Below are positions 1 through 64,000 of a stretch of 64,000 nt of DNA, piece by piece. The translations under genes and the position numbers were made by a program. This DNA is from Oscillospiraceae bacterium. Its GTDB lineage: Bacteria > Bacillota > Clostridia > UBA1212 > SIG427. The notes below the pieces were generated by a model. The model saw nothing but the letters and a program-made list of their open reading frames with translations. It made no database searches and was not told the DNA's origin. Each line of letters starts with the position of its first letter. Within the stretch, counting starts at the first letter, position 1. The stretch spans positions 105,953-169,952 of the forward strand of contig SVJE01000002.1 of the NCBI GenBank assembly GCA_015069135.1, in the 5' to 3' direction.

Positions 1-1
1 A

Positions 2-445
2 AAGGCTTTGGCAGAAATAAAAAATTATAATATACATTATGTAATAGTTGGCAGAGGTAAATTGGCTGATAATCTTAAAGCCTTAGCAGAATCATTAGGA
101 ATAGGTCCAAATGTTCATGTTGTAGGGTATAGAACTGATGTACCCGAATTATATAAAATTGCAGATTTGTTTGTACATCCCTCATATAGGGAAGGCTTAC
201 CTGTTGCTTTGATGGAGTGTTTAGCTGTGGGTACACCGTGTATTGCTTCTAAAATACGAGGATGTATAGACTTATTAGAAAATGATCTTTTTAATCCTTA
301 TAAGGTGGATGAAGTTAAAGAACTTATTATAAAAAAATTTACTAATGAAAAAACATTTACATCCTTAGATAAAAAGTTCTATATTCAGGAAGTAAATAAA
401 AAAATGAGTGAAATTTACGGAACAGGAGATTGCTTGCATGAATAA
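2..445 (+). CDS. Glycosyltransferase family 1, C-terminal fragment (5' end lies outside the window)
   Basis: The open frame runs from the window edge. The C-terminal GT1 motif region reads ...EGLPVALMECLAVGTPCIAS.... Confidence 0.55.
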   Translation, partial: KALAEIKNYNIHYVIVGRGKLADNLKALAESLGIGPNVHVVGYRTDVPELYKIADLFVHPSYREGLPVALMECLAVGTPCIASKIRGCIDLLENDLFNPYKVDEVKELIIKKFTNEKTFTSLDKKFYIQEVNKKMSEIYGTGDCLHE

Positions 446-1568
446 GTCTGTATGTATTTTAAGATCAAATCCGGTCAGACCGGATTCCAGAGTTGAAAAA
501 GAGGCAATTTCTTTGATGAAGGAAGGGTACAAAGTAAATATTTTTGCCTGGGACAGGGATTCTGATTATAAGCCCAGGAAAGAAGAATTAGTTATTGGCG
601 AAACCAAAATACCGATCGTCAGGACAGGAATTAAGGCTTCGTTTGGGGAAGGTTTTAAAAATATTATTGCCTTTCTCAAATTTCAGCTATCAATGAGAAA
701 GTTTTTAAGGAGAAACAAGTTTGATATTATCCATGCTTGTGATTTTGACACAGCATTTTTTTCATATAAACTTGTTTTAAGGAAAAAAGAAAAATTTGTC
801 TTTGATATTTTTGATTTCGTTCATTCCAGACCAAAAAACTTTTTTCAGAAGCAGGTTAAAAAAGCTCAGTATGACATAATAAAAAAAGCTGATGCGACGA
901 TTATTTGTACAGAAGATAGGAAAAACCAGATTGAAGGTTCTGAACCTAAAAAATTAATTGTTGTACACAATACGCCTTCAGGAAACCATGTTATGGAAAA
1001 CGAATGTGAATCAGTAAACATTTCGGGTAGGATAAAGGTTGCTTATGTTGGCATTCTTCAAGGAAGTAGGCTCCTTGAAGAAATTGGTCTGTTTTTTTCA
1101 AAAAATCATGATGTTGAATTTCATATAGGTGGATTTGGTTTGCTAGAGGAATATTTCCAGGAACTTGCTGATAATAATGATAATATTTTTTTCCATGGAA
1201 GACTTTCATATCAGGAAACACTCAATCTTGAAAAAGATTGTGACATAATGTTGGCTATATATGATCCCAAAAGATCTAACCATATATATGCTGCACCCAA
1301 CAAATTCTATGAATCTCTATATTTGGGGAAACCATTACTTATGGTTAAAGGTACCGGAATGTCAACTGTATTGGCAGAAGAAAACATAGGTGAACTTATT
1401 GACTACAGTTATGATGGGTTTGAAAAAGGCCTGAGAGATTTAATAGACAGAAAAAATGAATGGTCAGAAATTTCTGAAAAAATGAAATCTTTGTATACAG
1501 AAAAATTCAGTTGGGAAATTATGGAGAAAAGACTGCTTGACTTATACAACAATCTTAGCAAAGTATAA
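438..1568 (+). CDS. Glycosyltransferase (GT4-like N-terminal domain plus GT1 C-terminal domain)
   Basis: ATG at 438 follows a GGAGA RBS and overlaps the upstream stop. The protein has a GT-B fold architecture and sits in the polysaccharide locus. Confidence 0.65.
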   Translation: MNKSVCILRSNPVRPDSRVEKEAISLMKEGYKVNIFAWDRDSDYKPRKEELVIGETKIPIVRTGIKASFGEGFKNIIAFLKFQLSMRKFLRRNKFDIIHACDFDTAFFSYKLVLRKKEKFVFDIFDFVHSRPKNFFQKQVKKAQYDIIKKADATIICTEDRKNQIEGSEPKKLIVVHNTPSGNHVMENECESVNISGRIKVAYVGILQGSRLLEEIGLFFSKNHDVEFHIGGFGLLEEYFQELADNNDNIFFHGRLSYQETLNLEKDCDIMLAIYDPKRSNHIYAAPNKFYESLYLGKPLLMVKGTGMSTVLAEENIGELIDYSYDGFEKGLRDLIDRKNEWSEISEKMKSLYTEKFSWEIMEKRLLDLYNNLSKV

Positions 1569-1593
1569 TAAATTACAGACAGGATGATTTATT

Positions 1594-2772
1594 TTGACAA
1601 AAATAGTTTTTGTAATAGATGCATTGAGAATTGGGGGAATACAAAATTCTCTGGTTAATCTGTTGAAAAAAATTAATTATGAAAAATTTGAAGTATCTCT
1701 AATTGCTTTTTCAGTTGAAGAATCATTTAAAAGGTTGATTCCGGCAGAAGTGAAACTAATTAAAATGCCCAAAATATTAGCACTGATTAATACACCCTCA
1801 AATGATGTCAGAAAAAAAGGACTGTCTTTGTATTTTATCAGAAAAATTTTAGCGATTGGGTGCAAGATTTTTTCCGGGAAAGTTGTTTATTCTTTATTAT
1901 TTTCTCTGGTCAACTTAAAAGATATGTGTTTTGATTTGGCGATATCATATACAAATAATGGTAATGTAAAAAGTGTTTATTTTGGTTCTAATAAGTTTGT
2001 TATTGATAAAATAAAAGCTAAACGTAAAATTTCATGGCTTCATGTAGACTATAAGGCTATGAATATGAGTAATAAAACAAACAATAAAGAATACGAAAAG
2101 TTTGATAAAATTGTTTGTGTATCTAAAGATACAGAAGCAAAATTTTTAGAGTGTTGTCCGCAGTTTGAAAATAAAACTTGTGTAATATATAATATTGTTG
2201 ATGTGAATCATATAAAAAATCTGTCCAATGCAGAATTTGTTATGAAAAAAGATAATTTTACAATTTTAACTGTGTGCAGATTGGACAGAAATAAAAATGT
2301 TGAACAATGTCTTAGAATTGCGTCATTACTTAAAGAAAAACATTTTGATTTTCAATGGCTAATTGTAGGAGATGGACCTGATCGAAAGAAACTAGAAGCC
2401 ATGGCATATTCGCTTAATGTAGCAGATAACATAAATTTTCTTGGATACAAGGAAAATCCGTATAGCTACATAAAAAATAGTGATGTTTTTGTTTCCACAT
2501 CTATTTCTGAAAGTTTTGGTCTGAGCATCTATGAAAGTCTTATTTTGGGAGTTCCTGTTGTGGTAAGAAGATATGATGCGATAGATGAAGTTATCAGGAA
2601 CAAGGCAGATGGATATATTGTTTCTGAAAATGATTATGACTTTGTAGAAGCAATAATTGAAACGACAAAAGCTGAAGTAACCAAAACAGAACTCCCGTAT
2701 GATGAATTTGTTGAAACCAGAAACGTACAGGCACTTATGAAATTGGAGGAATTAGCAAATGTTGAAAATTAA
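1594..2772 (+). CDS. Glycosyltransferase family 1
   Basis: TTG start as given in the ORF track. The C-terminus carries GT1 motifs (ESFGLSIYESLILGVPVV). Confidence 0.6.
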   Translation: MTKIVFVIDALRIGGIQNSLVNLLKKINYEKFEVSLIAFSVEESFKRLIPAEVKLIKMPKILALINTPSNDVRKKGLSLYFIRKILAIGCKIFSGKVVYSLLFSLVNLKDMCFDLAISYTNNGNVKSVYFGSNKFVIDKIKAKRKISWLHVDYKAMNMSNKTNNKEYEKFDKIVCVSKDTEAKFLECCPQFENKTCVIYNIVDVNHIKNLSNAEFVMKKDNFTILTVCRLDRNKNVEQCLRIASLLKEKHFDFQWLIVGDGPDRKKLEAMAYSLNVADNINFLGYKENPYSYIKNSDVFVSTSISESFGLSIYESLILGVPVVVRRYDAIDEVIRNKADGYIVSENDYDFVEAIIETTKAEVTKTELPYDEFVETRNVQALMKLEELANVEN

Positions 2773-3982
2773 TATAAATACAGTTATATGCATGGGTGTT
2801 CTGCCTCTGCTTACGTGGCTGATTCTTTCTCCAAGAGTCAGTAATTCAATCTATTTAGAGTTGGCCATTGCTCTGTTTTGTATTTTTTTGAATGGTATGC
2901 TTTCTCTGAGACATAATAAAATAGGAAAACCTACTTTAGTTGTTATATTATTAGTATTATGGGTGTTTGTCTTAGGTCTGATAAATGCGGGAGTAACAAT
3001 TGCAGCTAAACATTCTATTGCATTTTTACTTACATTATCCCCTATATATTTATCTAATTATATTATACGTGATCCGGATGATAAGTTTGACCAAAAAAGA
3101 TACAGAATACTTATCCCAATAATTGTGGTTTTGTTGGCTTTTTGTTTTATAATGTCATTGGCATATCTTCGCATTAATCCTGAGGCAATGAGAAATATGG
3201 CTTCAGATGCAGGTGAGATTGATTTCTTTTCAGCCATTGGTGGTGGTTATAAACTGGTGTTCAGTGTTATTATTTTATCTGCTGTAGTTGCATTTTTAAT
3301 TAAGGAAGAAAGTGTTGTAAAAAATAAGGTAATATATATATTGGTATATGCTTTTTTGATTTATTTTATAATCAAGGCTGACGTTGCTACAGCTTTTATA
3401 TTAACATTATTAGTAAGTATTCCGTTATTGTTTTTCAAAAGAAAAAAAACAAGTTTCAGGTTTTATATAGTGGCCTTTATTCTTTTGTTGGTGTTTATTC
3501 TTTTTGTGTCAGGACCGTTATATGAAATAGCAGGACGAGTTGCAACATTGTTTGAAGAAGATTCTTTTCTGCATATAAGACTTAATGAATTACAGTCTGG
3601 AGATTCTAGTTTTGCTGGTAGGGGTGAACGAATACTGCAGAGCCTGGAAACAATATTGAAATATCCACTTTTTGGTGTTGGTGTGCGAAGTGGTTTTGGA
3701 TATTATGAGTTAGCAGGACATCTTGGTATGCATAGTGATTTTTTTGATATCCCTGGGAAATATGGAATACCTTTTACTTTGGCATTGTATACTATGTTTT
3801 ATATGCAGTTTAGAAAGATTAAAAGCATGTTAAAAGATTCTGCGAAAGAGCAACTTTATTCTATTTTAGGGTTATCTGTGATAGTAACTTCTATTTTTGA
3901 TCCTGTTATAACTACCAATATGTTGTTAATGCTATATGTATTTGTACCTATGGTTTTACTTAAAAATCCGGGGAAAATTTAA
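2759..3982 (+). CDS. O-antigen polymerase/ligase-like (Wzy-type) polytopic membrane protein
   Basis: About 10 to 12 predicted TM helices, and the gene lies between glycosyltransferases and a flippase. Confidence 0.45.
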   Translation: MLKININTVICMGVLPLLTWLILSPRVSNSIYLELAIALFCIFLNGMLSLRHNKIGKPTLVVILLVLWVFVLGLINAGVTIAAKHSIAFLLTLSPIYLSNYIIRDPDDKFDQKRYRILIPIIVVLLAFCFIMSLAYLRINPEAMRNMASDAGEIDFFSAIGGGYKLVFSVIILSAVVAFLIKEESVVKNKVIYILVYAFLIYFIIKADVATAFILTLLVSIPLLFFKRKKTSFRFYIVAFILLLVFILFVSGPLYEIAGRVATLFEEDSFLHIRLNELQSGDSSFAGRGERILQSLETILKYPLFGVGVRSGFGYYELAGHLGMHSDFFDIPGKYGIPFTLALYTMFYMQFRKIKSMLKDSAKEQLYSILGLSVIVTSIFDPVITTNMLLMLYVFVPMVLLKNPGKI

Positions 3983-4011
3983 ACATGGAATAGAAAAATA
4001 AGAGGCTGAAT

Positions 4012-5151
4012 ATGGAGAAAAAAGTTGGTATATTAACTATGTATTATAACTCAGTCAATTACGGAGGTTTGTTGCAGGCATATGCTTTGTGCAAGGCTCT
4101 TAATTGTACCGGAATTGTAAAAAGTGAACAAATTCAATATAGTGACAAGCGATTTAAATATAAACTAATCGGATATGTGCGCAGTTGTCAGTATAAACTT
4201 AAGAATGCAAAATTGTATTTTAAGTATGGCTTGGCTTTTAGTAATAAAAATAAAAAGCGAAAAAAGAAAATATTTGAATTTGCTACGAAATATATCCCAC
4301 ACACAAAAAAAGTGTTTAACAAAAAGTCTATCACCATGACTAATGAACTTTTTGAAAGTTTTATATGTGGCAGTGACCAGGTATGGTGTTCCAGAGATGG
4401 TAGATATTATCTTGATTTTGTACAAGCAAAAAATAAATATGCGTATGCTTGCAGTACCGGCAAGATGACATATAATCAACATGAAAAAGAGTTGTTTGAA
4501 AGACATTTGCAAGATTTTCAAGCTATCTCAGTAAGAGAAAAAGACTTATCATCATATTTAACAGATATATTAAATAAAGAGGTAGAATGTGTGCTTGATC
4601 CTACTTTATTATTAGAAAAAGAACAATGGGACACTGTTTGTGCAGAAAGAATCATTAAGGAAAATTATGTTTTTTGCTATTTTTTAGGTAGCGATGTCAA
4701 TCATAGAAAATTAGCTACAGAATATGCAAAAAACAAAGGCCTTAAGTTGGTAACTTTGCCACATCTTCAGCAAAAAATAAATAAAAGTGACATAGGATTT
4801 GGTGATTATCAATTATTTGAAATAGATCCGAAAGATTTTATTTCTCTAATTAAAAATGCGGAATGTGTATTAACTGACAGTTTCCATGCATCAGTTTTTT
4901 CCTGCATATATGAAAAGAAATTTTTTGTTTTTGAAAGAACAGATCATAAAGGAATGTCTTCAAGAATTTCTACTCTTGTGGATTTATTTGGATGTTACAA
5001 TCAGTTTTGTGATGACAATGAAAAATTATCATTTGATTATATGGCAAGTACAGAAATTTGTTATAATAAAGAGAAGTATAAAAAAGCACATGAAGAATCA
5101 ATGCTTTTTATAAAGAAACAAATTCTTGGAGAGTGTATTGATGAAAAATAG
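4012..5151 (+). CDS. Polysaccharide pyruvyl transferase family protein
   Basis: The N-terminus MEKKVGILTMYYNSVNYGGLLQAYAL is typical of the PS_pyruv_trans family. Confidence 0.65.
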   Translation: MEKKVGILTMYYNSVNYGGLLQAYALCKALNCTGIVKSEQIQYSDKRFKYKLIGYVRSCQYKLKNAKLYFKYGLAFSNKNKKRKKKIFEFATKYIPHTKKVFNKKSITMTNELFESFICGSDQVWCSRDGRYYLDFVQAKNKYAYACSTGKMTYNQHEKELFERHLQDFQAISVREKDLSSYLTDILNKEVECVLDPTLLLEKEQWDTVCAERIIKENYVFCYFLGSDVNHRKLATEYAKNKGLKLVTLPHLQQKINKSDIGFGDYQLFEIDPKDFISLIKNAECVLTDSFHASVFSCIYEKKFFVFERTDHKGMSSRISTLVDLFGCYNQFCDDNEKLSFDYMASTEICYNKEKYKKAHEESMLFIKKQILGECIDEK

Positions 5152-6694
5152 TATGCAAATTAAAATAGGGTCTTTACTGTCTTATTTGCAAATGGGTGTG
5201 AATATACTCATAGGCTTGCTTTATACACCTATTATGATAAGAATGTTAGGTTCCAGTGAATATGGACTTTATAACACGGTATCTTCTACTATTGCAATGC
5301 TGTCAATATTAAATCTTGGGTTTAATGCCAGTTACATAAGATATTTTTCTAAATACAAAAAGAAAAATGATGAAGAATCCATCTCAAAGCTAAACGGTCT
5401 GTATATTATCATTTTCATGGTTATCGGATTTGTTGGTTTTATTTGTGGTCTTTTTCTTAGCTTTAACTTGAATTTGGTTTTTGACCAAGGCTTGACAGCT
5501 GCTGAATATGAAACAGCAAGAGTTTTGATGTTGCTTTTTACAGTAAACTTAACAATTTCGTTTCCTATGAGTGTGTTTCAGAGTATCATTTCTGCCCATG
5601 AGAAGTATGTTTTTCTCAAATCTGTAGGAATTCTTCGAACTGTGTTTTCGCCGTTACTGACACTCCCGTTATTATTGTTAGGGTACAGATCTATTGCAAT
5701 GATAACAGTAACTATTTGTGTGTCGATTGTGGCGGATATAGCTTATCTCATATACTCAAAAAAATTTCTTAAAATCAGCTTCAAATTTTCCGGCTTTGAA
5801 AGCGGCTTGTTTAAAAGCATGCTTATATTCACTTCATTTATTGCTATAAATTTGATAGTGGATCAAGTGAACAACAATATGGGTAAATTTTTACTGGGAA
5901 GATATATGGGAACAACGGCGGTAGCTGTTTATTCTGTAGGTTATACACTTTATCAGTATTACACACTTTTTTCAAGCACAATATCCGGAGTTTTTGCACC
6001 TAGAATACACAGAATTGTAAATGAAACCAATGAAGATGTAAATAAAATGAAGCAGAATCTTACGGAGCTTTTTTCAAAGGTGGGCAGAATACAGTTTTTG
6101 ATTCTTTCTTTGATTTCATCAGGTTTAATTTTTTTTGGAAAGCCGTTTATTAGTTTTTGGGCAGGGGAAGAATATGCTGAATCCTATTATGTTGCCATAT
6201 TACTTATAATACCGTCTTCGATAGCATTGATTCAGAATCTGGGACTTGAAATCCAGAGGGCACAGAATAAACACAAATTCAGAAGTTTAGCGTATGTAAT
6301 TATGGCGTTGATTAATTTGTCCCTTACTGTGTTTTTGTGCCAAAAATTCGGTGCTACAGGAGCGGCTATAGGAACGGCTGCATCATTTGTTATAGCAAAT
6401 GGTTTCATCATGAACATTTATTATCACAAAAAGTGCAATATAAATATTATATATTTTTGGAAAAGTATACTTAAAATGTCGCGTGGACTTGTTTTGCCGG
6501 TTGTTTTTGGAACAGGCATAAATATTTTAGTTGATTTTAATGGAGCAACATGGAAAATGTTTGCAGGGATTCTAGGTTATGCTATGATTTATGTGGTGTC
6601 TATGTGGTTTTTTGGGATGAACCAATATGAAAAGAGTTTACTGATTGATTTTACTGGTAAAATGGTGAATGTTTTCAGGAGGCATAAAAGATGA
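5141..6694 (+). CDS. Oligosaccharide flippase (Wzx / polysaccharide biosynthesis protein, MATE-like)
   Basis: ATG at 5141 follows a GGAGAG RBS. The protein has about 12 to 14 TM helices and sits in an EPS locus. Confidence 0.65.
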   Translation: MKNSMQIKIGSLLSYLQMGVNILIGLLYTPIMIRMLGSSEYGLYNTVSSTIAMLSILNLGFNASYIRYFSKYKKKNDEESISKLNGLYIIIFMVIGFVGFICGLFLSFNLNLVFDQGLTAAEYETARVLMLLFTVNLTISFPMSVFQSIISAHEKYVFLKSVGILRTVFSPLLTLPLLLLGYRSIAMITVTICVSIVADIAYLIYSKKFLKISFKFSGFESGLFKSMLIFTSFIAINLIVDQVNNNMGKFLLGRYMGTTAVAVYSVGYTLYQYYTLFSSTISGVFAPRIHRIVNETNEDVNKMKQNLTELFSKVGRIQFLILSLISSGLIFFGKPFISFWAGEEYAESYYVAILLIIPSSIALIQNLGLEIQRAQNKHKFRSLAYVIMALINLSLTVFLCQKFGATGAAIGTAASFVIANGFIMNIYYHKKCNINIIYFWKSILKMSRGLVLPVVFGTGINILVDFNGATWKMFAGILGYAMIYVVSMWFFGMNQYEKSLLIDFTGKMVNVFRRHKR

Positions 6695-7641
6695 TGAAAG
6701 CTTATGCTGTGATAAATAAAAACGAATCTGTTCGCAGTATGAGTTCTTCAGGTGGGGTTTTCACTTTACTGGCTGAAGAAATACTCAGAAAAAACGGGGT
6801 TGTTTTTGGTGCGGCCTTTAATGATGAAATGAAGGTTAAACATTTTTGTGTAAAAACAGAGTCGGAGTTGTACAAAATACGTGGGGCAAAATATGTTCAA
6901 AGTAGTCTGGATGGTATCTATCCGGAAATTAAGACATTGCTGGAAGATGGTGTGCCGGTTCTTTTTACCGGAACGCCGTGCCAGAATAGTGGGTTGAAGG
7001 CATATCTTGGTAAAGAATATGATAATCTTTATTGTCAGGATATTGTTTGTCATGGAGTGCCCATGCCTACAATATGGGAGAAATATAAAGATTATATGCG
7101 AAATAAAGCAGGTGCTGAAATAAAAGAAATTTCTTTCAGAAACAAATCTTCCGGCTGGAAAAGATATTCCGTGGTTGTAGCCTTTAAAAATGGTAAAATT
7201 TATAAAAAAAGAGCATCTGAAGACGTCTATATGAGAGCATATCTGTCTGATTTATGCTTAAGACCAGCCTGCTATAACTGTCAGTTTAAAACATTAGAGC
7301 GACAGGCGGATGTTACTCTTGCCGATTTTTGGGGAATAGAGAAAATTGCGCCTGAAATGGATGATGATAAGGGAACATCTTTGGTTTTAGTTCATTCTCA
7401 AAAGGGTGCTGAAATGTTGTCAGAAATTTCCGGAAGAGTGAAATTGCAAGAAGTGGATCCGGTGCAAGCAATCAGATGTAACCAAGCTGCTGTTAAATGT
7501 GCTTGCAAGCCTGATGCTGCGGATGCATTTTGTAATGATATTCAGGAGAATTCTTTTGATAAGATTGTTGATAAATATGTGCCAAAAACAAATAAGATCA
7601 GAAAAATAATTAAGAAAGTTGTAAGGATGGTTAAAAAATGA
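6691..7641 (+). CDS. Coenzyme F420 hydrogenase/dehydrogenase beta-subunit-like protein (pyruvyl-transferase-associated)
   Basis: The N-terminus ...SSSGGVFTLLAEEILRKNGVVFGAAF matches this family, which commonly sits beside polysaccharide pyruvyl transferases. GGAGG RBS. Confidence 0.5.
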   Translation: MMKAYAVINKNESVRSMSSSGGVFTLLAEEILRKNGVVFGAAFNDEMKVKHFCVKTESELYKIRGAKYVQSSLDGIYPEIKTLLEDGVPVLFTGTPCQNSGLKAYLGKEYDNLYCQDIVCHGVPMPTIWEKYKDYMRNKAGAEIKEISFRNKSSGWKRYSVVVAFKNGKIYKKRASEDVYMRAYLSDLCLRPACYNCQFKTLERQADVTLADFWGIEKIAPEMDDDKGTSLVLVHSQKGAEMLSEISGRVKLQEVDPVQAIRCNQAAVKCACKPDAADAFCNDIQENSFDKIVDKYVPKTNKIRKIIKKVVRMVKK

Positions 7642-8729
7642 AAACTGTAATGCTTGTGTTCGGAACTCGCCCTGAAGCTATTAAAATGTGTCCGCTTGTT
7701 AATGAGCTTAAACAACGAAAAACAATAAATACTATTGTATGTGTTACAGGTCAACATCGCCAGATGTTGGACCAGGTTCTTGATGCTTTCAATGTTGTTC
7801 CTGAATATGATTTATCAATAATGAAGGAAAAACAAACACTTTTTGATATTACGACGAATATTTTACAGGATATAGGTGAAGTTCTTGAAAAAGTTAAGCC
7901 GGATGTGGTTTTAGTCCATGGTGATACTTCAACAACCTTTGTGACAGCGTTAGCCTGTTTTTATAAACAGATACCGGTAGGCCATGTAGAGGCCGGGTTA
8001 CGCACATATAATATCTATAGTCCATATCCTGAGGAATTTAATCGTCAGGCAGTGTCGATTATTTCAAAATACAATTTTGCTCCTACAAAACTTTCTAAGG
8101 CAAATTTGTTGCGTGAAGGAAAAGATGAAAGCACTATTTTTGTTACAGGAAACACTGCTATTGACGCTCTTAAAACCACTGTGAAAGATGATTATAGACA
8201 TCCGGAGCTTGATTGGGCGAAAGATAGTAGATTGATTCTAATTACTGCCCACAGAAGAGAAAATCTGGGTGAACCAATGCACAATATGTTCCGTGCCATT
8301 AGGAGAGTAATAGATGAACATCCGGATGTAAAGGCTATATATCCCATTCACATGAATCCGGTTGTGCGAGCTGCTGCTGATGAGGAATTGGGCGGTTGTG
8401 ATAAAATACGTATAATAGAGCCACTGGATGTACTTGATTTCCATAATTTTATGGCAAGGAGTTATATGATTCTTACAGACAGTGGAGGGATACAGGAGGA
8501 AGCACCATCTTTGGGTAAACCAGTTCTTGTTATGAGAGACACTACGGAACGCCCTGAGGGTATAGAGGCTGGTACGTTGAAACTTGTCGGCACAAATGAA
8601 CAAGTAATATACGATAATTTTAAATTATTGCTTGAAGATTACGAGGCATATGAAGCAATGTCAAAAGCAAGCAATCCATATGGCGATGGTTTTGCCAGTC
8701 AGCGGATTGCAGACATTCTTGAAATTTAG
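7638..8729 (+). CDS. wecB: UDP-N-acetylglucosamine 2-epimerase (non-hydrolysing)
   Basis: The N-terminus MKTVMLVFGTRPEAIKMCPLV is diagnostic, and the C-terminal HGDTSTT and DSGGIQEEAPSLGKPVLVMR motifs are present. Confidence 0.85.
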   Translation: MKTVMLVFGTRPEAIKMCPLVNELKQRKTINTIVCVTGQHRQMLDQVLDAFNVVPEYDLSIMKEKQTLFDITTNILQDIGEVLEKVKPDVVLVHGDTSTTFVTALACFYKQIPVGHVEAGLRTYNIYSPYPEEFNRQAVSIISKYNFAPTKLSKANLLREGKDESTIFVTGNTAIDALKTTVKDDYRHPELDWAKDSRLILITAHRRENLGEPMHNMFRAIRRVIDEHPDVKAIYPIHMNPVVRAAADEELGGCDKIRIIEPLDVLDFHNFMARSYMILTDSGGIQEEAPSLGKPVLVMRDTTERPEGIEAGTLKLVGTNEQVIYDNFKLLLEDYEAYEAMSKASNPYGDGFASQRIADILEI

Positions 8730-8797
8730 TTTAAGACTTGAATCAAAGTTTATTTGGTTGTAGAATATGAGATGTTTAACATACTTTGGAGGAGTTT

Positions 8798-9970
8798 ATG
8801 TTTGATTGGGACAATGATTTTTGGTTTTTTGTGAGAACAAAAATTCATACGATAATGAGTGTCATTACTTGTGTGGTGGCAGTTGTTTTATTGTTAGTTC
8901 TGATAAATATTGATAATCCTGATGTTAAAAATATCGAGAATAATATATCTGTAGAGATTACGAATTTTCAGGAAAATGTTCTTCTAATAGACGAGAAAAT
9001 CGAAACTTATCTTAAATCAGACCCCTTTAAAACATCTGCTGAGGAAGTTTATAAGACATATGCCGGCAACAAAAAACAGCTTAATCAAGGAAGACCATTT
9101 GTGTTTTCGTATAATTTGAATAATGCTCACGAGGAAATGTTTGGTCAAAAGGCTATGTTGTATTTGTCTGAAAATAAAGATTTTGAATCTATGCAAACTT
9201 TTGAAATAACGAACAATAGTATCGAAATTTTTTCTTTAAAGACAGATACTAAATATTATTATCAGCTTATTGTTATATTGTCCAATGAAAGTATAATAGG
9301 AAAAACGGGTTCCTTTGTTACTTCAAAGTCTCCTAGAATTCTTAAGATTGACGGAATTGTCAATGTTCGTGATATTGGTGGTTGGCAAACTTCTGATGGC
9401 AAGCAAATTAAACAGTGTTTGTTGTACAGAGGTAGTGAACTGGATGGCGCTGTTGAAAAAAATTATAAACTGTCTGATAATGGAAAATCAGAAATGATAA
9501 ATGTTCTGAAAATAAAAACGGACATGGACTTGCGTAATCCTAATGTAAATAAAGAACCTTTTGATGCATTAGGAGAAAAAGTAAAACATGAATACTACAA
9601 TGCGCCTCAATATGCAAGTGTTTTTGAACCAGATTATAGAAAGACAATGCAAAAAATATTTTCTGATCTGGCAAATGAACAAAATTATCCGATTTATTTG
9701 CATTGCACATACGGCAGAGATAGAACTGGTACGATCTGTGCGATTCTGGAAGCTTTTTTGGGTGTAAGCAAGGAAGATATAAAGCGTGATTATGAAATAT
9801 CATCTTTTTCTTATGGAAAACTAGATCGTGAGTGGTTTGATTCTTTTGTTGAAAAGTTGGATGCATTTGAAGGAAAAACTCTTCAACAAAGTGCAGAAAA
9901 TTATTTATTGTCATTGGGGTTAACAGAACAAGAACTGAAAAATATAAAAAATATATTTTTAGGGGAATAA
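8798..9970 (+). CDS. Membrane-anchored protein tyrosine/dual-specificity phosphatase-like protein
   Basis: N-terminal TM helix. A canonical PTP P-loop CX5R(S/T) is present as HCTYGRDRTGT. ATG 8798 follows a GGAGGAG RBS. Confidence 0.5.
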   Translation: MFDWDNDFWFFVRTKIHTIMSVITCVVAVVLLLVLINIDNPDVKNIENNISVEITNFQENVLLIDEKIETYLKSDPFKTSAEEVYKTYAGNKKQLNQGRPFVFSYNLNNAHEEMFGQKAMLYLSENKDFESMQTFEITNNSIEIFSLKTDTKYYYQLIVILSNESIIGKTGSFVTSKSPRILKIDGIVNVRDIGGWQTSDGKQIKQCLLYRGSELDGAVEKNYKLSDNGKSEMINVLKIKTDMDLRNPNVNKEPFDALGEKVKHEYYNAPQYASVFEPDYRKTMQKIFSDLANEQNYPIYLHCTYGRDRTGTICAILEAFLGVSKEDIKRDYEISSFSYGKLDREWFDSFVEKLDAFEGKTLQQSAENYLLSLGLTEQELKNIKNIFLGE

Positions 9971-9974
9971 TATT

Positions 9975-11153
9975 ATGAGCGAAAATAACTACAAAAACAC
10001 ATCATTTAGAGGAGACGGTCGACTTAAACTTTTAATCATAGTAGGCACCCGTCCTGAAATAATCCGCTTGGCGGAAGTAATAAAAAAGTGTCGCGCTAAC
10101 TTCGACACAATACTTGCTCATACAGGTCAGAACTATGACTACAACTTAAACGGCATATTCTTCAAAGATCTTGACTTAGGAGAGCCGGAAGTGTACATGA
10201 ATGCAGTTGGTAGCGATCTTGGCGAAACAATGGGCAATATCATTTCCGAAAGCTATAAACTTATGGTAGAAATAAGGCCTGATGCAGTACTGGTATTAGG
10301 AGATACAAACTCATGTCTTTCAGTAATCGGTGCAAAGAGACTTCATATTCCGATATTCCATATGGAAGCAGGTAATCGTTGTAAAGACGAATGCCTTCCT
10401 GAAGAAACAAATCGTCGTATAGTAGACATCATTTCTGATGTAAATCTGGCTTACTCAGAGCATGCGCGTCGCTATTTAGCAGACTGTGGGCTTCCTAAAG
10501 AACGTACTTATGTAACAGGTTCCCCTATGGCAGAAGTGCTCCATAAGAATCTGGAAAAAATCAAAGCCAGCGATATCCATGAAAGACTGGGACTTAAAAA
10601 AGGAAAATACATTTTACTGTCAGCTCACAGAGAAGAAAATATTGATACAGAAAAGAATTTTACCGATCTTTTTACAGCTATAAATAAAATGGCAGAGAAG
10701 TACGACATGCCGATTCTGTACTCATGTCATCCAAGGAGCAGAAACAGACTTCAGGCAAGTGGATTTAAACTTGACAAACGTGTTATACAGCATGAGCCTT
10801 TAGGTTTCCACGACTATAACTGTCTTCAGATGAATGCTTTTGCAGTGGTTTCCGACAGCGGTACTCTTCCGGAGGAGTCAAGCTTCTTTACATCAGTGGG
10901 TCATCCTTTCCCTGCAGTATGCATAAGAACCTCCACAGAGCGCCCTGAAGCTTTAGATAAAGCATGTTTCGTATTAGCAGGAATAGATGAAAAATCTTTG
11001 CTACAGGCAGTAAATACAGCCGTTAATCTTAACAATGAAGGCGACTACGGGATACCGGTACCTGACTATGTGGAAGAAAATGTTTCTACTAAGGTGGTAA
11101 AAATCATACAGAGCTACACCGGCGTGGTAAATAAAATGGTTTGGAGAAAGTAA
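9975..11153 (+). CDS. UDP-N-acetylglucosamine 2-epimerase family protein (second paralogue)
   Basis: LLIIVGTRPEIIRLAEVIKK ... GDTNSCL ... DSGTLPEE motifs. Confidence 0.7.
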   Translation: MSENNYKNTSFRGDGRLKLLIIVGTRPEIIRLAEVIKKCRANFDTILAHTGQNYDYNLNGIFFKDLDLGEPEVYMNAVGSDLGETMGNIISESYKLMVEIRPDAVLVLGDTNSCLSVIGAKRLHIPIFHMEAGNRCKDECLPEETNRRIVDIISDVNLAYSEHARRYLADCGLPKERTYVTGSPMAEVLHKNLEKIKASDIHERLGLKKGKYILLSAHREENIDTEKNFTDLFTAINKMAEKYDMPILYSCHPRSRNRLQASGFKLDKRVIQHEPLGFHDYNCLQMNAFAVVSDSGTLPEESSFFTSVGHPFPAVCIRTSTERPEALDKACFVLAGIDEKSLLQAVNTAVNLNNEGDYGIPVPDYVEENVSTKVVKIIQSYTGVVNKMVWRK

Positions 11154-11159
11154 TAAAAA

Positions 11160-11188
11160 GAGCGGGATTAACTCCCGCTCAAATTTTT
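11160..11188. terminator. Bidirectional intrinsic terminator (GAGCGGGA...TCCCGCTC)
   Basis: GC-rich hairpin flanked by T-runs on both strands, lying between convergent genes. Confidence 0.6.
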
Positions 11189-11193
11189 ACCAT

Positions 11194-11904
11194 TTAATCT
11201 TCTTTAAGTATTGCTTTGCTTACAAACAAAGCAGTGCCTTCACCACCGGCCTTATCAATATTTTCTTTAAATCTTTCGTCAGCAATATACATCTGACCCA
11301 AACCCTGAAGAATTTCCGGGGTACAGGTATAATAGTTATCGGTGATGAAAGTCTGAAGCTTATTGACCAAAACCTGTGCTTCTGAAGAAAGGGGAGAAAG
11401 TTCCTTTATTTCTCCAAATTCTCTGAATATATCCATAAAGGCATCGATTCCGCCAGAGCCACCATTACTTCCTTTTTTCTCATATTCTTTGTAAGCCTCA
11501 GTATTTCCCCAACGCTCCTTAGCTTCTTCTTTATACTTATTAAATTCCAAATTGTTGAAAGTTGAAAAATCCATAAAATTTACTCCTTGTTCTTGTAATT
11601 TTTCTGCATGAGAAATTATACTATCCAATCGTGCACGCTTAAGCTTAAGTAGCTGAATCTGTTGTAAGAGAACTTTACTATGGTCAAAATTCGGTGTATC
11701 AAGAAATCTTTTAATTTCTGCCAAAGAAAAATCAAGCTCCTTGAACAGTAAAATGTTCTGTAATCTTTTAAGCGCTTTCTCATCATACAATCTGTAACCT
11801 GCTTCTGTAACTTTAGTAGGTTTCAAAAGCCCGATAGCGTCGTAGTGATGCAGTGTACGCACTGTTACACCGGTAAAATGACTTACTTCTCTTACTGTTT
11901 TCAT
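11194..11904 (-). CDS. MerR family transcriptional regulator (TipAS-like C-terminal domain)
   Basis: N-terminal HTH MKTVREVSHFTGVTVRTLHHYDAIGLL. GGAGG RBS 7 nt upstream of the ATG at 11904. Confidence 0.75.
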   Translation of the reverse strand: MKTVREVSHFTGVTVRTLHHYDAIGLLKPTKVTEAGYRLYDEKALKRLQNILLFKELDFSLAEIKRFLDTPNFDHSKVLLQQIQLLKLKRARLDSIISHAEKLQEQGVNFMDFSTFNNLEFNKYKEEAKERWGNTEAYKEYEKKGSNGGSGGIDAFMDIFREFGEIKELSPLSSEAQVLVNKLQTFITDNYYTCTPEILQGLGQMYIADERFKENIDKAGGEGTALFVSKAILKED

Positions 11905-12041
11905 ATAAATTCCTCCTTGCACATTATAGTATAAACTATTACGTTAGGGGAGAGTCAAGTGGGTATTTACAAAACAAAAATCACGAAATTGGGGTTTTTT
12001 AGTGTGGTGTGTAAAAGCGTTAAGCAAATTAGAGCAATCTG

Positions 12042-12087
12042 TTGACAATTACGATAATATCGTATATCGTATATACGATATTATCGT
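12042..12087 (+). promoter_or_regulatory. TTGACA -35 element followed by a 37-bp operator palindrome (perfect 16-bp arms ACGATAATATCGTATA / TATACGATATTATCGT) overlapping the -10 region of the higBA-like operon
   Basis: Read directly from the sequence. A palindrome at this position is the usual arrangement for TA autoregulation by the antitoxin. Confidence 0.5.
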
Positions 12088-12107
12088 AGTAGTAAAAGGA
12101 AAAACAA

Positions 12108-12371
12108 ATGATAAGAGAATTTATTTACACAAAAACATTCAGAAATTCGTGGATAGCTATGGGTTTGAATGATGAAGACTTAAAAGATTTGGAAGATATA
12201 CTGTTGGAAAATCCTCAGATCGGCAATGTAATTCAAGGCACAGGCGGAGCCAGAAAAATGCGCATTCAGTTAAATAGCAAAGGGAAAAGCGGTGGTGGCA
12301 GAGTAATATACCTGGATGTTTTTGAAAAAGAGAAATTATATTTAATTTATGCATATCCTAAAAGTGTTTAG
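12108..12371 (+). CDS. higB: RelE/ParE-superfamily toxin, HigB/Gp49-like; ends at an in-frame TAG, and 21 further in-frame codons continue to 12437
   Basis: GGARKMRIQLNSKGKSGGGRVIY...LYLIYAYPKSV resembles HigB/Gp49 toxins. The gene order is toxin first, then an XRE antitoxin. AAGGA RBS. Confidence 0.55.
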   Translation: MIREFIYTKTFRNSWIAMGLNDEDLKDLEDILLENPQIGNVIQGTGGARKMRIQLNSKGKSGGGRVIYLDVFEKEKLYLIYAYPKSV

Positions 12372-12441
12372 GTGGATTTATCTACTGACCAGAAAGAAGC
12401 AATCAGAAAAATAATAGAACAAATAAAAAAGGAGTAATTTT

Positions 12442-12801
12442 ATGTCTGAATTACATTTTGAATCTTTACTAAGCTTAGAAGAAATAGAAGAAAATTTTAA
12501 AAAGCAAGATCCTTTTGAAGAAATTATGTCGGGCTTTGAAGAGGCTCTTGAGTTTGAAAAAGGAACAGCTTCTTCTGAAACAATTTCAAGAAAAAGAGCA
12601 TTACCTGTTGTAGATGTATATAAAGTCAGAGCGTCTCTTAATATGACACAGAAGAGCTTTGCAGAAGTATTAGGCGTTTCTACACGAACTGTAGAAGCTT
12701 GGGAATGTGGGAAATCAAATCCTACACCTACGGCAAAAAAACTAATATATCTTGTAAAAGAGGATAATACTTTAATAGAGAAGTTAAAACCAAAAGAATA
12801 A
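12442..12801 (+). CDS. higA: XRE-family HTH antitoxin (HigA-like)
   Basis: NMTQKSFAEVLGVSTRTVEAWECGKSNPTPTAKKLI HTH. AAGGAG RBS. The gene lies immediately downstream of the toxin. Confidence 0.65.
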   Translation: MSELHFESLLSLEEIEENFKKQDPFEEIMSGFEEALEFEKGTASSETISRKRALPVVDVYKVRASLNMTQKSFAEVLGVSTRTVEAWECGKSNPTPTAKKLIYLVKEDNTLIEKLKPKE

Positions 12802-12804
12802 AAT

Positions 12805-12840
12805 AAAGGCTTGCTCAACGATTTTGAGCAAGCCTTTATA
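12805..12840. terminator. Bidirectional intrinsic terminator (AAAGGCTTGCTCA...TGAGCAAGCCTTT)
   Basis: Perfect 13-bp stem with A/T runs on both sides. Confidence 0.7.
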
Positions 12841-12845
12841 CTTAT

Positions 12846-14762
12846 TTATTTCGAGATTACAACTCTTTCACCAAGCATTTTACCTGAAGCTGATATTTTA
12901 CCATTCTCAGAAACTTCCCAGCCATCGGTGCAAACGCTGATGTCATAGCAAGAACCGGAGATGCGCACTTTCTTAAGAGTCATTTTACCAATACCTTTTG
13001 GGAGTGCCGGAATAAATGAAAAACTGTTAAGACTTTCCGGTTGAATTGCAAAGAGTCCTTCGGTAATAACTCGCACAAACAAAGCACTTTCTGCAGAAAG
13101 CTGACGTTTTGCGCCTTCCGGATAGGCTTCTACGGCATAAGGCACACGGTCACAAACCAAGCGCTTATGACAGTAACGAAGCAAGGGCGCGGTCATGATG
13201 TCTCCTGCACCGCACAAGAAAGCACACTTCATACCATAGAGAGTAGCTCTGTCCCAGATAGTATCGGAAAGATTTTCTTCTGAATGTTCACAGGAAAGCA
13301 TGCCTTCTTCTGTCCAGAGATACGAGGAAAGCATAGCATCCAATGTTTCTTTTGCACGAGTGTTAATTCCCATACAAAGAGGCAGACAAATCCAGGCTCT
13401 TAATGTATCAAAACCTTTAGAATATCGGTATGTATTAAAGCCGTGAAGATTTGCACCAAAATATGTTTCTATGGCTTTTTCAAGTTCAAGTGCACGGTTG
13501 CGATAAATATTTGCTGTCTCCGGATCACCTAAAGAATCCGCCAGTTTAGCGGCAAAGGTTAAACCGCCGTAGCAAAGACAAGATGTGGAAAGATTAGCTT
13601 TTCCGTCAGTAGGGAAGCGCCCTTCCAATTCATCAGAGTCAGAACAGATAACACCTTCCGGTGATTTTTGTCTTTCACAATATTCGGCACACCATTTTAG
13701 AGCAGGGTACATTTTACGGGCAACTTCTTCGTCACCTAAGTAAAGGCAGAAAAGTGAACCACCGTAAAGATACATGGCAGCATCACCTCTGTCACCGGCA
13801 CCTTCCCAGATATCCAGGCCTTCTGCAATTATGGAAGAAGGAAGCCTGTGATATGTATCGGACATAAATGATGTGAATGTGGTATACGCATTAAGAGCAG
13901 CTTCTATGGATATGCTATCACCGGTCATAGCGGCATGGGGACCAACATATTCAGCCTGGTCATTACACCAGATGGCTGCATAGTAAGTCTGACCTCCGGG
14001 ACTCTGATATTTACCTGAAAGCGTTTCAAATATACTTTCTCCGGCACGAAGTTTTGCAAATCTTGTCATTAAGTCAAGCTCTTTGTTGTCAGTTTCCAAA
14101 ACCAGATTGTCATCACAAAGTTCCTGTATTCTTTTCTGGCGTTTTTTTAGTTCATTGGCACCGTTTGGGAGAGGTTGCTCTTTGCCTGAAATAAAAGCGG
14201 TACAGTAAGTTGTATAGGTAAAGCTCTCACCTTTAGAAAGTCGGATTGCCTCAGGTGCATCATGATATATTTTACAGACATAAACGCCTTTTGTTCCTCT
14301 GCTGTAGGAATGTGTGCGATTTCCCGGATGTGAAAGGGACAGCTCCAGGTCTTCCTCTGCCCATATTGTTGTGATTTCAATACCAAAGGCTGAGTCTGTG
14401 GCAGTAAAAAATTTACGTTCTGTGGTAAAATTTTCATTTGTTCTGCATTTTACCTTAAGAGTTCCGTCAAAGTTAAATGATGTGGGGTACTCTGTAACAG
14501 GGCTACCGTCTTTAATTATCTCTGCCCTTTGTTCCTGAGGGACCCTGAACCAAAAAGTTGCGTGGGTGTCGTTGGGAATAGTGCGAAGCATGGGGAAAAA
14601 GAAAATTTGTGCAAGTGAAAGGCTTCCGTCTTCTTTTACTCCATAGGCTGTTACTGAATCGCAATAAAGTCCGCTCATTTCAATATCGTCCTGATGGACT
14701 TGATCGGGAAGAATATCCCACTGTATAGAATCATCTTTTATATTCCAGTATTGTTGTGACAT
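12846..14762 (-). CDS. Uncharacterised ~638-aa cytoplasmic protein, probably a carbohydrate-active enzyme (alpha/alpha-toroid-like glycoside hydrolase or lyase); paralogue of 28731..30638
   Basis: No signal peptide. Blocks shared with the paralogue include FFPMLRTIPNDTHATFW, GPGGQxYYAAIWxND(E/Q)AEY and DIWE(A/G)xGDxGDAxMYLYG. The family assignment is an inference. Confidence 0.35.
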   Translation of the reverse strand: MSQQYWNIKDDSIQWDILPDQVHQDDIEMSGLYCDSVTAYGVKEDGSLSLAQIFFFPMLRTIPNDTHATFWFRVPQEQRAEIIKDGSPVTEYPTSFNFDGTLKVKCRTNENFTTERKFFTATDSAFGIEITTIWAEEDLELSLSHPGNRTHSYSRGTKGVYVCKIYHDAPEAIRLSKGESFTYTTYCTAFISGKEQPLPNGANELKKRQKRIQELCDDNLVLETDNKELDLMTRFAKLRAGESIFETLSGKYQSPGGQTYYAAIWCNDQAEYVGPHAAMTGDSISIEAALNAYTTFTSFMSDTYHRLPSSIIAEGLDIWEGAGDRGDAAMYLYGGSLFCLYLGDEEVARKMYPALKWCAEYCERQKSPEGVICSDSDELEGRFPTDGKANLSTSCLCYGGLTFAAKLADSLGDPETANIYRNRALELEKAIETYFGANLHGFNTYRYSKGFDTLRAWICLPLCMGINTRAKETLDAMLSSYLWTEEGMLSCEHSEENLSDTIWDRATLYGMKCAFLCGAGDIMTAPLLRYCHKRLVCDRVPYAVEAYPEGAKRQLSAESALFVRVITEGLFAIQPESLNSFSFIPALPKGIGKMTLKKVRISGSCYDISVCTDGWEVSENGKISASGKMLGERVVISK

Positions 14763-14780
14763 TTTTGCATCTCCTTATTT

Positions 14781-15836
14781 TTATATAATTCTTTTTTCTT
14801 TAGGCAATAAATTTTTTACATTAAAAGTATAATCATAAGTGTATTCCGGGGTTACGCTGATAGTAAAGTTTCTGAAACGAAGACCTTTAATATCAATGCG
14901 GTATCTGCCGCCGGGTACCCAACTGTTATTATCTTGTTCTTCCTTATGCACTTCATAATTCTGAAGGGTATATCTTTCACCGTATTTTGCATCTGTTCCT
15001 TTCATTTCAATACAAATACCGTACTCGGTGTCAGGTAATTTCTCCGGAATTACAAATTCAATTGATTCATCATCTACATATACAATGCTGTCAAAGAGTT
15101 CCTTTACAAATGGGGTGAGCTTTTCCATGGCAGCCTTTTTCTTTTCTTCTCTTTCTAATTCGTTCTTGTAAAATACAATTCGTTCAGCTTCCTGATAGGG
15201 AAGTCTGCCATCGTCATCATCTAATTTATAATAAGTGGTAAAAAGTCCGTGGTCAATTGCAACAGCTTTATTATCCCATAAAAGGCAGGTGACTTTTTTT
15301 CCGTCCTTCATGGTAAACTCCATTATGTATTCTTTTGTGTCTTCGTCCCTGATAATAAATTCATTTATAGTATAGGAATATTCGGAGGAATTAAGGCGTG
15401 TACATAAATCATCAAGAAGTTCGGTTACTTCAGTTGAATCCCTATTGCTTATACCATCAGCCCTTATACGTGAAACAGAAACGGAAGCTACTTTTTCTGT
15501 TACAGGAAATTTGGGGTTTGCGGGAAATTGGAGGCAAATTATCAGTAAGAGAAAATTAAGCACAGCGCCGGCAAGGGCAACTTTAGCATAGCTTTTTGCT
15601 CCGTATATCTCAGCTTTATCTTTTTTTCTGGCAATAAGTAAAGCAACTACTATACCCGGTAAAAGGTATTTCAGGCAAAACATAACACCTGCCCACACTG
15701 ACTCCAGCGCTACAGCAAAAACTCCCATAAGAGCAAGTATTGGCACCAATAAAAAAAGAAGAATAAAAATCATTGGTAAGCTCCATAAATCAATGAATGT
15801 TAAGGTTATTATATCAAAGTAAGGGCAGAGGAACAA
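14781..15836 (-). CDS. Hypothetical membrane protein (N-terminal TM helices plus an extracytoplasmic domain), co-oriented upstream of the paralogue A gene
   Basis: N-terminal hydrophobic helices; no recognisable catalytic motif. Confidence 0.3.
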   Translation of the reverse strand: MFLCPYFDIITLTFIDLWSLPMIFILLFLLVPILALMGVFAVALESVWAGVMFCLKYLLPGIVVALLIARKKDKAEIYGAKSYAKVALAGAVLNFLLLIICLQFPANPKFPVTEKVASVSVSRIRADGISNRDSTEVTELLDDLCTRLNSSEYSYTINEFIIRDEDTKEYIMEFTMKDGKKVTCLLWDNKAVAIDHGLFTTYYKLDDDDGRLPYQEAERIVFYKNELEREEKKKAAMEKLTPFVKELFDSIVYVDDESIEFVIPEKLPDTEYGICIEMKGTDAKYGERYTLQNYEVHKEEQDNNSWVPGGRYRIDIKGLRFRNFTISVTPEYTYDYTFNVKNLLPKEKRII

Positions 15837-16251
15837 CTGTTATGTGTAGGCCATAACTATTATTCAAACGGAATTTTGTTGATATAAATTTTACATGGAC
15901 AGGTTGGGTGTGTAATGTCGGTTTTAGTGTTTATGTGGTATAATTAAGTAGTAGGCTAAATTTTCCATCAAAATGTTTATGAAGTGCATCGGCGCTGTGT
16001 TTTAAATATGATTTTTTACTTTAATACAAAGAAGCTACTCTTTAATTTATTACATTGATACTTCAATTAGTGTATTAAAAATTCTTTTAGACGAGATTGA
16101 TGTTTGCAAAAACTATTGATGAGAGAATTACTTGCCGGTGTGTAAGTTGTTATCCTGAGGTAGCGGATAGTTCTTGTTGCTGCAAGTGGGAATTTACTAT
16201 TTTTTGATATAATTAATTAAATAAAATTGAAACCTAAAGGATCTATATTAT

Positions 16252-17028
16252 ATGGGAGATGTTTTAATAAAAATACTTGTGTGCTTTATAGCTGGTGCTG
16301 GAGCAGGTATCGGAACGGGTTTTGCCGGTATGAGTGCAGCTGCCGTTATAGGACCTATGTTAATAACCTTTTTGGGTGTTCCTGCTTATGATGCGGTTGG
16401 TATAGGACTTATCAGTGACGTTTTAGCAAGTTCTGTCAGTGCATACACCTATAAGAAAAGCGGAAATTTGGACATTAAAAACAGCTTACCCTTGTTGGTG
16501 AGTGTTCTGGTTGTAACAATGATCGGGAGTTTTGTGGCAAGCTTTCTGCCGGAACAGGCTATGAGTGGTACTATGCAGATAGCTTTGATTATAATTGGAT
16601 TACGATTCATATTAAAGCCTGTCAACAAAACGAAAGAGCAACTGGAATCTACATCGCCCAAAAGTAGATTAATAAAGGCGATTGTCGGTGGTATATTTGT
16701 TGGATTTATATGTGGCTTTGCAGGCGCCGGTGGGGGAATGATGTTGTTGCTTGTCCTGACCTCTTTTCTGGGTTATCCCATGCACTTGGCAGTTGGAACA
16801 AGTGTGTTTATCATGGCTTTTACGGCTTTTACCGGTGGCATGAGTCATTTTATGATTGGTGGGTTTCCTGACATTCTTTGTCTTGTGCTTTGTGTTGTAT
16901 TTACATTGATTTGGGCAAGAATTGCGTCTAAAATTGCCAACAAGGCTAACGCAAAAACCTTAAACCGTGTGGTGGGTATTGTTATGATAGTTACAAGTAT
17001 TGTTATATTGGCGGTTAATTATCTTTAA
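16252..17028 (+). CDS. TauE/SafE family sulfite/anion exporter (DUF81)
   Basis: Duplicated 4-TM halves with Gly-rich helices (GAGAGIGTGFAGMSAA...). Confidence 0.65.
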   Translation: MGDVLIKILVCFIAGAGAGIGTGFAGMSAAAVIGPMLITFLGVPAYDAVGIGLISDVLASSVSAYTYKKSGNLDIKNSLPLLVSVLVVTMIGSFVASFLPEQAMSGTMQIALIIIGLRFILKPVNKTKEQLESTSPKSRLIKAIVGGIFVGFICGFAGAGGGMMLLLVLTSFLGYPMHLAVGTSVFIMAFTAFTGGMSHFMIGGFPDILCLVLCVVFTLIWARIASKIANKANAKTLNRVVGIVMIVTSIVILAVNYL

Positions 17029-17082
17029 ATAGTATATGAGTCAGAAATCTGAAAAAACTCTCCTTGCTTTATACAAAAAAAT

Positions 17083-17115
17083 AAAAGGATATGTCAAAGG
17101 ACATATCCTTTTATT
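17083..17115. terminator. Bidirectional intrinsic terminator (AAAAGGATATGTC-loop-GACATATCCTTTT)
   Basis: Perfect 13-bp stem with T-runs on both strands. It terminates tRNA-Pro on the minus strand and the TauE gene on the plus strand. Confidence 0.7.
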
Positions 17116-17191
17116 TGGTCGAGGTGACAGGATTCGAACCTGCGGCATCTTGCTCCCAAAGCAAGCGCGCTACCATCTGCGCTACACCTCG
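17116..17191 (-). tRNA. tRNA-Pro (anticodon UGG)
   Basis: The reverse complement gives CGAGGTG-TA-GCGC...anticodon loop TTTGGGA...GCAGGTTCGAATCCTGT-CACCTCG-A-CCA. It has a 7-bp acceptor stem, a T-loop GGTTCGAATCC and an encoded CCA. Confidence 0.9.
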
Positions 17192-17269
17192 TAGAATAGT
17201 CGTTGCCTCAGCAACGGACTACATTCTATCATACTTTACAGATAAAAGTCAACTGTTATTTAATATTTA

Positions 17270-19054
17270 TTAATTGTTTTCTGCCTGTATTTTTTCCCAA
17301 AGCTCATTAAGATACAACCATCTTTCCATTTTCTCATCCAACTTACATTCCAAATCCTTTTTTTCAGCCAGTAAATTGTTAAGAAGCACATAGTCAGAAC
17401 CGGCTGCAGCAATTTTACCGTCATATTCTTCCAACTGTGATTCCAATGTAGCTACTTCTTCATTTATGGTTTCAAACTCACGTTCTTCTTTGTATGAGAA
17501 CTTAAGCTTTTTAACCCTTTCCGGTCTTGAACCTTTAGGAGTTACAGGTTTATCTCCGTTAACTGAAGGTTCAAGTTCTTTCTTTTTACTGATATAGTCT
17601 GTGTAGTTTCCTGTGAACTGAGAAATTTTACCGTTTTCACCAACTTCAAAAATTTCTGTAGCAATTTTATCAAGAAAGTATCTGTCATGGGAAACAGCGA
17701 TGATGGGTCCCGGGAAGCCCTCCAGATATTCTTCAAGGATTCCCAGAGTTTCAATATCCAGATCGTTAGTAGGCTCGTCTAACAAAAGTACATTTGGAGC
17801 AGACATAAGAATACCCAAGAGATAAAGGCGACGTTTTTCCCCACCGGACAGACGACCAATCAAAGAATGTTGCATTTCACCGGTAAAAAGAAATCTCTCC
17901 AACATACGTGCTGCAGTAAAATTCCCCTCCGGTGTAGTAATTTCTCTTGCAATGTCATTTATATAGTCGATAACTTTCTCGTTTTCAGGTAAATTTTTAT
18001 TTTCCTGAGTAAAATATCCTATTTTAACGGTAACACCCATATTCACCCGGCCTTCATCCGGTGGCAATACTCCGGATATGATGTTAAGCAAAGTACTTTT
18101 ACCGATACCGTTGCGCCCCACAATTCCTATACGATCGGTTTTCAACAAGCCATAAGAAAATGGAGAAAGTACTGTGTTGCTGTCAAAGGATTTACAAACA
18201 CTATCCAGCTCAATGATTTTTCGACCTAAGCGGGAAGTGGCAGCGGTTATTTCTACACGACCGTCTGTTTCAGGGGCATCCATGGACTTAAGATTTTCAT
18301 ATCTTTCAATTCTGTCACGGCTTTTGGTTCCCCTGGCACGGACACCACGGGAAATCCACTCATATTCTTTACGAAGGAAAGCCTGACGTTTTCTGAAAGA
18401 GGCCTGTTCCATTTCAGCGCGCTGAGACTTAAGCTCTAAGTATTTTGCATAGTTAGCCTCATAAGAATAGAACTTTCCGCGCTCTAATTCTGTAATACGA
18501 TTAACTACTCGGGTAAGAAAATACCTGTCGTGGGTAACCATAATAAGGCCACCGGTAAAATGTTTAAGATAATCTTCCAACCAATTTATCATATTGGTAT
18601 CCAAATGGTTGGTAGGCTCGTCAAGTATAAGGATTTCTGCCGGGGCAACTAAAACTGCAGCCAGGGCAACACGTTTTTTCTGGCCGCCGGAAAGATTTCC
18701 GATTTTTAAAGTTGTATCATCAAAACCTAATTTGCTTAAAATGGTTTTGGCCTCATATTCTTTAAGCTGTCTGTATTCATCGGAGAGATTGTCAAAAACT
18801 TGTTGTAGTATGTTGTTCTCCGGATTCATAGGAGGGTTTTGTTGCAAGAAAGAAAGCCTGGCGTTGTTACCTCTTGTAACTGTACCACTGTCAGGTTCTT
18901 CTACTCCTGCCAAAATTCTAAGCAGTGTGCTCTTACCGGTGCCATTGATACCAAGAATACCGATTTTATCCCTTGGTTCCAAATAAATATTGGCATCGTC
19001 AACCAGCTGTCTTAATCCATAATTTTTTTGTATATTTTTAGCTGTAAGAAGCAT
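17270..19054 (-). CDS. ABC-F family ATPase (two tandem ABC domains, C-terminal coiled coil; Uup/EttA-like translation factor)
   Basis: Two Walker A motifs (GINGTGKST and GRNGIGKST) and two LSGGQ/LSGGE signatures. No TM domain. Confidence 0.8.
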   Translation of the reverse strand: MLLTAKNIQKNYGLRQLVDDANIYLEPRDKIGILGINGTGKSTLLRILAGVEEPDSGTVTRGNNARLSFLQQNPPMNPENNILQQVFDNLSDEYRQLKEYEAKTILSKLGFDDTTLKIGNLSGGQKKRVALAAVLVAPAEILILDEPTNHLDTNMINWLEDYLKHFTGGLIMVTHDRYFLTRVVNRITELERGKFYSYEANYAKYLELKSQRAEMEQASFRKRQAFLRKEYEWISRGVRARGTKSRDRIERYENLKSMDAPETDGRVEITAATSRLGRKIIELDSVCKSFDSNTVLSPFSYGLLKTDRIGIVGRNGIGKSTLLNIISGVLPPDEGRVNMGVTVKIGYFTQENKNLPENEKVIDYINDIAREITTPEGNFTAARMLERFLFTGEMQHSLIGRLSGGEKRRLYLLGILMSAPNVLLLDEPTNDLDIETLGILEEYLEGFPGPIIAVSHDRYFLDKIATEIFEVGENGKISQFTGNYTDYISKKKELEPSVNGDKPVTPKGSRPERVKKLKFSYKEEREFETINEEVATLESQLEEYDGKIAAAGSDYVLLNNLLAEKKDLECKLDEKMERWLYLNELWEKIQAENN

Positions 19055-19126
19055 TTTTTTCTCCCTGAAATAATATATATATTCTGTATTTTACCACTCC
19101 GGAGGTATATAGTGCAAACCTGGATC

Positions 19127-19702
19127 ATGGAACTTATTGATAGCTACGGATATTTTGCCATTGCCGCTTTAATAGCGGTTGAAAACATTTTTCCTCCAAT
19201 ACCTTCGGAGGTTATTTTAACTTTTGGTGGTTTTCTTACAACATACACATATATGACACCTGTGCAAGTGATTTTATGGAGTACGGTGGGGTCTTTGATT
19301 GGTGCGGTGGTTTTGTATTTTTTGGGATGGAAACTTCCTCCTGAGCGTATTGGTAAAATGCTTCGTTTTTCTACTGAAGAGGTAGCCGGAGCACAGCAGT
19401 GGTTTTTAAGAAGGGGACAGGTAAGTGTGCTCCTTTGCAGATGTGTCCCTATAATGAGAAGCCTGATTTCTGTTCCTGCAGGTATGACACGTATGAATAT
19501 GGTGAAGTTTTTTATATTAACAACCGTAGGCTCTGCAATCTGGAATACGGCCCTGATTCTTTTGGGTGCAGCAGCAGGGGAGTCCTGGACTATGATTGTG
19601 GAGTATCTGGGAGTGTATAGCTGGGTTGTGGCTGTAGGGTTGTCAGTGGGGATAGCGGTAATAATGATGGTCGTGGTGAGAAAGAAATTTAAAAAGAGCT
19701 GA
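19127..19702 (+). CDS. DedA family membrane protein
   Basis: The motif YGYFAIAALIAVENIFPPIPSEVIL is diagnostic of DedA/SNARE-associated proteins. Confidence 0.7.
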   Translation: MELIDSYGYFAIAALIAVENIFPPIPSEVILTFGGFLTTYTYMTPVQVILWSTVGSLIGAVVLYFLGWKLPPERIGKMLRFSTEEVAGAQQWFLRRGQVSVLLCRCVPIMRSLISVPAGMTRMNMVKFFILTTVGSAIWNTALILLGAAAGESWTMIVEYLGVYSWVVAVGLSVGIAVIMMVVVRKKFKKS

Positions 19703-19707
19703 CAATT

Positions 19708-19764
19708 AATGATATGTACCCTCCTTACTGGTTTGTCCAGTAAAGAGGGTACATATCATTTTTG
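19708..19764 (+). terminator. Intrinsic terminator (16-bp stem AATGATATGTACCCTC / GAGGGTACATATCATT with a nested inner hairpin)
   Basis: Long perfect stem followed by TTTT. Confidence 0.6.
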
Positions 19765-19905
19765 AGCCAGTCTTTTTGTGTATATGAACCAATCCATTAC
19801 TGAAATTATACTTGAATTATATATACGGCTTTGATAGAATGACATAAATGGAGTAGACGGAAACAATCCGCATAGTTAAATAATTGTTTTTTAGGAGGTT
19901 GTACA

Positions 19906-21567
19906 ATGAAAGGTCATAAGAGTTTAGTAGCCTTTTTATTAGTTGTTGCGATACTCATTACAGGAATTCCTTTAATGAAAACAGGGGTTCAAGCGTCGTC
20001 GTATACAGATGCTAATTATCAGAAATTAGCAAATTATATTAATAATTATGGTGTTACTTCAGATGATGGATATAAGACAATTATGGAATACTTATATGTG
20101 GATGGAAGTGATTTTTATTATATTATGCAGAACAAGGGAAGCGGAATAGAGTTTAGTCTGCTTGTAACAAGTGATGACTATAATAGTATAACATCGGCAA
20201 CGTCTTTTGTTTTGAAAAAATCTTCGGACAATATTTCTGTTGATTTTGCTATGCTGGTTTTTGTTTACGGTGAAGCAGTAGATGGAGTTTCAGCTACAAA
20301 AAATATTAGCAAAGCGACATATAGTAGTAACAATTATTATAGTATATATTCAAATGGCTATTTTATAACTAGTTCAGAAGCAAGTGAATATTTTAACGCA
20401 GCTTTAGAAAATTTGTTTTTATTCTGGGATTTGTGGATTTATACGAATCTTGACTTTGGTTTTAGGGATTTAGGCTTTATTTCATATGACGGCTACAGTA
20501 ACCCGGCCGGCGGTGCTTTGCCGACACCAACACCGACGACAAAGCCAACACCAAAACCAACACCAAATCCGACAGTGAAACCAACCGCAAAACCTACAAT
20601 GGCACCAACTGCAAAGCCTACTTTTAATCCTGAAACTGAATTACCGACTGGTGACTACTACTCGCTAAAGGCAGATGATGTGGAGGCGTTTAAAGCAGGA
20701 GATATTGTTGAAGTTACATTTACATTTGATGATGTTCCCGAAGATGTATCTTTACTTACTACGGATATGTTTTTTAAATATAATTTTGAGATATTAGAAC
20801 CTGTAATAGACAGCTTTAGAGACACATGTGGAAATATTAATGCAGCTAATCCGGGTGTTGAATGGTGTATGCTAAGGCGTGTGGATGGAGAAGAAGGAAT
20901 ATATGTTGGTTTTATAGAAGATAGTAAAGGCATGATTGGATCGACTATAAACGGAATGACATTTACATTAGTATTTACAGCATTAAGAGATTCTGAAACA
21001 GATGAAGTTCTTGTATTTTCAGAAGAGTGTGAGGCGTTGACTGTGGATTTTGAGGAAGTATATGGTAGTGGTGCACGTGTTAAGGTAAAAGCTCCTGCTG
21101 AGCCACCGGTGACATTGTCTTCTATTGCAGTTGACACTATGCCAAATAAAGTTACATACGAAATCGGTGAAGAATTAGATACAACAGGATTAAGTATTAT
21201 GCTGACGTATTCTGATAACAGCACAAATAAAATTTCTGAAGGTTTTATTGTAAGTGGCTTTGATTCACTTACTGCAGGCAATAAAGTGATAACCGTAACA
21301 TATGAAGGGTTAACTACAGTTTTTGAAGTAACGGTTAATAATTCCGGTGGTATTACTCTGTATGGTGATGCAGACGGAAATGGTGTTGTAAATGCAATAG
21401 ACGCCATGGTCGTATTGCAGTATGACGTTGGTTTAATTACCGGAGATCAGGTTGATTTACTTGCAGCTGATGTAGACGGAAATGGTCTTATAAATGCAAT
21501 TGATGCAATGTTGATTCTTCAGTATGATGTTGGTTTAATTACAATATTCCCGGTTGAGGAAGTATAA
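19906..21567 (+). CDS. Secreted dockerin (type I) domain protein with a Pro/Thr-rich linker and a bacterial Ig-like domain; probably a cellulosome-associated component
   Basis: Signal peptide. PT linker PTPTPTTKPTPKPTPNPTVKPTAKPT. Two C-terminal Ca-binding dockerin repeats (DADGNGVVNAIDAMVVLQYDVGLI and DVDGNGLINAIDAMLILQYDVGLI). GGAGG RBS. Confidence 0.75.
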   Translation: MKGHKSLVAFLLVVAILITGIPLMKTGVQASSYTDANYQKLANYINNYGVTSDDGYKTIMEYLYVDGSDFYYIMQNKGSGIEFSLLVTSDDYNSITSATSFVLKKSSDNISVDFAMLVFVYGEAVDGVSATKNISKATYSSNNYYSIYSNGYFITSSEASEYFNAALENLFLFWDLWIYTNLDFGFRDLGFISYDGYSNPAGGALPTPTPTTKPTPKPTPNPTVKPTAKPTMAPTAKPTFNPETELPTGDYYSLKADDVEAFKAGDIVEVTFTFDDVPEDVSLLTTDMFFKYNFEILEPVIDSFRDTCGNINAANPGVEWCMLRRVDGEEGIYVGFIEDSKGMIGSTINGMTFTLVFTALRDSETDEVLVFSEECEALTVDFEEVYGSGARVKVKAPAEPPVTLSSIAVDTMPNKVTYEIGEELDTTGLSIMLTYSDNSTNKISEGFIVSGFDSLTAGNKVITVTYEGLTTVFEVTVNNSGGITLYGDADGNGVVNAIDAMVVLQYDVGLITGDQVDLLAADVDGNGLINAIDAMLILQYDVGLITIFPVEEV

Positions 21568-21650
21568 TATATTTATAAAATAAAGCAGGGCCCTTAACTG
21601 GAGGACCCTGCTTTACTAACGTTGATATTTTACAGAACTGGTTTTTAAAA

Positions 21651-22337
21651 TCAGTTCTTTTTCTTTTTTGCTTTAAAAAAACTTACTACACCAAAACCAA
21701 CAGCCAGAATAGCAATCATTGCACCGAAACCCCACCAGATATATGTTGTACTTTCTCGGTTGTCATCTGAACTGTCAGGCCTAGCGGTGGCAGATTCAGA
21801 TCCCCAAGTGTTAGAAATGTAGAAATCAGAGAGAGTTATAGGTTTTACGGTTTCTACTACAACATATGTGCCTAAAGTGTCAGTATAGGTAGTAATTAAT
21901 CCTCCGCCATTTTTACGGCAGGCCATTATCTGAGGTGTTTCATTTTCTGAAACAGTAAGCAGCAATGTTTTTTCCATATCGTAATTTTCAGGCACATTAA
22001 AAGAAATGGCAATGGTTCCTTTTGGGTGCACAGATTCACTATTTTCTGTTGCTGTAATTTCATAAACAGTAATCTTATTTGCGTTATCTCCTAAGGTGGA
22101 TTTTAAGGACGAAACTTTGTCTGCATTTGTGATTTTTTCCACGGAAACAACAGTTTTCTCAGAAAACTCATTGCCCATAGTAGAAAAAATTCGAATGCCT
22201 TCTGATTCGTGATATGTTACAAGCTCAAAATCGGTGGACGGCTCGTCGATATTCTCACTGGCGTGTGCAGGTAAAATACAGATTACTGTACTTAATATTA
22301 ATATAAGCGTTAAAAGAATGTGTATTGTTTTTTTCAT
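21651..22337 (-). CDS. Hypothetical cell-surface protein (signal peptide plus C-terminal TM anchor with a KKKKN tail; no LPXTG)
   Basis: N-terminal signal sequence and a C-terminal hydrophobic helix followed by a basic tail. Confidence 0.3.
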   Translation of the reverse strand: MKKTIHILLTLILILSTVICILPAHASENIDEPSTDFELVTYHESEGIRIFSTMGNEFSEKTVVSVEKITNADKVSSLKSTLGDNANKITVYEITATENSESVHPKGTIAISFNVPENYDMEKTLLLTVSENETPQIMACRKNGGGLITTYTDTLGTYVVVETVKPITLSDFYISNTWGSESATARPDSSDDNRESTTYIWWGFGAMIAILAVGFGVVSFFKAKKKKN

Positions 22338-22494
22338 AAAAAACTCCTGTTTAAAAGATAGTTGAATTATAGCATGAAAAAGGAACAGTGCAAAGCTATT
22401 AACTTCGCACTGTTCCTTTGGTTTTAATTCAGTATTTTTATAGGGTTTTTATAACTAAAAGCTGTTTAGCTTTTTGTCCTGGTACATTATATCG

Positions 22495-23109
22495 CTAATC
22501 ATCCCATTCTTTTTCAAAGAAGAGAATTTTGCCGGTTTTGGCATCGATTTCATATTCATATTCAAAACCTTTGTGCTTAAAATCTACTTCGAATAATATT
22601 TTACCTTCATCTTTGTCCGCTTCAACTTTTACTTTACGAACTTTTTCGACAGTAAGTTTAGCATGAGAGAGTGCGATTTGTTTTGCTTCCTCTGGTGTAA
22701 TTGTTTTTGTGGCTGAAGTTGTATCGCCCCGACCTGCGTCGATAGCATTTACTACAGCAACAGGAGCCGCAGTTGGGTGGATGCTTTCGTCACTGGCATC
22801 AATTGCTTGAGCTGTTTGAGTCTGAGACGCCGGTGCGATCTTTTCAGTACCGCCTGCGTCAATAGCATTTACTATGGCAACAGGAGCCGCAGTTGGGTGA
22901 ATGCTTTCATCACTGGCATCAACTGCCTCTACAACTGCAACCTGAGGTGCAATTTCAGGGTTTATTTCTGCCTGGGTGGCATCATTTGCTGCAATAGCAT
23001 CTGCTTTAACAACAGCGGGTGGGATTGTAGTATTGGTGTCTTCCACAGGTGTAGTGTAGGAGCCTGCAAGAAGTGCGAAAACCAACGTGAAAATTAATGG
23101 TAACTTCAT
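22495..23109 (-). CDS. Secreted PepSY-domain protein with an internal ~40-aa tandem repeat
   Basis: Signal peptide. The C-terminal PepSY-like region reads ITPEEAKQIALSHAKLTVEKVRKVKVEADKDEGKILFEVDF. AGGAG RBS. Confidence 0.5.
   Translation of the reverse strand: MKLPLIFTLVFALLAGSYTTPVEDTNTTIPPAVVKADAIAANDATQAEINPEIAPQVAVVEAVDASDESIHPTAAPVAIVNAIDAGGTEKIAPASQTQTAQAIDASDESIHPTAAPVAVVNAIDAGRGDTTSATKTITPEEAKQIALSHAKLTVEKVRKVKVEADKDEGKILFEVDFKHKGFEYEYEIDAKTGKILFFEKEWDD
22741..22926. repeat. Intragenic tandem repeat (120-bp period; 66-bp core about 90% identical, two copies) encoding AIDASDESIHPTAAPVAVVNAIDAG
   Basis: Direct comparison of 22741-22806 with 22861-22926. Confidence 0.7.
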
Positions 23110-23189
23110 GGTTGTAGTCTCCTTTCAATTTTAAGTTGAAAAAGGGGAAAGTTTAAACCCTAAGAGCCTTTCCCCTTGGTATAACAAGA

Positions 23190-23735
23190 TTAACCGAAGT
23201 ATCTTGCCAAGAGGCCTTCAAAAGCCTTACCATGGCGAGCCTCGTCGCGGGCCATTTCGTGCACTGTGTCATGGATAGCGTCTAAACCTAACTCTTTAGC
23301 TAATTTAGCAAGTTCAAACTTACCTAATGTAGCGCCGTTTTCCGCATCTACTCTGAGCTCAAGATTTTTCTTTGTAGAGTCAGTTACAACTTCTCCTAAC
23401 AACTCAGCAAATTTAGCTGCGTGCTCAGCTTCCTCGTAAGCTGCTTTTTCCCAGTAGAGACCGATTTCAGGATAACCTTCACGGTGTGCTACTCTTGCCA
23501 TTGCTAAGTACATACCTACTTCGGAACATTCGCCCTCAAAGTTAGCTCTTAATCCTTCGATAATTCTCGGATCAACTCCCTTAGCTACGCCTACAACATG
23601 CTCTGCTGCCCAAGTTCTTTCGCCTTCTTCCTGCAAATTGAATTTCTCAGCAGGAACCTTGCACTGTGGGCAAAAATCAGGAGCACTGTCTCCTACATGA
23701 ACATAACCGCAAACTGAACATACATACTTTTTCAT
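23190..23735 (-). CDS. rbr: Reverse rubrerythrin (N-terminal rubredoxin-like CxxC..CxxC domain plus a ferritin-like diiron domain)
   Basis: [27 protein letters not shown] at the N-terminus, then ExxH diiron motifs. GGAGG RBS. The gene is followed by an intrinsic terminator at 23136-23180. Confidence 0.8.
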
Positions 23736-23781
23736 AATAAAAACCTCCAAATAAATTCATAAATTTAAATTTTTTCTTTTT

Positions 23782-24159
23782 TTATATATTTTCTGCACAC
23801 TGGCAGCAAATACCTTTAACACTTATGAAGCAGGCCACCGGATTTATTCCTGTCTGAGAGAAAACTTCCTTTTCGGTTTCACTCATATCATATTCGAAAT
23901 CCATTACCTTTCCACACCTTATACAGGATGCATGTTGGTGGGGGTGAAGGGTTCCGTCGTATCTGTCAGGTCCATCTGCCATGGTAAGCTTAATAATTTC
24001 ACCGGCTTCTGCTAACTGATTAAGATCTCTGTAAACCGTTCCCATACTTATCTCAGGATTTGTCCTATGAACTATCTCGTAGACTTCCTCTGCAGTGGGA
24101 TGAATTTTGTTATTCATAACTGCTTCTTTAATAATTTCTCTCTTACGAGAATATCTCAT
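23782..24159 (-). CDS. perR: Fur-family peroxide-responsive repressor (PerR-like)
   Basis: Fur-family winged-helix N-terminus and C-terminal CxxC...CxxC. The gene lies immediately upstream of rubrerythrin, in the perR-rbr arrangement described for C. acetobutylicum. Confidence 0.65.
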   Translation of the reverse strand: MRYSRKREIIKEAVMNNKIHPTAEEVYEIVHRTNPEISMGTVYRDLNQLAEAGEIIKLTMADGPDRYDGTLHPHQHASCIRCGKVMDFEYDMSETEKEVFSQTGINPVACFISVKGICCQCAENI

Positions 24160-24191
24160 GGTGTCTCCTCCTCTCAAAGTTTATTATCACT

Positions 24192-24248
24192 AACAGTAAT
24201 GATTACTGTTTACGGTTATAATTATAGCAGATAAAAATTCTATGTCAA
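24192..24248 (-). promoter_or_regulatory. Sigma-A promoter for perR-rbr (TTGACA-16-TATAAT on the minus strand), with a 19-bp Fur/PerR-box-like palindrome AACAGTAATGATTACTGTT just downstream of the -10 element
   Basis: Reverse complement of 24216-24248 reads TTGACAtagaatttttatctgcTATAAT. The palindrome spans 24192-24210. Confidence 0.55.
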
Positions 24249-24285
24249 CACTTTTTTGAAAAAATTTTAGTTTTTAAGTAAAAGG

Positions 24286-24305
24286 AATATTTCCCGGGAA
24301 ATATT
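24286..24305. promoter_or_regulatory. Perfect 20-bp palindrome AATATTTCCCGGGAAATATT of unknown role
   Basis: Read directly from the sequence. It is not followed by a T-run. Confidence 0.3.
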
Positions 24306-24385
24306 ACAGGGTATTTATCATAAATAAATAGACGAATATAGCTCTTGATGTTAAATGAAAAGATATGATAGTCTTTGGATTGTAA

Positions 24386-24612
24386 GGCAGACCTTAAAAC
24401 GGTAGGCGGTTTAGCCCTTCAGAAGAAGGAAACAATCCTTCGGAAAGGGGTGGTGCTTATGGTTACATACGAAGAGCTGTTTCTTTTAGGAACGTTGATA
24501 GTAGAAATCATTACACTGATTTTGCTGATAAAGGCAAAAAAATAAACCGCCGTCCCCAAACGTTGCGGTTTATTTTAAAAACAACCAAGGGCTAACCGTC
24601 TATCGGTCTGCC
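24386..24612 (+). repeat. Copy 1 of a tandemly duplicated ~230-nt structured element bounded by complementary termini (GGCAGACC...GGTCTGCC) and containing a 28-codon ORF
   Basis: About 88% identical to copy 2, which starts 334 bp downstream. The 5' and 3' ends can form a ~25-bp helix. Confidence 0.7.
24459..24545 (+). CDS. 28-aa hydrophobic peptide MVTYEELFLLGTLIVEIITLILLIKAKK (candidate type I toxin, copy 1)
   Basis: SD-like AAAGGGGTGGTG lies 5 nt upstream of the ATG. The peptide has a TM helix plus a KAKK tail and is followed by a hairpin and T-run. Copy 2 differs mainly by synonymous changes. Confidence 0.45.
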   Translation: MVTYEELFLLGTLIVEIITLILLIKAKK

Positions 24613-24632
24613 TTATCTCTGCTGATATTCTA
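24546..24632 (-). ncRNA. Candidate antisense RNA (antitoxin, copy 1): minus-strand promoter TTGACA(24651-24656)-18-TAGAAT(24627-24632), ending at the shared bidirectional terminator 24546-24578
   Basis: Near-consensus promoter reading convergently into the 3' end of the peptide transcript. The terminator hairpin is followed by a T-run on the minus strand. Confidence 0.35.
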
Positions 24633-24719
24633 TACCAATAATAATCATTATGTCAACAAATCACAAGACATTTACCAACCTTGCAGTAGCTTAAATTACG
24701 GTGATAAACTTTACTTGTA

Positions 24720-24951
24720 GGCAGACCCTGAAACGGTAGGAGGTTTAGCCCTCTTGAAGAAGGAAACCATCCTTCGGAAAGGGGGTGGTGCTTATGGTTA
24801 CATACGAAGAATTGTTTCTTTTAGGAACATTAATAGTAGAAATAATTACACTAGTTTTGTTTATAAAGACAAAAAAATAAACCGCCGTCCCCAAACGTCG
24901 CGGTTTATTTCTTAAACCAAAACAAGAGGGCTAACCGTCTATCGGTCTGCC
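24720..24951 (+). repeat. Copy 2 of the structured element
   Basis: Aligns end to end with copy 1. It shows a compensatory change in the 5'/3' closing helix (GCCCTT/AAGGGC in copy 1, GCCCTC/GAGGGC in copy 2). Confidence 0.7.
24794..24880 (+). CDS. 28-aa hydrophobic peptide MVTYEELFLLGTLIVEIITLVLFIKTKK (candidate type I toxin, copy 2)
   Basis: Nine codon differences from copy 1, of which six are synonymous and three conservative. Same SD and terminator context. Confidence 0.45.
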   Translation: MVTYEELFLLGTLIVEIITLVLFIKTKK

Positions 24952-24973
24952 TTATCTCTGTTAATATTTTATA
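24881..24973 (-). ncRNA. Candidate antisense RNA (copy 2): minus-strand promoter TTGACA(24990-24995)-16-TATAAA(24968-24973), terminator 24881-24913
   Basis: Same architecture as copy 1. Confidence 0.35.
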
Positions 24974-25089
24974 TTACAAACAATATAGCTGTCAACATTG
25001 GAAAAAACTTGATTTTACTTGACCCGGATATTCATACCAATTAAAATAGGAGTAAGTTCAACAAAAATTTAAGGAGCTATCAATTTGAA

Positions 25090-25275
25090 TGGATAATACG
25101 CAATTGTAAGTTGTTTTATTAATTTATGTATAGGCTCAATGTATGCTTGGAGTAGTTTGTCTGCTCCTATGGCAAAAGAACTTAGCGCAGATTTGCCATA
25201 GCACTTATACTGGCTCTTACCGGTATAGTTTTAAGCTTTGTATATCGAAAAATGTTGAAAAATTTGAAAGTATAA
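25090..25275 (+). pseudogene. Remnant of an MFS (oxalate/formate-antiporter-like) transporter gene: an N-terminal fragment with frameshifts joined to the last ~27 codons
   Basis: Reads ...IGSMYAWSSLSAPMAKELSADLP* (an OFA-family GxxYAWS-type N-terminal motif), then an in-frame C-terminal helix AIALILALTGIVLSFVYRKMLKNLKV*. There is no intact ORF. Confidence 0.35.
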
Positions 25276-25294
25276 AAACAAGAAAGACATAATT

Positions 25295-26143
25295 ATGGAA
25301 AAGAAAACATACACTAACATACCTAAAGGTCTGATTCTATTAATGATAATTTTTGCTGTAATAGTTACAGTAATATATTTTGGTGTAATAAGAAAAGATT
25401 CTGATTTACATGGATCAGATGACACTATTTTACAGACCACAGAAAAAACAGAGGAGGGTTCAACTGTGACTCCTGATAATAACGCCACACCGGTACCGGG
25501 ACTCAGCACCGAAATTTCAAAACTCTCTATAGCAGAAAAGGCTGATGTAATTTTTCTTGTAGTGGAAGGCGGGGACAAAGCTGAGTGTACATTCAGAGCT
25601 TTTACCCGTAGCGGAGGCAGCTGGAAACAGGAATTTCAGGTGCCGGGATTTATTGGTAAAAACGGTGTGAACTATGACAGGCGTCGTGAAGGAGACTATA
25701 CAACTCCCGGTGGTGTGTACCCTATGAAAGAGTGTTTCGGAATTCTGGATGCACCGGAAGGCCTTTCCCTTGATTACACAAAGATCACCAAAGCTCATTA
25801 CTGGGACGGAGATCAGCGATCCCCTTATTACAACACTATGGTAGACTCCGGTAAAATGTTCGATGGTTGGAACAGAGGTGCCGGTGAGCACTTGATTGAG
25901 TATACAGAACAATATCGTTATTGCATGAATGTTGGATTCAATTGTGATCCGGCAGTTCCCGGTGTGGGATTTGCGATATTTTTACATTGTACCAGAGAAG
26001 GCATGAAAAACACAGGAGGATGCATAGCCATACCTGTTGAGCAGATGGTAAAATGCCTGGAGATGGCCACAGAAAACACATATATTATAATATTAAAAGA
26101 TGAGGCACACATCAGCAAAGCAGAGGAAATAATTAACAAATAA
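25295..26143 (+). CDS. Membrane-anchored secreted protein, possibly an L,D-transpeptidase (YkuD-like)
   Basis: N-terminal TM helix. The C-terminal FLHCTREGMKNTGGCIAIP resembles the LdtD H...(S/T)xGC catalytic motif. Confidence 0.4.
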   Translation: MEKKTYTNIPKGLILLMIIFAVIVTVIYFGVIRKDSDLHGSDDTILQTTEKTEEGSTVTPDNNATPVPGLSTEISKLSIAEKADVIFLVVEGGDKAECTFRAFTRSGGSWKQEFQVPGFIGKNGVNYDRRREGDYTTPGGVYPMKECFGILDAPEGLSLDYTKITKAHYWDGDQRSPYYNTMVDSGKMFDGWNRGAGEHLIEYTEQYRYCMNVGFNCDPAVPGVGFAIFLHCTREGMKNTGGCIAIPVEQMVKCLEMATENTYIIILKDEAHISKAEEIINK

Positions 26144-26217
26144 ATGTTCGATAAAACGATTGACAAACACGAACAAAAGTACTAGAATAAAAAGCACTTT
26201 CAGGAGGTGCTTTTTTT

Positions 26218-27651
26218 ATGGCTGATTTTTCTTTTGATAGAATATTTGAAAAGTTGAATATTTTAGGAGAGGCTGCTAAATTTGATGTTTCCTGTGTATC
26301 ATCAGGCGTAAACAGAAAAGGAAGTGGTAAAGCGGGAACCATAGGTAGTAGTGTCTGCTCAGGAATATGCCACTCTTTTACTGCTGACGGAAGATGTGTG
26401 TCTCTTCTTAAGGTGCTTTTGAGCAACGACTGTGTATATGACTGCAAGTATTGTATTAACAGAAGAACCGAGGACAAGCCAAGAGTGAGTTTTACTCCTG
26501 AAGAGCTGGCAGAACTCACTATAGAGTTCTATAGACGGAATTATATCGAAGGACTTTTCTTAAGCTCGGCGGTGGTAATAAGTCCCGACCATACCATGGA
26601 ACAGATGTGTAGAGTGCTTATGATTTTAAGAAGGGAAAGAGGTTTTTTTGGATATATTCACGTTAAAGCAATACCGGGGGCTTCCCCTGAACTTATAGAA
26701 TTAGCCGGTAGGTTGGCAGATCGTATGAGTCTTAATGTGGAGTTTCCGGGGGAAGAGGGCTTGAAAAAATTTGCCCCTCAAAAGAAGAAGGAAAATATTT
26801 TTGGCACAATGAAATATATAGAAGGTCGAATTGCCGAAGATAAAGATACATGGATTTTCAAAAAACGCATAGGTGCAAGCCGGAATGAAATTTTACTAAA
26901 GGAAGATAACCTGCCGGAGCTTTATGGCACACAGCAATACATGCCTAAGAGTTATGGAACAAAGGATTTTAAATCCCGTAATTTTGTTCCCGGTGGTCAG
27001 AGCACACAAATGATTATAGGGGCCACAGATGATTCGGATAAGAAAATAATTAAACTTACGGAATCTATGTATAAGAAATTATCTTTAAAGAGAGTTTTTT
27101 ATTCTGCGTTTGTACCTGTTAACAAGGATCCCTTGCTGCCGACGGTACCGCCACCTTTGTTAAGAGAGCACAGACTTTATCAGGCGGACTGGCTTTTGAG
27201 GTTCTATGGTTTTTCTGCTGATGAAATTCTTGATGATGAAGATCCTTATCTGGATCTGGAATTTGATCCTAAATGCACTTGGGCATTAAGACACATGGAA
27301 TTGTTTCCTATTGAGATTAACAATGCAGACAGGGATACCTTGTTACGTATTCCGGGGATAGGTGTAAGGTCAGTAAGCAAGATAATAAAGGCAAGACAAA
27401 GCAGAAGTCTTGATTTTGATGATTTGAGAAAACTGGGCATAGTTCTTAAAAGAGCAAGATTTTTTATAATTTGTAAAGGAAAAACTATGGGTCCTATGGA
27501 TGGAGATCCGGCTTTTATAAAAGCAAATTTAAGTTATGATATAAGAAGTGTTGGGGTTACTTCCGGATATGTTCAATTGTCCTTTTTTGATAGCAATGAT
27601 AAAGAACTGTTACCGCGCCAGACTACCGGAGGGGAAAGGGGAGTGATGTAA
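26218..27651 (+). CDS. Putative DNA modification/repair radical SAM protein (radical-SAM core plus C-terminal helix-hairpin-helix)
   Basis: CVYDCKYC gives CX3CX2C. The C-terminal HhH reads LLRIPGIGVRSVSKIIKARQ. Always paired with the next gene. Confidence 0.6.
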   Translation: MADFSFDRIFEKLNILGEAAKFDVSCVSSGVNRKGSGKAGTIGSSVCSGICHSFTADGRCVSLLKVLLSNDCVYDCKYCINRRTEDKPRVSFTPEELAELTIEFYRRNYIEGLFLSSAVVISPDHTMEQMCRVLMILRRERGFFGYIHVKAIPGASPELIELAGRLADRMSLNVEFPGEEGLKKFAPQKKKENIFGTMKYIEGRIAEDKDTWIFKKRIGASRNEILLKEDNLPELYGTQQYMPKSYGTKDFKSRNFVPGGQSTQMIIGATDDSDKKIIKLTESMYKKLSLKRVFYSAFVPVNKDPLLPTVPPPLLREHRLYQADWLLRFYGFSADEILDDEDPYLDLEFDPKCTWALRHMELFPIEINNADRDTLLRIPGIGVRSVSKIIKARQSRSLDFDDLRKLGIVLKRARFFIICKGKTMGPMDGDPAFIKANLSYDIRSVGVTSGYVQLSFFDSNDKELLPRQTTGGERGVM

Positions 27652-27652
27652 T

Positions 27653-28420
27653 ATGTCTGCTGATGCTATAGAAACCAACAGAGAACACTATATCTACATA
27701 TATGATGGGAGTTTTGAAGGCTTTTTATCTGTTGTGTTTGAAGCTTGGAAAATAAGTCCTTCTATTATAGAAATAAAAGCGGGAGAAAATTCATCCCCGG
27801 GGTTTTTTGATAAGGATATTTATATAATTACAGATATTACAAAAACAGCCAGAGTTCTTAAATGGATGAGAGAGACACTTCCTTTGGAAACCACAGAAAG
27901 AATATACGATTATTTTGCCTCAGAGGACGAGGGTTGCGAAAAACGTATATATTTGTATTTAAGAGCCTGCCATAAGTTGGGCAGATGGGTGGATTCTTTT
28001 CTGACAGAGGAATGTGTAGCGGATTTTCTTAGGGCGGAAAAACATTTTAACAACGAACATCACAGAATGAGAGGCTTCACTCGATTTTCAGTACTTAAGG
28101 GTGGTGTTATGTATGCGGAAATAGAGACGGATTTTAATCAACTTCAAAGACTGGCAAGGTTCTTTTTAGACCGCATGCCTGGCAATCGTTTTATGATTTA
28201 TGACAGCAAAAGGCATAAAGCGGTTATCTGTGACGGCTACCGATGGGGTGTAATGGAAAATATAACTCCGCAGAGTATTGAAGAACAAAAAGATGATAGT
28301 TTTGAAAAACTATGGAGGACATATTTAAAAGCAGTAACCATAGAAGAGAGAAAAAACCACAAATTACAAAAGCAACTGATGCCTTTAAAATACAGAAAAA
28401 ATATTACAGAATTTCAGTAA
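27653..28420 (+). CDS. Probable DNA metabolism protein (DUF4130 / uracil-DNA-glycosylase-like partner of the radical SAM protein)
   Basis: Overlaps the upstream stop. This is the conserved two-gene arrangement. Confidence 0.5.
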   Translation: MSADAIETNREHYIYIYDGSFEGFLSVVFEAWKISPSIIEIKAGENSSPGFFDKDIYIITDITKTARVLKWMRETLPLETTERIYDYFASEDEGCEKRIYLYLRACHKLGRWVDSFLTEECVADFLRAEKHFNNEHHRMRGFTRFSVLKGGVMYAEIETDFNQLQRLARFFLDRMPGNRFMIYDSKRHKAVICDGYRWGVMENITPQSIEEQKDDSFEKLWRTYLKAVTIEERKNHKLQKQLMPLKYRKNITEFQ

Positions 28421-28487
28421 CAAACATAAACCCTGTGCCATAGTATATTAGTGTAGAACAAAACAAATTAACATGGAGGTATTTCCT

Positions 28488-28625
28488 ATGGGTTGCTTTA
28501 ATTTTGATTGTGAGTGGGTAATCTGGGTTATTTTAATCCTTGCCATTCTTACTATCCTGAGCAATTGCTACGATAATGGCTGTGGTTGTGGCCGTGGACG
28601 TGACAATGACTCCTGTGGCTGCTAA
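28488..28625 (+). CDS. Small (45-aa) Cys-rich membrane peptide MGCFNFDCEWVIWVILILAILTILSNCYDNGCGCGRGRDNDSCGC
   Basis: GGAGGT RBS 7 nt upstream. One TM helix plus a Cys/Gly-rich tail. Followed by an intrinsic terminator at 28636-28680. Absent from the ORF track because it is shorter than 60 aa. Confidence 0.35.
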   Translation: MGCFNFDCEWVIWVILILAILTILSNCYDNGCGCGRGRDNDSCGC

Positions 28626-28730
28626 TGATTAAAGTCACAAACACCCCCTTGGGCATCTTGCCCCTGGGGGTTTGTTTTGTTATAATAAAGATTAGTAAAT
28701 TTTACTATTCGTATAAAGGAGAGCAAATAT

Positions 28731-30638
28731 ATGAAAGACCGTTGGGAATTAAGAAAAAATGAGATAGTCTGGAAAGTTAAAGAAGGCGCTCATGTTGATA
28801 ATATTGAAATGGCAGGCCGTAAGATGGCAACTGTTGTTTATTATGGTGTGGATGAAGAAGGTAAGCTTGATTTAAAGAAAAGAGTATTTTACCCAACACT
28901 CCGTATGATTCCTAACCATACTCATGCATCATGTGCAAGAGAGTACAGCAAAGAAGAATATCTTAAGTTTGCTATCATGGGAAATGAGATTAAGGAGATG
29001 CCTTATGAAGTAAGAATTTCCGGCATGTTGACAATTTATTCCCGTGACAGCGAGAGAAAACTTAAGATTACAAGAATGATTTTCCCGTCAATTGATAAAA
29101 TGGCATATATTGAGCATACAACAGTTCAGAATATTTCAAACGATATTCAGGTTGTATCTTGTAACATGTTCAGTAACACTGTTTATGAAAGAGGTACAAA
29201 AGGCGTTTATGCTTTAGAAGTTGATACAAAGGGTCCTCAGACAGTTACTCTTAAAGTTGGTGAAACCGTATCTTACGATACAGTTTTTACAGCAAGAAAG
29301 CTTGTTGAAAAACGTCCTGAAGTTAACGGTGTTAAAGAGATGACAAGAAGAAAAGAATTTGTAAATGATATTTTTACAAAGAGTCTTGTACTTGAATCAG
29401 AAGATCCGATTCTTGACTGCGAATTTAACTTCTCTAAACTCCGTATTACAGAGAGTATTTTTGATACAATGCATGGCCCGATGCATGGTCCAGGCGGACA
29501 GGCTTATTACGCTGCTATTTGGGCTAACGATGAGGCTGAGTACGCAGCTCCTTATTTTGGATTTGCGGGTAACGACTATGCAGATGAAGCTACAATTAAT
29601 GTAATGAAGTTATACAGACCATTCATGCATCCTGAAATGTATCACATCCCTGCTTCTATTATTTCAGAGGGTAATGATATCTGGGAGGCTCCCGGCGATT
29701 TAGGTGATGCATCCATGTATCTTTATGGTATGACAAGATTCCTTTTACAGAAGGGCGATATCGAGCTTGCAAAAGAGTACTTTGATACAATTGACTGGTG
29801 TGTACGCTTTGCAGCTACAAAAGAAAATGAGCATCATGTAATTGAATCTGATGCAGATGAACTTGAGAACAGACTCCCTTCCGGTAACGCAAACTTGCTT
29901 AACAACAGTTTGACTTATGGTGGTCTTATGGGTGCTTACTACATTGCAAAAGACTTAGGCTTAGAAGAAAAAGCAGCTGAGTACAGAGATTTTGCTGCAA
30001 GAGTAAGAGAGGGTATTGAGAACCACTTCGGTGGTGAAATTGATGGTTACCATACATATATGTACTTTAACGGATGTGACGTTTTAAGATCATACATGTG
30101 TGCACCTCTTACAGTAGGTATCTACGACAGAAAAGAAGGTACAGCAAATGCATTGTTAGAAAAGCTCTGGACAGAAAATGGTCTCTTGTCAGCGCAGGAC
30201 AACGAAATGTTCTGGGATAGATCTACCTTGTATGCTCTTCGTGGTATTTTCAGCGCGGGTATGTGTGAAAAAGGTTACAAGCACCTTAACGAATACAATC
30301 ACCAGAGACTTTTAGGTGACCATGTTCCATATCCTATTGAAGCATGGCCGGAAGGAAACCAGAGACACTTGTCTGCTGAAGGTGGTCTCTATGCAAGAAT
30401 TATTATTGAAGGTATGTTTGGTATTAACCCAACAGGATTCAGAAGTTTTACTATTGCTCCTTCAATTCCCGCTCGTCAGGGTAGAATGGCTCTTCGCCGT
30501 ATTAAAGCTTTCGGTGGATGTTTCGATGTTGAAATTGAACGCTCCGGCAAGAAGTACGAAGTTAAGGTTGTAAATGCTGATGGTGTAGAACAGAACTTTA
30601 TTGTTCCGTTGGAAGGTAGTATCGAGGTTACTATTTAA
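28731..30638 (+). CDS. Uncharacterised ~635-aa cytoplasmic carbohydrate-enzyme-like protein (paralogue B of 12846..14762)
   Basis: Roughly 35 to 40% identity with paralogue A across the full length. AAGGAG RBS. Confidence 0.35.
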   Translation: MKDRWELRKNEIVWKVKEGAHVDNIEMAGRKMATVVYYGVDEEGKLDLKKRVFYPTLRMIPNHTHASCAREYSKEEYLKFAIMGNEIKEMPYEVRISGMLTIYSRDSERKLKITRMIFPSIDKMAYIEHTTVQNISNDIQVVSCNMFSNTVYERGTKGVYALEVDTKGPQTVTLKVGETVSYDTVFTARKLVEKRPEVNGVKEMTRRKEFVNDIFTKSLVLESEDPILDCEFNFSKLRITESIFDTMHGPMHGPGGQAYYAAIWANDEAEYAAPYFGFAGNDYADEATINVMKLYRPFMHPEMYHIPASIISEGNDIWEAPGDLGDASMYLYGMTRFLLQKGDIELAKEYFDTIDWCVRFAATKENEHHVIESDADELENRLPSGNANLLNNSLTYGGLMGAYYIAKDLGLEEKAAEYRDFAARVREGIENHFGGEIDGYHTYMYFNGCDVLRSYMCAPLTVGIYDRKEGTANALLEKLWTENGLLSAQDNEMFWDRSTLYALRGIFSAGMCEKGYKHLNEYNHQRLLGDHVPYPIEAWPEGNQRHLSAEGGLYARIIIEGMFGINPTGFRSFTIAPSIPARQGRMALRRIKAFGGCFDVEIERSGKKYEVKVVNADGVEQNFIVPLEGSIEVTI

Positions 30639-30640
30639 TT

Positions 30641-31147
30641 ATGAGAAAATTTTGGAATGTACAGAACAAGGTGTTACGCCTTGTTCTGTTGGCTTTATTT
30701 ACGGCAGCGATTGCTGTGACAACTGCATATTTATCAATACCTAATGGTTTTGGAGGATATATTCATTTAGGAGACGGCATTATATTTATGTCAGCAATGC
30801 TTTTAGGTCCTGCCGGCGCCATTTCTGCAGGTGTGGGATCCGGTCTTGCAGATCTCTTGGTAGGATACGGAATGTATGCACCGGTTACACTTGTTATAAA
30901 GTGTATTATGGGATTGCTTGTAGGTTGTTTCTATAGCAGAAAAGGTAATGCAATGTCATTTCTTGTGAATATAGGACTGTTCATACTGGCTGAAGTTGTT
31001 ATGGTAGTAGGGTATTTTGGTTACGAAGTTATTCTGTATGGTTTTGAGGGTGCACTGGCAGGTGTTCCGGCCAATGCAATACAGGCTGTCGCCGGGATTG
31101 CAATTGGGGCTGTATTTACTCCCTTTGTTAAAAAAATAAAACTGTAA
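30641..31147 (+). CDS. Small polytopic membrane protein, ECF-transporter S-component-like
   Basis: 168 aa with five or six TM helices. Starts 3 bp after the paralogue B stop, which implies translational coupling. Followed by an intrinsic terminator at 31164-31208. Confidence 0.35.
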   Translation: MRKFWNVQNKVLRLVLLALFTAAIAVTTAYLSIPNGFGGYIHLGDGIIFMSAMLLGPAGAISAGVGSGLADLLVGYGMYAPVTLVIKCIMGLLVGCFYSRKGNAMSFLVNIGLFILAEVVMVVGYFGYEVILYGFEGALAGVPANAIQAVAGIAIGAVFTPFVKKIKL

Positions 31148-31307
31148 AAGTGTATTTTTTATAAAAATCGATTCAATTTTTGTTTTTGAATCGGTTTTTT
31201 TTATTTTCTAATAATTACAAAGTGCCCGGAAAATCGACATTTTAAATGGCATGAAAGAAAAATATAAAAAATTTTAAAAAAAATCAAAAAAATTTGTCAA
31301 AAAGGTA

Positions 31308-31335
31308 TTGACATTTTTTTAACGTGTGTTATAAT
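31308..31335 (+). promoter_or_regulatory. Near-consensus sigma-A promoter: TTGACA-16-TGtTATAAT (extended -10) with an A-tract UP-like region upstream
   Basis: Read directly from the sequence. No protein-coding gene follows on this strand. Confidence 0.6.
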
Positions 31336-31341
31336 GTAACC

Positions 31342-31850
31342 AGAAACAAGGAAAGAGAGGAACGGTCCAATGTACTAGGTAGTAATTAATATTCATAGAA
31401 GGTGGAAATAAGAACTTTAAATCTGAAGACTCCTTAGGTTTTTAAAATGAACGTTAACCGCGATTACATAGATTAAGTTCTTGATGGACATACAAATATA
31501 AACTGAACGTCAGATTTAGTTTGATAATGAAACCGGATGAATATTAGAAATCAAAAACAGGCAGTCAACCTTAACAACATAGATTACATGAAAGCCAGGG
31601 AATTCTCCTTCGAGAAAAAAATGATTACCAGTTGTGTTTGAAGAGTTGTAACGGTGATGTAAAGGATGACAAATCAGTTTAGTTGGTTAGTAGGAAGTAG
31701 TACAGAAAAGAAAGGAAGAAGATCGTAGTAAGCAAGTAACAAGTGAAAGCTTAGAAAGAGAGGATAACAAAAGATGTTAGATATCAAAAGTGAACAGAAA
31801 TAACCCTTGATTGCGAGAAGTAAAAAGCAATCAAGGGTTATTTCTTTTTA
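31342..31850 (+). ncRNA. Candidate ~500-nt purine-rich non-coding RNA (strong promoter to intrinsic terminator, no ORF of 60 aa or more and no RBS-led small ORF)
   Basis: Terminator AACCCTTGATTGC...GCAATCAAGGGTT plus a T-run at 31802-31850; it is bidirectional and also terminates the convergent minus-strand gene. Confidence 0.35.
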
Positions 31851-31869
31851 TCGTTAAATTTTTTTAAAA

Positions 31870-33834
31870 TCAAACCGGAGCAGGTGGAGGCTCCACCGCC
31901 TCGCCATTACTATGGACACCTTCAGCCTCAAGTGTTTCATCCTCTCCCAGATAACACTTCTTAAGATGCGCCACATATCCTGGCATGGAATAGCCATAAC
32001 TTACCAGCTGGCCCTGACAACCACGGTCTGGCATCATTTCACACATTTTAACCATATAATCTTCAGCATATTTAAGAGCTTCTTCTAAAGCTTTTCTCAC
32101 ATGATCAGGTTCCTCGCTGTCACGAATTTTATTCATGGAATCAATAACATCCAAGTGAATAAGAGATGTTTCGTATCGGTTTATTAAGAAACGAATCAGC
32201 TCAATACCGTCTTTGGAAATATTACCAGAAACCTCTAATATTTTATTAAGTTCATCCAAAATTTCTTTCATGCCTACACGGGCTTTCTGTGTATTTTCTT
32301 TAGTCCAGCCGCGGATCCAGTTAATACCGAAGTGGTTTGTCCAGCAAGGTAGGAAACAGAAACCTATGTTAAATAAATAATCACGACAGAAAATATCCAG
32401 CTCCCCGGCTTTGTACATGGTAGAGGCAAACATTTTACCGTTAATGCCAAAACTTTCAGCATAGTTTTCATACCAGATATTAACATCCACATATTCGCGG
32501 GTAACCGCTGCAGAGTAGGCTAGTGCCACACGATTCTCCTCTGTACGCCAATGATTAAAATACATAGCATGAATTGAATCCGCACCTGTAAATTCTTTCA
32601 GCCATTCCACATTACGACCGATTGCATTAGAAGCATTTTGTGAAATATACATATTGCCGTCAAATTCAACCCAGGAGTGAAGTACTGTTTTCTGGAAGTC
32701 CTCCGGTTCAAACTCCATGTCCTTAGCCACCATTATTACTGCTTCTGCACCATGAGCCGGCAGGAATGTACGAATCATGTCAGCTGGCAAAAGCTTGTCC
32801 ATTATGCGCTTAACCACATAAAGAGTTTCCCGATCCAATACATAAAGACCTACGCGAACAGGCACCGTCTTTATATACCTAAGCTGATTTATGGCCCTCT
32901 TTAAAGATTCCAGTGTGCCACAAATTTCTCCTGCATGGGTTTTCTGACTTTCATTAAGTCCCGGCAACGTGCCGTCTTCATTAAGAACCTTTTCACCAAA
33001 CAATTCTACAGCAAACTTTTTAATGTCTTCTGTTTTGTTGTAGTTTACGCTACTTGTACCACCACACTCAGGGGTGATAAGCTCCAGCATATCAATTAAA
33101 GGATAAAAGTCCAGGGCTTCTCTGGTAACATTCCAGTCTTCCGCAGGCTCTACGGACAAAGTGATGTGAAGACCACACTGGTAAGCAGTTTCCATAAGCT
33201 TGTTAAGCCATTTTACCGCAAACTTACCAACAGCTTCTTCTTGCCCGTAAAGGGCTTCACACTCGGGAATCATATAGTAATTGTCGTTGTTTACGGTCTC
33301 TCTTACACAGTCATAATCAGGTAGCTGATGAATACGTCCGTAGAAAAAATGCCCCGGGTTGTTGTGCCACATACCGTCATAGCTGTGGAAAGTAATTGCA
33401 TTCATTCCCATGCGGGCAAGAGAACGTATGTATTCCTGTGCCTCCTCGATGTGGTATGAAGAAATATCCATAGGAAAGTTTATGTGCTGGCGAATACCAC
33501 GAAGTCTTACGAAAGGCTTGATAACTTCGCTTTTACCCTGAATTTTGGTAAAATCCAACTTTTCAGGGTATCTTGTTTTTGTGTCGAAAACTATACCGGC
33601 CTTTTCAAGAACCAGATACATAGCTAAAAGCACTTCATTTTCTCTGGGACCTTTCATTAAAATGGTGTTGGCCTGAGTAAAATCATACCCGTAGCTGTAC
33701 TCATCCATATTCTCATCAGGCTGTAAAATAAAAGTAATGTCAGGATGCTTTGCACATACAGTTTCAATATGCATTTTAAGTTCCTTTTCTGCATACACTC
33801 CTATTTGACCGATGGTGTTGTTTATTATTTTCAT
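31870..33834 (-). CDS. Hypothetical 654-aa protein, possibly a TIM-barrel glycoside hydrolase (family undetermined)
   Basis: Cytoplasmic. RGIRQHINFPMD...MGMNAITFHS is loosely reminiscent of GH20/GH84-type barrels. This is a weak call. Confidence 0.25.
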   Translation of the reverse strand: MKIINNTIGQIGVYAEKELKMHIETVCAKHPDITFILQPDENMDEYSYGYDFTQANTILMKGPRENEVLLAMYLVLEKAGIVFDTKTRYPEKLDFTKIQGKSEVIKPFVRLRGIRQHINFPMDISSYHIEEAQEYIRSLARMGMNAITFHSYDGMWHNNPGHFFYGRIHQLPDYDCVRETVNNDNYYMIPECEALYGQEEAVGKFAVKWLNKLMETAYQCGLHITLSVEPAEDWNVTREALDFYPLIDMLELITPECGGTSSVNYNKTEDIKKFAVELFGEKVLNEDGTLPGLNESQKTHAGEICGTLESLKRAINQLRYIKTVPVRVGLYVLDRETLYVVKRIMDKLLPADMIRTFLPAHGAEAVIMVAKDMEFEPEDFQKTVLHSWVEFDGNMYISQNASNAIGRNVEWLKEFTGADSIHAMYFNHWRTEENRVALAYSAAVTREYVDVNIWYENYAESFGINGKMFASTMYKAGELDIFCRDYLFNIGFCFLPCWTNHFGINWIRGWTKENTQKARVGMKEILDELNKILEVSGNISKDGIELIRFLINRYETSLIHLDVIDSMNKIRDSEEPDHVRKALEEALKYAEDYMVKMCEMMPDRGCQGQLVSYGYSMPGYVAHLKKCYLGEDETLEAEGVHSNGEAVEPPPAPV

Positions 33835-33886
33835 TTGTTTTTCCTCCGGTAAAAATATCTGGGTCTATAGTAACATAATTCAGGGA

Positions 33887-34115
33887 AAATTACACTGACA
33901 AATTAGATGTTTTTAAGAAATTTAGCAGTAATTACACTGACAAAGATACTAGAAAGCAAGTACTTTAGCAGTGTAATCGCCATGAAATTTGGATAAAAAG
34001 CTTAAAATATACCAAATTCGGGACATTTTACACTGATAAAAAATGTTTGAGAACCGATTTGTCAGTGTAATTACTGCTAAATTTAAAGAATCTAAAAGTT
34101 TTGTCAGTGTAATTT
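33887..34115. repeat. ~230-bp imperfect palindrome (inverted duplication centred near 34001) carrying six copies of the motif TTACACTGACAAA / TTTGTCAGTGTAA in a mirror arrangement
   Basis: 33918-33941 is the exact reverse complement of 34061-34084. 33887-33903 pairs with 34099-34115, and the inner copies at about 33963 and about 34029 are also mirror-symmetric. Confidence 0.7.
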
Positions 34116-34126
34116 ACTAACTTACT

Positions 34127-35959
34127 TTGAAATGGTACAATATATTTGTTATGAGTAAAATTTCAGGTGATTTAAATTCAATAAAAAACTCAACTCTTGA
34201 ATATATGGAAGAGTACATTGATGTTGTCTGGAATCCGGGAAGCTTTTTACCGGAAGAAGTGCTTAACATGATGGAAGCCGTAACTTTGGAAACAGGCAGA
34301 GAAGTTGCTGTTGCCATTGACCGTAAAAATAGAGTCCTTTCCATAGGTATAGGTGACGAAAAATCTGTAGCTCTTTCAGAAAACGATCTTCGTCGTGGTG
34401 AAAAAAGACTTTCAGGTGTAAGACTTCTTCACACCCATCCCAACGGTAGCATACTTCCTTCAAGTGTGGATATAAATTCATTGAAAGCTATGCGCTATGA
34501 TGCCATGGTGGTAATTGCCGTTACAGAAAGAGATACTTTTAAAGGTATAAACGGTGCCAGTGTAACTTTACCATTAAGAGACGACAAAGGTCTTTTCACA
34601 GGACATGAAACCATAGGTCCTGAACCCAGAAGAAAGTTTGAGAATTTTGACAGTCTTTTTGATAAAATCAAAGAAATAGACAAAGACAGTACCGATATAG
34701 TAGATACTGTGGACAATGAAGCGGAAAAAGCTATTGTGGTAGGCGTGTTGGATATACGAAAAAACTACGAAGTGGATCCATTGGCAGAGCTTAAAGAACT
34801 TGCAAAATCTGCAGGTGCCAATGTGGTTGGTGAAGTTACCCAGAGAAGAGATGCTCCCGACAGTAAGTACTATATAGGCGGAGGTATTGCAAGAGAGCTG
34901 GCTTTACAGCGTCAGGCCTTAGGTGCTACCATGATAATTTTCGACGATGAACTTTCACCTTCACAGATACGTAATCTTGAAGACGTAACCGGGGCAAGAG
35001 TTATAGACAGAACAGCCCTTATACTTGATATATTTGCAGCTCGCGCCAATTCTACGGAAGGCCGTCTTCAGGTTGAACTTGCTCAGCAAAAATACAGACT
35101 GCCAAGACTTACAGGTCGTGGCATTGCTTTGTCCCGATTAGGTGGCGGCATTGGTACCAGGGGTCCCGGTGAAAGCAAACTTACCACAGATAGAAAACAT
35201 ATAGGACGTCGAATACATTACTTAGAATCTGCACTTAAAAATGTGACTGCCCGTCGAGAACTGATGAGAAAAGAGCGTTCCAGGAAAGAAGTTCCTACTA
35301 TAGCGTTGGTAGGTTATACAAACGTAGGTAAATCCACATTGCTGAATGTTTTGTGTGAAGCAGATATATACGCAGAAGACAAACTCTTTGCAACATTGGA
35401 TCCATCTGTCCGTAAAATGGTAACAGAAGAAAAAACAGAATATCTTATTATTGACACTGTAGGATTTATAAACAAGCTTCCTCACGGAATAGTGGAAGCT
35501 TTTAAGTCCACTTTGGAAGAAGCTGTATACGCAGATTTACTTTTGGTAGTAATCTCAGCAGACGACCCGGATCCTGAGGGTCAGCTTTCTATCGTAGAAG
35601 ACATATTGGAACAAATTGGTGCAGGAGGTAAACCTCGATATTTAGTTATAAACAAAATGGACAGGGCAGTTCCTGATTTTGATTTTTACCCTGCAGGTGC
35701 CTACGGAAAAATATTTAATGTTTCAGCAAAATCCGGGGTGGGAATAGAAAAACTAAAAGAAGGCATAACCGGATATTTTACCAGAGCAGAAATGAAGTTC
35801 GATATTGTTGTTCCTTATTCTGATGGCAAAATGCAAGCTTTTGTTCATAGTAACTGCGCTATTACTAATGAAGAATATGTGGATGAAGGGGTACATTTTA
35901 CAGGCAGAATAAAACCGGAACTTTTCTATAAACTGGAGGGCTATAAGTATGAAGGGTGA
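34127..35959 (+). CDS. hflX: GTPase HflX with a ~190-aa N-terminal extension containing a JAB/MPN (RadC-like) HxHx7Sx2D motif
   Basis: The HflX N-domain begins near AEKAIVVGVLDIRKN. G1 motif LVGYTNVGKST. The N-terminal LLHTHPNGSILPSSVDI matches the JAMM/RadC signature. Confidence 0.8.
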   Translation: MKWYNIFVMSKISGDLNSIKNSTLEYMEEYIDVVWNPGSFLPEEVLNMMEAVTLETGREVAVAIDRKNRVLSIGIGDEKSVALSENDLRRGEKRLSGVRLLHTHPNGSILPSSVDINSLKAMRYDAMVVIAVTERDTFKGINGASVTLPLRDDKGLFTGHETIGPEPRRKFENFDSLFDKIKEIDKDSTDIVDTVDNEAEKAIVVGVLDIRKNYEVDPLAELKELAKSAGANVVGEVTQRRDAPDSKYYIGGGIARELALQRQALGATMIIFDDELSPSQIRNLEDVTGARVIDRTALILDIFAARANSTEGRLQVELAQQKYRLPRLTGRGIALSRLGGGIGTRGPGESKLTTDRKHIGRRIHYLESALKNVTARRELMRKERSRKEVPTIALVGYTNVGKSTLLNVLCEADIYAEDKLFATLDPSVRKMVTEEKTEYLIIDTVGFINKLPHGIVEAFKSTLEEAVYADLLLVVISADDPDPEGQLSIVEDILEQIGAGGKPRYLVINKMDRAVPDFDFYPAGAYGKIFNVSAKSGVGIEKLKEGITGYFTRAEMKFDIVVPYSDGKMQAFVHSNCAITNEEYVDEGVHFTGRIKPELFYKLEGYKYEG

Positions 35960-36563
35960 TTATATTACTTTGAAACAAAGGGCTTCCGATGAGTTTGTGG
36001 AGAAAAAATCAAGATTTATAGGGTATGCTTGCCCTGTGGAAACTGAGGAGCAGGCGGTAGCTTTTATAAATGAAATAAGAACCAAGCACAGAGATGCAAG
36101 ACATAATGTGTATGCTTACATAGTTAATAATAATGGTGTGGTTAATCAGAGATACTCAGATGATGGAGAACCTCAAGGCACAGGTGGTATGCCGGTTATG
36201 GATGTTATTATGAAGCAGGGATTGGTTAACTGTTGTGTGGTGGTTACCAGATATTTTGGCGGGATTCTGTTGGGGGCTTCCGGTCTTGTGAGAGCATACA
36301 GTCATGGAGCATCTATTGCGGTGGAGGCAGCAGGTATTCTTAAGGTAATTGAATGTAAGAAGTTGAAGGTGATAGTGCCATATGGTATTTATGACAGACT
36401 CATGTCTTATTTTGTACCTTTTGGATACACACAGATTTCTGCAGATTTCAGTACGGAAGTAGCAGTGGTTTATGATATCCCTGCAGGGGAGGTTGAGGCG
36501 AGACAGGCTGAAATTATAGATATGACCAACGGCAGGGCTATTGTAGAAATTTTAAAAGATTAA
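35949..36563 (+). CDS. yigZ: IMPACT/YigZ family protein
   Basis: FVEKKSRFIGYACPVETEEQAVAFINEIRTKHRDARHNVYAY is typical of YigZ/UPF0029. Confidence 0.75.
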   Translation: MKGDYITLKQRASDEFVEKKSRFIGYACPVETEEQAVAFINEIRTKHRDARHNVYAYIVNNNGVVNQRYSDDGEPQGTGGMPVMDVIMKQGLVNCCVVVTRYFGGILLGASGLVRAYSHGASIAVEAAGILKVIECKKLKVIVPYGIYDRLMSYFVPFGYTQISADFSTEVAVVYDIPAGEVEARQAEIIDMTNGRAIVEILKD

Positions 36564-36596
36564 AGATGGCATTATCCAACTTTTTTTATAAAAGTA

Positions 36597-36795
36597 ATGA
36601 GTAAGGGTTGGATATTTCTCGTGATTTCCAACCTATTCTCGTATTGAAGCGTGAAAAGGTTGGACTTTTTTGTTGTTTTTTGCAATATTTGTGATTTTAC
36701 TCCAACCTTTTTTGTACGTAACACCTAAACAGGTAGGAAAAAACACGTTTTCTGCCTACCCTTTGGCGCTTGCTTTAGATAAAAGGTTGGACGAA
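36597..36795 (+). repeat. Five alternating complementary segments (GGTTGGA / TCCAACC / AGGTTGGA / TCCAACC / AGGTTGGA), each followed by a T-run, upstream of yebC
   Basis: Read directly from the sequence. This could be a set of alternative hairpins (terminator/antiterminator-like) or a REP-like repeat. Confidence 0.4.
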
Positions 36796-36891
36796 GTTGT
36801 AATTTTCATAGCAAGTTGAAAAATTTTTTTCATTAATATATAATATGTTTTTGTGAAATAAAAACGCACTTAATCTTAGGAGGTTGAATTT

Positions 36892-37614
36892 ATGTCAGGA
36901 CATTCTAAATGGGCTAACATTAAAAATAAAAAGGGTAAAGCAGATGCTGCGAAAGGTAAGATATTTACTAAAATTGGTAGAGAAATTCAGATTGCAGTTA
37001 AATCAGGCGGACCGGACCCTGCATCAAATAGTAAATTGAAGGATGTAATTGCAAAGGCAAAAGCCGCAAACATTCCTAATGATAATATACAGAGAAGTAT
37101 TAAGAAAGCCATCGGCGAAGGTTCTAACGATAATATTGAAGAGGTGGTATACGAAGGTTACGGTCCTGCAGGTGTTGCAGTTATTGTTGAGGCTGTTACA
37201 GATAACAGAAACAGAACAGCAGCAGAAATAAGACACATCTTTGATAAAAACGGCGGAAACTTGGGAGCTACAGGTTGTGTTTCTTTTATGTTTGATAAAA
37301 AGGGCATGATTGTTGTAGAAAAGAGCGACAGTGTAGACGAAGATACATTAATGATGGATGCTTTGGATTGTGGTGCAGATGACTTTAGTAGTGAAGATGA
37401 AGTATATGAAATTATTACTGATCCGGTTAGCTTCTCTTCAGTAAGAGATGCTTTAGAAGAAAAAGGGTATACTTTTGTAGAAGCAGAAGTAAGCATGATT
37501 CCTCAAAACTATGTAAAGCTTGAAGAAGAACAGGCTACTAAATTTGAGAAACTTCTTGATATGTTGGATGATAACGATGATGTAATGGAAGTTTATCATA
37601 ACTGGGAAGAATAA
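36892..37614 (+). CDS. yebC: YebC/PmpR family DNA-binding transcriptional regulator
   Basis: The N-terminus [27 protein letters not shown] is diagnostic. GGAGG RBS. Intrinsic terminator at 37637-37670. Confidence 0.85.
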
Positions 37615-37682
37615 TATCTGAATAAAGGTAAAATTAAAGCCTCGCCTGATTAAAAGGCGAGGCTTTTTTGTGCGTTAAAAAA

Positions 37683-38120
37683 TCAGGTCCAGCTTCCACC
37701 GTTACCGTTGCTGAAACTGTCTATATCAAAACTACCTGAACTGAAAATATCCCCGAACATTTCGTAAAGGTACTCTGCCCAAAATACGGAAATTATAAGG
37801 CTGATAATTCCAAGTACAATACCAATGGCGCCAAAAATAATTCCCAGCTTAGCGAAAGTGGTTTTCTTTCCTGTTTCACAATCAGGCTTTGCAACGCATC
37901 CTAAAATAAGACCTACCACTGCAGGCGCAAGAGAAGCGCCGGCTGTGCCTATAATACCACAAATCATAGCAGCAAGACCAAGTCCATCCAGCTTTTTCTT
38001 AGGTGATGTCTGTGGCATTATATTCTGTGCCTGAGATTCCGGCATAACAAAAGCTGGCTGTGATGAAGTTTCCACTTCAGGGGTTTCCTGGTAATCGGGG
38101 GTGTTGTTTATATCGTCCAT
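37683..38120 (-). CDS. DUF4190-like small membrane protein with a Pro/Gln-rich N-terminus
   Basis: Two TM helices (LGLAAMICGIIG... and GIIFGAIGIVLGIISLI). Confidence 0.35.
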   Translation of the reverse strand: MDDINNTPDYQETPEVETSSQPAFVMPESQAQNIMPQTSPKKKLDGLGLAAMICGIIGTAGASLAPAVVGLILGCVAKPDCETGKKTTFAKLGIIFGAIGIVLGIISLIISVFWAEYLYEMFGDIFSSGSFDIDSFSNGNGGSWT

Positions 38121-38232
38121 AAAATCGCTCCTTGCATAATTAATTACTTAAATATATATTAAATCTTGGGAAAATAATAGTCAAGAGAGTAGTTTTAGGA
38201 TATACTGAAATAAAAAGTAGGAGGAGTAAGTT

Positions 38233-39081
38233 ATGAAAAATGCTCTGTTAACATTTGCAGGTTCATTAATAGCAGCTTTTGCACTGATAGTATTTTTAGT
38301 TCCTTATGGTTTTGCCCCCGGTGGAATATCTGGTCTCGCCATTATAATAAACATGCTTACAAAAGGCGTGGTGCCTGTAGGTATAGCCGTCATAGTAATG
38401 AATATTCCTTTGTTTATAATAGGATATATTAAGCTTGGTAAAATCTTTATTATAAAAAGTATGGCAGGCACATTACTTTTCTCTGCTCTTACAAGTATCG
38501 GAGAGTTTTTTATAGAACCGGAGATGTTCTACAGAGGTGAAGTTGATATTTTGACTGCTTTATACGGAGGACTGTTATTCGGTCTGGGACTTGGCCTGAT
38601 ATTCAAAGGAGGTTCAACTACCGGTGGCACAGACATTGTAGCACGAGTTATTCACGGTAAAATGGCCTGGCTTACAATAGGTCAGATTGTGCTTATATTT
38701 GATGTTATTTTATTGGTGATTGTAGCCCTGGTAAACAGAGACGTTACAATTGCCATGTATTCAGGCATTGTGGTATTTGTATGTTCAAAAGTAATAGATG
38801 TAGTTGAAGGCGGTATAAATTATGCAAAACAGGTGTATATCATTTTACCGGGGGATATGTCTGTGGAGGATTTTACACATGAAGTTATGGGTAAAATGTC
38901 CCGTGGAATCACAAAACTGGAGGCTATTGGTATGCACAGAGGAAAGACCGTTCAGGTACTTCTTTGTGTAGTTGGAAACCGACAGCTTTCGAGACTAAGG
39001 GAAGTAATTAAATTGTATGCTCCCGGTGCTTTTGTTATTGTAAGTGATGTAAGAGAAATACAGGGAGAATGGGAGAAATAA
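38233..39081 (+). CDS. YitT family membrane protein (DUF161 plus DUF2179)
   Basis: The N-terminus LIVFLVPYGFAPGGISGLAIIIN is characteristic of this family. GGAGGAG RBS. Confidence 0.65.
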   Translation: MKNALLTFAGSLIAAFALIVFLVPYGFAPGGISGLAIIINMLTKGVVPVGIAVIVMNIPLFIIGYIKLGKIFIIKSMAGTLLFSALTSIGEFFIEPEMFYRGEVDILTALYGGLLFGLGLGLIFKGGSTTGGTDIVARVIHGKMAWLTIGQIVLIFDVILLVIVALVNRDVTIAMYSGIVVFVCSKVIDVVEGGINYAKQVYIILPGDMSVEDFTHEVMGKMSRGITKLEAIGMHRGKTVQVLLCVVGNRQLSRLREVIKLYAPGAFVIVSDVREIQGEWEK

Positions 39082-39147
39082 AGTTTTACTTTCTAATATA
39101 AATAATGTATAATTACGTGGACAAAATTAAATTCGGAGGCATTAAGT

Positions 39148-39591
39148 ATGTATGCAATAGGAAATGATCATACAGGTGTTGCTCTTAAAGAAATTGTAAT
39201 TAAGTTTCTTGAAGAGAAAGGCATCCAGGTAAAGGACTTTGGTACACAGTCTACAGAAGCCAGTAACTATCCTGAAATAGCTGAAGCAGTATCTAATTCT
39301 GTTGTGTCAGGAGAATGTGAAAGAGGTATTCTCATTTGTGGCACAGGTGTAGGAATGTCAATTGCTGCTAATAAGGTTAAAGGAATCAGAGCTTTGGTAT
39401 GTAGTGAGCCTTTTTCAGCTAAGCTTTCAAAACAGCACAACAACTCAAATATTCTTTGCTTTGGTGCAAGGGTAGTAGGTAGTGAAATGGCTAAAATGAT
39501 AGTTGAAAACTGGGTAGATGCTGAATATCAGGGTGGCAGACATCAGACTCGTGTTGATATGATAACTGATATTGAAAAAAGACAGAAATAA
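39148..39591 (+). CDS. rpiB: Ribose-5-phosphate isomerase B
   Basis: MYAIGNDHTGVALK...ILICGTGVGMSIAANK. Confidence 0.85.
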   Translation: MYAIGNDHTGVALKEIVIKFLEEKGIQVKDFGTQSTEASNYPEIAEAVSNSVVSGECERGILICGTGVGMSIAANKVKGIRALVCSEPFSAKLSKQHNNSNILCFGARVVGSEMAKMIVENWVDAEYQGGRHQTRVDMITDIEKRQK

Positions 39592-39643
39592 GAATATAAT
39601 TATAATACCAATGGGTAATTTGTTGAATTGGAGGAATTAATGT

Positions 39644-40486
39644 ATGGACAAGCAAAAAAAGCTTGATTTAATGAAAAAAGCAACATGCATCAGAAAGTAC
39701 ATAATTGATGAAGTATTTTCTGCTAAATCCGGACATCCCGGTGGTTCACTTTCATGTACAGATATTTTAACAGTATTGTACTTTGATGAGATGAACGTTG
39801 ATGTTAAGAATCCTAAGTGGGAAGATCGTGACAGATTTGTATTATCAAAAGGTCACTGTGCTCCTGCTTTGTATGCTACTTTAGCAAGCAAAGGTTTCTT
39901 CCCTGTGGAAGACCTTAATACATTGAGAAAGACAGACAGCTACTTAGAAGGTCACCCAAGCATGACTTATGTTCCGGGTGTTGATATGTCCACAGGTTCT
40001 TTGGGACAGGGTATATCTGCTGCTGTTGGTATGGCAATTGCCGGAAAATTAGATGAAAAGTCTTACCGTGTTTATTCAATCTTAGGTGATGGTGAGATTC
40101 AGGAAGGTCAGGTTTGGGAAGCTGCTATGGCTGCTGCTCACTATAAGCTTGATAACCTGGTAGCATTTGTTGACCACAATGGTCTTCAGATTGACGGTGC
40201 AACAGCTGATGTTATGAATCCAAATCCTGTAGCTGACAAGTTTGAAGCTTTCGGTTGGAATGTAATCGTTGTTGATGGTCATGACGTTGAAGCGATTAAG
40301 AATGCTGTTGACCAGGCTAAGACTGTAAAAGGTAAGCCTACAATGGTAGTTTGCGAAACAGTTAAAGGCAAGGGTGTTTCCTTCATGGAGAACAACTGCG
40401 ATTGGCATGGTACTGCTCCTAAACAGGAACAGAGAGACCAGGCTATCGCTGAGCTTGATGCATACCTTGCAGAATTGGAGGCGTAA
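39644..40486 (+). CDS. Transketolase, N-terminal (TPP-binding) subunit
   Basis: [13 protein letters not shown]...[14 protein letters not shown] (TPP motif). This is a split tkt. Confidence 0.85.
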
Positions 40487-40488
40487 TT

Positions 40489-41430
40489 ATGGGTAAGATT
40501 GCAACTAGAGACGCTTACGGTCAGGCTTTAGTGGAATACGGAAAAGACAATAAGAATATAGTAGTTCTTGATGCTGACCTTGCAAAAGCTACAAAAACAA
40601 TTACATTTAAGAAAGAAGTTCCTGAAAGATTCTTTGATATGGGTATTGCCGAAGGCAACATGATGACAGTTGCAGCAGGTATGGCAACAACAGGTAAGAT
40701 TGTATTTGCCAGCACATTTGCTATGTTTGCTTCTGCAAGAGCTTGCGAGCAGATCAGAAACTCTATCTGCTATCCAAAGCTCAATGTTAAAGTAGCAGCT
40801 ACACACGCTGGTCTTACTGTTGGTGAAGACGGTGCTTCTCACCAGTGTATCGAAGATATCGCTCTTATGAGAGCTCTTCCTAACATGACTGTAATCAGTC
40901 CTTGTGATGGTCTGGAAGCCAACAGAGCTATCAAAGCAGCTATCGAATATGATGGTCCTGTATATATCAGACTTGGTAGAGCTGCAGTTGAAGATGTATT
41001 TGATGCTGAAACATATAACTTTGAACTTGGTAAAGGTATTCAGGTTAAAGATGGTAAAGACGTTACATTGGTAGCTACAGGTATCATGGTTCAGGAGTCT
41101 ATTAAAGCTGCTGAAATGCTTAAAGAAGAGGGTATTGATGCAAGAGTAATCAACATCCACACAATTAAGCCAATTGATAAAGATATCTTGATTAAGGCTT
41201 CTAATGAAACAGGTGCTATCGTAACAGCTGAAGAGCACAATATCTCCGGCGGTTTGGGAAGTGCAGTTGCAGAGGTTATTTGCCAGAACGCACCATGCCC
41301 AATCAAGATGGTGGCTGTAAACGAGAAGTTTGGTACTTCCGGTTCTCCTGCAGAATTGCTTGAGAAGTACGGCCTCACAGCAAAAGATATAGTTGCAAAG
41401 GCTAAAGAAGCTATTGCAGCTAAAAAATAA
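40489..41430 (+). CDS. Transketolase, C-terminal (pyrimidine-binding) subunit
   Basis: Follows the N-terminal subunit 3 bp downstream. FDMGIAEGNMMTVAAG motif. Confidence 0.85.
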   Translation: MGKIATRDAYGQALVEYGKDNKNIVVLDADLAKATKTITFKKEVPERFFDMGIAEGNMMTVAAGMATTGKIVFASTFAMFASARACEQIRNSICYPKLNVKVAATHAGLTVGEDGASHQCIEDIALMRALPNMTVISPCDGLEANRAIKAAIEYDGPVYIRLGRAAVEDVFDAETYNFELGKGIQVKDGKDVTLVATGIMVQESIKAAEMLKEEGIDARVINIHTIKPIDKDILIKASNETGAIVTAEEHNISGGLGSAVAEVICQNAPCPIKMVAVNEKFGTSGSPAELLEKYGLTAKDIVAKAKEAIAAKK

Positions 41431-41455
41431 TATTTTTAATATTAGGAGGAAAGAC

Positions 41456-42262
41456 ATGTTAAAGAAAGTTTTAGTAATGTTATTGGCAGCTTTAATGTTA
41501 TTCAGCTGCGTTGCATGTGACAATGACAAACCTGCAGATCCTACTCCGGAGCCAACTCCTGTACTTACAGGCGATCCTTTGATTGACAATTTGTTTTTCA
41601 ATGCTGACTTCTCAAAGGGGACAATTGAAGATGCTACAGGCAACTCAAAGGGTACACAGAATCTTGGCGAAGCAGGAACTCTTGAATTTGTTGATGATGA
41701 AGAAGCTGGTAAAGTAGTAAATCTTAAAGGCTCATGGATTACTTATGATGTAGACCTTTCAAGAATGGGTAAGACATTCACTATGGAAGCATATGTTAAG
41801 ACAAAGAGACAGACAGCTTTTGGTGTTATCTGTGGTACATATTGGGATGCTGACAAGGCTGGTGTAAGCTTTATCACAGGTATGTTCCCTGATCCTATTA
41901 AACCATTCGGAAGCCTTACAGGTTTATCAACAGTTGTTGGTTCTATGATGTCTAAGAGATCAGTTGAAATGGGTAGATTCCGTGAATGGAACCATTTAGT
42001 ATTTGTTCACGATGGTGAAAACAGAAAAGATTATTTCTATCTGAATGGTGTGCCTGTTGAAGGCTATGAAGAAGGTGCAGCAACTACTGTAACAACAATG
42101 AAGCACAGTGCAGCTTGCGGTGGCTTTAATGTTGGTGCATACAATGCTATCGGTCAGTTCTCTTGTGAGGATTTAAGCCTTTCATTTGTAAGAATGTACG
42201 ACTTCGCAGCAGATAGTGCCACAATAACAAAATTGTACGAAGCTTGTCCTAAAGCAGAGTAG
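41456..42262 (+). CDS. Lipoprotein with a LamG/concanavalin-A-like jelly-roll domain
   Basis: Signal peptide with a lipobox (LFSC). Paralogous to 42974..44077 (FTMEAYV...ICGTYW / FTVEAYV...ICGTTW). AGGAGGA RBS. Bidirectional terminator at 42287-42320. Confidence 0.45.
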   Translation: MLKKVLVMLLAALMLFSCVACDNDKPADPTPEPTPVLTGDPLIDNLFFNADFSKGTIEDATGNSKGTQNLGEAGTLEFVDDEEAGKVVNLKGSWITYDVDLSRMGKTFTMEAYVKTKRQTAFGVICGTYWDADKAGVSFITGMFPDPIKPFGSLTGLSTVVGSMMSKRSVEMGRFREWNHLVFVHDGENRKDYFYLNGVPVEGYEEGAATTVTTMKHSAACGGFNVGAYNAIGQFSCEDLSLSFVRMYDFAADSATITKLYEACPKAE

Positions 42263-42337
42263 TTTCTGTAAAAAGCAAAATTAATAAAAGCGACATCTTG
42301 TTGAGAGATGTCGCTTTTTTGATAAGATTGTATTGTT

Positions 42338-42814
42338 TTAATCCGGATATTTTAATGAAGGATTCTCTGAACGTAACACGTTATTAAGATATTTATCAGC
42401 CAAATAACGAGCCATAGGCAAATTCAAGTCCAGGTAATTTCCACAGTCTCTGGCAGAGGCACCGGGAATATCTCCTTCGTAAGAGGCTATGAATGCGTAC
42501 ATTTCTTTCATTATTGGTAAAATGTTTTCTGAAGTATAATCCCCTTCGAATATTACATAAAAACCTGTACGGCAGCCCATAGGACCAAAATATACAGTTT
42601 TTTCTTTCCAATCAGCATGGTTACGTAAAAAAGTAGCTCCAAGATGCTCAATTGTGTGTATTTCAGCTGTGTTCATAACGGGTTCTTTGTTTGGTGTTGT
42701 CATTCTCAAATCAAAAGTAGTAAGAACTACATCTTTAAATTTATCTTTTCTTGATACATAAATTCCTGGATTAAGTTCCAGATGATTTACTGTGAAACTT
42801 GCTATTTTATTCAT
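42338..42814 (-). CDS. luxS: S-ribosylhomocysteine lyase
   Basis: HTIEHL metal-binding motif, typical length, and a conserved N-terminus. Confidence 0.9.
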   Translation of the reverse strand: MNKIASFTVNHLELNPGIYVSRKDKFKDVVLTTFDLRMTTPNKEPVMNTAEIHTIEHLGATFLRNHADWKEKTVYFGPMGCRTGFYVIFEGDYTSENILPIMKEMYAFIASYEGDIPGASARDCGNYLDLNLPMARYLADKYLNNVLRSENPSLKYPD

Positions 42815-42973
42815 AAATATATCCTCCCCTTAAGATTGATTCAGTATACAACAAAAACTGTAAAAAAGTCTATAGAAAAATTAAGAGGAAAATACAGGAA
42901 ATGATTATTTAATAGTTGACAGCAAGAAAAAAAAACAGTAATATAGAATAAGATAATTTTATGGAGGTTATTG

Positions 42974-44077
42974 ATGATGATTAAGAAATTAATTACTATA
43001 GTTTTGGCAGTAGCTTTGCTCTGTACAGCTTTTGTTCTTCCTTCATATGCAGAGGAAGAAGCATCTCTTAAGGATATGTTGCTGTTTAGTGTTGACTACA
43101 GAACAGGGGATGCAAAAGACAGAGTTACAGGAAGTGAACCAACATTCCCACAGGTTCCTTCAATTAAAGATGAAAACGGCCAGGATGCATATGTAACAGA
43201 GATGGTTTATGTTGATGATGCAACTTTGGGTTCAAAGGTTGCTCATTTTAACGGAACATATTCTGTAGGTTATCCTATTGATCACAGCAAACTTGGAAGT
43301 AACTTTACAGTTGAAGCTTATGTTATGTTAGGTCAGGGACAGAGCCGTTGGGGTATGATATGCGGAACAACATGGATGCAGGGACAGATTGCTGTAAATG
43401 GTTTCAGCCTTTGCACAGCTAATATGCCTCTTGATGGTATTAAAAGTGATAAATTTGATACACCTGATACTGACAGAAATAAGAGTAACTATGTTGGACA
43501 CCCAAGAAAATATTTGTATTCATGGAACATAGGTAATGGCGCAGAGGGTTGTATCAACTATGGTTTCCCGGGAACAGGTAAAGCAGCGGAAGCTCTTGCA
43601 GCTAAGGGCAAGTGGATACATATGGTTTATACTCATGATGGTGCTAATGAGCAGTTATATGTTGATGGTGTTAAGGTTGTTGACCAGGAAGCAAGAATTC
43701 CTGAGATTACTCATGACACAAGTAACGAGATGGCTGAGCTCTTCCGTATCGGTGGATATAACTGGGCTAACAACTGGGACTTGGATGATGGTTACGTCGC
43801 ATATGTAAATGTTTACGAAGTAGCTCTTTCCGGTGAAGATGAAGCTAAGGAATTATATGATAATAGAGGCACATCTGTAGATGGTGTTCCTTCTAAGCCA
43901 CTTCCATCAGACGATCCATCAGATCCAGCAGATCCTGAAGCTACAAAAGCTCCTGCAACTGCAAAGCCAACAGAGGCTCCAAAGCAGGACAATACACAGA
44001 CTTTTGACTTAGGTCTCGTATCTTTGGCAGCAGTTGCTCTTTCTTCTGCAGTTGTTGTAAAAAAGAAAAGAAAATAA
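42974..44077 (+). CDS. Secreted LamG-like domain protein with a PT-rich linker and a C-terminal membrane anchor (paralogue of 41456..42262)
   Basis: Signal peptide. C-terminal TM helix plus a KKKRK tail. GGAGG RBS. Terminator at 44105-44134. Confidence 0.45.
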   Translation: MMIKKLITIVLAVALLCTAFVLPSYAEEEASLKDMLLFSVDYRTGDAKDRVTGSEPTFPQVPSIKDENGQDAYVTEMVYVDDATLGSKVAHFNGTYSVGYPIDHSKLGSNFTVEAYVMLGQGQSRWGMICGTTWMQGQIAVNGFSLCTANMPLDGIKSDKFDTPDTDRNKSNYVGHPRKYLYSWNIGNGAEGCINYGFPGTGKAAEALAAKGKWIHMVYTHDGANEQLYVDGVKVVDQEARIPEITHDTSNEMAELFRIGGYNWANNWDLDDGYVAYVNVYEVALSGEDEAKELYDNRGTSVDGVPSKPLPSDDPSDPADPEATKAPATAKPTEAPKQDNTQTFDLGLVSLAAVALSSAVVVKKKRK

Positions 44078-44214
44078 TTAAACACTAACAAAAGTTGTTT
44101 ATTACTCCGCTTGGTTTCAAGCGGAGTTTTTTTGTCTAAAGAGGTATTGACACAACCAGTACATTTGCTTATTATTTAAGTAACCAAATATGATGTAAAG
44201 AAAGGTTAATAAAG

Positions 44215-45831
44215 ATGAAAAGAAAATTAATTATCTTGTCAACATTAGTTCTGGCTGCTGTAATGCTGTGCACTTCATGTGGCTACAGAGCACCTGAAGA
44301 AACAGTGGCGCCGGTAATTACACCGAAGCCATTAGATGCTCAGTCATCTCCAGATGATGATGGTGCTGCTTTTGATTATCAGGTAAGTGGTACAATTACA
44401 GACCATATGGTATTACAAAGAAATCAGTATATTAATGTATATGGTACATCTGACAAAGTTGGTGGTATTGTATACGCTGATTTCAAAGGCGAAACTCGTT
44501 GGGCAAAAGTAGATGAAAATGGTAAGTGGCATATTCAGTTTAATCCACAGGCAGCGTCCAAAGAAGCTACCGAATTGGTTGTTTACAACAAGGCTCAGGG
44601 TGCTGATGGTGGTGTGAAATATACTGATATACTTATCGGTGATGTATGGATGGTAGCAGGTCAGTCTAATGCTCAGGTTGCATTGGAAAGCACTTTGGAC
44701 AACAACCCTGATTTTATTAATACAATAAGTGCTGATGACAATATCAGAGTATTTACACAGTGGTATTGGGATTTCGTTGGTACATATTTTGTTGACGATG
44801 AAACAGCTGTATATCAGAAAGCTATAGAGAAAAAAGAGATGGATAATCCTCCTGCAAACGTTAAGTGGCAGAATGCTTCTGATAAGTATAAAGACGAAGA
44901 GGGTAATGAGAAATATTATGCACAGGGATTCTCTGCAGTAGGTTACTATTTTGCTAAAAAAGTTGCCGACGAGACAGATGTGCCGATTGGTATGATTCAG
45001 GCTCCTGCAGGTGGTGCAGGTCTCCACGCATTTATTCCAATGGATAAGAATCCTGAAGCAAAAGGCGTAAGTATATTTGAAGAATCCGACGTATATAACT
45101 GTTTGATGGCTCCGTTTGCTAAAACAAGTATCGCTGGTATGTTGTGGTATCAGGGTGAAGCAAATGAATCTGCTTATTATACATATGCTGAAGATTTAAA
45201 AGGCTTTATTGGTGATATGAGAGATATCTGGGGCGAGAACATGCCATTCTACAATGTACAGATTACTTCTCATAATGATGCTGCTGGTTCATGGCCAAAT
45301 ATTCAGGAAATCCGCTATGAGCAGGCTGAGCTTATAGGTGAAGTTGATAACTATTACCTTGCTTGTACTATGGACTATGGCTCAAACTCTTTAGATACAG
45401 ACTGGGCACATCCAAGAAACAAGAAGCATATAGGCGATAGATTAGGCTATATTGCTTTGTCACAGTATTATGGTGTAGAAGAGTTTTCTCTTGAAGATTA
45501 TGGCAGCCCTGCAGTTGCAAAAGTTGAAATTAAAGGTGACGAGGCTAAAGTTTACTTTAAGTATGTAGGTGATGGATTAAAGACATCTGACGGTAGCGAT
45601 AAAGTAGGCGGTTTCTATTCCAAGTCTGCAGGTCAGTATCTGGAAGCAGAGATTGTTGGTAAAAACTGTGTTAAGGTTAAATTAGTTGACCGTGCCGGTT
45701 ATAGCATTACAGGCGAAAGCTTCAGATTAGTATATGGTACAGGTGCTATGGCAGACCAGACAACATGTAACTTACAGAACAGCAATGGTATCGGTGCAGT
45801 TTCCTTTGCATATACACACATTGTTGAATAA
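44215..45831 (+). CDS. Lipoprotein, sialate O-acetylesterase / SGNH-like carbohydrate esterase (DUF303) family
   Basis: Lipobox LCTSC. ILIGDVWMVAGQSNAQ motif. Terminator at 45856-45890. Confidence 0.5.
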   Translation: MKRKLIILSTLVLAAVMLCTSCGYRAPEETVAPVITPKPLDAQSSPDDDGAAFDYQVSGTITDHMVLQRNQYINVYGTSDKVGGIVYADFKGETRWAKVDENGKWHIQFNPQAASKEATELVVYNKAQGADGGVKYTDILIGDVWMVAGQSNAQVALESTLDNNPDFINTISADDNIRVFTQWYWDFVGTYFVDDETAVYQKAIEKKEMDNPPANVKWQNASDKYKDEEGNEKYYAQGFSAVGYYFAKKVADETDVPIGMIQAPAGGAGLHAFIPMDKNPEAKGVSIFEESDVYNCLMAPFAKTSIAGMLWYQGEANESAYYTYAEDLKGFIGDMRDIWGENMPFYNVQITSHNDAAGSWPNIQEIRYEQAELIGEVDNYYLACTMDYGSNSLDTDWAHPRNKKHIGDRLGYIALSQYYGVEEFSLEDYGSPAVAKVEIKGDEAKVYFKYVGDGLKTSDGSDKVGGFYSKSAGQYLEAEIVGKNCVKVKLVDRAGYSITGESFRLVYGTGAMADQTTCNLQNSNGIGAVSFAYTHIVE

Positions 45832-45919
45832 CATACAACAGAAATAATTAGCAATAAAGCTGTCTCGGAATAACCGAGGCAGCTTTTTAACGTGTGAATA
45901 CTTTTATTAAGTCGCAACA

Positions 45920-47482
45920 TTATTTTCTTTCCAACAAGAAAAATCTATATGTTTCAAAAATATCATCAGCAACTTTTATTATTTTATAATTTTCAAAGAG
46001 AGTTTCGTATTCAACGCCTCTTTCTTTCATTTCCTTTTCAATACTTTTAGTCTTCCATGTGCGGATTACTACGTAATCAACTGCTTTTTCATTTATTAAT
46101 GAAAGCTGTTCTTCATACATTTCAGGGAAGGCCTCTTCAGGTATATTGACCTTACAGAAAAATTTATTTTCGGGTTCATAGCCTGATGCTAAGTAGAAAC
46201 CACCATCAATAAAACCATAATTGAGAACGGAAGCATCTGGCGTTTGGTTTATGATATCAGCAAAAATATATTGCGGATATTGGTTCCTGCTTTTACCGTA
46301 GTATGGGAAAGGATTGGCTGCGAGAATGACATAGGAAAGTATCAATATACTACACAATGTTACAGGCAATATTTTACCTTTTTTTTGGGTAAGACAATGA
46401 TAGCCTTTCATTATCCACATATCAGGCATAGATCGTATACAGTCTATTACGTAAATAACACCAAAAAGTACAAAAGGTACAGCTATAAGCATGTAATAGT
46501 CGTAGCGGACTCCTCCAATATAGGTCATAAGGTAAAGAGTAAGAAAAGTAACCGGTACAGATAATCGACCAAAAACAGAAGAGAAATATTTCTTGGTTAT
46601 TCCAAATCCGATTACTCCTACCGCAATTAGTACAACTGCAAGAGGATTTCTGCCCAGATCATGGGTGATAAACCCTTCAACAGCAGTGAGGAAACCACCA
46701 GAATTTCCAGATGCGTTGGAATAAAGGAAAATATTATTATAGAAATATGTTTCAAACCATATACTTATAGAGTTGTTAATTCCAAAATAGATTAACCAGG
46801 GAATAGTGGTAAGAGCCATACCGCCTAAGTAAACGAAACAACTTACAAAAGCCTGACTGAATTTTTTAACAGATACAAGTGCAAAGAAAATCAATGCCAT
46901 CCATGCAATCCAGAAGCCCAGTTGGGTAAACTTTATCCACAGTACACAACCTGCAAGAAGGCCGTTGCCTAATATAACTTTGTAATTTATTAAATCAGTT
47001 CTGAGCCGGGATTTGTCGGAAGCTTTGAAAAATCTCAACAGATAATACAGACTGACAATTAAAAATGTAAAACAGTATTCTTCAGCGTTATCACCGGATT
47101 TAAAACAATATGTGGTACAGCAAACTGCTCCGGCTATTATGGAGGACAGATATGCCGGTGTACTTCCTGTAAAAAGTCTGGCTATCTTATACATAAAGTA
47201 AATTGCCACAGCAAAAAAGATAACTTCAAGTATAAAGATACCGATGAACGAAGAATCATCAATAAGAGCCCCAAAAGCATGCATAAAATAAATAAGAGGC
47301 CCTTTGTGTTCAAATAAATCTCTGTAAGGAACTTTTCCCTCTAAAATACCACGTCCAAGAGTATGGAAAATGTTCTGATCCACCCTGCTGTGAATAGGAA
47401 ACAAAAAGGAGGCCATAGAGCAGAATGTCATATACAAAAATGATGTAATAAGTGCAAAAAAATGAACTTTGAATTTTTTCAT
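45920..47482 (-). CDS. GT-C fold membrane glycosyltransferase (GT39/ArnT/PMT-like)
   Basis: Polytopic membrane protein with an N-terminal loop YRDLFEHKGPLIYFMHAFGAL. GGGAG RBS before the ATG at 47482. Confidence 0.45.
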   Translation of the reverse strand: MKKFKVHFFALITSFLYMTFCSMASFLFPIHSRVDQNIFHTLGRGILEGKVPYRDLFEHKGPLIYFMHAFGALIDDSSFIGIFILEVIFFAVAIYFMYKIARLFTGSTPAYLSSIIAGAVCCTTYCFKSGDNAEEYCFTFLIVSLYYLLRFFKASDKSRLRTDLINYKVILGNGLLAGCVLWIKFTQLGFWIAWMALIFFALVSVKKFSQAFVSCFVYLGGMALTTIPWLIYFGINNSISIWFETYFYNNIFLYSNASGNSGGFLTAVEGFITHDLGRNPLAVVLIAVGVIGFGITKKYFSSVFGRLSVPVTFLTLYLMTYIGGVRYDYYMLIAVPFVLFGVIYVIDCIRSMPDMWIMKGYHCLTQKKGKILPVTLCSILILSYVILAANPFPYYGKSRNQYPQYIFADIINQTPDASVLNYGFIDGGFYLASGYEPENKFFCKVNIPEEAFPEMYEEQLSLINEKAVDYVVIRTWKTKSIEKEMKERGVEYETLFENYKIIKVADDIFETYRFFLLERK

Positions 47483-47499
47483 ATTACAGCTCCCATTTA

Positions 47500-47793
47500 T
47501 TACAAACAAAAATCATATGCTCCCTTTTTGCTGTTTCGACGGAATAAAACAATACGTGTTCCTATTACTTGTACTACGTCGCAGTCAACCTGAGAAGAAA
47601 TTTCATCTGCAATTTCTCTTGAAGTTAACTCTTGATTATTAAGAACCCTGATCTTAATCATTTCTCTGGCTGTGAGTGCATCGTCAATCTGTTTAAGGAG
47701 AGTATCTCCGATACCATCTTTACCAACCTGTAAAATAGTTTCCATGTCATTTGCCTGACTTCTTAGTTTGGCTCTCTGTTTACTTGTCAGCAT
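47500..47793 (-). CDS. yhbY: RNA-binding ribosome-assembly protein YhbY (CRM domain)
   Basis: MLTSKQRAKLRSQANDMETILQVGKDGIGDTLLKQIDDAL. Confidence 0.75.
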   Translation of the reverse strand: MLTSKQRAKLRSQANDMETILQVGKDGIGDTLLKQIDDALTAREMIKIRVLNNQELTSREIADEISSQVDCDVVQVIGTRIVLFRRNSKKGAYDFCL

Positions 47794-47808
47794 AATTTCA
47801 ATTCCTTT

Positions 47809-48480
47809 CTATCCTTTTTCCAATAAAGCGGTTGCTCTTTCCATGGCGTTTTCCCACTTTACACTGTATTCCATATCAGCTACCCGGGCAGTAATGCCTT
47901 CCCGATTTAACTGTTCTGTTGCCATTATACGGGCGCTTTGTTGGTTAACTGCAAAACGCAGCTTATCCATACTGTCATTAAGCTGAGAATCTGCACCGTA
48001 GAACTCTTCCAGTTTAAGTATATGACTTCTTATTTCAACTAATCTGGCCTGAGATTTTATGTTTTTCAAAAGTCTTGATTTTTCGTTCATTTCAGCTTCA
48101 AATTTATGATAATTATCACGTATTCTTAAAGCTTCTTTAACCGCGCTGTCAAAAAGATTCTTTTTACTTTCAAAGTAATTCTTGCAATCATCCTGTTTAA
48201 GCAGCAGGCCTGCAAGAAGTTCTTTGTCACCCTTTTGAACAGCCATGTCAATCTGTTCCTGCACCAGAAAAAGTTCGTTTTCTGCCTCTTGCATATCCAA
48301 ACGTATCATTTCAGTCCAGGTCTGGATTTCAATCAGCTGTGTAGTGGCTTTTTTCCGGGTTTTTCTTATATTTTCTTCAACATGTGCAATCAACCATTGA
48401 GGATTGCTGTTTTCCAGTTTGTCTGCTGTGCCGTGACACATACCGGAAAAAAGATTTTTAAATCTTCGTAAAATACCCAT
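47809..48480 (-). CDS. pspA: PspA/IM30 family protein (phage-shock / LiaH-like)
   Basis: Coiled-coil protein with a PspA-like N-terminus MGILRRFKNLF..NPQWLIAHVEENIRK. Confidence 0.55.
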   Translation of the reverse strand: MGILRRFKNLFSGMCHGTADKLENSNPQWLIAHVEENIRKTRKKATTQLIEIQTWTEMIRLDMQEAENELFLVQEQIDMAVQKGDKELLAGLLLKQDDCKNYFESKKNLFDSAVKEALRIRDNYHKFEAEMNEKSRLLKNIKSQARLVEIRSHILKLEEFYGADSQLNDSMDKLRFAVNQQSARIMATEQLNREGITARVADMEYSVKWENAMERATALLEKG

Positions 48481-48603
48481 TTAAATTGCCTTCCTTATAA
48501 TAACATATTTTTACAACATATTCTATTCTTATTAAGGATTTTGTATAACAGCCCTAAGAAAAGGAAAATATATGAATAATATATTTTACCGGGAGGTCTT
48601 TTA

Positions 48604-49923
48604 GTGGAACGATTAACTCGAATAAGAAATGTTATTTTAGCCTCTATCGGAGGCATTTTGGTTGTTTCTCTTGTGGTATACGGTGTATATTTTCACAGGA
48701 AAGCAAATCACTATAAAGAGGTGTTGAATAACCAGTATGATAGGGCATTTTACGATTTATTAGATAGCGTAAATAATGCTGAAACATATCTCCTAAAGGC
48801 TGTTGTTACAGGAACTGATGAAATGCAGACCTTGATGTTGGAAGAAGCGGGAAATGCTGCATCTCAGGCGGAAAGTTGTCTTGCGTTATTACCTGTGGAT
48901 CAGCACACATTGGCTGATGTATCTGCCTTTCTTGTACAGCTTAAAGATATTTCAAGAGTGTGGGACGAAACTCTGATTAATGGGGGATCATTGACTCAGG
49001 AACAGTATGCTATGCTGGAAGAGTTATATGGTTATGCCCAGGATCTTAATGGTGCAGTCCATACAGTATGGAATGATTTTAACAAAAAGGGTAATTGGGA
49101 AGATTTGCAGCTTTTCCACGACAATCAACATCTTTCTGAGCCTTTTCAGGACTATCCGGAATTAATTTATGACGGTCCTTTTTCTGAACACATGAAAACA
49201 ACTTCAGAGGTTCGTCTTAAGGGGGACGAGGTTTCTAAAGAAGAAGCTTCTGAATATGTAAAGAAATTATTTGAATTTTACACTCCAAAGGTGGAGTTTA
49301 ATGGGGAAACAGAGAATCACGGGTTGGCAGTGTACAGTTTTACAGTGACTTTCGGAGAAGACTCTGCTCATGTGGCAAGAGCTGATGTGACAAAAATCGG
49401 GGGAAAACTCTGTTCCATGATTATGCACAGGGACTCCGGAGAAGCCACACTTACTCCTGAACAGGCTGTTTTAGCAGGAGAAAGCTATCTGAATGCCTTG
49501 GGATATGTGGACATGGAGTCTTCGTACTATATTGTTCAGGATGGCTATGTTACAGCAAATTACGCTTATGTGGACAATGGAGTTATCTGTTATCCTGACA
49601 TGGTTAAGGTGAAAATTTCTTTGGACAACGGGGAAGTGACAGGATTTGAGGCTATGTCATATCTTCTTAATCACAGGGAAAGGGATTTAGAACACGGTAA
49701 AATGTCTTTAGAAAAATGTAGTGAATCATTAAGTTCTCATGTGAAACTTCTTGAAAATAGGGAAGCTGTAATCCCTAATGATTTTGGTGGTGAAGAACAT
49801 GTGTATGAGTATATTTGCGCTTATAATGGTCGCAGGGTTCTTATCTATAAAGATGTTGATACAGGTGCAGAAACGGAGGTTTTAATTATAGTGGAAGATG
49901 ATAATGGTATTTTGACAATATAG
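48604..49923 (+). CDS. ypeB: YpeB-like germination protein (N-terminal TM helix, PepSY-like C-terminal domains)
   Basis: GTG start following a GGGAGG RBS. YpeB-like N-terminal region ...NQYDRAFYDLLDSVNNAE. Confidence 0.4.
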   Translation: MERLTRIRNVILASIGGILVVSLVVYGVYFHRKANHYKEVLNNQYDRAFYDLLDSVNNAETYLLKAVVTGTDEMQTLMLEEAGNAASQAESCLALLPVDQHTLADVSAFLVQLKDISRVWDETLINGGSLTQEQYAMLEELYGYAQDLNGAVHTVWNDFNKKGNWEDLQLFHDNQHLSEPFQDYPELIYDGPFSEHMKTTSEVRLKGDEVSKEEASEYVKKLFEFYTPKVEFNGETENHGLAVYSFTVTFGEDSAHVARADVTKIGGKLCSMIMHRDSGEATLTPEQAVLAGESYLNALGYVDMESSYYIVQDGYVTANYAYVDNGVICYPDMVKVKISLDNGEVTGFEAMSYLLNHRERDLEHGKMSLEKCSESLSSHVKLLENREAVIPNDFGGEEHVYEYICAYNGRRVLIYKDVDTGAETEVLIIVEDDNGILTI

Positions 49924-49987
49924 CTATTCTGTGGTAGTATACAAAATGATTATGAGTAATTTTTACTGAAGAGAAATTTATCCGAGG

Positions 49988-51070
49988 TTGCATAGCGGAA
50001 TAAAGGGAGTGGAACTACAAAAAATGAAGATTAAAACATCTACTATAGTTTTAACAATATTATCTGTAATAGTGGTTATTTTAGGTCTGGCGTACTATAA
50101 TTACGGACTTCCGCTTATGAATATGTTCAATAATGAGTCTACTGAAGGAACTCCTCCTCCGGGACCTACAATAAGTGGATTTGTGCCTGCTACACCAGCT
50201 CCTGAGCCGGGGGCCACAGGTAAACCGGGAGATGCTACAGCCTCAGGTTCTTTTAAGGCACCATCAGTACCTGACAGCAATATAAATATTTTACTTTTGG
50301 GAAGAGATGAGTCTGCAGGACTTACAGATACAATAATTGTATTAAGCATTAATCAGGAAGAGAAGAATGCTAAAATGATTTCTATTCCAAGAGATGCATA
50401 TGTGCCTTATGACAGTGTTGTAAAAAATGCTCTTAAACAAGAGGGTATATATTACAGCCCCGGTATATTTAAGATAAATGCAGCACCAAACATTGGTAGT
50501 AGTATAATTCATTTTACCGGAGGTAATTTTTCCAACAGAGGTATTAACTTCCTTTGTTCTATTATACAGTCATTGCTGGGATACAGAATTGATGAATATG
50601 TGGAAGTCAACTTTGAAGGCTTTAAGGAAGTAATTGACTCCTTTGGCGGTTTATATATTACTGTGGAAGAGAATATGTACACTCCGGGAGGAGAGCTGGT
50701 TCTTGCAAAAGGAAGAAGTAAACTTGATGGTGAGATGGCTCTTTATTATGCAAGAGCAAGACATCGGTATGATAAATACGGCAACAATATAGGAAGCCCC
50801 GGTGACTCGTACAGAAAAGAACACCAGCTTAAAATGCTCAGTGAAATGGCACAGCAGGTTGTAACAGTGGATAACGTTTTAAATGCAGGTTCAATTCTTG
50901 AAAGCCTGAAGGGAGCTATTTACCATAGTTTCAGCCTTGAAGACATAGGTGCATATGCATCTATCGGTGTGGATTATGCAAACGGCGTATACAAGACAGA
51001 AACCATTCTCATAAAGGGTGAATCAATTGATCCGATGGGTGATGGAGTAAGCTATACAAAGATATATTAA
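49988..51070 (+). CDS. LytR-CpsA-Psr (LCP) family cell-wall polymer transferase
   Basis: ILLLGRDESAGLTDTIIVLSINQEEKNAKMISIPRDAYV is the LCP core motif. N-terminal TM helix. Confidence 0.75.
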   Translation: MHSGIKGVELQKMKIKTSTIVLTILSVIVVILGLAYYNYGLPLMNMFNNESTEGTPPPGPTISGFVPATPAPEPGATGKPGDATASGSFKAPSVPDSNINILLLGRDESAGLTDTIIVLSINQEEKNAKMISIPRDAYVPYDSVVKNALKQEGIYYSPGIFKINAAPNIGSSIIHFTGGNFSNRGINFLCSIIQSLLGYRIDEYVEVNFEGFKEVIDSFGGLYITVEENMYTPGGELVLAKGRSKLDGEMALYYARARHRYDKYGNNIGSPGDSYRKEHQLKMLSEMAQQVVTVDNVLNAGSILESLKGAIYHSFSLEDIGAYASIGVDYANGVYKTETILIKGESIDPMGDGVSYTKIY

Positions 51071-51161
51071 GATTTAACATGCAGAATAAACGGGGGTGAA
51101 CACTGCGGGTGTTTCCTCGTTTCTGTGTTTATATATAATAATTTCCGGGAGGAATTTTGTA

Positions 51162-52115
51162 ATGATTGACATTCAGAATCTTACTAAAAAATTCGGCAAT
51201 ATTAAAGCGCTGAACGATGTAAGTTTTCAGGTGAAAAAAGGAGAAGTTTTAGGTTTTTTGGGACCAAACGGTGCGGGAAAATCTACAACCATGAATATTT
51301 TAACAGGGTACATACCACCAACGTCCGGTTCCGTTAAAGTGGATGGACATGATGTACTTGAAGAACCAATGGAGGTTAAAAAGCGCATTGGTTACTTGCC
51401 TGAAATTCCACCTTTGTACGGAGATATGACAGTAAATGAATATCTTAAATTTATATGTGACTTAAAAGGGGTTCCTGTTAAAGGTCGCCGTCAGAAACTG
51501 GATGACATAATGTACCTGGTTAAGATTGGTGATAAAAAAGGTCGTCTGGTGAGAAACCTCTCTAAAGGTTATAAGCAAAGAGTGGGTCTTGCTCAGGCGC
51601 TGGTAGGAAATCCTGAGGTTCTTATTCTGGACGAGCCTACTGTAGGTCTTGACCCTAAACAGATTCTTGAAATAAGAAGACTGATTACTGCTCTTGGTAG
51701 AGAACATACAATTATTTTAAGTACACATATTTTATCTGAGGTTACAGCCGTTTGTAGTTCAGTCGCTATCATTAATAATGGTAAAATAGCTGCTACGGGT
51801 CCTGTTTCTCAATTCTCTGCAGGAGGTAGCGGTAAGTTTACTATCACATTGGATGGCGATAAAAGTCTTTGCAGAAAAGCTATTGACAAGGTTTCCCAAG
51901 TGGACAGAGTTGAATTCCTGAGATTAGATGGAGATTGTTCTGTTTTCAGAGTGGAATCAAAACCCGGACAAGACGCCAGAAAAGAACTTTCAAAAAGTCT
52001 TTTTCAGTCAGACATTTCCATTATGGAGCTTAAGCCTATAGGAAAAACACTGGAAGAAGTGTTTATTGATATTACAGGTAGAGACAATACACATACAGAA
52101 GAGGAGGAAGAATAA
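51162..52115 (+). CDS. ABC transporter ATP-binding protein
   Basis: Walker A GPNGAGKST, LSKGYKQR signature and Walker B ILDEPT. GGAGG RBS. Confidence 0.85.
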   Translation: MIDIQNLTKKFGNIKALNDVSFQVKKGEVLGFLGPNGAGKSTTMNILTGYIPPTSGSVKVDGHDVLEEPMEVKKRIGYLPEIPPLYGDMTVNEYLKFICDLKGVPVKGRRQKLDDIMYLVKIGDKKGRLVRNLSKGYKQRVGLAQALVGNPEVLILDEPTVGLDPKQILEIRRLITALGREHTIILSTHILSEVTAVCSSVAIINNGKIAATGPVSQFSAGGSGKFTITLDGDKSLCRKAIDKVSQVDRVEFLRLDGDCSVFRVESKPGQDARKELSKSLFQSDISIMELKPIGKTLEEVFIDITGRDNTHTEEEEE

Positions 52116-52116
52116 T

Positions 52117-52824
52117 ATGAAAACAATATTTAAACGTGAATTTTCTGCTTTTTTCCGTTCTCCTGTTGCTTATGTGGTTATAGGTATGTTTATTGTAATA
52201 ACAGGGTTGTTTTTCTGGCTTTACAATATAAGAGCTGGATATGCATATTTTGGTGTAACTCTTAACTCAATATCATTATTTCTGATATTTTTTGCTCCTA
52301 TTATTACCATGAAACTTTTTGCTGAAGAAAAGAAGAATGGTACGGAAGTTTTATTACGTACTGCTCCGGTTTCCATGGGTGGAGTTGTTCTGGGTAAGTT
52401 TTTGGCTGCTTATAGTGTGTTTGCCATTATGGTGGGAATTACAGTTATATTTCCTGTAATGATGTCATTCTTTGTTGTGGGAACTTTTCCTATAGCAGAA
52501 ACAATAGGTGCATATATCGGTTTCTTGTTGATGGGCGCTGTGTTTATATCCATAGGACTTTTTACTTCATCTCTTACAGAAAATCAGATAGTGGCAGCTA
52601 TATCAGGTATTGTTATTTCTCTTATTACTTACCTTATGGAATCCTTGGGTTCTACAGTAGGAGGAACTTTGGGTGTGGCACTTGTATGGTTGTCTCCTTT
52701 GTCTAAATATACAGATTTTGCATCCGGCATACTGGATTTTGCTTCTATAATTTTTTATATTTCTTTTACAGCCGTAATGGTGTTTGTTACAACCATGAAT
52801 ATGGAAAGAAAACGTTGGAACTAA
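52117..52824 (+). CDS. ABC-2 type transporter permease
   Basis: Six TM helices. Overlaps the ATPase stop. Confidence 0.6.
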   Translation: MKTIFKREFSAFFRSPVAYVVIGMFIVITGLFFWLYNIRAGYAYFGVTLNSISLFLIFFAPIITMKLFAEEKKNGTEVLLRTAPVSMGGVVLGKFLAAYSVFAIMVGITVIFPVMMSFFVVGTFPIAETIGAYIGFLLMGAVFISIGLFTSSLTENQIVAAISGIVISLITYLMESLGSTVGGTLGVALVWLSPLSKYTDFASGILDFASIIFYISFTAVMVFVTTMNMERKRWN

Positions 52825-52839
52825 AGGAGGGTGCGGAAC

Positions 52840-54264
52840 ATGTTTAATTTATCAGAAAAAACAAAAAGACGTTTCAGATTCGGCACCAATGCCGTAGTTC
52901 TTATGATAGTTGTTATTGTGGTTGCTGTTCTTGTTAATCTTGTTCTTGAACAGCTACCAATGACAGTGGACCTTACATCGGAAGAACTTTATTCTGTAAC
53001 TGATAAGACCTACGAAATTCTGGATGATCTTGACAAAGAGGTTGAAGTATATGCTCTTTTCGATCAGGCAAAAGGTGAAACAGACAGTAATCTTGCTTCT
53101 ATCATGAAATATCTTGATATTTACGATGGACACGCTAAAGTAACTGTAAAATATGTGGATATTGATAAGAATCCTACTTTCCTGAGAAATACTGTAGGAG
53201 AAACAAGAGCTGCTGATTTCAAGGCAGGAGATTACTTGGTGAAATGTGGAAATAATGTAAGACAGATTCCTCAGGCTAATATGTATGTTGTTGATAAAGA
53301 GTCCGGCTATCTTATAGGATATGATGCGGAGGCTTGTCTTACAGGTGCTATTGTTTATGTAACTTCCGATGAAATTCCTGTGGTATATGTTTCTACAGGT
53401 AGCGGAGAGGCTGCTATGGAAGACTACAGTACACTTATGGCTAATATCAGAAATAATAATTTTGATGTTGCCACAATTAATCTTAATCAGGCAGAGATTC
53501 CTGAGGACTGTGCTGCAGTTTTATTCTTAAGTCCTTCTGAGGATATTTCAACTTCAGTATTAAGTAAACTTAAGAGCTGGTTCCAGAGTGATTATGCCGG
53601 AAATGTAGTTTGTCTTATGGACTATAATAAAACTGGTGTGGAACTTCCAAATTTTAACGAGTTGTTCCAGCTGTTCTCGTTGAAACTTAACAATGACGTT
53701 GTAAGTGAAACTTCTGACATGTGTATGCCGGGTTATCCTCAGAGATTGGCCGGATATATAGTTTCTGCTGATGATAGCCCTAATGCTAATCTGTCAAAAG
53801 ATTTGGGCATGTTTATAGATTCAAGATCTATTGAAGTTTTAAAGACAACAAACAGTTACAGTTCAAGTGTTGCTTTGGCAAAGACCACAGAACTTGCCAC
53901 TTCTACAGATATTGATACAGGTGCTACTTCCACAGGAGAGAAAGTGCTTATGGCTTCCGGACAGTATCAGGCCGGTCTTGATGTTTCAAAGCTATATCTA
54001 AGTGGTTCCAGCCTTTCCTTAAGAGATGACTATATTTCAACTATGGGTTCAGGAATGGATGGCGGTACTTTAATAAGAGCACTTAACTGGATGCATAACA
54101 ATACAAATGAAGGTGACTTGATTCCAGAAAAGAAGCAAGGTCAGAACTATATTATGACGACAGATTCATCTGCAAATACTATGGGTATTATAGCGGCTAT
54201 CATAATTCCTGTTGTTATAATGTCCATCGGATTTGTTATCTGGCTTAAGAGGAGACATTTATGA
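52840..54264 (+). CDS. GldG-like ABC-transport auxiliary component
   Basis: N- and C-terminal TM anchors around a large extracytoplasmic domain. Position is the third gene of the ABC operon. AGGAGGG RBS. Confidence 0.5.
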   Translation: MFNLSEKTKRRFRFGTNAVVLMIVVIVVAVLVNLVLEQLPMTVDLTSEELYSVTDKTYEILDDLDKEVEVYALFDQAKGETDSNLASIMKYLDIYDGHAKVTVKYVDIDKNPTFLRNTVGETRAADFKAGDYLVKCGNNVRQIPQANMYVVDKESGYLIGYDAEACLTGAIVYVTSDEIPVVYVSTGSGEAAMEDYSTLMANIRNNNFDVATINLNQAEIPEDCAAVLFLSPSEDISTSVLSKLKSWFQSDYAGNVVCLMDYNKTGVELPNFNELFQLFSLKLNNDVVSETSDMCMPGYPQRLAGYIVSADDSPNANLSKDLGMFIDSRSIEVLKTTNSYSSSVALAKTTELATSTDIDTGATSTGEKVLMASGQYQAGLDVSKLYLSGSSLSLRDDYISTMGSGMDGGTLIRALNWMHNNTNEGDLIPEKKQGQNYIMTTDSSANTMGIIAAIIIPVVIMSIGFVIWLKRRHL

Positions 54265-55718
54265 GATCATTTAAGACTGCGATTATTGCTCTCGTAGTGT
54301 TGGTTGTGGTTGTATTCGGGTATTTTACCGCCAATTATTTTATTGAACGTGGAAATACTGCGGAACCAACAGCTACACCTATACCTACCACAGAATATCT
54401 TTCTAAATTTAAAACCGCTGATGTGGTTAAAATTGTTACAGAAGGCCCGGAAAGCTTTACTTTAGAGCTGAATTCAAATGATGTCTGGGTGTGTAAAGAA
54501 CCTTCTCATGTTTCTGCCAGTGATGCCGCGGTTTCCAATATTGTAACTCTTTTAGCTACTGCTTACGGAGATATAATTTATGACGAGGGTGAGTACAAAG
54601 GTGAGCTGAAGGATTTTGGTCTTGATAAGCCACATCTTTTTACTATGTATTTTAAAGATGGTTCTAAAATAACCTACAAGGTGGGAGACTTAAACCACTC
54701 CGGGAATGGATATTACCTGATGATGGAAGGTTCCGGTAAAATATATACAATAAATACTTCTTACGGTGAGAAGCTGTGTCTGACTCAGTATTCTGTAACA
54801 GAAGGTGATTTGATTGTATTCCCTGAAATAGATAAAATGGCTACTGTTGAATTACAGAAAAAAGGCGAGACATTTTACCGACTGGAGGCTGACTTTGCCG
54901 GTGACGAAAATACTAACAAGTTGTGGAATATTGTTTCTCCTGTGAAAATTTCAGGTAACTCTTCCGTGGTGGAGGAATTCTTAAAGACTGTGGACTCATT
55001 GGTTATTGCAGATACTGCGGAGGCAAATTGTCAGGACCTTTCTGTGTATGGTCTGGATGTACCTGCTTTTAAGTATTTGTTTACAGATAACAAGGGCACA
55101 TATACAATTTCTTTGGGCAATAAGACTACTGACGGAAACTATTATTATTGCACTGTAAATAATGGAGTTGATGTGTTCAGGGTTTATGCTTCAAATCTTC
55201 AGTTTGTGGATAACCCCATTCTATCCTATGCATATCCTTATGCGTTTTTTGAGAACTATAACACTCTAAAGTCTATTGATATTGAGCTTTTAGGTAAGCT
55301 TAATGAAAAACATAACCTGATATTCCAGTTCGGGGACGATAATGCAGAGATAATCACTTTTAACGGCATAAGCGCTAAAGAGATGGATGATAACGGTAAA
55401 ACAGTTTATGACTATCTTTATGAGGTTAAAGGTATTACTACTTACTGTTATGCTCTGCAGATTGATAAGATTGAGCCGGATATGTCTGTTGATAAAGGTG
55501 AATTGCTTTGTCGTATTACCTATAATCGTCAGGATGGTTCTTCCTGTGTAGTTGAGGCTTATTCAAGGGATGAAGCTACTTCGTATTTATTTGTAGATGA
55601 CAAGTACATGGGTGGTTATTGTGAAAATCGTCGAATTTTCAGCGAGACTGACCATGAAGGTCTTGCCGGTACAATTCATGCGTATCAGAAACTTATTAAC
55701 GAGGCTTTGTTAAAGTAA
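54261..55718 (+). CDS. DUF4340-like protein (usual partner of the GldG-like component)
   Basis: N-terminal TM helix. ATGA overlap with the upstream gene. Confidence 0.4.
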   Translation: MRSFKTAIIALVVLVVVVFGYFTANYFIERGNTAEPTATPIPTTEYLSKFKTADVVKIVTEGPESFTLELNSNDVWVCKEPSHVSASDAAVSNIVTLLATAYGDIIYDEGEYKGELKDFGLDKPHLFTMYFKDGSKITYKVGDLNHSGNGYYLMMEGSGKIYTINTSYGEKLCLTQYSVTEGDLIVFPEIDKMATVELQKKGETFYRLEADFAGDENTNKLWNIVSPVKISGNSSVVEEFLKTVDSLVIADTAEANCQDLSVYGLDVPAFKYLFTDNKGTYTISLGNKTTDGNYYYCTVNNGVDVFRVYASNLQFVDNPILSYAYPYAFFENYNTLKSIDIELLGKLNEKHNLIFQFGDDNAEIITFNGISAKEMDDNGKTVYDYLYEVKGITTYCYALQIDKIEPDMSVDKGELLCRITYNRQDGSSCVVEAYSRDEATSYLFVDDKYMGGYCENRRIFSETDHEGLAGTIHAYQKLINEALLK

Positions 55719-55752
55719 TATTTGCTTTCGCCGGTGAATACATTGTCTTACT

Positions 55753-56718
55753 ATGAAAAAGACAATGAAACTGGCAGGAATTACTGCTTCAGTGGTAATA
55801 GGAGCCGGATTTGCCACCGGCAGAGAAATAAAAACATATTTTACAAGATACGGTAACCAAAGTTATTTGATTATAGCGGCGGTTGCCGTTTTGTTGTATG
55901 GAGCGATTCTGTTGCTTTTGTGGATGCCTCCGGGAAAAGGGAAGTTTATAGCTGTTCCTTATGTGTTTTTTTGTTATGTACTGATGTTGTCTGCTTTGGG
56001 AAAATTAATTGAAGATTACACCAGATTGCCGACGATTATTGGTATTTTAGCAGGCACCTTGATAGCTTTCCTGGGGCTTTTAGCCGGATTCAGTCGATTT
56101 ACTGTAATAAGTGGGGTGATCACCCCCTGTATAGCAACCCTATTAGTAATACTTTTGGTGAAGACGGGGGTCAGACCCTATGCTTGTAATTTGGTGGATT
56201 TTTCGACTTTTGAGTTAGTGGCTTCTACTGTAAAATTTGTTGGTTATAACTCTCTTTCTGCTTTAATTGTCTTGCCTGAAATTGGTCATCAATATACAAA
56301 AAAAGAAAAATTTATTGGAGCGGGAATAGGTGTTATTGGTTTTTCTATTTTAATTTTTATTATTAACATGATTTTTTTGAAAAATATCTCCTTGGTTGAA
56401 AATTGGGAAATGCCATTAATTCAGGCTATTTCTGCCGGAGGAAATATTCTTATTAGCATGTTTTCTGTATCTTTACTGTGTGTAATAATAGCTTTTTCTC
56501 TGTGTGGATCTGCCGTGGGTGTTTCCAGAATGTTATTACCGGGAAAGAATGAGTTTTTTATTGGTCTTGTTTTTATATTATTGGCAATGCCTTTGTCTTT
56601 ATTAGGATTTGGTAATCTTATGGACAATGTGTATCCTGTATTAGGATTTTTAGGTTCAGCTTTGATAATTTGGTTTGGATATAAATTTATAAGCGTGCAA
56701 TTTATAATTAGGGATTGA
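55753..56718 (+). CDS. YkvI family membrane protein
   Basis: The N-terminus ...VIGAGFATGREIKTYF resembles the YkvI motif (VGAGFASGQEI). Polytopic. Confidence 0.45.
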   Translation: MKKTMKLAGITASVVIGAGFATGREIKTYFTRYGNQSYLIIAAVAVLLYGAILLLLWMPPGKGKFIAVPYVFFCYVLMLSALGKLIEDYTRLPTIIGILAGTLIAFLGLLAGFSRFTVISGVITPCIATLLVILLVKTGVRPYACNLVDFSTFELVASTVKFVGYNSLSALIVLPEIGHQYTKKEKFIGAGIGVIGFSILIFIINMIFLKNISLVENWEMPLIQAISAGGNILISMFSVSLLCVIIAFSLCGSAVGVSRMLLPGKNEFFIGLVFILLAMPLSLLGFGNLMDNVYPVLGFLGSALIIWFGYKFISVQFIIRD

Positions 56719-56853
56719 CCCCCGTCCTTAAGTGAAATGTTGAATAAATAGTATATACAGTAAAAAAATTGTCATATAGTAATGTTTTTTGACATAAAAG
56801 AATATTTTTTGTTTAACAAAGATTGCTTTGTTTATGTATAAAGTGTTACTTAG

Positions 56854-56912
56854 ACCTGCCCCCTGTCCTGGATTGTTAGTTGCCTAGCAATCCAGGACGG
56901 GGGGCAGACCCC
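56854..56912. repeat. ~60-bp GC-rich palindrome built from two inverted copies of the CCAGGACGGGGGGCAGACC core (long form of the 27-bp palindrome family); a half-site GACCCCCGTCCTT also lies at 56717-56729
   Basis: Left arm GACCTGCCCCCTGTCCTGGATT and right arm AATCCAGGACGGGGGGCAGACC. The composition is strongly atypical for this AT-rich genome. Confidence 0.7.
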
Positions 56913-57020
56913 ATAACTTCTTGTTTTATGGTTATATTATGGCTGCTGCTATTGGGGTGCGATACTTGACGGTAAATAGTAAAAAGCTTATACTTTATTA
57001 AATAGAAAACAGGAGTATTT

Positions 57021-58205
57021 ATGGAAAAAACATTTGCAATAGATAAAAAGAAAATAATTATTATAGCTGCTATAGGAGTGGCGTTGATAATCGCAATTAT
57101 TCTTTTTGCTACAGGAATAGTAGGTGATCTGCTTGGCAAATGGGGAATTTTAAAAATTCAACCAGTAGAACCGAAAGTTACATTTTACGAATATATTCCA
57201 AAAGGTGATGGAGATGTTATTCTCCTTGATGACCAATTGTTGATTGCCGATCAGTCTGGGGTATCATGTTTTTCTGTTGACGGAACATGGCAGTGGAATA
57301 AAGAAATTAATTTGAAAGCCCCTGTTTTTATACCGGATGGTGAAGAAAAAACAGTTTTAGGAGACGTTGGAGGTAACGGAATATACGGTTTTAATGAGGA
57401 TGGGCTCCAATGGAATTATATTATTGACCGAGAAATCGTAAATATTTCTGAAAACACAGTAAATAATCAGATCATTATAATTCACGATGCAGACAACTAT
57501 TTGTCCGCCGCTACATTGGTGGATTATTCAAAAGAGGTAAAAGCAATTGCTACCCGTAAATTCGGTCAATATTATATGATATCTGCTTCTATGTCCCAAA
57601 ATGGTGAGCAAGCTGCAATTGTAGGTATCACCCCGGAAAGTGAAGAAACTTCTACAGTTATAGCATTTATGGATTTGCCGGGATATGAGTTTATTTCCAC
57701 AAAAACCATATCTAACGAATTTCTGCCGGTGGCATCTTATGTAAATGGCAATAACTTATTTTTAGCCGGAGGAGACAGTCTGAGGAGAGTTTTGGAAGAC
57801 AGTAGCTACACAAAACAAAATTCAGTAAATGATTTATTATGGGGTCGTGAAGGTGGCTCGGACACATTGGTGGCTGCAGGTAATACAGACGGTAAAAATT
57901 TTGTGACGGTGAGTACTGTCGCCGGTGCTGAAGCTGGTTTGGAGGCTTCAAGTGAAGTAAGACTGTACGCATCAGATGGAGCTTTGAAAGAATCTTTTAC
58001 CTGTGAGGGTGGTATCGAAGCGGTAAAACATTATGGTAAAATGATCGCTCTTTATGGTGAAAATGAGGTTTTTGTATATAATATATATGGTCAGCAAATC
58101 GGTAAATTTGATGGTGTTTCTCAAATCAGTGATATTGAGTTTATCTCTGAAAAAATCCTTGTGGTTTGTGGCACATCAAAAATCGCAAAGGTGGATTTTA
58201 GCTAA
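57021..58205 (+). CDS. Hypothetical membrane-anchored protein (N-terminal TM helix, repeated beta-rich modules, possibly a beta-propeller)
   Basis: Only the TM helix and a repetitive beta pattern are recognisable. Confidence 0.25.
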   Translation: MEKTFAIDKKKIIIIAAIGVALIIAIILFATGIVGDLLGKWGILKIQPVEPKVTFYEYIPKGDGDVILLDDQLLIADQSGVSCFSVDGTWQWNKEINLKAPVFIPDGEEKTVLGDVGGNGIYGFNEDGLQWNYIIDREIVNISENTVNNQIIIIHDADNYLSAATLVDYSKEVKAIATRKFGQYYMISASMSQNGEQAAIVGITPESEETSTVIAFMDLPGYEFISTKTISNEFLPVASYVNGNNLFLAGGDSLRRVLEDSSYTKQNSVNDLLWGREGGSDTLVAAGNTDGKNFVTVSTVAGAEAGLEASSEVRLYASDGALKESFTCEGGIEAVKHYGKMIALYGENEVFVYNIYGQQIGKFDGVSQISDIEFISEKILVVCGTSKIAKVDFS

Positions 58206-58891
58206 TGGCAATATCTGACATATTTATTATTATTATATTTCTTGTAACCGTAATTACTTGTACGGTAAAAGGTCTTGCACTTACATTGTATTCTGTGTTC
58301 TCTACAGCTATTTCTATAATAGGTGCTTTCCTTTTAAGACCATTCGTATCAGCCGGATTAATTTATATAGGAGCTGACAAGTTTTTCTACAAAACATTTT
58401 ACGAAGCTATCAACGCTGTAAGACTGGAGTGCTTCGGTAACTCCACAATAGGAACAGGTGCAAAATTAGCCACAGAATTAAATATACCTGATTTTGCAAA
58501 GGGTCTGCTGGAACATAATGTGAGAAGTTGGACCACATCAGGGTCATTGGATACTATAGTTGATGAAATGAGTACCTCTTTAGCTCAATTTGTGGTTAAT
58601 GCTATTTCGGTGATTCTTTTGATAATAATCATTATGATTGGTATGCATTTTTTAAAGAAAGTTCTTTCATTCTTTTCCAAAATACCGGTAATACGCCAGA
58701 TTAATAAACTGGGTGGATTTGTAATGGGTGTTATACTTGCTTTCTTCTGGATTTCGGTATTAGGTATGGTTGCCCATCTGTTTTCCACAGCAGAGTATTT
58801 TACCTACATTCTGGCTGACATTGAGAATTCGTTGATAGCGCACTATTTCTATAACACGAACTTTATAGCTTTGATTATTTCTCATCTGTAA
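58205..58891 (+). CDS. CvpA-like membrane protein
   Basis: Four TM helices, and the N-terminus ...IIIIFLVTVITCTVKGLALTLYSV is CvpA-like. Confidence 0.4.
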   Translation: MAISDIFIIIIFLVTVITCTVKGLALTLYSVFSTAISIIGAFLLRPFVSAGLIYIGADKFFYKTFYEAINAVRLECFGNSTIGTGAKLATELNIPDFAKGLLEHNVRSWTTSGSLDTIVDEMSTSLAQFVVNAISVILLIIIIMIGMHFLKKVLSFFSKIPVIRQINKLGGFVMGVILAFFWISVLGMVAHLFSTAEYFTYILADIENSLIAHYFYNTNFIALIISHL

Positions 58892-58961
58892 AATGTTATT
58901 TTTTGTACTAAAAAAACTCCGAATTAATCGGAGTTCTTTAGTCTAGCTCAATAATTTTTCT

Positions 58962-59207
58962 TTAAGATTTTCTCAATTCTTCAAGACAATCTTTACATAC
59001 CATGTGACCTTTGAAGTATATGGTGTCCCCGGCGTTACCACAGAAAGTGCAAGCAGGCTCGTATTTTTTCAAGAGTATGCTGTCACCGTCTACATATATT
59101 TCAAGAGAGTCTTTTTCTGATATGCCTAAAGTGCGACGTAACTCAATAGGTAAAACAACACGTCCTAAATCGTCAACACGACGTACAATTCCAGTGGACT
59201 TAATCAT
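58962..59207 (-). CDS. abrB: AbrB/SpoVT-family transition-state regulator with a C-terminal CxxC...CxxC tail
   Basis: MIKSTGIVRRVDDLGRVVLPIELRRTLGI is a canonical AbrB swapped-hairpin N-domain. Terminator at 58924-58948. Confidence 0.75.
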   Translation of the reverse strand: MIKSTGIVRRVDDLGRVVLPIELRRTLGISEKDSLEIYVDGDSILLKKYEPACTFCGNAGDTIYFKGHMVCKDCLEELRKS

Positions 59208-59383
59208 GAAAGCTGCCTCCTTCGTTTTTTAATGCCAACACATTATCATCATACTAATATAATTTAAAAAGTTTGTCAATAATTTCAAAAAAAATTACTA
59301 AATTTCAAGAAAAAATGCATAATTTTTGATATTTTTCCATAAATATATAAATATTTTTACTAAAAAAGGAAAAAGGTGGTAAA

Positions 59384-59959
59384 ATGCTTAACGCGGTTTG
59401 GCTATGTATGTTGGTGGTTGGAATCGGTTACGGATGCTTCAACGGAACTCTTTCGGAAACAGGAAATGCTCTTCTGGAAAGTGGTGGAAGTGCTGTTACT
59501 TTTGTGATAAGTATAATAGGAGTTACGGCTTTGTGGAGCGGTTTGTTGGAGGTTTTTCAAAAAGCCGGAGGAATCGTTTTTTTTTCACGGATAATAAGAA
59601 AACCAATAAGGTTCCTTTTACCGGGATGCAAGAACAACTTTGAAGCAGAAAAACAAGTGATCACCAATATAGCAGCTAATTTTTTTGGCCTTGGAAACGG
59701 AGCTACACCATCGGGTATTGAGGCGGTAAAAGAACTTCAACGATATAACGGTACCGACAATGCCACTTTTTCTGTAGGTATGTTTCTTGTTATGAATTCG
59801 GCTGCCTTTCAATTACTGCCTACAACAGTTTTGGCGCTAAGAACTGCTGCCGGAAGTAATTCGCCGACAGATATAATATTTCCGGTATGGATTGCATCTG
59901 CTGCGTCGTTAATAACAGGCATAGTTGTTTACCGGTTAATATCACGGAGGGTAAAATGA
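59384..59959 (+). CDS. spmA: Spore maturation protein A (nucleoside-recognition-domain membrane protein)
   Basis: MLNAVWLCMLVVGIGYG...; the spmA-spmB pair overlaps at ATGA. Confidence 0.75.
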   Translation: MLNAVWLCMLVVGIGYGCFNGTLSETGNALLESGGSAVTFVISIIGVTALWSGLLEVFQKAGGIVFFSRIIRKPIRFLLPGCKNNFEAEKQVITNIAANFFGLGNGATPSGIEAVKELQRYNGTDNATFSVGMFLVMNSAAFQLLPTTVLALRTAAGSNSPTDIIFPVWIASAASLITGIVVYRLISRRVK

Positions 59960-60465
59960 GTTTTATTTCCATAATACTTCTACCTTTTTTTGTTCTTGTA
60001 ATTCTATTATCCGCCTGGGTAAAAGGCACGGATTACTTTACTGATTTTACAGTCGGTGCAAAAAAGGGAATCTCTGCTATGGCAGGCATTTTACCGTCAC
60101 TTATAGGTTTGTTTGCGGCAATTACCGTGTTCCGAGCATCGGGAGCTATGGATGCAGTGGTGGCGATACTGGCTCCTTTGGGAAAATTCTTGGGAATTGA
60201 AAGCCCTTTGATTCCGTTGGTGCTTATGAGACCGGTATCCGGAAGTGCTTCACTTACAATTTTACAGGATATAACAACAACCTTTGGACCGGACAGTAAT
60301 GTAGGGAGAGCTGCTGCAGTTATGATGGGTTCCACAGAAACTGTTATATACACTTTGGCTGTATATATGAGTGGCAATGGCATAAAAAAGGCTCCGGGCG
60401 TGATGTTTTCTGCATTAATGGCGAATCTGGTTTCATCATTACTTGCTTGTTGGCTATGTTCGTAA
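59956..60465 (+). CDS. spmB: Spore maturation protein B
   Basis: GGAGGG RBS. The ATG overlaps the spmA stop. Polytopic. Confidence 0.75.
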   Translation: MSFISIILLPFFVLVILLSAWVKGTDYFTDFTVGAKKGISAMAGILPSLIGLFAAITVFRASGAMDAVVAILAPLGKFLGIESPLIPLVLMRPVSGSASLTILQDITTTFGPDSNVGRAAAVMMGSTETVIYTLAVYMSGNGIKKAPGVMFSALMANLVSSLLACWLCS

Positions 60466-61209
60466 AATGGTTTTTACAATAGCTCCTGTTTTTTTGTCAA
60501 AATAGTAGAGTTTGTAACCATCGAAATAAGGATATTCTTCTAAGGAAACACACTTATTAATCCACCTGAAAAGTTGATTACCTACGGACTGGGGTCTGGT
60601 CCCCGGTATACCAAGTATAAAGTATTTTTTTTGGATTTCGGTGGGTGCATACAGTCCTGTGAGAATATGATGATATTTTGGAAAAGCTAACTTTATTTCT
60701 TTAACAATTTCAGGAAAAGGTACTATATTTTCTTCCGCAAGGGTGCTTTTTAAAGCTGCAAGAGTTTCAACTTTGCCCCAGGAATAAGATGGGTTTGTAG
60801 TTTTAAAAGGATCAAAAGAATGATTAGACCCCATTGGTTCCTTTTTTTCTTTTTTTGGAATTTGAGTATGTAAGATAATTTCGTTATTGGAATTCATAAC
60901 TGCAAAACCATCAAATTTCAAGACGGGGGGCAGACCCCCGTCTTGAAAAGATGTATCTAAAAATCCTTTTAGGCCATGTGGTGTTTTGGATAAAAATATT
61001 TTACCGAGAATAAAAGGTTCCTCGATATTTAGGGAATCCCAGAGACATAATGAAACAAATTGTCCCACTTCAAAAGACAAATGTTCGACTACACATTGGA
61101 TTTTAATAAAGCTTTTGACGTGTCGAATAAAAACAAACCCCTTGCTTTGATGCAAGACAGGGGGCAGACCCCCGTCCTGAAAAAAGTGATAGCCAGCTTT
61201 AAGTTCCAT
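60454..61209 (-). CDS. Hypothetical 251-aa protein carrying two in-frame copies of the 27-bp GC-rich palindrome (each encoding QDGGLPPVL)
   Basis: Strong AAGGAGG RBS 9 nt upstream of the ATG. The ORF remains open across both GC-rich insertions. Confidence 0.35.
   Translation of the reverse strand: MELKAGYHFFQDGGLPPVLHQSKGFVFIRHVKSFIKIQCVVEHLSFEVGQFVSLCLWDSLNIEEPFILGKIFLSKTPHGLKGFLDTSFQDGGLPPVLKFDGFAVMNSNNEIILHTQIPKKEKKEPMGSNHSFDPFKTTNPSYSWGKVETLAALKSTLAEENIVPFPEIVKEIKLAFPKYHHILTGLYAPTEIQKKYFILGIPGTRPQSVGNQLFRWINKCVSLEEYPYFDGYKLYYFDKKTGAIVKTILRT
60919..60945. repeat. 27-bp GC-rich palindrome CAAGACGGGGGGCAGACCCCCGTCTTG (copy inside CDS 60454..61209)
   Basis: Read directly from the sequence. 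In frame and stop-free in all six frames. Confidence 0.8.
61153..61179. repeat. 27-bp GC-rich palindrome CAAGACAGGGGGCAGACCCCCGTCCTG (second copy inside CDS 60454..61209)
   Basis: Read directly from the sequence. In frame. Confidence 0.8.
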
Positions 61210-61302
61210 GGTTTACAACCTCCTTTTTTTAAAATATATGACAAGCTTTTCGGAATATGACGGACAACATGCGAATAGAATGCTACAGGAGGTATACAGG
61301 CT

Positions 61303-63678
61303 ATGTTTGAAAAGTTCAAAGGGTTGTCTTCGGCAAAAGCTGCGCAATTGTTAAGACAATATGGAAAAAATCAATTGGAAGATAAAAAGAAAAAGTCACC
61401 GATTAAACTTTTTCTTAATCAATTCACCGATATAATGGTAATAATTTTACTTGTTTGTACAATGATTTCAGCATTTCTCAACGACTGGATTGAAGCTATA
61501 GTGATGATTGCCATAGTGGTAATGAATGCTATTCTTGGTTTTATACAAGAATTCAGAACGGAAAAAACCATTGAAGCGTTGAATAAAATGAATAGCGCTA
61601 AGGCCACGGTTGTCCGAGACGGAAAACGAAAACAGGTTCCGGCAGATCAGCTTGTCCCCGGAGATGTTTGTCTGATTTTTACCGGTAATAAAGTGCCGGC
61701 GGATGGTAAAATTTTATCCGGTGAAGGACTTAGCTTTGACGAAGCAATACTTACAGGAGAGTCTGAACCCATAAGTAAAAATCAAGGTGAGGTTTTCATG
61801 GGAAGTTCAGTGCTTTCTGGCCATGGTGTAATCGAGATTATCTCTACCGGAAAAAATACAGAAATGGGTAAAATATCAAATTTAATACAGGAAGAAGATG
61901 CCGGAAATACACCATTACAAAAAAGATTAGCCAGAATGGGTAAATACATCGTGATTGCTTGCCTTATTGTCTGTATAGTGGTAACCATAGCCGGTCTGAT
62001 AAAAGGCACTGACCTTATTACTATGCTTCTTACCGGAATAAGTCTTGCAGCTGCCGCTGTACCTGAAGGATTGCCGGCAATAGTAACAATAGCGCTTACG
62101 TTGGGCGTAGGCCGGATGGCTATAAGAGGCGCCTTGGTACGAAGACTTCCGGCAGTGGAAACATTAGGTTCAACACAGGTAATCTGTTCAGACAAAACCG
62201 GAACATTAACCCAAAATCGAATGGCTGTAAAAGAAGTCCGAATATTCAGCAATATAGTTCCCATAGAAGATATTTTACGAGAATGCAACAACAAGGCAGA
62301 TAGTACAGAAAAAGCGTTGCTGGAATATTTTACCGAGAACTCAGGGGAAAAATATACCCGGTTGAAAGAAATTCCCTTTGACTCTGTTCGTAAAATGATG
62401 GAAGTTGAGGTTGAGAATTCCAGGGGACAACGAATGATATTTATAAAAGGTGCCCCTGAAAAACTGATTCCATCTACAGACACTAGGGCTTTGGCAGAAT
62501 GTCGCAAAATGGCGGAAAAAGGGCTGAGAATACTAGCTGCAGCATGTAAAACCCAAGACAGGGGGCAGACCCCCGTCCTGGTTGGTTTGGTTGGTTTGGC
62601 GGATCCCATAAGGCCTGAGGCAAAGACTGCTGTTGAAGAATGTAGAAATGCCGGCATCAAGACTGTGATGATTACAGGAGACCATAAATTGACGGCAAAA
62701 ACCATAGGAAAAGAATTGGGAATTTTACAGGAAGACAATCATATTCTGACAGGAGCGCAGTTGGATAACTTATCTGATAAAGAACTGGCGGAAAAGATTT
62801 CTCAAGTATCTGTTTTTGCCAGGGTACAACCAGCTCACAAATTAAGGATCGTAAAGGCATATCAGGCACAGGGCCTTGTTGTGGCAATGACAGGTGATGG
62901 TGTGAATGATGCTCCGGCTGTAAAAGCTGCGGATATAGGAATTGCTATGGGAGTAAACGGTACGGATGTAACGAGAGAAGCTTCGGATATGGTTTTAACA
63001 GATGATAATTTCGCAACTATTGCAGAGGCAGTTAAAGAAGGCAGGGGCATTTATGATAATATTAAAAAGTTTGTAAGATATATGCTGGCCTGCAACCTGG
63101 GTGAAGTTGTTACAATGTTTGCCGGAATACTGTGCGGTTTGCCATTGCCTCTGTTTCCCATTCAGGTGTTGTGGGTAAATCTGGCTACTGATGGTTTACC
63201 TGGAATTGCCTTGGGAATGGATAATGTGGAAGATGACATAATGAAAAGACCCCCGATTCCTCCAAAAGAAGGAATTTTTCACGGTAAAATGCTTCGTCAG
63301 ATTATAACGAGAGGTATTCTTATAGGTGGGTGCACATTAGGGGCTTTTTGTACACTGTCTTTTACAGGTGAAAAATTGGAAATAGCAAGAACTGCAGCTT
63401 TTGTGACCTTAGTGCTTACCCAGCTGGTGCACTCTTTTGAATGCCGGGAAAACCCGGACATAAGGGGAAATCTGTTTCTTGTGGCTTCGGTTGCATTGTC
63501 GTTTCTTATGATGTTGGCGGTTGTGTATATTCCGGCAATGCAGAGCATTTTTCACACATGCACTCTGGGTATATGGCACTGGGGAATAATATGTGGTTTT
63601 ACTGCTGTTGTGCCTTTGTTGGGCGGGCTTTTGGAAAGCATTTTTTCCTTTAGTAAAAAAGCCGGAAAATCCCTGTAA
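61303..63678 (+). CDS. P-type cation-transporting ATPase (type IIA, Ca2+-ATPase-like) carrying an in-frame 9-codon palindrome insertion
   Basis: DKTGTLT phosphorylation motif, TGES, MITGDHKLTA and VAMTGDGVNDAPAVKAADIGIAMG. GGAGG RBS. Confidence 0.85.
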   Translation: MFEKFKGLSSAKAAQLLRQYGKNQLEDKKKKSPIKLFLNQFTDIMVIILLVCTMISAFLNDWIEAIVMIAIVVMNAILGFIQEFRTEKTIEALNKMNSAKATVVRDGKRKQVPADQLVPGDVCLIFTGNKVPADGKILSGEGLSFDEAILTGESEPISKNQGEVFMGSSVLSGHGVIEIISTGKNTEMGKISNLIQEEDAGNTPLQKRLARMGKYIVIACLIVCIVVTIAGLIKGTDLITMLLTGISLAAAAVPEGLPAIVTIALTLGVGRMAIRGALVRRLPAVETLGSTQVICSDKTGTLTQNRMAVKEVRIFSNIVPIEDILRECNNKADSTEKALLEYFTENSGEKYTRLKEIPFDSVRKMMEVEVENSRGQRMIFIKGAPEKLIPSTDTRALAECRKMAEKGLRILAAACKTQDRGQTPVLVGLVGLADPIRPEAKTAVEECRNAGIKTVMITGDHKLTAKTIGKELGILQEDNHILTGAQLDNLSDKELAEKISQVSVFARVQPAHKLRIVKAYQAQGLVVAMTGDGVNDAPAVKAADIGIAMGVNGTDVTREASDMVLTDDNFATIAEAVKEGRGIYDNIKKFVRYMLACNLGEVVTMFAGILCGLPLPLFPIQVLWVNLATDGLPGIALGMDNVEDDIMKRPPIPPKEGIFHGKMLRQIITRGILIGGCTLGAFCTLSFTGEKLEIARTAAFVTLVLTQLVHSFECRENPDIRGNLFLVASVALSFLMMLAVVYIPAMQSIFHTCTLGIWHWGIICGFTAVVPLLGGLLESIFSFSKKAGKSL
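62554..62580. repeat. 27-bp GC-rich palindrome CAAGACAGGGGGCAGACCCCCGTCCTG inside the ATPase gene, encoding QDRGQTPVL in the hinge region before LVGLADPIRPE
   Basis: Identical in sequence to the copy at 61153-61179. In frame with the ATPase. Confidence 0.8.
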
Positions 63679-63758
63679 AATGTTATTTTGTATTGACAGA
63701 AACCCACGGACAGAGTATTATTAATGTAGTATTTTATTAGAAATATACGGAGGTATTT

Positions 63759-64000
63759 ATGAAAAAGTCTTTAATTGTAATTATGGCAGTTATCATGGTA
63801 GTGACTTGCTTATTCGCAGGCTGTGAGAAGAAGCCTGAAGAGCCTGTAGTTACACCAAAAGTTGCCGGTGTTCCTGAGGAACCAGCTGCTCCTACAACGA
63901 AGGTAGAAGTTGATGAGAAAAAAGGTAAGGATTATACAACTATTGAGTTCGGCAGATATCCGTCAACAGAACTTGATGCCAAGAAGGATGCTGATATCAT
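63759..64000 (+). CDS. Lipoprotein, N-terminal part (continues past the window end)
   Basis: ACGGAGGT RBS. MKKSLIVIMAVIMVVTCLFAGC has the lipobox LFAGC. Confidence 0.4.
   Translation, partial: MKKSLIVIMAVIMVVTCLFAGCEKKPEEPVVTPKVAGVPEEPAAPTTKVEVDEKKGKDYTTIEFGRYPSTELDAKKDADI

Follow-up and report, generated by a model that had tools for sequence, protein, structure and literature searches.

The window (the whole stretch of DNA analysed here, 64 kb) contains two tandem units, each of which is probably a type I toxin–antitoxin module of the TxpA/BsrG lineage, and which appear to belong to a new, unannotated family within a known kind of system, the role of the encoded peptide as a toxin being putative. 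Each unit combines a ~29-bp helix between its 5′ and 3′ parts, a strong Shine-Dalgarno (SD) sequence, a 28-codon ORF for a hydrophobic peptide with a basic tail, a post-stop hairpin with T runs on both strands, and a minus-strand promoter scoring 11/12. The type I interpretation was put forward in an earlier, sequence-only reading of this DNA, and comparative analysis supports it, since every computational test proposed in that reading was survived.

24345–24658: unit copy 1.
24681–24997: unit copy 2.

The two units are direct repeats with a start-to-start distance of 334–339 bp and 82–89% identity per block (88% overall), found where the sequence-only reading had placed its ~88% identical tandem copies, and no further copy occurs within the 64-kb window. 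A stretch of 34 nt in the 3′ arm region of copy 2 (24927–24960) is identical in copy 1. The neighbouring genes belong to the FUR and rubrerythrin families by Pfam labels on same-species contigs, in agreement with the perR-rbr neighbourhood described earlier, and a 33-aa fragment previously taken for an MFS remnant gave no match in a Pfam scan. There is no evidence for a prophage or plasmid origin of the units: blastn searches of phage and plasmid collections with the unit returned no match, and a peptide-anchored scan of viral contigs returned 0 matches. A gapped 16-base arm pattern run against viral contigs listed 120 matches, and these were put down to chance in view of the pattern's low information content.

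The main helix of the predicted toxin mRNA is the long-range P1.

24383–24419, plus strand: 5′ strand of P1 in copy 1, consisting of the outer arm TAAGGCAGACC, a 7-nt bulge, the inner arm GGTAGGCGGTT and AGCCCTT (from the fold, inverted repeat I1 and family covariation).
24587–24615, plus strand: 3′ strand of P1 in copy 1, doubling as template for the 5′ part of the predicted antisense RNA.
24719–24756, plus strand: 5′ strand of P1 in copy 2 (from the fold and inverted repeats I5 and I7).
24923–24952, plus strand: 3′ strand of P1 in copy 2.

The 5′/3′ complementarity reported earlier is recovered as inverted repeats I1, I5 and I7, and the MFE folds of both ~240-nt units are closed by the ~29-bp P1, with energies of −87.5 (copy 1) and −86.2 kcal/mol (copy 2); the folding check that had been suggested thus came out positive, with z = −7.4 and −6.8, respectively, relative to dinucleotide shuffles. 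Between the copies P1 changes from GCCCTT/AAGGGC (copy 1) to GCCCTCTTG/CAAGAGGGC (copy 2), that is, from T-A to C-G at one position, the compensatory pair already pointed out in the sequence-only reading, together with three extra pairs gained by copy 2. Alignment of whole units with MAFFT and RNAalifold missed the outer helix because it covaries and its bulge varies in length, and P1 was analysed instead by per-sequence duplex prediction, bulge-removed alignment and a non-cognate control. Across the family 91.5% of cells are paired, falling to at most 54% when the partner is slid, and both bases have changed in 14 of 24 pairs (89 cells), a level reached by 0 of 500 shuffles; to check the fitting step, arms were also matched with non-cognate partners, which pair at 8.5 of 13 positions as against 10.8 for cognate arms. 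By these comparisons the predicted helix covaries across lineages.

Paired arms of this kind could also arise if the unit were a MITE or other selfish repeat, its terminal inverted repeats mimicking an RNA helix, and the ~25-nt inverted repeats as well as the recurrence of units in several copies per genome, in tandem and in varied contexts, would suit such an element. However, the arms change in concert from lineage to lineage, tolerating G-U pairs, and this indicates RNA pairing rather than constant binding sites for a transposase. Conservation also takes in both promoters, beyond the inverted repeats, the ORF is under selection, and neither the sequence nor the copy alignment shows a target-site duplication where the copies begin and end. 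The MITE alternative, already named in the sequence-only reading, fails on these points, and its probability is close to negligible.

The elements that would produce and terminate the two transcripts flank and overlap P1.

24345–24374, plus strand: putative weak toxin promoter of copy 1, TTGATG-18-TAGTCT, with TG one base upstream of the −10 box.
24681–24710, plus strand: putative weak toxin promoter of copy 2, TTGCAG-18-TAAACT, with TG one base upstream of the −10 box.
24533–24580, both strands: post-stop hairpin of copy 1 (inverted repeat I13, fold and family stem covariation).
24868–24917, both strands: post-stop hairpin of copy 2, its minus strand being the putative antisense terminator (inverted repeat I10 and fold).
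24627–24656, minus strand: antisense promoter of copy 1, TTGACA-18-TAGAAT (consensus scan, 11/12).
24966–24995, minus strand: antisense promoter of copy 2, TTGACA-18-TAAAAT or TTGACA-16-TATAAA (11/12).
24533–24620, minus strand: predicted antisense RNA of copy 1, ~85–90 nt, its ends deduced from promoter and terminator.
24868–24959, minus strand: predicted antisense RNA of copy 2, ~85–90 nt, its ends likewise deduced.

Both copies carry the earlier described hairpin after the ORF with T runs on either strand, its arms lying at 24539–24550/24565–24576 in copy 1 and 24874–24885/24900–24911 in copy 2. Read on the minus strand, the copy 1 hairpin resembles the intrinsic terminator of an antisense RNA, the U tract of which is templated by AAA lysine codons and the stop codon, and read on the plus strand it gives the complementary hairpin within the toxin mRNA. 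Its stem covaries in the family, for example as TAACC/GGTTA, TGACC/GGTCA and ACACC/GGTGT. Since this hairpin also resembles a plus-strand terminator, P1 could form only if the hairpin is read through, and no separate toxin-mRNA terminator was found downstream of P1 in the window or in loci L160 and L152.

Of the convergent promoters, that of copy 1 is exactly as first reported, while that of copy 2, originally given with a 16-bp spacer, can also be read with one of 18 bp. The antisense promoter of the family is almost always TTGACA-17-TATAAT (mean 11.75/12) at a fixed distance from P1, with a −10 box only ~10–12 nt beyond the helix, and among the metagenome matches listed 58 of 65 loci have antisense promoters of at least 10/12, compared with 3 of 59 shuffles. 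The predicted antisense RNA, whose promoter and terminator are conserved at fixed positions on the opposite strand, covers the final codons of the ORF, the hairpin and the P1 3′ strand. The toxin promoters of the window were assigned by reading the sequence and aligning the copies, and were not called in a consensus promoter scan of the window; relatives have a toxin promoter in the same place, scoring 9.4/12 on average, so that weakness is the family rule. It is conceivable that the family is a real type I system but both window copies are silent relics, a view to which the weak toxin promoters and the decayed look of an adjacent gene lend some colour. Weak toxin promoters are nevertheless usual in the family, and in the window both ORFs, both P1 helices, both hairpins and the 11/12 antisense promoters are intact, the differences between copies are mostly synonymous or compensatory, and the locus recurs in three independent same-species metagenome contigs with nhmmer scores and coordinates unchanged, all of which make relic status very unlikely.

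Translation initiation is one point at which the sequence-only reading requires correction.

24444–24455, plus strand: SD sequence of copy 1, AAAGGGGTGGTG (read from the sequence).
24766–24789, plus strand: local hairpin of copy 2, ACCATCCTT-CGGAAA-GGGGGTGGT, holding the SD (from the fold).

A nearby CCCTTC had been proposed to sequester the SD, but in the full-length fold CCCTT belongs to the 5′ strand of P1 and is not a constitutive anti-SD. The copy 1 SD is largely unpaired, with a mean unpaired probability of 0.55 in the free mRNA and 0.27 with the 3′ arm blocked, and the copy 2 SD pairs with a local ACCAUCCUU (unpaired probability 0.14). A switch, in which binding of the antisense RNA frees CCCUU to close the SD, is predicted for copy 1 and in 7 of 29 members; most members are predicted to have a closed SD already (mean unpaired probability 0.20) and to show only a small effect of the antisense RNA on SD accessibility, and the switch is retained only as a possible minor, member-specific effect. 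An antiterminator was also considered, as the 5′ arm GGCGGUU is complementary to the hairpin left arm AACCGCC and paired with it in one shortened-mRNA fold, but this pairing is unsupported, the changes in L134 (A·C) and in L142 and L150 (U·C) being compensated only in P1 or in the hairpin.

Enclosed by P1 is the ORF of the putative toxin.

24459–24545, plus strand: putative toxin ORF of copy 1, 28 aa, MVTYEELFLLGTLIVEIITLILLIKAKK.
24794–24880, plus strand: putative toxin ORF of copy 2, 28 aa, MVTYEELFLLGTLIVEIITLVLFIKTKK.

The peptide starts with MVTYEEL and continues with a 17-residue hydrophobic core followed by KAKK or KTKK, thereby matching the pattern of the Hol_Tox family (M-x-x-[YF]-E-x-L, a single hydrophobic helix and a C-terminal basic cluster). 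Recounting of the 28-aa ORFs confirmed that nine codons differ between the copies, six synonymously and three with replacement (I21V, L23F, A26T), giving a pS of 0.36 and a pN of 0.046 for the window pair. Over the family the ORF has a pN/pS of 0.53 outside the anchored codons, and codon-position entropies of 15.6/6.8/21.6 identify the second position as the least variable. Judged by these substitution patterns, the ORF is under coding constraint. In protein databases a 56-aa extended ORF had no homologue, and exact look-ups found nothing for the extended ORFs or for 8 of 10 family peptides; NCBIfam gave only a weak sortase-signal match, taken as spurious, and PHROGs gave weak matches only.

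Relatives of the units are numerous. A peptide-anchored genome scan recovered 35 loci in MAGs of Oscillospiraceae, Acutalibacteraceae and other Clostridia, compared with an estimated ~1 expected by chance, all 35 having the same RNA layout and an ORF with hydrophobic core and basic tail; among peptide-anchored units 37 of 37 have an intact ORF, of 27–31 aa. A metagenome scan anchored on the RNA, and therefore not biased towards the peptide, yielded at least 120 loci, and among the matches listed 120 of 121 units keep a hydrophobic ORF of 17–39 aa with a strong SD (117 starting with ATG, two with GTG and one with TTG), the one other having a premature stop. The sequence-only reading had made its case depend on homologous copies keeping the ORF, as they do in both sets, with substitutions of a coding pattern. 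In two family copies the ORF has early stop codons and the RNA scaffold is kept, possibly the pattern to be expected if a toxic product is selected against. For one 31-aa member, 457 contigs are on record. The 28-aa ORFs are uncalled in annotation, one deposited family peptide is labelled ‘hypothetical protein’, and no Rfam family reaches threshold on the units, so that by these searches the family is large and abundant in human-gut and ruminant metagenomes, yet invisible to annotation.

Within the family the inner P1 and the stems of the hairpin hardly vary, and the peptides differ widely. That the RNA scaffold is better conserved than the peptide might suggest that the unit is a structured non-coding RNA or cis-regulatory leader in which the ORF is incidental. 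Flanking genes, however, vary between loci (a THF riboswitch, tRNAs and a group II intron among them), which shows that the unit is not a leader for one gene, and no Rfam family was matched at threshold. Furthermore, an intact ORF preceded by an SD is present in all but one of the listed RNA-anchored units, and the peptides retain their length, hydrophobic core and basic tail, with the least variation at the second codon position and pN/pS below 1. An incidental ORF is accordingly highly improbable.

In the sequence-only reading the peptide was not recognized as any described toxin, a statement that no longer holds. The Pfam model of the TxpA/BsrG family (PF16935, Hol_Tox, gathering score 23.3 bits) stays below threshold on the window peptides, with 14.6 bits (E = 0.031) for copy 1 and no match for copy 2, but two relatives with the same scaffold pass it at 27.9 and 26.7 bits and others score 23.2, 23.0, 21.4, 20.6, 15.2 and 14.2, the controls BsrG and TxpA reaching 34.5 and 31.3 bits. 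The Rfam model of BsrG (RF01412, gathering score 55 bits) behaves similarly, with sub-threshold scores of 27.6 (E = 6.8e-4) for copy 1 and 22.6 for copy 2, 37.5, 26.1 and 22.1 bits for relatives, and 210.4 bits for authentic bsrG; in five loci these sub-threshold matches place the SD hairpin and the ORF in the same register. In hhalign comparisons of the family with BsrG and TxpA the N-termini align, at a probability of only 23–45%. By this chain of similarity the window peptide is a divergent relative of the TxpA/BsrG family rather than an orphan.

Membership in a toxin lineage need not mean toxicity, and an alternative in which the unit encodes a small membrane peptide under cis-antisense control, serving as a regulatory or accessory membrane protein, finds precedent in the literature, where type I candidates such as YhzE-2 are non-toxic on overproduction and TxpA is non-toxic in E. 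coli. The great diversity of peptides in the RNA-defined family (17–39 aa among the matches listed) points the same way. Close relatives nevertheless reach the threshold of a Pfam model whose core members, TxpA and BsrG, are proven toxins, and we regard a non-toxic product as unlikely, though it deserves more weight than the alternatives above.

The sequence-only reading had compared the units with hok/sok, fst and txpA systems. The last of these comparisons stands, txpA/RatA and bsrG/SR4 being nearer relatives than hok/sok or fst because the RNA layout closely matches that of bsrG/SR4, in which a main helix P1, a loop contact and pairing of the antitoxin with the 3′ part of P1 have been described (PMC6562991). 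As predicted for the window loci, bsrG/SR4 of the B. subtilis prophage SPbeta has convergent mRNA and antisense RNA with overlapping 3′ ends, P1 joins the 5′ and 3′ regions of the mRNA and its 3′ strand is the antitoxin target, the SD lies in a hairpin, and the post-stop hairpin mirrors the antitoxin terminator. BsrG likewise has an M-x-x-Y-E-x-L start, one hydrophobic helix and a lysine tail, though in 38 aa rather than the 28 aa of the window toxin candidate. SR4 is reportedly 180 nt long, as opposed to the ~80–100 nt predicted for the window antitoxin. In further contrast to bsrG/SR4, the window antisense promoter abuts P1 with no separate toxin terminator following the helix, an extra long-range helix of bsrG between the 5′ region and the hairpin left arm has no compensated counterpart in the family, and the hosts are Oscillospirales-like Clostridia with no evident prophage context.

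TxpA belongs to the same Pfam family as relatives of the window peptide (31.3 bits for TxpA, up to 27.9 for relatives), its N-terminus MSTYESL resembles the MVTYEEL of the window, and in txpA/RatA, from the B. subtilis skin element, toxin mRNA and antisense RNA overlap at the 3′ end of the former, as predicted here. With 59 aa and a long C-terminal extension TxpA is nonetheless far larger, hhalign aligning only its first 11 residues at 45% probability, and in those parts of the bsrG/txpA literature that were consulted no description of a P1-type helix for txpA was found. The antisense RNA of E. faecalis EF3263 (~110 nt) is similarly short to the predicted window antisense RNA. By description, bsrE/SR5 and bsrH/as-bsrH may be set beside the window loci, since their toxins of ~30 aa are near its 28 aa and B. 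subtilis type I toxins span 28–60 aa according to a review. The mRNA of bsrE is described as folding in a strikingly similar way to bsrG mRNA, and conserved bsrG/SR4-type loci of other Bacillus species can carry BsrE/H-type toxins (PMC6562991), an exchange that parallels the many peptides on one scaffold in the window family.

Likeness to the remaining systems is less close. The fst/RNAII system (par, pAD1) shares convergent transcripts, a bidirectional terminator and a loop–loop contact with the arrangement proposed here (partly after PMC6562991), but in par direct DNA repeats make two 5′ regions complementary, whereas the window family has inverted repeats and pairing in the overlap, with the consequence that its two RNAs would start alike (GGUAGGCGGUU for the mRNA, GAUAGACGGUU for the predicted antisense RNA). 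Pfam scans gave no similarity to the Fst peptide. As in hok/sok, a 5′/3′ fold-back helix closes the full-length toxin mRNA; in hok/sok, however, the antisense RNA has the 5′ leader as its target and works by way of a coupled reading frame, and the mRNA becomes active after processing at its 3′ end (partly after PMC6562991). The window antisense RNA is predicted to target instead the 3′ strand of the helix, and the window units lack a leader ORF and come from a Gram-positive host. Type I systems of C. difficile (e.g., CD2517.1/RCd8) are of the same class, with a small membrane toxin bearing a charged C-terminus and an antisense RNA; their toxins (34–59 aa) reportedly lack sequence similarity to the B. 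subtilis families according to a review, in which respect they differ from the window family with its link to TxpA/BsrG.

The analyses above show the sequence architecture and its conservation, the covariation in P1 and in the hairpin, the coding constraint on the ORF and the kinship of the peptide; from promoters, folds and the bsrG/SR4 analogy we infer the two transcripts with their end points, the toxicity and the succession of steps. Transcription from the weak plus-strand promoter would give a toxin mRNA of ~235–250 nt with its 5′ end paired to its 3′ end in P1, enclosing a strong SD, mostly held in local structure, and the 28-codon ORF, whose product would be a membrane peptide with one helix, acidic at its N-terminus (MVTYEE) and basic in its tail. 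The near-consensus minus-strand promoter would give an antisense RNA of ~80–100 nt, its 5′ part the perfect complement of the P1 3′ strand and its 3′ part an intrinsic terminator that mirrors the post-stop hairpin. By analogy with bsrG/SR4, first contact would occur between the two complementary hairpin loops, and pairing would then spread into the P1 3′ strand, where the antisense RNA should outcompete P1 because P1 has a 7-nt bulge and conserved G-U pairs and the antisense duplex is perfect. RNase III would be able to act on the ~80-bp duplex so formed, opening of P1 would expose the mRNA 5′ end to 5′-dependent decay, and in some members, copy 1 included, the freed CCCUU may pair with the SD. 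As the 34-nt 3′ arms of both copies are identical, their antisense RNAs should cross-protect.

A bolder proposal, which we consider unlikely but worth stating, is that the RNA scaffold rather than the toxin is the conserved unit, forming a modular platform on which toxin ORFs are swapped. Its chassis may consist of the inner P1 (GGUAGGCGGUU/AACCGUCUAUC) with its fixed G-U pairs, the TAACCGCC...GCGGTTA hairpin and the abutting consensus antisense promoter. Were this true, one chassis would carry dozens of unrelated-looking peptides (17–39 aa among the matches listed), the invariant motif would have a specific role in recognition or switching that simple pairing does not account for (involving, for example, an RNase, an RNA-binding protein or folding during transcription), and P1 with the T-rich tract that follows it would make an unusual long-range toxin-mRNA terminator.

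According to a review, only few TxpA-like or Fst-like matches have been reported. The family described here represents a body of natural variation, in which many covarying P1 arms surround an invariant core and many peptides occur on one scaffold, and it would thus be useful for studying the tuning of toxin-mRNA folding and of invasion by the antisense RNA. Compact kill-switch or counter-selection parts for genetically recalcitrant gut anaerobes could also be drawn from it.

The locus at 24345-24997 is supported as a tandem pair of predicted bsrG/txpA-like type I toxin-antitoxin modules, and the type I character proposed by the sequence-only reading draws support from conserved architecture, covariation, coding constraint and kinship to TxpA/BsrG. 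As that reading had noticed, two similar tandem copies are present, and sequence comparison resolves them into direct copies of a ~315-bp unit (88% overall identity, start-to-start distance 334-339 bp), with no third copy found in the whole 64 kb window. Each copy contains, in order, a 5' segment, a Shine-Dalgarno (SD) sequence, an ORF, a hairpin, a 3' segment complementary to the 5' segment, and a minus-strand promoter, the 5' and 3' segments forming P1, the long-range main helix that joins the two ends of the toxin mRNA.

Features of the two tandem units (window positions)
24383-24419, plus strand: 5' segment (P1 5' strand), copy 1
24459-24545, plus strand: 28-codon ORF, copy 1
24587-24615, plus strand: 3' segment, complementary to 5' segment, copy 1
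24656..24627, minus strand: predicted promoter TTGACA-18-TAGAAT, copy 1 (11/12; ~10 nt past 3' segment)
24719-24756, plus strand: 5' segment (P1 5' strand), copy 2
24794-24880, plus strand: 28-codon ORF, copy 2
24923-24952, plus strand: 3' segment, complementary to 5' segment, copy 2
24995..24966, minus strand: predicted promoter TTGACA-18-TAAAAT, copy 2 (11/12; ~10 nt past 3' segment)

In both copies the SD (AAAGGGG(G)TGGTG) ends 3 nt before the ATG, its core GGGGTG lying 6 nt before, and the hairpin 3' of the stop codon combines a 12-bp stem with T runs on either strand. The claimed coding constraint holds, six of the nine codons that differ between copies being synonymous and three conservative (pS 0.36, pN 0.046). 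Among homologous loci, pN/pS of the ORF is 0.53 outside the anchored codons, and summed entropy at codon positions 1, 2 and 3 (15.6, 6.8 and 21.6) is the pattern expected of a hydrophobic coding sequence.

Protein database searches were unhelpful for peptides of 28 aa, since ORFs of this size are skipped by gene callers, and DNA was therefore scanned. A degenerate pattern covering the first nine codons, applied to one genome per GTDB species (~1 chance match estimated from its information content), located homologues with the same layout in other Clostridia genomes, namely 35 loci, every one of them from a gut or rumen MAG that carries the label Oscillospiraceae, Acutalibacteraceae, Eubacteriales or Clostridia. 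All 35 encode an ORF of 27-31 aa, hydrophobic in its core and ending in a K/R tail, no reading frame in this genome set is broken, and every full-length match has promoter, 5' arm, SD hairpin, ORF, hairpin, 3' arm and convergent promoter. Several MAGs carry 2-3 copies on separate contigs, and nhmmer found additional diverged or partial paralogues adjoining some loci. A metagenome scan free of peptide bias, anchored on the invariant RNA motifs ACGGTAGGCGGTT and AACCGTCTA 160-190 nt apart, gave at least 120 matches, mostly in human-gut assemblies. Among the matches listed there are at least 121 units and at least 67 distinct peptides, 17-39 aa long; of the 121 units, 117 have an ATG-started hydrophobic ORF with a basic tail, the others having GTG (two) or TTG (one) starts or a premature stop (one). 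Across the metagenome loci listed (L163-L282) the RNA scaffold is better conserved than the peptide. Very different peptides occur on this one scaffold, for example MEYATIITLVLIITLILIIKK and MDQMTIQLLLILLILIVVEKK (21 aa each), MCMELDVIVKLISIVCDVFKAYLAYLNFKNKQK (33 aa) and MDNLILLIIFVIVYTGYIIIAKKK (24 aa). In two paralogues the toxin ORF is cut short, ending at ATG-TAA (L135, 1850-2230, plus strand) or ATG GTT ACA TAA (L168), and P1, hairpin and consensus antisense promoter are intact. In another family member (L161, about 1132-1346) family similarity ends within the hairpin after the stop codon and gives way to unrelated sequence with its own hairpin (CACCCCAAAAGT...ACTTTTGGGGTG), which we take to be a probable insertion or rearrangement at the hairpin. 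Family members have unlike neighbours, among them a THF riboswitch, a pair of tRNAs, a glycine riboswitch match below threshold and a domain of a group II intron (L148, 6624-6728; L156, 2420-2631 and 4514-4685; L142, 1827-1905), so that the module has no fixed genomic neighbour.

The predicted 5'/3' complementarity was recovered by folding each ~240-nt unit, which closes by an end-to-end helix of ~29 bp whose outer 11 bp and inner 18 bp are parted by a 7-nt bulge on the 5' side (-87.5 and -86.2 kcal/mol; z = -7.4 and -6.8 versus dinucleotide shuffles). The compensated difference between copies is likewise present, and also makes the copy 2 helix longer. Whole-unit alignment (MAFFT and RNAalifold) detected both the hairpin and the inner helix and missed the outer helix, because the latter covaries and the bulge varies in length; duplex prediction per sequence found it in every member with differing sequences, the arms being AAGGCAGACC/GGTCTGCCTT in the window and AAGGACTATCA/TGGTAGTCCTT, GTAAGGTGTTGTC/GGCAACACCTTAC, GCGCGTCG/CGGCGCGC or AGGGCGTACC/GGTATGCCCT in other members. 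In an alignment of 23 distinct sequences with the bulge removed and one free fitting parameter per sequence, 91.5% of P1 cells hold standard pairs (35-54% with the partner slid 1-3 columns), and both-sided changes occur at 14 of 24 pairs (89 cells), matched by none of 500 shuffles. Owing to the fitted parameter, identical fitting was also run on non-cognate arm pairs from 101 distinct arm sets: of 13 positions, 10.8 are paired between cognate arms and 8.5 between non-cognate arms, with 78% and 24%, respectively, reaching at least 10. Inner P1 (GGTAGGCGGTT with AACCGTCTATC; 24401-24411 with 24594-24604 in copy 1, 24735-24745 with 24933-24943 in copy 2) is almost invariant family-wide, its two G-U pairs kept, while outer P1 covaries freely.

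Since the arms covary, they would pair inside one RNA molecule, and on this reasoning the plus-strand transcript must at least sometimes continue past the internal hairpin. That hairpin is also terminator-like on the plus strand, and no separate toxin-mRNA terminator was found downstream of P1 in the window and two relatives examined; a T-rich tract directly 3' of P1 in many members could be a by-product of the adjoining AT-rich promoter. The stem covaries (TAACC/GGTTA, TGACC/GGTCA, ACACC/GGTGT), and inner P1 and hairpin stems stay nearly constant despite completely different peptides. The nearly invariant stem sequence TAACCGCC...GCGGTTA is similar to the P1 strands; the idea that the 5' arm pairs with the left hairpin arm as an antiterminator was considered and received no support from compensation.

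The near-consensus convergent promoters reported earlier are present in both copies (11/12 each), and most loci have TTGACA-17-TATAAT as their predicted minus-strand promoter (mean 11.75/12, 28 distinct loci). This promoter is separated by 16-24 nt from the end of the conserved 3'-arm motif AACCGTCTATCGG, which puts it ~10-12 nt past P1, and among the matches listed it scores at least 10/12 in 58 of 65 metagenome loci versus 3 of 59 shuffles. The predicted plus-strand promoter is weaker (mean 9.4/12), those of the window being poor (TTGATG-18-TAGTCT and TTGCAG-18-TAAACT, each with TG one base 5' of the -10 box). Where it is consensus, the inferred start is the first paired base of P1, and the inferred antisense start is opposite the last. 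The predicted antisense RNA is 76-102 nt long, and the template of its U tract would be the stop codon together with the AAA/AAG lysine codons. One subgroup (L160, L159, L135, L133, L141, L158, L129) conserves a small hairpin, GGTGC-nnn-GCACC, directly 5' of P1, ~25 nt upstream of the 5' arm; its best toxin-promoter match is further upstream, so that its mRNA 5' end may differ.

At Rfam gathering thresholds the units have no match, the single match in the whole window being a tRNA. Searched in E-value mode, the units are most similar to BsrG (RF01412; gathering score 55), to which copy 1 aligns over the full model (27.6 bits, E = 6.8e-4), copy 2 scores 22.6 bits and relatives 37.5, 26.1 and 22.1 bits, all below 55 and always with SD hairpin and start codon in register; authentic bsrG of SPbeta scores 210 bits. 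Against Pfam Hol_Tox (PF16935, gathering score 23.3), BsrG scores 34.5, TxpA 31.3 and the copy 1 peptide 14.6, below threshold, with same-scaffold peptides 64-71% identical to copy 1 at 27.9, 23.2 and 21.4 and RNA-anchored members, among the matches listed, at 26.7, 23.0 and 20.6. Profile comparison (hhalign) aligns the N-termini, MVTYEEL with MTVYESL/MSTYESL of BsrG/TxpA, at a probability of only 23-45%. Taken together, these Rfam, Pfam and profile comparisons suggest that the TxpA/BsrG toxin family includes the peptides as a divergent branch, and the RNA is probably a distant structural relative of bsrG mRNA, outside the curated Rfam family. What has been published on bsrG/SR4 fits closely: bsrG has a main helix P1 and an SD inside a hairpin, the two RNAs first touch where the SR4 terminator loop meets a complementary bsrG RNA loop, pairing then moves into the 3' part of P1, and the duplex is cut by RNase III (PMC6562991). 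BsrE/H-type toxins are possible in bsrG/SR4-type loci of other Bacillus species (PMC6562991), a parallel to this family, in which one scaffold carries many different peptides. A search of the literature did not turn up these sequences, and reviews give only scattered TxpA-like and Fst-like matches for Clostridia outside C. difficile.

Upon the architecture, its conservation and the pairing and coding constraints, all observed, a mechanism may be proposed. Low-level toxin mRNA would fold compactly, its 5' end buried in P1 and thereby, in Firmicutes, shielded from 5'-end-dependent decay, with the SD mostly paired (mean unpaired probability 0.20). An antisense RNA transcribed from the consensus promoter would pair perfectly with the 3' arm and oust the 5' arm: its 5' segment (GAUAGACGGUU...) differs from the mRNA 5' arm (GGUAGGCGGUU...) only at the two G-U positions of P1, and since the antisense RNA matches these positions and P1 is bulged, the antisense/3'-arm duplex should be perfect and more stable, so that the 5' arm should be displaced. 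The ~80-bp antisense/mRNA duplex would be a natural RNase III substrate. In copy 1, and in 6 of 28 other units tested (7/29 in total), freed CCCUU would pair with the SD, the computed SD unpaired probability of copy 1 falling from 0.55 to 0.27 upon its release, an effect negligible in most members. Between the two window copies the 34-nt 3' arms are identical and the hairpins nearly so, and each antisense RNA should therefore act on both mRNAs.

The surroundings of the pair hold further features. A perfect 8-1-8 palindrome (ACAGTAAT-g-ATTACTGT, 24193-24209), just 3' of a minus-strand promoter (24248..24221, 12/12, TTGACA-16-TATAAT with TG), precedes FUR-family (perR-like) and rubrerythrin genes and looks like an autoregulatory operator. 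Short reading frames broken by stops occupy 25085-25282 (for example ...CIGSMYAWSSLSAPMAKELSADLP-stop), a stretch read as a deleted MFS transporter remnant by the sequence-only reading, and the 33-aa fragment there has no Pfam or PHROG match. A 282-aa ORF (25295-26143, plus strand) has a borderline YkuD (L,D-transpeptidase) domain (23.3 bits, cut-off 23.4). Two adjoining small plus-strand ORFs (28473-28625 and 28625-28762), 3' of a radical-SAM and DUF4130 gene pair, have no Pfam match; one, of 50 aa, combines a hydrophobic helix with a Cys/Gly-rich tail (...NGCGCGRGRDNDSCGC), and the second encodes 45 aa. On contigs of the same species, gene calls at this position give two genes of 45 aa.

Judged by the homologues recovered, the units belong to a family in gut and rumen Clostridia that is large and unannotated, useful and abundant and, conceptually, unsurprising.

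Follow-up and report, generated by a model that had tools for sequence, protein, structure and literature searches.

A 64-kb stretch of an Oscillospiraceae genome (the window) most likely carries a regulatory RNA gene of an uncatalogued family. In its full form, a reading to which we give an even chance, the region would be a stand-alone RNA gene of ~510 nt that belongs to an Oscillospiraceae family absent from Rfam, lacks a protein-sized product and bears RBS-like modules at both of its ends. The element is most likely a real RNA gene, since it runs from a promoter without mismatches to a strong terminator and both of its ends are conserved in Vescimonas, a distantly related genus of the gut. 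The core of the original prediction, an orphan promoter driving a candidate non-coding RNA, finds support in comparison with homologues, through purifying selection, substitutions and indels of a non-coding type, and the lack of an Rfam family.

Results

A predicted transcription unit with its own promoter and terminator

The promoter was described from the letters of the window as a near-consensus extended -10 promoter and one of the best present, and our scans bear this out. With its -35 TTGACA at 31308-31313 and its -10 TATAAT at 31330-31335, it outscores every other site within 28-36 kb, and the 64 kb contain just one other perfect TTGACA-N16-18-TATAAT site, against a chance expectation of 0.07 such sites in all; that second site drives an ordinary Fur-family gene. 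The UP-like A-tract that had been noted is present as an A/T-rich tract (Table 1), with no conservation in Vescimonas. A divergent promoter-like site on the minus strand (31300-31271, 11/12 matches) lies within this tract, is not conserved in a related genome (L168, see below) and was rejected as a chance occurrence.

Table 1. Features of the candidate RNA gene and its flanks, in window coordinates
Feature	Position	Strand	Basis
Intrinsic terminator of the upstream ECF-S gene	31163-31199	+	inverted repeat AAAAATCGATTCAA / TTGAATCGGTTTTT and T-run
A/T-rich, UP-element-like tract 5' of the -35	31262-31300	+	sequence, alignments
Sigma-A type promoter, TTGACA + 16 nt + TGt + TATAAT	31308-31335	+	12/12 match, with TG
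Predicted transcript, ~511 nt	31342-31852	+	promoter/terminator geometry
5' module: Shine-Dalgarno AGAGAGGAA, 9 nt, AUG UAC UAG, then GUAG	31354-31382	+	sequence, alignment
Purine-rich, lineage-specific body	31386-31752	+	aligns with L168, not with Vescimonas
Central block conserved between window and L168: CAGUC..AACAAC ... AUUACAUGAAAGCCAGGGAAUUCUCCUUCGAGAAAA ... GUUGUAACGGUGAUG	31562-31659	+	two-sequence alignment
3' module: Shine-Dalgarno AGAGAGGAUAAC, then mini-ORF	31757-31803	+	alignments, HMM, blastn
Intrinsic terminator hairpin and U-run	31793-31852	+	19-22 bp, 12-nt loop

The upstream gene, which we assigned to ECF-S via PF07155, ends at an intrinsic terminator that probably insulates the element from its transcription. 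Transcription of the element itself probably starts at A31342, 7 nt past the -10, and ends at the U-run. With its own promoter and terminator, and with the upstream gene separately terminated, the element has the predicted layout of an independent transcription unit, as expected of a dual-function small RNA (sRNA). The longest plus-strand ORF from promoter to terminator has 34 aa, in agreement with the claim that no ORF of at least 60 aa follows the promoter. The interval was also rightly called A/G-rich and C-poor: 31342-31795 contains 64% purine and 11.5% C, and no other 454-nt stretch on the plus strand of the window is as rich in purine.

The terminator arms (31793-31814 and 31827-31848) are 95% complementary and are followed by a U-run. 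The strong bidirectional terminator originally proposed holds in part: on the plus strand it has 19-22 bp and a U-run, but on the minus strand the stem is followed by GTTCACTTTTG, a weak T-run; at 31895-31876 a scan placed another terminator-like site, which reads on the minus strand. The apical stem CCCUUGAYUGC / GCARUCAAGGG is conserved between genera. Across five family sequences, 100% of the cells of the stem alignment are paired and five pairs have changed on both sides, giving a covariation score reached by 0 of 500 shuffles.

No known RNA family had been expected here, and none emerged. Rfam 15 searched at gathering thresholds against the 64-kb window returned a tRNA only, and scans at E<=10 of the elements of the window, L170 and L168 returned only sub-threshold miRNA/sRNA models, the weak matches being confined to the terminator hairpin.

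Modules resembling ribosome-binding sites are conserved at both ends

Homologues of the element occur in the related MAGs L168 (E=5.8e-43) and L166 (E=5.9e-19), in the cultured Vescimonas fastidiosa MM35 (NZ_AP023416.1:65175-65457, minus strand, at a non-syntenic site) and in the Vescimonas-like MAG L181. In a blastn search of 7.3 Gb the Vescimonas 3' block was matched at E=7e-6, and an HMM made only with sequences of the window lineage finds Vescimonas at E=4.6e-9. The homologues carry a -35-like hexamer, a 17-nt spacer, a TGn and a -10 at the equivalent relative position, with the TGn -10 and the promoter position retained in L168, V. fastidiosa and L181. Predicted element length is ~510 nt in the window and ~283 nt in Vescimonas, and only the ends are common to the two genera; homology of the middle regions was rejected, as the Smith-Waterman score of the body between window and Vescimonas equals the shuffle mean.

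At the 5' end, 31354-31378 reads AGAGAGGAA-N9-AUG UAC UAG, a start, one codon and a stop, which homologues conserve. The family motif of this module, RGUCCRAUGNNCUARGWAG, searched with <=3 mismatches in 1.435 Mb of DNA, recovered family members only, each at the expected position. The Shine-Dalgarno (SD) varies among GAGAGGAAC, AGGAGGUAC and AGGGUGAGU, each spaced from the AUG such that it could work, and it is SD function, not the exact SD sequence, that the 5' end appears to conserve. Counted from the predicted start, the SD covers +13 to +21 in the window and at about +7 to +12 in Vescimonas, which places a strong SD close to the RNA 5' end, as in the STAB-SD and ermC stabilisers.

A second SD-preceded mini-ORF, likewise conserved in homologues, occupies 31757-31803 (GAGAGGAUAACAAAAG-AUG...UAA), its frame (31774-31803) reading AUG UUA GAU AUC AAA AGU GAA CAG AAA UAA, or MLDIKSEQK*. 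The cross-genus consensus of this 3' module is an SD followed by AUGUUAGAUAUCAARAGUGAA (MLDIKSE...). A well-spaced SD and AUG are kept in 5/5 sequences and in both genera, and in all five the frame closes within the terminator's 5' arm (31793-31814 in the window). The two ends of the element thus carry SD + AUG modules, and the claim that its small ORFs have no RBS is therefore wrong: two mini-ORFs have well-spaced Shine-Dalgarnos that homologues conserve. In Vescimonas the 3' segment retains TTA, AGT and GAA in a genome whose GC3 is 82% and in whose genes TTA encodes 0 of 121 leucines, AGT 4% of the serines and GAA 15% of the glutamates. The 3' segment appears, from this comparison, to be constrained at the RNA level, with nucleotides conserved past codon degeneracy.

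These observations bear on a reading in which the element is a tiny-peptide or dual-function mRNA, the 8-9-aa fMLDIK(S/N)E.. peptide being all or part of what functions, or its translation being the function, and the long 5' region serving as leader. We consider this unlikely, even with an SD and AUG at good spacing in every member, a conserved amino-acid core MLDIKSE, and an in-frame stop that is always kept at one position with UAA, UGA and UAG all used. Two of the three substitutions are synonymous (TTA -> CTA, AAA -> AAG) and S -> N alone is not, but three substitutions have zero statistical power; the conservation of MLDIK[S/N]E is compatible with translation as much as with an RNA function, but the retained TTA, AGT and GAA go beyond what the peptide needs. 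Since the position of the stop codon is also a stem position under compensatory change, by chance alone the stop would be kept in about 4 of 9 cases. The peptide lacks an export signal, and selection acts also on the 5' module and the body.

Seryl-tRNA synthetases often start with MLDIK. A serS start or T-box remnant as the source of the segment nevertheless found no support: MLDIK is found nowhere in the window or the loci but in the element, a serS-like ORF is absent from both, and E<=10 Rfam scans of the element gave zero T-box matches.

Gene neighbourhood and cis regulation

In the window, L166 and L168, the next gene (654 aa) is convergent with the element. Further along lies a gene for HflX in the window and for an EF-G paralogue in Vescimonas, both ribosome-associated GTPases. 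Together with a mini-ORF that ends inside the terminator 5' arm in all members, this arrangement could suggest a cis-acting device, either a leader-peptide attenuator, in which a ribosome that arrives at the stop in the terminator arm would permit read-through, or an antisense or insulator element acting on the convergent gene, with which it would share the terminator. An SD-preceded ORF (31774-31803) does adjoin the terminator in the five sequences, as in attenuators, but the window lineage has no same-strand downstream gene, the convergent gene standing in its place in the window, L166 and L168. Vescimonas in turn lacks a convergent gene, and one to two extra terminator-like hairpins precede spoVAC there. 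Inspection of the alignment showed no conserved antiterminator pairing, with room for 4-5 bp only (AUCAA/UUGAU) between the segment upstream and the 5' arm, and the spoVAC and EF-G arrangement is unchanged in Vescimonas relatives from which the element is absent. A cis-acting role is accordingly very unlikely.

Selection on a patchily distributed element

V. fastidiosa and L181 share 97.9% identity over the element, as against 77-81% for flanking intergenic sequence and 64-90% for four-fold sites. Between the window and L168 it is 74% identical, and its 3' block 87%, as against 43-55% for four-fold sites. The element is thus under purifying selection in two independent species pairs, of a kind that does not follow codons: its mismatches fall 36/39/36 by codon position (p=0.92), whereas those of the neighbouring gene fall 116/71/334, only 4 of its 22 indels have a length divisible by 3, and 1-nt indels between V. 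fastidiosa and L181 disrupt every longer ORF on both strands. A protein-coding or pseudogene reading was rejected, as the ORFs of the window (34 aa) and L168 (57 and 72 aa) and the 78-aa minus-strand ORF of V. fastidiosa all lose frame in sister sequences and the element lacks 3-periodicity. A type I toxin-antitoxin system, which would have a conserved hydrophobic toxin ORF of 20-60 aa and an overlapping antisense RNA, was set aside likewise: on the minus strand the window has a hydrophobic ORF of 37 aa and V. fastidiosa one of 78 aa, and indels break both in sister sequences.

Conservation in relatives, which the original prediction had called for, held in part: the element is conserved in L168 and L166 and missing from the syntenic site of L165, L167 and L169, despite neighbouring genes that are 87-92% identical. 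Synteny followed through relatives of the 654-aa gene recovered it in L166 and L168 only, and through relatives of spoVAC in L181 only; none was found among relatives of the TetR gene. Given this patchy distribution, the gene must be dispensable.

Patchiness among close relatives would also be expected of a non-functional relic or mobile-element scar, in which the promoter or RBS and terminator of a decayed gene, or the end of a spread cassette, have been left behind. To this may be added that in Vescimonas the element belongs to an indel of three genes and has a higher AT content than its host, that its middles are non-homologous between genera, and that several assemblies break in or beside it (L004, L166). 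We nonetheless give this reading very little credence, in view of conservation far above neutral in the two species pairs, the maintenance of promoter and terminator, the latter by five compensatory pairs, and a search for integrase, transposase, terminal inverted repeats and target duplications in which none was seen. A phage or plasmid origin was rejected as well: the two conserved patterns had zero matches in viral contigs, the element had zero in phage records, and the sole match in a plasmid collection was the 861-kb replicon of V. fastidiosa, on which a second apparent site disappeared at E<=1e-3.

The body is purine-rich and largely without structural signature

Any structured RNA that the original prediction may have implied was not favoured by folding: the window-type body folds no better than shuffled sequences (z = +0.84 and +0.65) and is therefore without structural signature. 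Within the central block, 31562-31579 and 31645-31659 are predicted to pair over a long range around a UUCUC-CUUC-GAGAA hairpin, and this helix shows one C-G -> U-A compensatory pair and several wobble-compatible changes between two sequences only. Since the five sequences collected represent just three independent lineages, evidence of covariation elsewhere than in the terminator comes from such two-sequence comparisons. Pairing of the 5' and 3' ends (CUAA/UUAG, GUCC/GGAU) was rejected because its upkeep is inconsistent between lineages, and the internal direct repeats D3 and D4, short two-copy matches not conserved in L168, were attributed to chance. RNAduplex comparison with 55 translation-initiation regions of the window yielded unrealistic multiloop duplexes and no outlier target.

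The GGA motifs, originally counted as roughly eleven, number 10 in the window element, where composition predicts 9.2 +/- 2.5, and this agreement leaves unsupported the suggestion of a CsrB/RsmZ-type sponge that titrates CsrA through many GGA motifs. Such a sponge is extremely improbable: the RNA is purine-rich, some GGAs lie inside SD-like sequences and L168 has 14 where 9.5 are expected (p=0.06), but GGA is depleted rather than conserved in the Vescimonas homologues (3 versus 6.7-6.9 expected), the conserved 3' SD is there GAGGUA, without a GGA, and the CsrC model reaches 9 bits, its gathering score being 61.

Discussion

Oscillospiraceae are among the most abundant bacteria of the gut and rumen and among the least tractable, and to our knowledge almost nothing is known of their RNA regulators. 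Our analysis defines a conserved RNA family, missing from Rfam, whose anatomy is unusual: each end carries an RBS-like module, a stop codon falls within a terminator of conserved sequence, and the body is genus-specific. As one member resides in the cultured V. fastidiosa MM35, its expression, ribosome binding and partners are directly testable. Should the modules recruit ribosomes, the principle by which 5' stabilisers act on Firmicute mRNAs would extend to sRNAs; should they not, the element would be another orphan sRNA, mainly of annotation value.

We propose that both end modules may be look-alikes of translation-initiation regions that engage 30S or 70S ribosomes, and that the 5' module may act as a roadblock against 5'-end-dependent decay in the style of ermC or the cryIIIA STAB-SD. 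A strong 5' SD stabilises Firmicute RNAs, and translation is not needed for this effect (PMC3997798). A second report describes RNase J1 as blocked by initiating ribosomes (PMC5737220), and the two sources present 5' SD stabilisers as roadblocks to decay that depends on the 5' end (PMC3997798, PMC5737220). The C-poor composition could in addition spare an untranslated RNA from Rho loading sites. The working parts of such a stable and abundant RNA, acting in trans, would be the invariant 3' segment and the lineage-specific body; these would pair with pyrimidine-rich RNA partners, or sequester such RNAs or an RNA-binding protein, and the functional product would be the RNA and not a peptide.

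A more specific version of this proposal, which we regard as quite unlikely, is that the two initiation look-alikes load ribosomes onto an otherwise untranslated, Rho-proof non-coding RNA whose stability, activity or release of fMLDIKSE reports or modulates translational capacity, with the body as output. The 5' site would then offer a start, one codon and a stop, and the 3' site an ORF of 8-9 codons terminated inside a 19-22-bp hairpin. We know of no description of a ribosome-engaging non-coding RNA of this kind in Firmicutes.

The candidate gene shares with the 5' stabilisers (cryIIIA STAB-SD, the ermC leader, the hbs SD) a strong SD within ~20 nt of the predicted 5' end, although theirs precede real coding sequence and that of the element precedes a start, one codon and a stop. 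Like leader-peptide attenuators (ermC/cat, vmlR, Listeria hflXr), it has a short SD-preceded ORF overlapping an intrinsic terminator; unlike them, it has no downstream regulated gene and, by inspection of the alignment, no apparent conserved antiterminator, and 200-430 nt of conserved RNA precede its mini-ORF.

Firmicute sRNAs such as B. subtilis SR1/SR1P and S. aureus RNAIII/hld are likewise intergenic, a few hundred nucleotides long and equipped with a sigma-A promoter, an intrinsic terminator, a small ORF and a conserved unpaired segment adjoining the terminator. Their small ORFs are of 26-39 aa, whereas those of the element have 2 and 8-9 codons, and it has no sequence or Rfam relationship to them and is conserved between genera at its ends only. 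The seeds of trans-acting Firmicute sRNAs are C-rich and anti-SD-like; the conserved segments of the element, in contrast to SR1/SR1P and RNAIII/hld, are purine-rich and RBS-like.

The CsrB/RsmZ sponges resemble the element as purine-rich non-coding RNAs with a strong promoter and terminator, its abundance being presumed here, and differ from it in that its GGA motifs are neither enriched nor conserved and it matches no such model. 6S RNA forms a long irregular rod with a central bubble, closed by pairing of its 5' and 3' ends. Its model RF00013 was not matched at E<=10 in the elements of the window, L170 and L168, folding gave the window-type body no significant structure, and the 5' and 3' ends of the element are both purine-rich and mutually non-complementary; the likeness to 6S RNA lies in a consensus promoter, a presumably abundant product and a Vescimonas form that is predicted to be rod-like.

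Results

The transcription unit

The candidate RNA gene, hereafter the element, bears out most of the original prediction. Its near-consensus sigma-A-like promoter scores 12/12 plus the extended -10 TG, is the top-scoring site between positions 28 and 36 kb, and is one of two perfect TTGACA-N16-18-TATAAT sites in the 64-kb window, compared with 0.07 expected by chance. The strong terminator said to end the region is present, as is the expected lack of any ORF of at least 60 aa, the longest plus-strand ORF between promoter and terminator being 34 aa. The A/G-rich, C-poor body is likewise real: purines make up 64% of 31342-31795 and C 11.5%, and no plus-strand 454-nt stretch in the whole window is richer in purine. 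The claim that the small ORFs lack ribosome-binding sites was wrong, as Shine-Dalgarno (SD) sequences precede both the 5' and the 3' mini-ORFs. From these signals, the element is predicted to form an independent, strongly promoted, efficiently terminated unit. A promoter-like site on the minus strand, which faces the ECF-S gene and would read it in antisense, is probably a chance occurrence, being unconserved in L168, a related metagenome-assembled genome (MAG).

Features of the element and of other loci, in window coordinates
Feature	Position	Strand	Remarks
Interval holding the element	31148-31869		between ECF-S gene and convergent 654-aa gene
ECF-transporter S-component (ECF-S) gene	30641-31147	+	PF07155
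ECF-S gene's own terminator	31163-31199		downstream of ECF-S gene
Promoter-like site	31271-31300	-	TTGACA-18-TAAAAT, 11/12, inside A/T-rich tract
Element -35, TTGACA	31308-31313	+	A/T-rich tract upstream
Element -10, TATAAT	31330-31335	+	preceded by 16-nt spacer ending TGt (extended -10)
Element terminator hairpin	arms 31793-31814 / 31827-31848	+	U-run after; closes unit
Convergent 654-aa gene	31870-33834	-	no Pfam or NCBIfam match
635-aa gene	28731-30638	+	no Pfam domain
Two small ORFs	28473-28762	+	immediately upstream of, and overlapping, 635-aa gene
Fur unit	23190-24248	-
Fur unit promoter	24221-24248	-	TTGACA-N17-TATAAT
Fur-family regulator gene	23782-24177	-	PF01475, 6e-27
Rubrerythrin gene	23190-23750	-	after Fur-family gene

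Distribution and genomic setting

The window's nearest named genomes are Oscillospiraceae/Ruminococcaceae MAGs, the exact 654-aa protein is present on 23 metagenomic contigs, and the source, as yet uncultured, is a rumen/gut bacterium of the Oscillospiraceae. Relatives were gathered via the 654-aa gene, and the element was then sought in them by nhmmer. Conservation at the syntenic site, a proposed check, held in two MAGs where the element adjoins a 654-aa homologue: L168 (79% protein identity; E=5.8e-43 over 31262-31863), which keeps it though the ECF-S gene is missing, and L166 (90%), which retains the 3' end alone because its contig ends inside the element. It failed in the close relatives L165, L167 and L169 (92%, 87% and 89% neighbouring-protein identity), where nhmmer found no element at the same site; as far as these genomes indicate, the element is conserved but patchily distributed. 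The contigs of two independent assemblies, L004 and L166, end within the element, in or close to its 3' module; strain-level presence/absence variation would be in keeping with this, as would a change of coverage at the locus.

In a plasmid collection, blastn matched (E=7e-6) a replicon of the cultured strain Vescimonas fastidiosa MM35, its second, of 861 kb. There the element (NZ_AP023416.1:65175-65457) lies in an unannotated gap between a TetR-family gene and spoVAC, non-syntenic with the window; L181, a Vescimonas-like MAG, is organised likewise. In both, an SDR gene, the TetR gene and the element lie between a 4Fe-4S ferredoxin (Fer4) gene and spoVAC (845-3100 of L170, the V. fastidiosa locus). 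Since Fer4 and spoVAC are directly adjacent in related Vescimonas-like genomes (L177-L180, L182 and L183 compared), the SDR-TetR-element block is an indel, and by this comparison the RNA gene in Vescimonas travels within a small indel island. Searches of TetR relatives, viral contigs and phage records yielded no further element. A GGGATTC-N6-GAATCCC inverted repeat abuts the -35 of the Vescimonas copy (L170 ~2755-2778; weaker in L181, AGAATTC-N6-GAATCCC) and is a candidate operator, perhaps of the adjacent TetR-family regulator. Between the element's terminator and spoVAC lie one or two extra hairpin-plus-T-run terminator-like sites (L170 3098-3200; L181 2331-2400), of which GGCGGGAACGCC plus Ts is conserved in both loci; such sites would be expected if spoVAC is shielded from strong transcription of the unit before it.

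Selection and family anatomy

Between V. fastidiosa and L181 the element is 97.9% identical (6 mismatches, two 1-nt indels), compared with 81% for upstream and 77% for downstream intergenic DNA and 64-90% at four-fold sites of neighbouring genes; between the window and L168 it is 74% identical, and its 3' block 87%, against 43-55% at four-fold sites. Mismatches between window and L168 fall evenly by phase (36/39/36, p=0.92, versus 116/71/334 in the neighbouring gene), 18 of 22 indels have lengths not divisible by three, and each ORF of at least 20 aa, whether plus or minus strand, is interrupted in some sister sequence. Conservation above neutral sites together with these non-coding tests indicates that the body is functional and non-coding.

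Homology between the two genera is confined to the element's ends; their middles do not align, the local alignment score equalling the shuffle mean. An HMM of the 3' block built from the window lineage alone detects Vescimonas at E=4.6e-9, and the 5' motif RGUCCRAUGUACUARGWAG (<=3 mismatches), always ~10-25 nt downstream of the predicted start, occurs in family members only within 1.435 Mb of fetched DNA. The promoters of all members retain a -35-like hexamer and, across a spacer of 16-17 nt, a -10 preceded by TGn. In the 5' module, an SD precedes an AUG, a single sense codon and a stop codon (window, GAGAGGAAC-...-AUG UAC UAG; L168, AGGAGGUAC-...-AUG UAC UAA; Vescimonas, AGGGUGAGU-...-AUG ACC UAA). 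This SD varies in sequence while retaining anti-SD complementarity and usable spacing. The 3' module reads GAAAG(A/C)GAGG-(A/U)AUAA-AAA-G, then AUG UUA GAU AUC AAR AGU GAA, with one or two further codons before a stop within the terminator's 5' arm, and would encode MLDIKSEQK* in the window, L168 and L166, (M)MLDIKSEG* in V. fastidiosa and (M)MLDIKNEG* in L181. Comparison thus reveals RBS-like modules conserved at both ends and a body under selection without a protein-sized product.

RNA structure

The suggested search for conserved structure succeeded at the terminator, whose stem is 100% paired in 5/5 sequences with 5 pairs changed on both sides; its covariation score was reached by 0/500 shuffles, slid controls pair at just 35-48%, and the apical stem sequence CCCUUGAYUGC / GCARUCAAGGG is conserved in its own right. 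Elsewhere it failed for the window and L168 RNAs, whose folds, once the terminator is left out, are no more stable than those of dinucleotide shuffles (z = +0.84 and +0.65). RNAalifold, from these two sequences only, gives a helix (31562-31579 / 31645-31659) with one compensatory pair, enclosing the conserved block ...CAGGGAAUUCUCCUUCGAGAAAA. For the Vescimonas body, stability is moderate (z = -2.3) and the predicted fold is rod-like; of 7 internal differences between V. fastidiosa and L181, 5 fall at predicted unpaired positions and 1 is a C-to-U in a predicted pair, which is consistent with the rod, though not significant. The fold results argue against an ornate structured RNA, and on these predictions it is the terminator and a set of linear motifs that define the family.

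Discussion

On comparative grounds, the element is most probably a genuine RNA gene, conserved and belonging to a hitherto undescribed family, in a clade that has received little study; the kind, a bacterial sRNA gene, is already known, and the family itself is new. As the original prediction anticipated, no known RNA matched: Rfam 15 gave only sub-threshold hairpin matches, all to the terminator. The defining features of Rfam families, CsrB/RsmZ, 6S RNA and type I toxin-antitoxin systems were sought, and the element belongs to none of them. Its closest working likeness is a stand-alone Firmicute sRNA with a 5' stabiliser. As a member exists in cultured V. fastidiosa MM35, questions about the RNA gene are directly testable.

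Firmicute RNA downstream of a strong 5' SD, or of a stalled or initiating ribosome, is stabilised even where translation is lacking (PMC3997798); such SDs and ribosomes are also reported to block RNase J1 (PMC5737220). The element's 5' SD and start-stop lie within ~30 nt of the predicted 5' end, which a bound ribosome would occlude. Rho loads on C-rich, G-poor RNA; the C-poor make-up is conserved, with 64-65% purine in 4/4 full-length members, and may keep Rho off a transcript that is long and untranslated. The parts that do the work, in trans, would be the 3' segment, which is invariant, and the body, which is genus-specific. Classical anti-SD seeds mask the RBSs of other RNAs; the purine-rich, RBS-like character of the 3' segment and body makes this an unlikely role for them, and binding to pyrimidine-rich RNAs, ribosomes or a protein a likelier one. 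We regard this whole reading, a stand-alone, Rho-resistant RNA with a ribosome-bound 5' stabiliser and a trans-acting 3' segment and body, as about an even proposition.

A functional mini-peptide or translation-dependent function is unlikely. Translation of the 3' mini-ORF may still occur: two of three substitutions in it are synonymous and its stop is present in every member. The bases of that stop also pair in the stem, however, and its retention is therefore weak evidence. Vescimonas genes have a GC3 of 82%, and those neighbouring the element use TTA for 0/121 Leu codons, AGT for 4% of Ser and GAA for 15% of Glu; the Vescimonas mini-ORF retains all three codons despite this usage, which argues for constraint on the nucleotides themselves. 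Membership among dual-function sRNAs hinges on mini-ORF translation. Quite unlikely is a cis attenuator or antisense device: the 3' end resembles a leader-peptide attenuator but has no gene to regulate. A relic or mobile scar, which the indel island might recall, is very unlikely for an element more conserved than its flanks. A CsrA sponge is scarcely credible, the predicted GGA richness amounting to 10 GGA against 9.2 +/- 2.5 predicted by composition.

Other loci in the window

The window's other perfect promoter drives an ordinary Fur-family gene, and downstream of this promoter lie the palindrome AACAGTAATCATTACTGTT and a strong RBS; the whole resembles an autoregulated oxidative-stress unit of the classic PerR/Fur type. 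The two small ORFs upstream of the 635-aa gene encode peptides of 50 aa, hydrophobic in the core and rich in Cys and Gly in the tail (..NCYDNGCGCGRGRDNDSCGC), and of 45 aa; neither has a Pfam match, and two 45-aa genes are called at the matching position on the metagenomic contigs L001 and L003. The 654-aa protein, also without a Pfam domain, has >420 homologues at E<1e-20 in Clostridia, Bacteroidota, Verrucomicrobiota, Planctomycetota, Anaerolineae and other groups, sharing invariant motifs including RGIRQHINF and NHWRTEEN, and appears to represent a widespread uncharacterised enzyme family, possibly glycoside-hydrolase-like.

Follow-up and report, generated by a model that had tools for sequence, protein, structure and literature searches.

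A REP/RPE-like hairpin repeat family, undescribed for Clostridia in the searchable literature, in a rumen Oscillospiraceae genome

The window (the whole 64-kb stretch of DNA analysed here) has a GC content of 31–40%, and its region 56160–62580 was found to hold three 27-nt palindromes, an inverted doublet, a half-site and one degenerate copy of one GC-rich motif. What kind of repeat this is, and how its copies came to sit and stay inside genes, are the questions addressed here. The first-pass annotation had described an in-frame GC-rich hairpin family that resembles RPEs and, more distantly, REP/Correia-type repeats, and knew of no such element from a cellulolytic clostridial genome. Our analysis supports both points: this is a REP/RPE-like hairpin repeat family, and no description of such a repeat for Clostridia was found in the searchable literature.

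The repeat unit and its copies

The three 27-mers were confirmed at exactly the positions first reported (sites b, c and d; Table 1), with 0 matches expected in shuffled sequences, and so were their peptides, encoded twice in the gene for the 251-aa protein and once in the P-type ATPase. The half-site, reported at 56717–56729, is real. The unit is free of stop codons in 6/6 frames as claimed, but its length had to be corrected: the true common unit is about 20 nt, CARGACRGGGGNCAGACCCC, and the right arm that extends it to 27 nt is optional. Units of about 20–27 nt have outer arms AAGACRGGGG/CCCCYGTCTT and an apical GGGG-N-CAGA-CCCC. They end in CGTC or TGTC and have an 11-bp stem, a 5-nt loop and no CCA tail.

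Table 1. Positions of repeat copies, host genes and associated Y1 transposase genes.
Feature	Position	Strand	Sequence	Remarks
Host of site h, with site g at its stop	55753..56718	+		321-aa membrane protein
Site h	56160..56179	+	GAAGACGGGGGTCAGACCCT	Degenerate copy in ORF 55753..56718; encodes KTGVRP; 30.7 bits (position-weight)
Site g	56710..56729	-	GACCCCCGTCCTT (+ strand)	Half-site; overlaps TGA stop of ORF 55753..56718; 18.9 bits
Inverted doublet f/e	56851..56912	.		REPIN-like; 24-bp-stem hairpin 56856-56907
Doublet unit f (left)	within 56851..56912	-	CAGGACAGGGGGCAGGTCTA	
Doublet unit e (right)	within 56851..56912	+	CAGGACGGGGGGCAGACCCC	
Promoter of DUF5711 gene 57021..58205	56966..56994	+	TTGACG-17-TATACT	Sigma-70-like; 10/12 consensus positions
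Host of sites c and d	60454..61209	-		251-aa conserved hypothetical protein; NCBI MBE7056289.1, Ruminococcaceae/Oscillospiraceae MAG
Weak match	60584..60603	+	GGGGACCAGACCCC (minus, coding strand)	Uncertain; conserved IPGTRP motif of the 251-aa protein
Site d	60919..60945	+	CAAGACGGGGGGCAGACCCCCGTCTTG	Perfect 27-nt palindrome in gene 60454..61209; QDGGLPPVL, residues 89-97
Site c	61153..61179	+	CAAGACAGGGGGCAGACCCCCGTCCTG	Same 27-mer as ATPase copy; gene 60454..61209; QDGGLPPVL, residues 11-19
Host of site b	61303..63678	+		P-type (Ca) ATPase
Site b	62554..62580	+	CAAGACAGGGGGCAGACCCCCGTCCTG	In Ca-ATPase gene 61303..63678; QDRGQTPVL
Further copies, same genome	L001 472-498, 578-597, 696-715			About 8 kb past window end; roughly window coordinate 70.5-70.7 kb
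Y1 gene, L105	896-1639			E = 3e-14; 27-mer array at 3' end
Y1 gene, L160	3994-4701			E = 5e-13; inverted pair ~70 nt upstream
Y1 gene, L147				Inverted pair upstream, single copy downstream

The copies at sites b and c are identical at 27/27 positions, including two arm mismatches, and site d folds at -17.4 kcal/mol (z -9.3). The inverted doublet was also confirmed: its arms (56856–79 and 56884–907) are 92% complementary and its DNA folds at -26.5 kcal/mol (z = -8.5). Comparison of 17 copies from different organisms showed no variation in any of the four inner G-C pairs or in the loop-centre CAG, and 7/11 stem pairs were altered on both sides. The covariation score was 0.257, compared to 0.119 in shuffles, and 0/500 shuffles scored as high.

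No target-site duplications were found around the copies (the flanks AAATTT/AAAAGA, TTGATG/AAAAAA and AAAACC/GTTGGT form no direct repeats), which fits Y1 and not DDE enzymes. The window copies do not carry a GTAG/GTGG tag, the preceding bases being TTTC, GATG, AACC and GGCC; GTAA or GTAG was present only in a variant from metagenome Ga0123353. No terminator-like site was detected in 56500–57200 and no T-run follows the doublet; downstream of the intragenic copies come A-runs or coding sequence. An Rfam search gave only spurious hairpin matches, far below the gathering score.

The in-window copies occupy 6.4 kb of the 64 kb; four of the seven clear copies lie in coding sequence and a fifth overlaps a stop codon. 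A position-weight scan of window positions 1–56000 gave no copy above 12 bits (shuffles average 0.42 hits per 64 kb), and the repeat thus forms a local cluster. The first-pass annotation had left open a local hotspot or an abundant repeat; within the 64 kb the hotspot stands and even abundance does not. The weak match at 60584..60603 scored 15.6 bits, inside the shuffle range (maximum 21), and the orthologous sites in two relatives (L080 and L081) read exactly GGGGACAGACCCC; this match may be native coding sequence. Besides the window copies, three further copies were found in the same genome, among them a second inverted doublet (a2/a1; -30.1 kcal/mol), and common to both doublets is a partner-specific CAGGTCT variant. 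At least 11 copies, as singles, dimers and clusters and with two inverted doublets among them, are thus spread across about 14.6 kb. Nine metagenome contigs from the same organism, independent of one another, carry identical copies. An SbcCD-like gene pair adjoins the second doublet.

The 251-aa protein hosting sites c and d has no Pfam match; an exact copy was found on 23 contigs, together with 15 homologues in conserved synteny. In its AlphaFold model, site d falls in the loop between strands 79–89 and 101–105, and site c in a beta-hairpin loop (residues 13–20, pLDDT below 50). The site b peptide directly precedes the strand GLVGLADPIRP/VGLVGLADPIRP, at the N–P domain hinge, as originally placed. 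The DUF5711 promoter lies about 55 nt downstream of the doublet and is conserved in L081. In another organism, in-frame copies of the hairpin repeat were found in AddB and RACo too.

Orthologous sites and concerted evolution

The copies had been read as in-frame 9-codon insertions, with lineage specificity left to be checked; alignment of orthologues shows them to be neither net 9-codon insertions nor lineage-specific and recent. Relatives whose ATPases are 74–80% identical carry the motif at the same sites, and orthologues that lack it were of equal length at intragenic sites b, c, d and h and at SpmA site j (L080, L082). At site b, L080 and L082 carry the motif, L178 has it decayed and L081 has it loop-inverted, the exact inversion being ACAGA in L080 and TCTGT in L081. 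L177 has exactly 27 nt of unrelated, non-motif sequence, and its V-L codons show the ATPase right arm GTCTTG to be native coding sequence. In the solved structure of the Listeria Ca-ATPase LMCA1 (6zhf) the segment is one residue shorter (KLEDE-QDIVLVGL aligned with KTQDRGQTPVLVGL).

Site d carries the motif in L081, L179 and L178 and lacks it without length change in L080, L082 and L177. At site c, loop length is unchanged in nearly all of the 15 homologues, and the loop is QDGG..P-like in most of them; the palindrome is decayed in L177 and deleted in L179. The core of site h, GGGGTCAGACCC, is conserved at the orthologous site of L081, and L177 has a QAGSHP loop of the same length there. At site g, L081 shows a complete core together with a tandem duplication, and the doublet is kept in L081 with three compensatory pair changes in a spacer that is otherwise not alignable. 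Length differed in two cases only: site d is 7 aa longer in L178, and site c is 4 aa (12 nt) longer in the window. Some relatives have also lost sites, with no sign of a replacement nearby: L080 and L082 lack d, and L177 lacks b, d and h. A clean insertion was seen in L178, where a 21-nt unit, GCCGGGGGACAGACCCCCGGC, stands beside an older decayed copy, and L102 has a 21-nt tandem array.

Four-fold sites of the ATPase are 31–38% identical between the related species, that is, saturated, and the sites are old since these species carry the motif at the same places. Paralogous copies are identical at 24–27/27 positions in the window genome and at 22–24/27 in L081, orthologous copies at 20–23/27, and non-orthologous pairs across genomes at about the same (19–23). 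The copies of one genome resemble each other more closely than they do their orthologues, which indicates that they evolve in concert. Because within-genome copies are near-identical while neutral sites between species are saturated, the copies are not passive relics, and some continuing process must re-copy or correct them in place.

Y1 transposases and related repeat systems

TIRYT genes are flanked by inverted repeats with the consensus GGGGWSAS (PMC3733652, PMC6006769). The core in relatives (GGGGTCAG, GGGGACAG) fits this consensus, as does site h, also GGGGTCAG, and the window variant GGGGGCAG fits at 7/8 positions, with G at the W position. A metagenome scan by motif alone recovered 462 kb, in which three independent loci have a PF01797 (Y1_Tnp) gene no more than about 250 nt from a copy of the motif (Table 1); a contrast set of 508 kb of mostly chance 17-mer hits contained 0 Y1 genes. 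The L105 protein has 3082 homologues, which are annotated as 'REP element-mobilizing transposase RayT' (JGI) and 'transposase [Clostridia bacterium]' (NCBI). Homologues in rumen Clostridia MAGs and in L180 have flanking inverted repeats that start with the same arm, AAGACAGGGG, seen in L173, L175 and L180. The hairpin flanking the Clostridia Y1 genes inspected is related but has a GGGGACGGTTCT loop and is not of the CAGACCCC type. The motif is associated with Y1 genes in other organisms. The link to a RAYT/IS200-like transposase that had been suggested holds to this extent; in about 90 kb of this genome and its relatives (window, L001–L009, L080–82, L176–179) no Y1 transposase gene was found.

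The closest likeness is to the TIR repeats of TIRYTs (TIRtrons; TnpA-Y1 subclass 2.1/RAYT group 1; PMC3733652, PMC6006769), which share GGGGWSAS via GGGGTCAG or GGGGACAG, likewise occur as singles, inverted dimers and clusters, are in some cases self-complementary and lack target-site duplications. The motif-associated gene encodes a Y1 transposase of roughly 250 aa, whose C-terminal extension resembles an HTH by eye, and group 1 RAYTs have been reported from Clostridia (PMC5581495). The window repeat differs in its G at the W position, in being mostly intragenic (although intragenic REPs are already known, PMC3733652) and in having no TIRYT gene in the DNA examined from this genome. The published TIRYT examples come from other phyla, and long same-site occupation with concerted evolution is undescribed for them in the literature examined.

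With the REP/REPIN-RAYT systems of E. coli and Pseudomonas the repeat shares short (20–40 nt), GC-rich imperfect palindromes, vertical inheritance, inverted doublets that fold as one long hairpin, G-T pairing on one strand and a Y1 transposase as presumed mobiliser; unlike those, the copies here have no GTAG/GTGG tag, are not extragenic, are neither dispersed nor shown to be high-copy, and reside in a low-GC Clostridia genome. CGTC-tagged REPs, including Rickettsia RPE-4 and RPE-6, resemble it in their CGTC end (TGTC in variants) and 4–5 nt loop, and RPEs also in translated in-frame copies inside genes, some genes having two. CGTC repeats, however, have a stem of 8–9 bp, carry a CCA tail and were reported without a dedicated transposase, whereas this motif adjoins Y1 genes at three loci; RPE insertions lengthen proteins relative to orthologues, and the window copies mostly do not. 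Correia and other DDE-type MITEs are likewise short, non-autonomous, essentially two inverted ends and possibly co-transcribed or translated, but the window copies lack target-site duplications, are far shorter (27 nt) and are associated with an HUH/Y1 enzyme. DNA uptake sequences (USS/DUS) also lie in variable protein loops without length change, in either orientation, and form inverted pairs between genes. The likeness to them is in this gene behaviour only; they occur roughly once per kb genome-wide, whereas the window motif, a far longer sequence, stays within about 15 kb. Taken together, the repeat family belongs to the known RayT/TIRYT-linked class, of which it is an unusual member and not a new kind of element.

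Origin and upkeep of the copies

The palindromes are probably non-autonomous copies of a REP/TIR-class hairpin repeat tied to IS200-like Y1 (HUH) transposases of the RayT/TIRYT type. Judging from the enzyme family, the unit would form a hairpin in single-stranded DNA, the form bound and cut by such enzymes. Copies may have been seeded into a roughly 15-kb chromosomal patch in the ancestor of this Oscillospiraceae clade and inherited vertically since then, and a Y1 enzyme would have made and would maintain the copies in this genome. Their survival in genes would rest on the stop-free unit, on Gly/Pro-rich peptides (QDGG[QL][TPS]PVL, TGVRP) and on placement in surface loops. Upkeep could come from a transposase re-inserting units into old copies, from short-patch conversion of one copy by another, or from one hairpin arm templating the correction of the other. 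Several points count against this explanation: no Y1 gene was found in the DNA examined, the hairpin at the Clostridia Y1 genes is a different one, and the window copies have no GTAG tag. A simple insertion model would not predict motif-less orthologues of equal length (b, c, d, h and the SpmA site); confinement to about 15 kb, with 0 copies in the other 56 kb, contrasts with classical REPs, which are dispersed and extragenic; and transposition alone gives no account of sites occupied over neutral-saturation time.

Three other origins were weighed. Ordinary ancestral coding sequence, with Gly-Gly-x-x-Pro loops that resemble one another by chance, is highly improbable: the same-length QDGG..P-like loops at site c and the conserved PGDRP motif, natively GGGGACAGACCCC, would fit it, but the shuffle expectation is 0, identical copies lie in unrelated genes and intergenic DNA on both strands, and the palindromic structure covaries. 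The coincidental reading is effectively refuted by the shuffles, the position-weight scan and the covariation. It is also unlikely that the copies are host-selected sites, that is, a regional set of hairpins or dyads bound by a chromosomal or RNA-binding protein (as in parS, ram or matS clusters, or REP-like mRNA-stabilising stem-loops) and kept by purifying selection with no mobility today. Such sites would agree with a core conserved at orthologous positions despite saturated four-fold sites, with a compensated intergenic doublet in unalignable surroundings just upstream of a conserved promoter, with strict clustering within about 15 kb, with equal lengths with and without the motif (as for uptake-signal-type motifs arising in place) and with copies that are fixed and identical in nine independent assemblies. 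The identity of b and c down to their arm mismatches, however, points to copying and not to independent selection; sites are lost in some relatives with no nearby replacement evident, the motif adjoins Y1 genes and makes stuttered arrays in unrelated organisms, no candidate binding protein was identified, and there is neither an Rfam family nor a terminator signature.

Quite unlikely as well is a quasi-palindrome of single origin that was spread or homogenised locally without a transposase, by fork template switching or by repair of hairpin breaks (e.g., after SbcCD cleavage) from nearby copies. Switching within one hairpin could not seed the same 20-nt sequence at 10 or more distinct loci, distant taxa of 33–75% GC have the same core, tied there to Y1 genes, and ectopic repair between repeats of 20–27 nt would be very inefficient by established homology requirements. 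In favour of this origin are the exact loop inversion at the ATPase site, arm changes that are always compensatory, tandem duplication or deletion on a local scale (L081 site g, L179 site c, +12 nt at window site c), strictly local spread, the native right arm in the ATPase and the SbcCD-like gene pair beside the second doublet.

A RayT/TIRYT-linked hairpin repeat is the reading that we favour. A doubtful but different view of the same copies is that the motif was never inserted, and was instead repeatedly rewritten, with length unchanged, onto fixed loops and intergenic spots of one patch, through sequence-specific overwriting of, or homing to, old copies by a Y1 transposase or hairpin repair, the host possibly making use of the marks. 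If this is true, a regional set of marks would stay intact for longer than neutral sites survive.

Distribution of the palindromes

All three 27-nt palindromes described in the first-pass annotation (sites b, c and d; see table) were recovered, against a chance expectation of zero matches. They are in frame, encoding QDGGLPPVL twice in ORF 60454..61209 and QDRGQTPVL in the P-type ATPase ORF 61303..63678, and are free of stop codons in all six frames. The inverted doublet was shown to form a hairpin with a 24-bp stem (-26.5 kcal/mol, z -8.5), and the half-site at 56717-56729 was also present, overlapping a stop codon. Besides these, an extra degenerate copy (site h) was detected in the window, and three further copies were found about 8 kb past the window end on a 169-kb metagenome contig from the same organism (L001; L-numbers denote loci read from metagenomes or assemblies).

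A position-weight scan of the window placed all matches above 12 bits within 56160-62580 and none in 1-56000 (shuffle mean 0.42 hits), which agrees with a local hotspot, one of two possibilities raised earlier. With the copies counted as five independent loci, simple arithmetic gives a probability of about 5e-4 that all fall inside a single tenth of the window. Identical copies were present in nine independent assemblies (JGI, ENA, Logan), and an assembly or adapter artefact was therefore ruled out. The source organism, a Ruminococcaceae/Oscillospiraceae MAG, is present in at least 30 metagenomes.

Two more long inverted repeats in the window are unrelated to this hairpin family. A gene pair, SbcD-like (Metallophos) and SbcC-like (AAA_23), directly adjoins the second doublet in L001; such products are hairpin-cleaving nucleases, and the proximity is probably a coincidence.

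Coordinates of the repeat copies and associated features
Feature	Locus	Position	Remark
Site b	window	62554-62580	P-type ATPase gene
Site c	window	61153-61179	gene of the 251-aa protein (minus strand)
Site d	window	60919-60945	gene of the 251-aa protein (minus strand)
Site h	window	56160-56179	membrane-protein gene 55753..56718
Site g	window	56710-56729	half-site overlapping the stop codon of the membrane-protein gene
Inverted doublet f/e	window	56851-56912	
Second inverted doublet a2/a1	L001	472-498 and 578-597	two of the three copies beyond the window
Single copy	L001	696-715	third copy beyond the window
SbcD-like and SbcC-like genes	L001	820-3865	about window coordinate 67.3-70.4 kb, past the window end
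Unrelated inverted repeat	window	19691-19777	41-nt arms, 78% complementarity
Unrelated inverted repeat	window	12042-12096	26-nt arms, 88% complementarity
GIPG(D/T)RP-coding site	window; L080; L081	60584-60603; 1442; 9175	
Motif in SpmA-like gene (TGVRP)	L080; L082	597-616; 2290-2309	
Near-perfect palindrome	L060	7921-7975	55 nt
Hairpins with GGGGACGGTTCT loop	L173; L175; L180; L174	202/1029; 9937/10764; 939/1753; 9938	also in L096, L117, L161
Head-to-tail array	L102	7274-7382	reaches the stored locus end
Stuttered left-arm copies	L105; L083; L084; L173	830-900; 1-110; 7385-7435; 170-225	

The repeat unit and its relation to Y1 transposases

Copies from the window and from the syntenic loci L080, L081 and L082 (ATPase identity to the window copy 80, 77 and 74%) have in common a unit of about 20 nt, CARGACRGGGGNCAGACCCC, of which the right arm CGTCYTG is an optional part. 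The core GACGGGGGTC-A-GACCCCCGTC with N = T is a perfect 21-bp palindrome. The fold of copy d is strong (-17.4 kcal/mol, z -9.3), and the two A-C mismatches of copies b and c on the plus strand are G-T pairs on the minus strand. In an alignment of 17 hand-chosen copies from different organisms, a selection that qualifies the following values, the four inner G-C pairs and CAG at the loop centre were invariant, seven of the 11 stem pairs had changed on both sides, and the covariation score was 0.257 compared with 0.119 in shuffles (0.257 was reached in none of 500).

An Rfam search of the element gave nothing at or near threshold. The terminator scan found none, and reading the element as an intrinsic terminator was therefore rejected. 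CRISPR repeats were excluded by the lack of spacers, and dif/att sites because the copies are too many and lie inside genes. The core sequences had no match in the searched literature, the 17-mer core had no match in viral contigs, and plasmid BLAST with the 39-nt element returned only chance Streptomyces matches. Scanning a genome collection that does not include the window's genome with the 17-mer gave 70 matches, nearly all single chance ones in GC-rich genomes. In a Eubacterium sp. MAG (L060; CAUCXT010000013, 41% GC), a near-perfect palindrome directly downstream of a gene and a terminator-like hairpin is identical over its central 21 nt to the window core GACAGGGGGCAGACCCCCGTC, arm mismatch included.

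TIRYT genes correspond to TnpA-Y1 subclass 2.1 and RAYT group 1, Clostridia included; their flanking inverted repeats have GGGGWSAS in common and belong to moderately abundant families whose members stand singly, as dimers or in clusters, REPs inside genes are already known, and repeats ending in CGTC/TGTC have been reported without a dedicated transposase (PMC3733652, PMC6006769, PMC5581495). Clostridia repeats of the present kind are given in none of these three papers. GGGGWSAS is matched by GGGGTCAG and GGGGACAG. The units of the window family likewise end in CGTC/TGTC, yet the motif adjoins Y1 genes in three loci.

A metagenome scan with ARGACRGGGGNCAGACCCC matched 90 stretches, and among the 80 listed none came from the window's own contigs. 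Many were from Ga0123353 (JGI 3300010167), representing one organism or several, where the 27-mer TAAGACAGGGGACAGACCCCTGTCTTA, two compensatory stem pairs apart from the window consensus, occurs as singles, inverted pairs, stuttered nested arm fragments and a 21-nt tandem array. In-frame copies of the same repeat family were found in the AddB and RACo genes of another organism.

The search for a RAYT/IS200-like transposase, suggested by the first-pass annotation, gave a divided result: a PF01797 Y1_Tnp gene lies within about 250 nt of the motif in three independent loci (L105, L160 and L147), but none was found in the window or the syntenic loci by tblastn and HMM. The tblastn queries (IS200 TnpA, E. 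coli RayT) were approximate, and only Pfam-confirmed matches were used. HMM scanning detected Y1 genes in 462 kb of motif-recovered DNA, compared with zero in a 508-kb control made up mostly of chance matches. A total of 3082 proteins of about 250 aa are homologous to that of L105; JGI labels them 'REP element-mobilizing transposase RayT', and NCBI lists them as transposases of Clostridia MAGs. In rumen Clostridia (L173, with its transposase gene at 265-1017, and L175) and in Ga0123353 (L180), the flanking inverted repeats start with the same arm, AAGACAGGGG, and their loop, GGGGACGGTTCT, differs from the window type.

These GGGGACGGTTCT-loop hairpins make up a second family, absent from the window, with covarying stems (gaca/tgtc, gcag/ctgc, caca/tgtg); they are the inverted terminal repeats of Y1 genes for proteins of about 250 aa, and the left copy overlaps a TTGACA -35 box. 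Contigs carrying such genes are mostly only 1-5 kb long, which suggests that metagenome assemblies are broken at the genes or at the repeats beside them, and that these would be multi-copy. Nested partial left arms (AAGACAG, AAGACAGGG, AAGACAGGGG and others) are stacked beside full units and the left ends of Y1 genes, and look like the outcome of repeated abortive cleavage and joining. In L102 (contig Ga0123353_10004504), at least five 21-nt units GTAGGACAGGGGACAGACCCC form a head-to-tail array. L147 (13 kb) and L160 (8.5 kb), from contigs of 54-56% GC, contain about 20 and about eight copies of the perfect palindrome GGGGTCAGACCCC, mostly in inverted pairs 37-45 nt apart surrounding the Y1 gene. 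Here the same core makes up a dense population resembling REPINs.

Length and persistence of the copies at coding sites

The 251-aa protein (MBE7056289.1) is a member of a small family comprising 15 clusters, and its gene has spmA/spmB-like Gate-domain genes and the Ca-ATPase gene as neighbours in the examined loci. Neither Pfam nor a PDB fold search returned a significant match. In its AlphaFold model (mean pLDDT 82), the N-terminal half is beta-rich, with site c in a beta-hairpin loop (pLDDT below 50) and site d in the loop joining strands 79-89 and 101-105. The conserved GIPG(D/T)RP motif of this protein is encoded in two relatives by GGGGACAGACCCC, an exact match to the repeat core, which could be a coincidence of codon usage or else a copy exapted long ago.

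The palindromes had been interpreted as net nine-codon insertions. This was not supported, as at most intragenic sites the loop has the same length in orthologues with and without the motif; this holds for sites c and d (251-aa protein), site h (membrane protein) and the SpmA site, where L080 and L082 carry the motif. The three closest ATPase homologues also carry the motif (QDGGQTPVL, IGGLSPVL and TAGGQTPVL), and L177, in which the genes are arranged alike, carries at this site an unrelated stretch of exactly 27 nt (SEESKNTVL), whose V-L codons GTCTTG coincide with the right arm of the element. In the solved Listeria Ca-ATPase, KLEDE-QDIVLVGL aligned with KTQDRGQTPVLVGL. The SpmA-like gene has a longer unrelated loop in the window and L081 and a same-length non-motif loop in L177. 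Only two length-adding events were seen: a clean 21-nt unit inserted next to an older decayed copy in L178, and an additional 12 nt at site c of the window. The use of L177 as an element-free outgroup with 'empty sites' was withdrawn because its ATPase, 73% identical to that of the window, is about as near as the L082 ATPase (74%), and the sites without the motif in L177 may be copies that have decayed. More generally, among the five to eight genomes compared, equal-length motif-free sites may be fully decayed copies or may never have had the motif.

Recent lineage-specific insertion was not supported: L081 (assembly GCA_964321635.1) has the motif at each covered site (h, g, doublet, c, d and b). 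Between these genomes the ATPase retains an identity of only 31-38% at four-fold sites, and neutral sites are therefore essentially saturated. The doublet, about 55 nt upstream of a conserved promoter (TTGACG-17-TATACT), was kept with three compensatory pair changes in a spacer that is otherwise unalignable. Losses were also seen, by decay in L177 and at site d in L080 and L082, and by deletion at site c in L179 (assembly GCA_052830045.1). Paralogous copies within a genome were more alike (24-27 of 27 positions identical among a1, b, c and d in the window genome, 22-24 among b, c and d in L081) than copies compared between the window and L081 (20-23 for orthologues, 19-23 for non-orthologous pairs), which is the pattern expected from concerted evolution. 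Orthologous copies also differ by an exact inversion of the loop (ACAGA vs. TCTGT).

Interpretation and significance

The best-supported reading is that the window palindromes are hairpin repeats of the REP/TIR class, which an enzyme of the RayT/TIRYT type recognises. Copies would have entered a 15-kb patch far back in time and been tolerated in protein loops, with ongoing re-copying or conversion keeping them homogeneous. This reading is weakened in that the available DNA of the window genome contains no Y1 gene, the clustering is strict, and most intragenic sites are length-neutral. For these reasons two rivals stay alive: the copies may be a cluster of binding or structural sites selected by the host, or they may reflect hairpin dynamics independent of a transposase.

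For a REP/TIR-class repeat, the class itself is known; what is unusual is a mostly intragenic, clustered occurrence in a Clostridia lineage with concerted evolution at persistent sites. To our knowledge, work on REP/TIR hairpin repeats and their Y1 transposases has dealt almost exclusively with Proteobacteria, and the class is here extended to a rumen Oscillospiraceae lineage, in which most in-window copies are translated within real proteins (the Ca-ATPase, a membrane protein and a conserved hypothetical protein). As Y1 genes adjoin the motif in three independent loci from metagenomes, repeats ending in CGTC/TGTC may have a transposase partner. The same sites are occupied despite synonymous saturation, paralogues exceed orthologues in likeness, and length is mostly unchanged, a puzzling combination for which insertion-and-decay models of REPs and RPEs, as they stand, do not account. 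The motif is besides a handy marker of this clade in rumen metagenomes.
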